Part shown: positions 1-64,000 of the stretch, in pieces
How positions within the stretch are numbered: the first letter of the stretch is position 1
Layout: every line of letters starts with the position of its first letter
Origin: Macrostomum lignano
Taxonomy: Eukaryota
NCBI GenBank assembly: GCA_002269645.1
Contig: NIVC01000186.1
Span: 186,001-250,000, forward strand
DNA length: 64,000 nt
Direction: 5' to 3'
The notes under the pieces: model-generated
The model's input: only the letters and a program-made list of their open reading frames with translations
The model's database searches: none
What the model was told of the DNA's origin: nothing
Translations under genes and position numbers: made by a program

Positions 1-120
1 ATAGTTACAGACCAATCAGAGAGCTTTATATATGCTTCTAGTGCCCGATTTCCCTGGTACTGACAATTTAACCAATCATAGATGGAAAGTATATCAGAAA
101 AGGGAAAATAGTTCACTCAC

Positions 121-912
121 AGTCCGACCCAGGGCGAACAGGCACTGAGTAACCTGGCTGATGTTTTTCTTCTCGAACAGGTCCACAGTCTGAAACAGGT
201 CACACGAGGGCACTCCATAGACCCTGGCCGCTTCAAGAAACGAGCCGATGTTTTCCATCAGTTTAAACGGCATTCGAGTGGTTCGATTGATCTTCTTAAT
301 GCTGCCAGGCTTAATGGCGCTCATTAGATCGCACAAAACGATTCCTGGTGTGATTGATTAATTATTAGCGATACATACTACTTTCATTAGGACACTGCAT
401 TTACAACTTTCTGCAGTAGAAAAATATTTTGTTTCTTTACAAAGCAAAAGAGAGAGGCAGCCTAAAAGATGTTTTGCTACATCAGTGCTTATAAAAAGGC
501 AAGTATCATCAACAGCGTTAATTATTCTAACGTACCATCCGCCAAGATATCCTCGTAAGGCTGATCCCTGGGAAGGGACTGCTTTATCACAGCCTCAATC
601 CAATCAAGCACCTCTTCCTCCTGCTTCGAGTCCCGTTTCTCTTCTCGCTGTCGGATTGAATTGAAAAATTTGCGCACATTTATTACTTCAATGCTAATTC
701 AATCAGTTCCTAAATAATACTTCATTTACTTCTATATAAAAAGATACAGACGCCTACAAAAAATCTTAATTCTTAATCAGGTGAGCAACATTCAAGATTA
801 TATTTGTCAATTGGTTAATTAATTCATTTATACTACTGTAGTTCTACAATTAGCCAGTTACCTTCTTGTCCAGTTCCGCGCTGAGACCATAGCTTTTTCC
901 GTGGTTAGCCAT
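121..912 (-). CDS. Myophilin/MP20/transgelin-like calponin-homology protein, exons 1-3 (3' end not resolved, probably off-window)
   Basis: Exons 912-862 (MANHGKSYGLSAELDKK), 647-536 (REEKRDSKQEEEVLDWIEAVIKQSLPRDQPYEDILADG) and 344-121 (IVLCDLMSAIKPGSIKKIN...MENIGSFL...DLFQTVDLFEKKNISQVTQCLFALGRT). All junctions are GT-AG with consistent phases (0, 1). The N-terminus and CH-domain motifs match the transgelin/calponin family from memory. Confidence 0.92.
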
Positions 913-1719
913 TAGATTCGATTTCGCTCAAAACAAGAAAAACACAAGAGATAAGAGATAAGACTCCAGACTATAAGCAGTAAAGCAAACGCACACAGGA
1001 GAGTAAATTAAATGCAAGTAGTCAGATAGGAAGCGCCTCTCGTTTTATTCGTGCTTTTCTGGGGGTTGGTGGGCGGTGGGGTGGGTTGGATTTCCATTTC
1101 AGGTCCATGCAGTCCAGTCACACCAAAAACACCATTTATCGTCTTCACAGCACAAAAAGGGGTGTTGGGGTTGGTCTATGTACAGCGGTCCCACCCTTTA
1201 CTTTTCTGTCCTATTTATGGCAGGCCCGCGCGCGACAGAAAAAAAGCCAGCCGCCCAGCTATTAAACCCCAAAGACGGCTCATATGTACATCGGCCGCCC
1301 CCCGTGCGTGTTGTAATCGAGAGCAAAGAGACAATCATTCCATGTACTTAGATTGCTGCCTACATTCAGCGTCCAACTAATGCTAATATAACAGACTAGA
1401 CATACTAATGTATAGTTAAAGAATTGCAGAAAGCATCAGTCCCACTAAATACTAATGATATAATGACTAACGCTTAACAGTCATCCAGATTGAAAACGTA
1501 CAGTCTATTAAATGGCCCAGTAAAATTTTTATTGAGATTATTGAGCTTCACAGATCACAGTCCATTTTTTATTTTCTTATATGAATACTATTTATTAAGC
1601 TTGCTTTTTAAACAAAACCCAAAATGTTAATTGAAGCATAAAAGCATGCTAATTGCTGGCGAGTAGAGACAACTGGCTAGCAACTTGATATCTAGCTGAG
1701 CAGTGATTTTACAGAGAAA

Positions 1720-3276
1720 GGGGATGTCAACTTAAGCACCAGAATGGAGCCCGAAGTTCAGCTCCGGACCAAACCGACTGCAATCGATAACTTGTCGGCC
1801 CAGACGACTAGAATCGCCGAGACATCCCATCCGGCTCCCTTCCTTGGGGTCCCAGGGGATAAAGGGGATAAAATGGGGATCTCATGTCAACTTAAGGCTC
1901 TGGAATGGAGCCCGAAGTTCAGCTCCGGACCAAACCGACTGCAATCGATAACTTGTCGGCCCAGACGACTAGAATCGCCGAGACATCCCATCCGGCTCCC
2001 TTCCTTGGGGTCCCAGGGGATAAAGGGGATAAAATGGGGATCTCATGTCAACTTAAGGCTCTGGAATGGAGCCCGAAGTTCAGCTCCGGACCAAACCGAC
2101 TGCAATCGATAACTTGTCGGCCCAGACGACTAGAATCGCCGAGACATCCCATCCGGCTCCCTTCCTTGGGGTCCCAGGGGATAAAGGGGATAAAATGGGG
2201 ATCTCATGTCAACTTAAGGCTCTGGAATGGAGCCCGAAGTTCAGCTCCGGACCAAACCGACTGCAATCGATAACTTGTCGGCCCAGACGACTAGAATCGC
2301 CGAGACATCCCATCCGGCTCCCTTCCTTGGGGTCCCAGGGGATAAAGGGGATAAAATGGGGATCTCATGTCAACTTAAGGCTCTGGAATGGAGCCCGAAG
2401 TTCAGCTCCGGACCAAACCGACTGCAATCGATAACTTGTCGGCCCAGACGACTAGAATCGCCGAGACATCCCATCCGGCTCCCTTCCTTGGGGTCCCAGG
2501 GGATAAAGGGGATAAAATGGGGATCTCATGTCAACTTAAGGCTCTGGAATGGAGCCCGAAGTTCAGCTCCGGACCAAACCGACTGCAATCGATAACTTGT
2601 CGGCCCAGACGACTAGAATCGCCGAAACATCCCATCCGGCTCCCTTCCTTGGGGTCCCAGGGGATAAAGGGGATAAAATGGGGATCTCATGTCAACTTAA
2701 GGCTCTGGAATGGAGCCCGAAGTTCAGCTCCGGACCAAACCGACTGCAATCGATAACTTGTCGGCCCAGACGACTAGAATCGCCGAGACATCCCATCCGG
2801 CTCCCTTCCTTGGGGTCCCAGGGGATAAAGGGGATAAAATGGGGATCTCATGTCAACTTAAGGCTCTGGAATGGAGCCCGAAGTTCAGCTCCGGACCAAA
2901 CCGACTGCAATCGATAACTTGTCGGCCCAGACGACTAGAATCGCCGAGACATCCCATCCGGCTCCCTTCCTTGGGGTCCCAGGGGATAAAGGGGATAAAA
3001 TGGGGATCTCATGTCAACTTAAGGCTCTGGAATGGAGCCCGAAGTTCAGCTCCGGACCAAACCGACTGCAATCGATAACTTGTCGGCCCAGACGACTAGA
3101 ATCGCCGAGACATCCCATCCGGCTCCCTTCCTTGGGGTCCCAGGGGATAAAGGGGATAAAATGGGGATCTCATGTCAACTTAAGGCTCTGGAATGGAGCC
3201 CGAAGTTCAGCTCCGGACCAAACCGACTGCAATCGATAACTTGTCGGCCCAGACGACTAGAATCGCAGAGACATCC
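1720..3276 (+). repeat. 161-bp tandem array, about 9.5 copies (left TIR)
   Basis: Identical ORF starts at 1744, 1905 ... 3032 give a 161-bp spacing. Among the full units I see a single variant (G>A at 2626). Confidence 0.98.
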
Positions 3277-3333
3277 GCTGTGCCACTATGTCCCGCTATG
3301 TGCTGCTTTGCTGCCATTAAGCAGGACTAATGT

Positions 3334-4260
3334 GTGAACGAGAGGCACAAACCGTATCAGTGGCTGCCGTCAGCCGGCTTCAGTGAGCCCACCCGATTAG
3401 ACGTTGTTATCGAGACCTCGATGGCAAAGTACAACCGGGCGCATCCAGGTTTTGAATCATTTAAACAGCTGCCACCGTCATGGACAGGGCTATCGTTGTT
3501 CGAATTCGGTCAGAATTTCATGCGCCGAGTGCTCTTGTCCAACGAACTGGACGAAATTGAGCAGCTGCACTTCAACTGTGATCTGAAGCGTGCCCCCCTG
3601 CTAACACAAAGGCATGGATTGCTGTCAACCCGCTGGATCCAAAAAGCTCGGGGTTCCCCCGAATTTACACAGTGAATTTGTCAGAGGTTTCGGTGGATCC
3701 GTATCAACTAAATCAAGCCGATTATTACATTCAAAACATTCGTGTCAAGGAGGTTCTCGGTAGCTACGAAGGTGACTCCTGGAGAGACTTTGAGTTACAC
3801 ATCCGAGCCGCCGGGAGTATTGGAAGTTTCGGCAAGAGACGCCGCTAGAAAACTGGAGCAACCTACTCGGTCGGTGGCATCCGTCTTGGATTTTTCTAGC
3901 TGTCGTTTTCTCGCGCCATGATTCGAAATCCTACCGCGTGATTCTTAGAGTGTGTGACAGCAGCGGACAATCGCTTTGGTTTTAGAGATCCAGGATTGCA
4001 ACTTCTTCATGGCTACTACTCATCAGCAAAAGCTGGAAGTAGGACTGCAGGCCGCCATTGTCATGAAATGGCAGTGCTCAAACTCCTGGGCTGCTACGCT
4101 TACCACCAAGATAGCTATCGAAGGTCTGGTGCTAGCCTTCGCTTTGTTGATTCCGCTCTTCCACGCAGTCTTGTTGCCAGACTTTATGCCAGAGAAAATG
4201 CTTTACCACAGCAGCGGAAGCCGACTGAGCAACCGTCTAGCGGCCAGCAAGAGGAGTTTC
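3334..4260 (+). pseudogene. Decayed C-terminal fragment of a PHIS/Spy-type transposase (degenerate SWIM-like region)
   Basis: Motifs lie in three frames: GFPRIYTVNLSEVSVDPYQLNQADYY (about 3651-3728), FSRHDSKSYRVIL (3908-3946) and LHGYYSSAKAGSRTAGRHCHEMAVLKLLGCYAYHQ (about 4005-4110). They resemble the FP..L..YQL..A..Y, SRH..K.Y and GYYCTCK.G.RT.G.C.H..VL..LG motifs I recall from DDE_Tnp_4/SWIM transposases. At least 3 frameshifts; no DDE core present. Confidence 0.6.
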
Positions 4261-4265
4261 AGTCA

Positions 4266-4717
4266 CCCCAAGGAAGGGAGCCGGATGGGATGTCTCGGCG
4301 ATTCTAGTCGTCTGGGCCGACAAGTTATCGATTGCAGTCGGTTTGGTCCGGAGCTGAACTTCGGGCTCCATTCCAGAGCCTTAAGTTGACATGAGATCCC
4401 CATTTTATCCCCTTTATCCCCTGGGACCCCAAGGAAGGGAGCCGGATGGGATGTCTCGGCGATTCTAGTCGTCTGGGCCGACAAGTTATCGATTGCAGTC
4501 GGTTTGGTCCGGAGCTGAACTTCGGGCTCCATTCCAGAGCCTTAAGTTGACATGAGATCCCCATTTTATCCCCTTTATCCCCTGGGACCCCAAGGAAGGG
4601 AGCCGGATGGGATGTCTCGGCGATTCTAGTCGTCTGGGCCGACAAGTTATCGATTGCAGTCGGTTTGGTCCGGAGCTGAACTTCGGGCTCCATTCTGGTG
4701 CTTAAGTTGACATCCCC
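4266..4717 (-). repeat. 161-bp tandem array, about 2.7 copies, inverted (right TIR)
   Basis: Same unit on the minus strand, with starts at 4693, 4532 and 4371. Confidence 0.98.
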
Positions 4718-6435
4718 TTTCCAGCCAAGCGCGTGACACAACCTTTCCTTGGCCGAAGGTCATTAATTATTTGCGTAAAAAGTGTCGGCTGGAATTTCGT
4801 TGTTGCGTCTAATACAAGTGCTTCTGATGAGCCGCATTTTTAGAGTTCGGAATAATTGGAAATGGCGCATTTTTAATTGCGTACCTTATAAAATTCGATA
4901 TTACAAGTATAACAAAAAGCAACTCGAATCTATCGAGTTTTTGTCTAAAATAAGAAACGATTAAATAAATTTTATTTTCATTTTTCAAATTCTCCGTCGG
5001 CATTGCAGGCTCTCAAGTACGTCTCTGTAGGTTATATAATACCTGGGCGTATATATTTATGCAAATGGCTATTATTGCTTAGGTATTGCTGCTAATATAT
5101 AGCTAATAGCAATTTTATGCGTCGTCTTGATATAAAATCAGGTGTAAAAAAACAATAACTATTGTAGCAACTTGAATGAAAAAAGATAATACACGATTAA
5201 TAATTTTAATTAGTAATGCACTAATAAACATTTCGTAATACAATTCAGTAGACTATTAAAAGGGACGAAATCACATTAATTAAATCCTGAAAGTTTATTA
5301 CAGAACCAAGTTAATAAATTGAACTAAAAAGTACAAAAAAACGGACCCAATGGCTGTGTAGTTAGTTATAAACATTTTAATTGTCAATAAGACTATAGAG
5401 TTGGCTGGCACTGGGCGTTCAGTCCAAATGGGGGCTAAGTACACGCTTATAATTAAAGTAGTAATAATAAGTTGCAATTAATTAATTGTTGACTCAGTCC
5501 AGAAGTATTGATTATAGCCAGTTTAGCCAATATAATATATAGCTGCAGCAGAAGTTTCAATGGCAACGATTTTACAAAGCACAATAACTGACATAGCATT
5601 TGGAATATAATTAAGTCACAGATTGACATGATTACGAGCTGCCCCTGTGCAATAAAGACAAGAATTTACCATTTACCAGTCCTCGAATTCGTATAGTATT
5701 GATTAGCACGGAACAGATCTTAGCAAAAGAATATTACTATCGGCAATTAGTGAGTCAACACAAACATTATAGCATATATATATATAAATGAAAAAGATAT
5801 TCACCTTGGATAACAGGTAGCGAGGCAATTAAAAATCAATACAAGCATACAATACTAAAAAGCGTAGAAAAGCATATTCATCGAAATACGACACGAGAGG
5901 ATTATACTAAATTAGGCATTGATCTCAAGCCCTAGCAATTATTGCATTTCTCAACCAATCAGATTCGTGCACGTCATTAGCTCCGTTAAATGTACATGAA
6001 TGTACATTGAAATCCTTATTCTCTCACCTTGAAGCCCAGCTATTGGTAAAGCAAAAAGTATCAGCTCTGATTAGCTGATTGGTGTGAAATGTACTGTGTG
6101 GGCTGGGTGAGTACTCGGTACTCGTTTGATTTTCTTTCCTAGAAATTTCAGAAAACCAACTTTCAAAAGTGATTTTTCTCGTTGAAGATTAAGAAAGAAG
6201 CTGCACAGATCAGTATTCTGTAGTCACTACTCGATCAACCCTGGTTAGACTACTCGGTACTCGATATTCGAGGTCACTGAACCAATATTCACCCAGCCCT
6301 GTCTGCCCACCCACTCGCCACGACTTTTCCCATCCGAACCATTGAAATTCAAGTTGGCGCATTTTAATTGGCTACCAGGCTGAGCCTCCGCTACAGTTGG
6401 ACTTGAAGAGCCAATCAGAACAGAGTCCAAAGTGG

Positions 6436-28331
<21,896 letters not shown>

Positions 28332-29022
28332 CCTGGCCTGGTCGGTCGCTGTTTGGTGGCTGGCGGACGTCGAGACGCTGCACGCCGAGGATTATAAGAG
28401 TGGGGGGGATTTTGCAGCGCAGGAAGAGGATAAATATCCCAAAGATCGGGTCAGGCAGGGTCGCAGCCCCTGGACCAATGGTGGGGTCGCTGGTGGGGAT
28501 GGATAGCTCCGGCAGTCCGGCCAGTCAGCGTATGCCGCAGCGCAAAGGAGCTGGCTAGGGGCGGGGGGATTAGCGCTAGGCTAGTCCCGCTTCAAGATAA
28601 GCGCCCGCCCTCTGCCTCCATCCTCCATCTCCATCCCAGAGGCTGAGGCAGCACGAGTGACTGAATGAGATGCAGATGGTGCCTGCGAGTGCGGCTTCTT
28701 TTTCTAGCGATGGCGGGGATTCAGAAACTGGAGAGGGAGACAGAGCCCTGGAAACCATGCGGAGTGGATGGAGCACAGAAATGCGCCAAGCACAGCTGCT
28801 TGCTTTTGGCCAAGCCGGCTTGATAAATGAGCACACATTTGGAGCCATTGCTGGTGCAGCTGCGCTATGTCTGGCATCGAGCCAAAACTGCCTCCTTTGG
28901 CCCTTCCTTCCGACTACAATTCGCCTTTGGGATGAGGGGATGGGGGATAATTTAAATTCGCATCCCAGTCCTCGCTAACGGCGGCTTCCATCTGCCAGAA
29001 AACGCTTCACTCTGTTCGGCTG

Positions 29023-29276
29023 TGTCACGGACTAGAGGCGACCATCCATCAGCTTATCTAATTATGAGTGCACAAATATTAGCCACTAATCCACTCCAGC
29101 GGTCTCTTGTTGTTTTCCGTGAAGGCATCTATTTGGATTATATTTATTCTGTAATTAGCTGTCTGCAGGGCACAGTGACCACAATTGAACTACTGACTGC
29201 ATTAGCATTGACTAATCAGCACCACTGTGTAGCAAACAGAGCTGGGATCGGATTAACCTCTGGCGCCCCGGTGACA
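29023..29276. mobile_element. Candidate solo LTR or small TIR element
   Basis: Starts TGTCACGG and ends CCGGTGACA; AATAAA on the minus strand. No 4-6 bp TSD found. Confidence 0.25.
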
Positions 29277-29334
29277 TGCATCTATGAGCTGGCCTATTCA
29301 CTGTCCTTGCGTTCACGTCATCTGATACTATTAC

Positions 29335-29585
29335 GGCCCAGCAACTGAGGACCTGGGAGGCTGGCCCAGCAACTGAGGATCTGGGAGGCTGGCCCAGCAA
29401 CTGAGGATCTGGGAGGCTGGCCCAGCAACTGAGGATCTGGGAGGCTGGCCCAGCAACTGAGGATCTGGGAGGCTGGCCCAGCAACTGAGGATCTGGGAGG
29501 CTGGCCCAGCAACTGAGGACCTGGGAAGCTGGCCCAGTAACTGAGGATCTGGGTGGGAGGCTGGCCCAGCAACTGAGGATCTGGT
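29335..29585. repeat. 28-bp minisatellite (CCCAGCAACTGAGGATCTGGGAGGCTGG)n, block 1
   Basis: About 9 copies. Confidence 0.93.
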
Positions 29586-30074
29586 GATATTTCACTTTAA
29601 TGTTGCTTTCATCAGCAATTTTCCCCAAGACTGATTTATCCCCAGTCAGTCGGAGAAAGGATGCCAAGGTCATTGCCCTGGCTCCTGGTCCAACAGCTTT
29701 GCAGCTGGGGCTGCCTACATGCAGTTACCCAACGTAGCAGCCACTGCACGCACTGGGACACGGGCGCCCCCACTGGGTGAATCATGTTTCGGGGAATCCG
29801 CTAATCCCGTCCTCCCCTACCAGCTCCTTCCCTTTCAAGCATTAGTCAGCATCGCTAAGCAAGAATGGAGGCCTAATTAAGCCAAAAAAACTATCGATTG
29901 AAGCCTGCAATATCCTACTAATGAGTAAGTAGTGCACAGCGGAAATTGCACTGCAAATTTTTGTTTTGGTAGTAAACTTTATTGAAAAATAGTACAATTT
30001 CTTGAGCTGATTTTTGCTTGGCAACAATTTTAGACAGATGGAGTATACCATTTATTTATAGTAGACGTAGAGTA

Positions 30075-31420
30075 GGGAAGGGAGGTAGAGTGGGGGAGGG
30101 AGGTAGAGTGGGGGAGGGAGGTAGAGTGGGGGAGGGAGGTAGAGTGGGGGAGGGAGGTAGAGTGGGGGAGGGAGGTAGAGTGGGGAGGGAGGTAGAGTGG
30201 GGAGGGAGGCAGAGTGGGGGAGGGAGGTATAGTGGGGGAGGGAGGTAGAGTGGGGAGGGAGGTAGAGTGGGGGAGGAGGTATAGTGGGGGAGGGAGGTAG
30301 AGTGGGGAGGGAGGTAGAGTGGGGGAGGGAGGTAGAGTGGGGGAGGGAGGTAGAGTGGGGGAGGGAGGTAGAGTGGGGAGGGAGGTAGAGTGGGGAGGGA
30401 GGCAGAGTGGGGGAGGGAGGTATAGTGGGGAGGGAGGCAGAGTGGGGGAGGGAGGTATAGTGGGGGAGGGAGGTACAGTGGGGGAGGGAGGTAGAGTGGG
30501 GAGGGAGGTAGAGTGGGGAGGGAGGCAGAGTGGGGGAGGGAGGTATAGTGGGGAGGGAGGTAGAGTGGGGAGGGAGGTAGAGTGGGGAGGGAGGTATAGT
30601 GGGGGAGGGAGGTATAGTGGGGGAGGGAGGCAGAGTGGGGGAGGGAGGTATAGTGGGGGAGGGAGGCAGAGTGGGGGAGGGAGGTATAGTGGGGGAGGGA
30701 GGTATAGTGGGGGAGGGAGGTAGAGTGGGGGAGGGAGGTAGAGTGGGGGAGGGAGGTAGAGTGGGGGAGGGAGGTAGAGTGGGGGAGGGAGGTATAGTGG
30801 GGGAGGGAGGTAGAGTGGGGAGGGAGGTAGAGTGGGGGAGGGAGGTATAGTGGGGGAGGGAGGTAGAGTGGGGAGGGAGGTAGAGTGGGGGAGGGAGGTA
30901 GAGTGGGGGAGGGAGGTAGAGTGGGGAGGGAGGTAGAGTGGGGAGGGAGGTAGAGTGGGGAGGGAGGCAGAGTGGGGGAGGAGGTATAGTGGGGAGGGAG
31001 GCAGAGTGGGGGAGGGAGGTATAGTGGGGGAGGGAGGTACAGTGGGGGAGGGAGGTAGAGTGGGGAGGGAGGTAGAGTGGGGAGGGAGGCAGAGTGGGGG
31101 AGGGAGGTATAGTGGGGGAGGGAGGTAGAGTGGGGAGGGAGGTAGAGTGGGGAGGGAGGTATAGTGGGGGAGGGAGGTATAGTGGGGGAGGGAGGCAGAG
31201 TGGGGGAGGGAGGTATAGTGGGGAGGGAGGCAGAGTGGGGAGGGAGGTATAGTGGGGAGGGAGGTATAGTGGGGGAGGGAGGTAGAGTGGGGGAGGGAGG
31301 TAGAGTGGGGAGGGAGGTAGAGTGGGGGAGGGAGGTAGAGTGGGGGAGGGAGGTAGAGTGGGGGAGGGAGGTAGAGTGGGGGAGGGAGGTAGAGTGGGGA
31401 GGGAGGTAGAGTGGGGCAGG
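30075..31420. repeat. 17/18-bp G-rich minisatellite (GGGGGAGGGAGGTAGAGT)n
   Basis: About 75 copies, almost purine-only on the + strand. Confidence 0.96.
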
Positions 31421-32104
31421 GAGTTACAGGGGACACAGCAATGGATACACAGAAAGATGGACAGTCGGACTCAAGGCAATAAAAAAATCGGTGGCAGGAA
31501 CTCTCAGGCCCAGTTGCTGGGATAAACCGCATGCACTATTAATAAAACCTTCGAGTCACTAAATTTAAAAGCACCCCAGCTGGCGTAAGACAGAAACAGC
31601 AAGCCTCCAGTGGATATATCTGATTCAAATTAAAGTCCTGATGCGTTTCTCAGGGGAGAATAAAACTTATTTATAAACCATGCCGCACAAGAATGGCTGA
31701 AGTTTAGCTGTTGCCAGGTCAGGAAAGGGTGACTCAGTGCCTTCCTGCCCTCTATCTGCCGTCACCTCTCTCAGCTGTTGGCAATAGCAATTCAGATCCA
31801 TGCAGCATGGCAGACTGAGAAACACGGACGGATCTAAAATCGATAAATACCGCCAGATCCGCGGTCTGGCTTTGGGATCCCGGAGGTGGGGAGAAGCAAT
31901 GGGGAATAGGGGACCGGAGCTGTGGATTTCCCCATTGATTTATGGCGCTGAGGTTCGCGGACTCAAAGAGCTTCTCTCGGCCTGTTTGGCTGTCAGCCTT
32001 TAAGCCTGTGTCACGTGACCACTGTTATTGGTTTCTCAACTAATGACCTTGTTGAGTCACGGCGGGTCAGAGTTCCTCGGTTGCTGGGACTTGACGGCTT
32101 GGAT

Positions 32105-32575
32105 GGCTGGGAGGCTGGCCCGGCAACCATGAGGATCTGGGAGGCTGGCCTGGCAACCATGGGGATCTGGGAGGCTGGCCCGGCAACCATGGGGATCTGG
32201 GAGGCTGGCCCAGTAACTGAGGATCTGGGAGGCTGGCCCAGTAACTGAGGATCTGGGAGGCTGGCCCAGTAACTGAGGATCTGGGAGGCTGGCTCAGTAA
32301 CTGAGGATCTGGGAGGCTGGCCCAGTAACTGAGGATCTGGGAGGCTGGCCCAGTAACTGAGGATCTGGGAGGCTGGCCCAGTAACTGAGGATCTGGGAAG
32401 CTGGCCCAGCAACCATGGGGATCTGGGAGGCTGGCCTGGCAACCATGGGGATCTGGGAGGCTGGCCCAGTAACTGAGGATCTGGGAGGCTGGCCCAGCAA
32501 CTGAGGATCTGGGAGGCTGGTGGCTTAGCAACTGAGGATCTGGGAGACTGGCCCAGCAACTGAGGATCTGAGAGG
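32105..32575. repeat. 28-bp minisatellite, block 2 (same family as 29335-29585)
   Basis: Same unit and orientation, plus a CAACCATGGGGATCTGGG variant. Confidence 0.93.
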
Positions 32576-33293
32576 GTGGCTGTCTACCTGCTAACAAAAA
32601 TAGAATTAAAGAAAAAATCTTCTTCTCAAGCGCAGAGTTTCACTTACAAAAGAACTGCGGTCTACTTGGCAATAACAGAAAGAGCCGAGTTGAATCCACA
32701 GGAAAGACGCAGCCAATCTTGTCAAAATAATGCTTGCCAATTTCGTTTAAAACTAATTTTCAGTAGCGTCAGAGATTGATGGAGAGCGGAGACTGACTTT
32801 GAAAGCCAGGCCGCGCTTTACCCAGCAGTGGGGATAGAGAGCCTATGGCTAAAAGTTGAATTTCAGGTCAGCAATTCAGGCCTGACTCTGGGGAAGGGCT
32901 GGGTTTGTTGGTCCAGCTTGACCGGAGATGGCTCGGCAGATATTAAAATAGCTGCGATAGTGCCGTATGCGGCATATTCCGACCGCTGCTTAACCCACCG
33001 CGGATCGGCAAAGTTAGCGCAGCCCCCAGTGTGCAGCTAACTAGTCAGTAAGTAAATTTATGGCTGACTGTGGATGCGACAGTCACTGTGCAGAAATTAT
33101 TGATGCCAAAACTGCATTTGGAGGCCTGACTGACTGACTGACCGGTCAGGGAGCATTCATTTTTTATTAGAATATGGCGCCTAAATAGGGAGACTTGATG
33201 AAGCCAGGAAAGGAGTTTGGGTAGCGATGTTTGATTAGGGATAATTTATGAGTTTGGTACATTAAAACAAAGTATAGGTGCGAAAACAGGCGA

Positions 33294-34088
<795 letters not shown>

Positions 34089-34125
34089 CTCGCAGGTTGG
34101 TCCAGAATTTCTCGGCGAGACTCAC

Positions 34126-36608
34126 CGTCCCTCCGGCCGCCGTGTCCCCAGCAGAGGCAGCGGTGTGGCTTCTAACGGCGGGGGCGGCGGCGGCGGAGAC
34201 GGCAGCGCCGTCAGCGAGTCCCGGGACTCCTCCTCGTCCACTTCCTCCTCTTCTTCGTCATCCTCTTCCTCCTCGTCACCTTCAGCGTGAGCGGCTCTGG
34301 CTAAGCCGGCGGTCCTCGGTGGCAGCGGGGTGCCGGCCGCCGAGCAGCCCAGGTCGGCGAGGTAGCCGGCGGCCAGGTCGGCCTCCGGGTACAGTGCCTC
34401 CTCGCGGTAGTCGGTGAGGCCGGCCAGGTCCGGGTCAAGACTGTCGAACTCAGTTGACGGCGAGTTGATGATGCGATCCAGGGTGGATGGGCGGCCTTCT
34501 GCATCGCGGCGTCGCAGCTCTGCTGGCTGTTGCTGCTCGTGAAGCACCTCCTCCGACACCTGCTTGTGCTGTTCCTGTTGGCCTTGCTCCGTCTCTTGAT
34601 GCACTTCCGGTTGCTCATCTCTTAACTCTTGTTGCACTTCCGGTTGCTCATCTCTTAACTCATGATGCACTTCCGGTTGTTCATCGCTTAACTCTTGATG
34701 CACTTCCGGTTGCTCATCTCTTAACTCATGATGCACGTCCGGTTGCTCATCTCTTAACTCTTGATGCACTTCCGGTTGGTCCGGCTGTTGCGTAAGCTCT
34801 TTAGTATGTCCAAAATCCAACAAGTTTTCATCGTCCAACAAGTTATGAACTACAGGCTGAGGTTCTTCTGACTCTTCCGGCTGAGGTTCCAGTGAGAACT
34901 GCTCTTCTGGCTGAGTTTCCGGTGGGAACTGCTCTTCTGGCTGAGTTTCCGGTGGGAACTGCTCTTCTGGCTGAGGTTCCGGTGAGAACTGCTCTTCTGG
35001 TTGAGGTTCCAGTGAGAACTGCTCTTCTGGCTGAGTTTCCGGTGGGAACTGCTCTTCTGGCTGAGGTTCCGGTGAGAACTGCTCTTCTGGTTGAGGTTCC
35101 AGTGAGAACTGCTCTTCTGGTTGAGGTTCCGGTGGGAACTGCTCTTCTAGCTGAGGTTCCGGTTGGAACTGCTCTTCTAGCTGAGGTTCCGGTTGGAACT
35201 GCTTTTCTGGCTGAGGTTCCGGTTGGAACTGCTCTTCTGGCTGAGGTTCCGGTGGGAACTGCTCTTCTAGCTGAGGTTCCGGTTGGAACTGCTCTTCTGG
35301 CTGAGGTTCTGGTGGGAACTGCTCTTCTGGCTGAGGTTCTGGTGGGAACTGCTCTTCTGGCTCAGGTTCTGGTGGGAACTGCTCTTCCGGCTGAGGTTCT
35401 GGTGGGAATTGATCTTCCGGTTGAGATTCCTGTGGGAATTGATCTTCCGGTTGAGATTCCTGTGGGAATTGATCTTCCGGTTGAGATTCCTGTGGGAATT
35501 GATCTTCCGGTTGAGATTCCTGTGGATACGGATCTTCCGGTTGAGATTCCTGTAGATACGGATCTTCCGGTTGAGATTCCTGTGGATACGGATCTTCCAG
35601 TTGAGATTCCTGTGGATACGGATCTTCCGGTTGAGATTCCTGTTGGAATTGATCTTCCGGTTGAGATTCCTGTGGATACGGATCTTCCGGTTGAGATTCC
35701 TGTGGATACGGATCTTCCGGTTGAGATTCCTGTGGATACTGATCTTCCGGTTGAGATTCCTGTGGATACGGATCTTCCGGTTGAGATTCCTGTGGGAATC
35801 GATCTTCCGGTTGAGATTCCTGTGGATACGGATCTTCCGGTTGAGATTCCTGTGGATACTGATCTTCCGGTTGAGATTCCTGTGGATACGGATCTTCCAG
35901 TTGAGATTCCTGTGGATACGGATCTTCCGGTTGAGATTCCTGTTGGAATTGATCTTCCGGTTGAGATTCCTGTGGATACGGATCTTCCGGTTGAGATTCC
36001 TGTAGATACGGATCTTCCGGTTGAGATTCCTGTGGGTACTGATCTTCCGGTTGAGATTCCTGTGGATACGGATCTTCCGGTTGAGATTCCTGTTGGAATT
36101 GATCTTCCGGTTGAGATTCCTGTTGGAATTGATCTTCCGGTTGAGATTCCTGTTGGAATTGATCTTCTGGTTGAGATTCCTGTTGGAATTGATCTTCCGG
36201 TTGAGATTCCTGTTGGAATTGATCTTCCGGTTGAGATTCCTGTTGGAATTGATCTTCCGGTTGAGATTCCTGTTGGAATTGATCTTCTGGTTGAGATTCC
36301 TGTTGGAATTGATCTTCCGGTTGAGATTCCTGTTGGAATTGATCTTCCGGTTGAGATTCCTGTTGGAATTGATCTTCTGGTTGAGATTCCTGTTGGAATT
36401 GATCTTCTGGTTGAGATTCCTGTTGGAATTGATCTTCCGGTTGAGATTCCTGTTGGAATTGATCTTCCGGTTGAGATTCCTGTTGGAATTGATCTTCCGG
36501 TTGAGATTCCGGTGTACAATGGTCAGGCATAGTCTCTCGCTGATGCTGCAGTACAGATCCTTCGTCCTGTGAATTCTCTGTGCACTGACTCTGGTCTGGC
36601 AGCTCCAT
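34126..36608 (-). CDS. Large exon encoding an acidic Gln/Glu/Pro/Asp repeat protein of unknown function
   Basis: 828-codon ORF with 30-bp (QQESQPEDQF, PQESQPEDPY, PPEPQPEEQF) and 33-bp (DEQPEVHQELR) frame-preserving repeats. Both flanks are non-repetitive and coding-like, and there is a strong donor CG|GTGAGT at 34126/34125. No partner exons identified. Confidence 0.55.
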
Positions 36609-37869
36609 TCGATCGGCAAGGCCTGCGCTTGTCAGTGCACCAGAAGTGTACAGCAGAGTAGTAAAGGCTGCTACCTGCTGCTATCAGCCGCTCTCCGTTC
36701 TCTTATCGTTGCGTTAACACTGGCTCTTGGTAGCCCTCCCTAGAGCGCTAAATTTTATTGAATCGACCTCCCACTGCCAGCCGTTCCTCACCCCTAATCT
36801 CCCTCCTCTGTCTTCCCATCCCCTCCACCACTCTCTCCCTCTTCCCCCGACAAGACGGGAGGACGGACCCGAAGTCCTCACTATTGGCTAGGGGAGTAAA
36901 CAGAGAGGGGAAGAGAGGAGCAGTGAGCCAGAGCGAAGTGGTCGCCCGCCCGTGTCCATACGACCCCCCACCCCGGCAGCGGGCGTGTAGCGAGGGAGGC
37001 CCCTGGGAATGCCGTGCGCACCCTGCTACTGCCATGCCGGGTGTACCTCCCGCAGCTTGCATGATTCTATCCCCAGCCCTGTCCAGCATGGTTGGGGGTT
37101 TATCGGCTGATTTTTGTAAAATTGAAGCTGTCCCAGAAAGCTGGGGAGCATTAAAGCAAGTTGCATGGGCAAGCGCACGCTTCAGACAGACAGTCGGTCA
37201 GACACACAACATCCCATCCTCCATGCGGGGGTTGATAGCCTTCCAGTTCCCTGCAGCCTTGGGAGCTGAAAGTTGTAAAAAAATACAAACAGCTTTGGCC
37301 TGCTGCTGCACTTTGTGCACCGAGTAGCTGGCGAGATTGCGGCACTTGACTTGATCGACGAGACAGACAGAGAGGGAGCGGGGAGAAAAGGGAGTGAAAC
37401 TAAAAGAGTGGCTAAGAGAGTGATGAGGTTTGGCTGCCGAGAGAGAGGGGGGAAATTCTTTGCTTCAAGAAATTTGCCGCCCAGACACTGCGGGCATTGG
37501 TTAAGATGATTGAAACGTGTTCCCGCAGCCGGACAGAATGCAGCATGAAGAAGTGTACCAAAGAAAAATTCCCAGAGGCTGCCTGCCGACGGATGACTCA
37601 TGCGGAACACAGGAGAGGAGTAAGTCAAACGCGTTCACAGCAGGATCTTTCGCGTCATCTGGGCAGTGCAAATACTCAACTCAAAAAAGCACTCAGCATA
37701 CGGAACCAGGTGCGCGCTGATATTGGAAGGCAGAGGGTATCTATAGGCAATGAGTCACTCACCCGACCTGGAATATTCAGAAAAATAATCGTTGTACGCT
37801 GGAAGAGGTCTAAGAACTACTATTAAGAAACCTTACCTTATTCATTTGGGCCTTGAGTGCAATTGGCCA

Positions 37870-38000
37870 GGGGTTGTACGAGGGCCAACCAGCCCCCAAG
37901 GCGCAGAAAGTGTACATGCCTGACGATTAGAAAGTCAGGGATGCTGTACACCCTGCGTGAGCGTGTGTGTGAGTGCGTGCGTACACATATACACATAAAT
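37870..38000 (+). mobile_element. Fragment of SINE-related element type B
   Basis: Shares the CAAGG..GTGTACATGCCT..ACGAT..AAAGT..AGGG..CTGTACAC core with SINE A. Confidence 0.6.
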
Positions 38001-38042
38001 ATTGGATCAGACTAAAATTTCACGAAATTGAGTGTGGGGAGT

Positions 38043-38364
38043 TTAGAGGATGTGTGCACCCTGGCGAACTTTAAGCGACATTGTCACACAACCGGCGAGA
38101 GGCATTACTGCCCATTCCACAGACTCCCCTGAGCAGGCACACAAGCGCGCGGATACGTACGCAGTCATACGCACAGGCACACACTCACACAGGAGTGTAC
38201 AGCGGCCCTAACTTTATTTATCGTTAGGCATGTACACTTCCCTGCGCCTTGGGGGTTGGCCCAAGCCGAGATTCCAATTCAGCCCCAAATTAATGTGACT
38301 GCACTTGGAACTGAACCTGGGCCGCTGGCACATCAGAGAACTGGGCCAGACTTCTGGGCTACGG
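38043..38364 (-). mobile_element. Second copy of tRNA-derived SINE A
   Basis: Reverse complement of most of 7268-7617, with small indels. No poly(A) or TSD seen. Confidence 0.85.
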
Positions 38365-39029
38365 ATTTTTCAAATATCAAAGTTTGAAAAAAGCAAGCGG
38401 AGCTTGATCAGTAATGCAGAATATGCTTTTAAATTAGTCAATTAGCCGAAAAGTTCAATAGCTTTATAGAAAACTTTTATTAGTCGAATTTTATTAAAGT
38501 ACGCGGTGCACTACTATCAGCAGGCAGCTCGGGCTCAAGCGCAAAGAAAAACTTACAGAGCCGGAGAATGCAGAGAAGGATAAAAAAGCATTTGAAATCC
38601 CAGTCTGTCTCTCAGTGCCTAACCGACTTGGTGTATTGCGGAACAATGAAAATGTACAGAACTTCAGCCAGTAATGCAGTATAAGTGCCAGTTATTGTGC
38701 TATAATTTACTTAACATAAGTAATATATATGCATCTTACTTCAACTATAATTTCAACTATAGAAGTAATCATTTCTTAATAAAACGTATGAATTAAGCAA
38801 TAAAAATATGAATATATACTATAATATAACTTTTCCTATTATATAACTATACCGTAGTTTAGCCAGTGCAACAAAGGAATCAAAGCAGAGAGATTAATAG
38901 GAGATTCATTAAAGAAAAAACAGCAAAACAGTCATGCGATGACGATAAAGTACTGAATATCAATAATTATAATTATAGCCAGTCTAGAGCCTCCGTGAGC
39001 CTGCGCCTGTTAGAGTCTCAGCGAATTTA

Positions 39030-39740
39030 GAAGGAAAATCTCACCTTAAAGAAATGTAGGGATTCAAAATCTCACCCCATAGAAATGTAGGGATTCAAAA
39101 TCTCACCCTAAGGAAATGTAGAGACCCTCAATCTCACCCAAAAGAAATTTAGGGATCCAAAATCTCACCCTAAAGAAATGTAGGGATTCAAAATCTCACC
39201 CTAGAGAAATGTAGGGATTCAAAATCTCATCCTACAGAAATGTATGGATTCAAAATCTCACCCTAAAGAAATGTAGGGATCCTAAATCTCACCCCATAGA
39301 AATGTAGGGATTCAAAATCTCACCCTAAAGAAATGTATGGATTCAAAATCTCACCCTAAAGAAATGTATGGATTCAAAATCTCACCCTAAAGAAATGTAT
39401 GGATTCAAAATCTCACCCTAAAGAAATGTACATAGATTCAAAATCTCACCCTAAAGAAATGTAGGGATTCAAAATCTCACCCTAAAGAAATGTACATAGA
39501 TTCAAAATCTCACCCTAAAGAAATTTAGGGATTCAAAATCTCACCCTAAAGAAATGTAGAGATTCAAAATCTCACCCTAAAGAAATTTAGGGTTCCAAAA
39601 TCTTACCCTAAATAAATGTAGGGATTCAAAATCTCACTCTAAAGAAACGTAAGGATTCAATATCTCACCCTAAGGAAAGGCAGGGATTCTAAATCTCACG
39701 CTAAAGAAATGTAGGGATCCTAAATCTCACCTACTGATAA
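39030..39740. repeat. 31-bp minisatellite (AAAATCTCACCCTAAAGAAATGTAGGGATTC)n
   Basis: Visible degenerate tandem copies. Confidence 0.92.
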
Positions 39741-40524
39741 ATCTCAGGACTCAAAATCTCCAACCGCCCAGTTCACTCAGCCCCAAAGGCGCAGGCTCAG
39801 CTACACTTCAGCACTGAGCCAGTTAGTCTAGCACTAATTAATAGTTAATTAAACAACCTGTAGTAAAAGTTGAGACACACACAAAGAAGACCGATAGCTC
39901 AGCTGAGGAAGTTCTGAATTAGTACATCTCAGACCCTGTGCTGCAAATTCACAGGTAAGCAGAATAAATGATAGATAGATTAATGACATCAAACAGAAGA
40001 CGGCATAATAAAAAATAAAGGAAGGAAAAAAATGAAACGCAGGCATGCGAATGTGCGTCCTCCAAAAAAAGTGAGCGCAAATGTAGAAAAAAGGAAAATA
40101 AAAAATGAAAATATTGCATAAGTAGTATGCCTAGCGCATGACCAGAATTATAACAGATAGCATTGGTGACATAAAATATAAAAATGTATAAACAAATACA
40201 ATATTTCGTTGCGCCAGACTAGAAATGTGCTTGCTAATAAAAATGGAACAGTTTATACTACTGAAAGTGTAAGCCGATTCCAGTAGTAAGAAATGTGTAT
40301 CTAAACGTGTGCATATAAATGTTTTATTAATAAAATAGGAAAAAAATAATGTTCTAGCAAAAACGGATAGGCTGTTGCTCTCGGGGCGAGAACAATTGAC
40401 TAGAAGTGAGCAGCAAACTCGGCAGCAGTTCGACGGGGAAAAATGGACAGGCAGGGGGAGACAGAACTCACGACAGGCTGACGAACTCTGATTTCTTTCA
40501 TCTAGTTCACATCCTAGGTGAGTC

Positions 40525-41040
40525 AAATCCTCAAAATCTCACACTATGTGTGTCAAAATTCCTCAAAATCTCACACTCTAAGAGTGTCAAAATTCCTCAA
40601 AATCTCACACTCTAAGAGTGTCAAAATTCCTCAAAATCTCACACTCTAAGAGTGTCAAAATTCCTCAAAATCTAACACTCTAAGAGTGTCAAAATTCCTC
40701 AAAATCTCACACTCTAAGAGTGTCAAAATTCCTCAAAATCTCACACTCTAAGAGTGTCAAAATTCCTCAAAATCTCACAATCTAAGAGTGTCAAAATTCC
40801 TCAAAATCTCACACTCTAAGAGTGTCAAAATTCCTCAAAATCTCACACTCTAAGTGTGTCAAATTCCTCAAAATCTCACACTCTAAGAGTGACAAAATTC
40901 CTCAAAACCTCACACTCTAAGAGTGTCAAAATTCCTCAAAATCTCACACTCTAAGAGTGTCAAAATTCCTCAAAATCTCACACTCTAAGTGTGTCAAATC
41001 CTTAAAATCTCACACTCTAACTGTGTCAAATCCTCAAAAT
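40525..41040. repeat. 34-bp minisatellite (AAAATCTCACACTCTAAGAGTGTCAAAATTCCTC)n
   Basis: About 15 copies. Confidence 0.93.
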
Positions 41041-41194
41041 TTCATAACCCAAGCCTGAACTCTCACAGAGCAAAGCGAAAAGGCCTCAAAACAGTCCAGT
41101 CGGTCACCATGCAGGGTCACATACAAAAAGTGGCAATGGCGGGTTACTGCAGGACAAGCGCCTGAAAAAGAAACAGTCATTCACTCTCTCTTCT

Positions 41195-63821
<22,627 letters not shown>

Positions 63822-64000
63822 CTGCGGGTGTCAGGTGTGAGGAGTCAGTTACCGCAATTGTACCCGTTTAAAACGATACCATGACAAGAATCGCTAAAGA
63901 GTCATTGCAAACAACTCTCTAGTGACTCTAGGGACTCTCTGGCAACTCTTGAGACTTTTTACCGACTCAAACGCGTCTAATGCGACGGAGAGGCGACTGT

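What the first reader, a model, noticed from the sequence alone, without database searches (positions are those of the whole stretch)
1720..4717. Spy-like transposon whose terminal inverted repeats have become 161-bp satellite arrays
Seen: exact inverted termini GGGGATGTCAACTTAAG.../...CTTAAGTTGACATCCCC, flanked by AAA on the left and TTT on the right with no TSD, so the empty site would read GAGAAA|TTTTCC. About 9.5 versus 2.7 copies of a 161-bp unit face each other across about 990 bp. Established: Spy elements (PIF/Harbinger-ISL2EU-Spy group) insert into AAATTT without a TSD, and foldback elements such as Drosophila FB and Tetris carry tandem repeats in their TIRs that can seed satellites. 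Inference: this is a non-autonomous Spy family with foldback architecture. I do not know of that combination being described, and it may be a satellite in the process of forming.
Basis: partly seen in the sequence, partly recalled or inferred. Interest (0 to 1): 0.82.

Follow-up and report, generated by a model that had tools for sequence, protein, structure and literature searches.

The report
Dead Spy-like transposon with tandem-repeat ends

Summary
Window 1720-4717 is a 2,998-bp element with 9.6 versus 2.8 inverted copies of a 161-bp unit, identical 18-nt termini, AAA...TTT flanks and no TSD. The 988-bp "spacer" is not anonymous. Positions 3279-3853 are the pseudogenised 3' third of a transposase gene. 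Full-length or near-full relatives (P0124 on contig L001; L002) carry HTH_Tnp_4 and DDE_Tnp_4-type motifs, which mark the PHIS superfamily. L001 has the same terminus (15/17) upstream of its gene, again preceded by AAA. No PHIS-type TSD (TWA, AT, ANT, CWG, TNA) fits, so only the TSD-less AAA|TTT (Spy-type) reading works. Three Macrostomum lignano gene models run through other copies that share the same deletion junctions, so this is a dispersed non-autonomous family. Only the outermost units keep the conserved terminus; internal units carry a 5-bp insertion in it. Still open: no empty site or second complete copy could be examined, so AAA/TTT could belong to the TIR. The transposase spacing D(93)D(80)E, a C2H2 finger and the flatworm host lie outside described Spy, and no phylogeny was possible. 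Verdict: a new variant of a known kind, of moderate interest.

The parts
1717..1719 (+). AAA abutting the left terminus: a candidate half of an AAA|TTT target site, or else the outermost TIR bases
   Evidence: Read directly. AAA also precedes the conserved terminus in L001, whereas the bases further out differ at all three ends (ACAGAG, GGCTGG, GCGCTT).
1720..1737 (+). Left terminal core GGGGATGTCAACTTAAGC, the presumed transposase recognition and cleavage end
   Evidence: Exact mirror of 4700-4717. It matches L001 position 102 at 15/17, upstream of a full-length transposase gene. Chance expectation is 4.5e-4 analytically, and 1 of 3000 shuffles gave a hit.
1720..1874 (+). Left outermost unit, a 155-bp terminal variant
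   Evidence: Lacks the CTCAT insertion and has CACCAG instead of GCTCTGG compared with internal units.
1875..3162 (+). Eight full internal 161-bp units, each with a disrupted copy of the terminus (GGGGAT-CTCAT-GTCAACTTAAG) and three GGGGAT sub-motifs
   Evidence: TRF period 161, 99% matches. One SNP among the eight units.
3163..3276 (+). Last, truncated left unit (114 bp), ending at the internal-deletion breakpoint
   Evidence: The same junction peptide (RRLESQRHPLCHYVPLCAALLPLSRT / IAETSAVPLC) appears in M. lignano models P0123 and P0001.
3279..3853 (+). Pseudogenised 3' third of a PHIS-type transposase gene. It runs from about 12 codons before the catalytic E motif to the native C-terminus and has one stop (TAA 3328-3330), two frameshifts, an ~8-nt loss covering the VVE codons, and the native stop mutated to TGG (3854-3856)
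   Evidence: tblastn of P0124: aa 340-479, 471-537 and 544-560 map to 3220-3621, 3594-3794 and 3803-3853 (44-59% identity, E 4e-32 and 1.5e-19). blastn gives 69% identity to L002 over 3272-3751. Breakpoint alignment. phmmer hits.
3854..4264 (+). 3' untranslated region of the former transposase gene, running up to the right array
   Evidence: blastn homology to L001 continues past its stop codon (window 3307-4111 aligns with L001 2022-2840, 61%). No Pfam or Rfam signal.
4265..4562 (-). Right array: an innermost truncated unit (137 bp, 4265-4401) plus one full internal unit (4402-4562)
   Evidence: The spacer/right-array junction peptide (SFSxPKEGSRMGCLG) is retained in P0001.
4563..4717 (-). 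Right outermost unit (155-bp terminal variant) ending in the terminal core at 4700-4717
   Evidence: Identical to the left terminal unit.
4718..4720 (+). TTT abutting the right terminus, the second half of the candidate AAA|TTT target
   Evidence: Read directly.

Best explanation
Window 1720-4717 is a non-autonomous, internally deleted copy of a cut-and-paste DNA transposon of the PHIS superfamily (DDE_Tnp_4/HTH_Tnp_4-type transposase), in the genome of Macrostomum lignano or a close relative. Shown: the middle region is the dead 3' third of the element's own transposase gene plus its 3' UTR. The terminal inverted repeats are arrays of a 161-bp unit (9.6 left, 2.8 right). Only the outermost unit on each side carries the intact 18-nt terminus, which is conserved in a distant relative that encodes a full-length transposase; every internal unit has a 5-bp insertion in that motif. 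The same deletion derivative occurs at other loci. There is no target-site duplication, and the ends abut AAA and TTT. Inferred: a trans-acting transposase of this lineage binds the terminal or subterminal GGGGAT-containing motifs, cuts at the outermost units, and inserts the element between AAA and TTT without duplicating the target, as Spy transposases do. The unit arose by duplication of the terminal ~155 bp. One variant unit then amplified locally by unequal exchange or replication slippage, which explains 99.9% identity within the locus against about 5-7% amino-acid divergence between loci, and the unequal arm lengths.
For: (1) Transposase remnant: phmmer with the spacer ORF finds full-length P0124 (560 aa) and P0125. 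tblastn of P0124 covers window 3220-3853 in three frames. DNA identity is 69% to L002 and 61% to L001, extending into the 3' UTR. (2) PHIS assignment: the L002 translation hits HTH_Tnp_4 above Pfam's cut-off (31.9 bits against 27, E 1e-7). DDE_Tnp_4 is the only DDE family hit, on the N-terminal motif in P0124 (E 0.0016) and the C-terminal motif in L003 (E 0.0018). P0124 fits the published PHIS signature as D-(22)-K-(32)-D-(37)-D...P-(19)-R-(3)-E. (3) Terminus: L001 has AAA|GAGGATGTCAACTTAGG 798 bp upstream of its ATG, 15/17 identical to the window terminus, with chance about 4.5e-4. (4) Target: there is no TSD at any offset and none of the TWA, AT, ANT, CWG or TNA types fits. AAA is present at 3 of 3 ends and TTT at the one right end. 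Functional Spy ends in the literature read AAA|GGGCCTGG, AAA|GGACCCCG and similar. (5) Architecture: L001 has a single long ORF, and the window leaves only 410 bp between the transposase stop and the right array. (6) Dispersal: P0001, P0123 and P0002 (M. lignano or same-batch UniParc entries) contain the unit, spacer and both junctions, while their other exons are absent from the window. (7) The element has 51-55% GC in 36-40% GC flanks.
Against: Only one complete insertion and one extra end were available, and no empty site. AAA/TTT could therefore be the outermost TIR bases: the inverted repeat extends to G1716/C4721, and AAAGGGGAT recurs inside every unit. The DDE_Tnp_4 hits are below Pfam's curated threshold. 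The catalytic spacing D(93)D(80)E and the C2H2 finger differ from described Spy, and the terminus GGGGATGT is not GGANNNNG. Spy surveys report only Arthropoda, Cnidaria and Mollusca (plus rotifers in 2014), and a PHIS survey that screened three flatworm genomes lists none. The species assignment rests on transposon matches, because a host CAPS exon found no near-identical protein. The organisms behind L001 (a JGI metagenome) and L002 (an SRA run) are unknown. No autonomous copy from the same genome was seen. The structure model was unusable.
Confidence: 0.7

Rival explanations
1. It is the same PHIS-type deletion derivative, but the true termini are (G)AAAGGGG...CCCCTTT(C). On this reading AAA/TTT belong to the TIR, the target is not AAATTT, and the lineage inserts without a detectable TSD or with one lost here.
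For: The inverted repeat is perfect out to 1716/4721. AAAGGGGAT occurs within every unit. AAA is also conserved next to the terminus in L001, as a TIR base would be. The Spy authors faced the same ambiguity and needed empty sites to settle it.
Against: With those boundaries there is still no 2-3 bp TSD (GAG vs CCA, AG vs CC), which no described PHIS group other than Spy shows. The base outside AAA is G, G and T at the three ends, so conservation stops exactly at AAA. Experimentally verified Spy ends look the same, AAA|GG....
Confidence: 0.2
2. It is a NuwaI-type PHIS element that made a 3-bp CWG duplication: TTTTA[CAG]A-GAAAGGGG...CCCCTTTC[CAG]CCAAG.
For: CAG directly abuts the full inverted repeat on the right, and lies one base away on the left. 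NuwaI makes 5'-CWG-3' TSDs and its TIRs usually start GGG.
Against: It needs an unpaired extra A at the left end. The chance of such a CWG pair within one base of slack is about 4e-3, no better than the rival readings. L001 has no CWG next to its terminus (GCGCTT|AAAGAGG). NuwaI elements have two ORFs, including a Myb/SANT protein, and L001 shows only one.
Confidence: 0.03
3. It is a classical foldback element of the FB/Tetris (Mutator-like) kind, unrelated to PHIS.
For: The architecture matches Tetris: long unequal TIRs built of ~160-220-bp tandem units, and a middle domain with no intact ORF.
Against: There is no 8-10 bp TSD, even a degraded one. The middle domain is homologous to an HTH_Tnp_4/DDE_Tnp_4-type transposase gene. 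There is no unique flanking domain outside the repeats.
Confidence: 0.02
4. It is not a mobile element but a local inverted duplication of a satellite block, or an assembly or chimeric-read foldback.
For: The arms are 100% identical and the units 99.9% identical, as collapsed or duplicated assemblies can be.
Against: The spacer and flanks are not mirrored. Terminal-specific variants sit exactly at both ends. The same junctions occur in independent M. lignano gene models from other loci. The terminus is conserved in L001. The element's GC content differs from its flanks.
Confidence: 0.02

Closest known systems
Spy transposons (PHIS superfamily; Han et al. 2014, PMC4122938; cgSpy, PMC11304231)
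   Same: The ends abut AAA and TTT with no TSD. Relatives have a single-ORF transposase with an N-terminal HTH and a DDE_Tnp_4-like core ending in R(3)E. The TIR starts GGG, like the active cgSpy (AAA|GGGCCTGG). Long TIRs occur in Spy (up to 1,474 bp), and non-autonomous deletion derivatives dominate Spy families.
   Different: The TIRs here are tandem arrays of a 161-bp unit, whereas long Spy TIRs were reported to have no apparent subrepeat structure. The catalytic spacing is D(93)D(80)E against D(79-80)D(44-62)E. There is an N-terminal C2H2 finger, and most Spy transposases have no zinc finger. The terminus is GGGGATGT (GAGGATGT in L001), not GGANNNNG. The host is a flatworm-type genome, outside the reported range. 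Clade membership by phylogeny was not tested.
Tetris and FB foldback elements of Drosophila (Dias et al. 2014, PMC4079207)
   Same: Non-autonomous. Long TIRs made of tandem repeats of similar size (about 220 bp in Tetris), with unequal copy number in the two arms. A non-functional middle domain. The repeat unit shares sequence with the terminus. Proposed to seed satellite arrays.
   Different: Tetris has 8-10 bp TSDs, a unique flanking domain (up to 866 bp) outside the repeats, and a suggested Mutator affiliation. Here the arrays start at the very terminus, there is no TSD, and the middle domain is a PHIS transposase remnant.
Other PHIS groups: PIF/Harbinger, ISL2EU, Pangu, NuwaI, NuwaII (Han et al. 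2015, PMC4482050)
   Same: An HTH_Tnp_4 plus DDE_Tnp_4-type transposase signature, and TIRs beginning with G or GG.
   Different: These groups make TSDs (TWA, AT, ANT, CWG, TNA), none of which fits here. Most autonomous copies carry a second ORF (Myb/SANT or YqaJ), and none is seen in L001.
Galileo (P superfamily foldback-like element of Drosophila buzzatii), as cited in PMC4079207
   Same: Tandem repeats inside long TIRs that carry extra transposase-binding sites. This is a functional analogy for the repeated GGGGAT-containing units.
   Different: It has a THAP-domain P-type transposase and makes a TSD (7 bp, from my own knowledge). There is no sequence or superfamily relationship.

Membership tests
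PHIS superfamily (PIF/Harbinger-ISL2EU-Spy) | The transposase has a DDE_Tnp_4-type catalytic core with the signature D(19-29)K(29)D(18-40)D(11-19)P(18-28)R(3)E | tested here: met
   On relatives of the window's remnant. P0124 reads D197-(22)-K-(32)-D253-(37)-D291-(56)-P348-(19)-R368-(3)-E372. It fits except for a ~40-aa insertion after D291 and a 3-residue offset in K-D. DDE_Tnp_4 is the only DDE Pfam family hit (E 0.0016 and 0.0018, sub-threshold, on complementary parts of the model in two relatives). The window itself keeps only the part from the E motif onward.
PHIS superfamily (PIF/Harbinger-ISL2EU-Spy) | An HTH DNA-binding domain upstream of the catalytic core | tested here: met
   HTH_Tnp_4 (PF13613) scores 31.9 bits against a cut-off of 27 in the L002 translation, and E 2e-4 in P0124.
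Spy group | Insertion between AAA and TTT with no target-site duplication | tested here: inconclusive
   Both window ends and the L001 left end abut AAA/TTT, and no TSD exists at any offset. Without an empty site, AAA/TTT cannot be told apart from TIR bases, and only one complete insertion was available.
Spy group | A single long ORF encoding the transposase, with no second ORF | tested here: met
   L001 has one 560-aa ORF and nothing else longer than 117 aa. In the window only 410 bp separate the former stop codon from the right array. The extreme 3' end of L001 is missing.
Spy group | Catalytic spacing D(79-80)D(44-62)E | tested here: not met
   The spacing is D(93)D(80)E in P0124, conserved in L002. 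The catalytic residues were assigned by motif (IGDHTY, FDRGY, RFAVE), not by structure.
Spy group | Terminal TIR consensus 5'-GGANNNNG-3' (described as 'relatively well conserved') | tested here: not met
   GGGGATGT in the window and GAGGATGT in L001. However, experimentally active Spy ends also deviate (GGGCCTGG, GAGCCAAG, TCGGGATT), so this feature discriminates weakly.
Spy group | The transposase falls in the Spy clade in a DDE-core phylogeny | not testable with these tools
   No Spy, ISL2EU or Harbinger reference sequences could be retrieved.
NuwaI group | 5'-CWG-3' target-site duplication | tested here: not met
   CAG...CAG exists only with a 1-nt irregularity in the window and is absent next to the L001 terminus.
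PIF/Harbinger, ISL2EU, Pangu, NuwaII groups | TSDs of TWA, AT (in A|AT|T), ANT or TNA respectively | tested here: not met
   No matching 2-3 bp direct repeat at boundary offsets 0-4.
Foldback elements (structural class: FB, Tetris) | Long TIRs composed of tandem repeats around a short middle domain with no intact ORF | tested here: met
Mutator-type foldbacks (FB/Tetris) | 8-10 bp target-site duplication | tested here: not met
   The best 6-12 bp candidate (TTTACAG/TTTCCAG) is no better than random position pairs.

The most novel reading that the evidence does not exclude
The element and its relatives (P0124/L001, L002, the distant L003) represent an undescribed PHIS lineage, either within Spy or sister to it. 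Its marks are a C2H2-finger transposase with an enlarged catalytic core. It inserts without a TSD at AAA|TTT and has been recently mobile in macrostomid flatworms, a phylum where Spy has not been reported. Its TIRs have turned into satellite-like arrays in which only the outermost unit keeps a competent end. That would be the first tandem-repeat or foldback TIR architecture in the PHIS superfamily, and a possible source of 161-bp satellite DNA.
Probability: 0.4. Interest if true: 0.65.

Novelty: new variant of a known kind. Interest (0 to 1): 0.5.

Why it matters
If genome-wide flanks and empty sites confirm it, three things follow. TSD-less, AAATTT-specific transposition would extend to Platyhelminthes and to a divergent transposase architecture. 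Foldback or tandem-repeat TIRs, so far tied mainly to Mutator- and P-type elements, would be shown to arise in the PHIS superfamily too. And there would be a clean natural example in which repeat units carry a disabled copy of the transposon end while the outermost units keep the working one, which bears on how transposon ends seed satellites without destabilising the element. There is also practical interest. Spy transposases are being developed as scarless gene-transfer tools, and Macrostomum lignano is the one flatworm with routine transgenesis, so an endogenous relative with known ends is worth knowing about. The copy in this window is itself dead and ordinary in its local effect. Separately, it contaminates at least three M. 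lignano gene models (P0001, P0002, P0123).

Tried and rejected
- Exact look-ups of window ORFs and of P0001/P0002 in the gene-position index: nothing on record.
- Pattern scans for the unit and terminus in metagenome, GTDB-genome and viral collections: no hits, apart from one chance 18-mer inside a phage coding sequence.
- The search for related loci with P0124 in viral contigs: none.
- A second concatenated protein query covering all other frames and the opposite strand: no hits.
- Pfam on all spacer frames taken alone: nothing. The homology only appeared with the exhaustive phmmer search.
- Rfam on the element: nothing.
- Folding the unit: no better than shuffled sequence, z = -0.78.
- NCBIfam and PDB sequence searches with P0124: no transposase hits.
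- AlphaFold2 on P0124 alone: pLDDT 31, so I did not interpret it or run a fold search.
- Species confirmation with a host CAPS exon: best hit only 61% identical.
- Paralogous empty sites within the window: the flanks are unique there.
- A second inverted array pair (19-mer, 17360-17397 vs 18177-19418): different termini and flanks, so not the same family.
- L003: a distant intron-containing homologue with no matching terminus.
- The supplements of the Spy and PHIS papers hold no TIR or protein sequences usable for a phylogeny.
Full report
OBSERVATION. The feature is real and sits at the stated coordinates. GGGGATGTCAACTTAAG occurs exactly at 1720-1736 and as its reverse complement at 4701-4717, and nowhere else in the window with fewer than 3 mismatches (0.18 matches expected with up to 3 mismatches). 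Tandem Repeats Finder reports a 161-bp array at 1724-3276 (9.7 copies, 99% matches) and the inverted array at 4265-4713 (2.8 copies). The arms are 100% complementary over 457 nt. The arrays are 988 bp apart. The flanks are AAA (1717-1719) and TTT (4718-4720).

Four details refine the description.
- The inverted repeat runs 4 nt further out, to G1716/C4721.
- The outermost unit on each side is a 155-bp variant, GGGGAT-GTCAACTTAAGCACCAG, of the internal GGGGATCTCATGTCAACTTAAGGCTCTGG. It is mirrored exactly at both ends.
- The eight complete internal units differ by one SNP.
- The arrays end asymmetrically on the inside, at unit position 114 on the left and 137 on the right.

A systematic search found no target-site duplication. 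The only exact 3-mer next to the inverted repeat is CAG, and it needs a 1-nt irregularity. The best degraded 6-12-mer (TTTACAG/TTTCCAG) is no better than random position pairs.

WHAT THE SPACER IS. Taken alone, the spacer's reading frames hit nothing in Pfam, the element hits nothing in Rfam, and the unit does not fold better than shuffled sequence. An exhaustive phmmer search with the 113-aa spacer ORF (3334-3675) then found six proteins. Among them:
- P0124, a full-length 560-aa protein on a 3,023-bp JGI metagenome contig (L001);
- P0125, on a Logan contig (L002);
- P0127, on an ENA contig (L003).

tblastn of P0124 against the window aligns aa 340-479, 471-537 and 544-560 to 3220-3621, 3594-3794 and 3803-3853, in three different frames (E 4e-32 and 1.5e-19). 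At the DNA level, L002 is 69% identical over window 3272-3751. L001 is 61% identical over 3307-4111, which runs past the transposase stop codon into the 3' UTR. The junction alignment puts the breakpoint at about 3277-3279, roughly 12 codons upstream of the catalytic glutamate motif. It also shows that the window copy has lost about 8 nt covering the VVE codons. There is an in-frame TAA at 3328-3330, and the native stop has become TGG at 3854-3856. The "spacer" is therefore the dead 3' third of the element's own transposase gene plus its 3' UTR. The element is an internal-deletion derivative.

SUPERFAMILY. P0124 has a weak N-terminal C2H2 finger and a sub-threshold HTH_Tnp_4 hit at E 2e-4. Its only DDE-family hit is DDE_Tnp_4, at E 0.0016 on profile positions 12-53. 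Two replicates on diverged relatives strengthen this. The conceptual translation of L002 (46-59% identical to P0124) hits HTH_Tnp_4 above Pfam's curated cut-off, at 31.9 bits against 27 (E 1e-7). The L003 fragment hits the C-terminal part of DDE_Tnp_4 (profile 94-137, E 0.0018). That C-terminal motif is exactly where the window remnant begins.

Against the PHIS-wide signature published by Han et al., D(19-29)K(29)D(18-40)D(11-19)P(18-28)R(3)E, P0124 reads D197-(22)-K-(32)-D253-(37)-D291-(56)-P348-(19)-R368-(3)-E372. It fits except for a ~40-aa insertion after the second catalytic D and a 3-residue offset in K-D. I consider the PHIS assignment well supported, at about 0.85-0.9. The AlphaFold2 model from a single sequence was unusable (pLDDT 31). 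PDB and NCBIfam gave no transposase matches.

THE ENDS. In L001, 798 bp upstream of the transposase ATG, the sequence reads ...GCGCTTAAA|GAGGATGTCAACTTAGGCC.... That is 15/17 identical to the window terminus, in the orientation expected for a left end. It is the only such match in the contig, with chance about 4.5e-4 analytically and 1 hit in 3000 shuffles. When the three available ends are aligned, identity starts at AAA, and the bases further out differ (ACAGAG, GGCTGG, GCGCTT). Beyond about 21 nt the two families are unalignable, so this block is under constraint and is the functional terminus. Only the outermost 161-bp-type units carry it intact. Every internal unit has CTCAT inserted into it. 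My inference is that internal units are poor or incompetent ends, which would let the array grow without creating competing cleavage sites.

TARGET SITE AND GROUP. PHIS groups are defined by their TSDs: TWA, AT, ANT, CWG, TNA, or none at AAA|TTT for Spy. I tested all boundary offsets from 0 to 4. No 2- or 3-bp direct repeat exists, so none of the TSD-making groups fits and only the TSD-less AAA|TTT reading works. The CAG...CAG (NuwaI-like) alternative needs an unpaired base and is absent next to the L001 terminus. L001 has one long ORF, and the window leaves only 410 bp between the stop codon and the right array. That is Spy-like, not the two-ORF layout of Harbinger, ISL2EU and Nuwa. Cloning primers for functionally tested Spy elements give real ends: AAA|GGGCCTGG (cgSpy), AAA|GGACCCCG, AAA|GGACAATG, AAA|GAGCCAAG and AAA|TCGGGATT. 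AAA|GGGGATGT falls within that spread.

Several points count against filing it as Spy.
- AAA/TTT cannot be told apart from TIR bases without an empty site. The Spy authors had the same problem. AAAGGGGAT also occurs inside each unit.
- The catalytic spacing D(93)D(80)E is outside D(79-80)D(44-62)E.
- A C2H2 finger is atypical for Spy.
- The GGANNNNG motif is not met.
- Spy has been reported only from arthropods, cnidarians and molluscs (plus rotifers in 2014). A PHIS survey that screened Schistosoma and Schmidtea lists no flatworm family.

My conclusion is that it works like Spy (about 0.65), and that membership of the Spy clade is untested.

DISPERSAL AND HOST. A concatenated query of the element's ORFs hit two Macrostomum lignano UniProt models.
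- P0001 runs through the last left unit, the spacer and the first right unit, at 87% identity over the aligned stretches (about 95% outside a 13-residue gap), and keeps both junction-specific peptides.
- P0002 uses one diverged unit (33/35 aa) as its first exon.
- P0123, a UniParc entry from the same accession batch, found, contains the same left junction peptide. At some positions it keeps more ancestral residues than the window copy.

The other exons of these models are absent from the window. One caveat is that only 1.7 kb lies upstream of the element in the window. All three models carry the same deletion breakpoint, so one deletion derivative arose and then spread. The element is 51-55% GC in 36-40% GC flanks.

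The host is Macrostomum lignano or a close relative. That rests on the transposon matches and on the extreme tandem-repeat load: 46.7% of the window, against 13% reported genome-wide. A host CAPS exon found nothing above 61% identity. The M. lignano papers I could read do not mention this family.

MECHANISM. Shown: a dead, internally deleted PHIS-type transposon with tandem-repeat TIRs, conserved outermost ends and no TSD, present at several loci. Inferred:
- It is mobilised in trans by a P0124-type transposase that recognises the terminal or subterminal GGGGAT-containing motifs and inserts between AAA and TTT.
- The 161-bp unit arose by duplication of the terminal ~155 bp.
- One variant unit amplified locally by unequal exchange or slippage. 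That accounts for 99.9% identity within the locus against about 5-7% amino-acid divergence between loci, and for the 9.6 versus 2.8 asymmetry.

The closest structural analogue is Tetris/FB, which differs in having 8-10 bp TSDs, a unique flanking domain and a presumed Mutator affiliation.

VERDICT. Novelty: a new variant of a known kind. Interest is about 0.5. Whole-genome flank tabulation, empty sites and a transposase phylogeny would settle the open points.

Noticed in passing
window 17360-17397 and 18177-19418: A second foldback-like arrangement: 2 copies of a 19-mer (GGAGGGGTGGTGGCTAGGA) face about 66 inverted copies across roughly 780 bp. The termini and flanks (ACACCT|GGAGGGG...CCCCTCC|TTGCAG) are unrelated to the 161-bp element, with no AAA/TTT and no TSD.
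   Followed up: partly
window 1-64000: Tandem repeats cover about 47% of the window: dozens of unrelated mini- and microsatellite arrays with periods of 4-272 bp. That is far above the ~13% reported genome-wide for M. lignano. Most lie inside the introns of the host genes.
   Followed up: partly
window 11558-16364 (+): A nearly intact non-LTR retrotransposon. It has an ORF1 (329 aa, no Pfam hit), an endonuclease ORF (Exo_endo_phos_2) and an overlapping RT + RNase H ORF (813 aa). ORF2 is split into two overlapping frames at about 13923-14025.
   Followed up: partly
window 23807-27262: A 2.6-kb pure (CTAT)n microsatellite (654 copies) is interrupted by 2.8 copies of a 272-bp unit (99% identical), and then (CTAT)n resumes. 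This could be an insertion or amplification inside a microsatellite.
   Followed up: no
window 6436-6786 (-) and 27867-28331 (-): A DUF4139 exon and a DUF4140 exon lie on the same strand more than 20 kb apart. They probably belong to one gene whose intron holds the LINE and many satellites. The transposon lies about 1.7 kb beyond the DUF4139 exon, between it and a calponin-homology exon (94-336, -).
   Followed up: partly
window 45758-46294 (-) and 50234-50890 (-): MUN-domain and PH-domain exons of a CAPS/CADPS-like gene. The best database identity for the PH exon is only 61%, so no near-identical protein from this organism is in the 5.8-billion-protein collection.
   Followed up: partly
window 29335-29584, 30067-31423 and 32107-32580: Two direct arrays of the same 28-mer (GGCCCAGCAACTGAGGATCTGGGAGGCT) flank an unrelated 18-mer array. 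This looks like a composite repeat structure of unknown origin.
   Followed up: no
window 7267-7598 vs 38053-38364: An inverted pair of a roughly 330-bp dispersed repeat, 81% identical and unrelated to the element.
   Followed up: no
L003 187-1029 (ENA ERZ25072293 contig, 27% GC): A distant homologue of the transposase in an AT-rich eukaryote. It contains introns and has F in place of the second catalytic D (IFFRGY) while keeping the R(3)E motif. It may be a domesticated or decaying copy.
   Followed up: partly
P0001, P0002, P0123 (Macrostomum lignano gene models): Three public gene models are chimeras that splice fragments of this transposon (unit, dead transposase) onto LINE, BTB-Kelch, THAP or PRP4-like exons. 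These are annotation artefacts worth flagging.
   Followed up: partly
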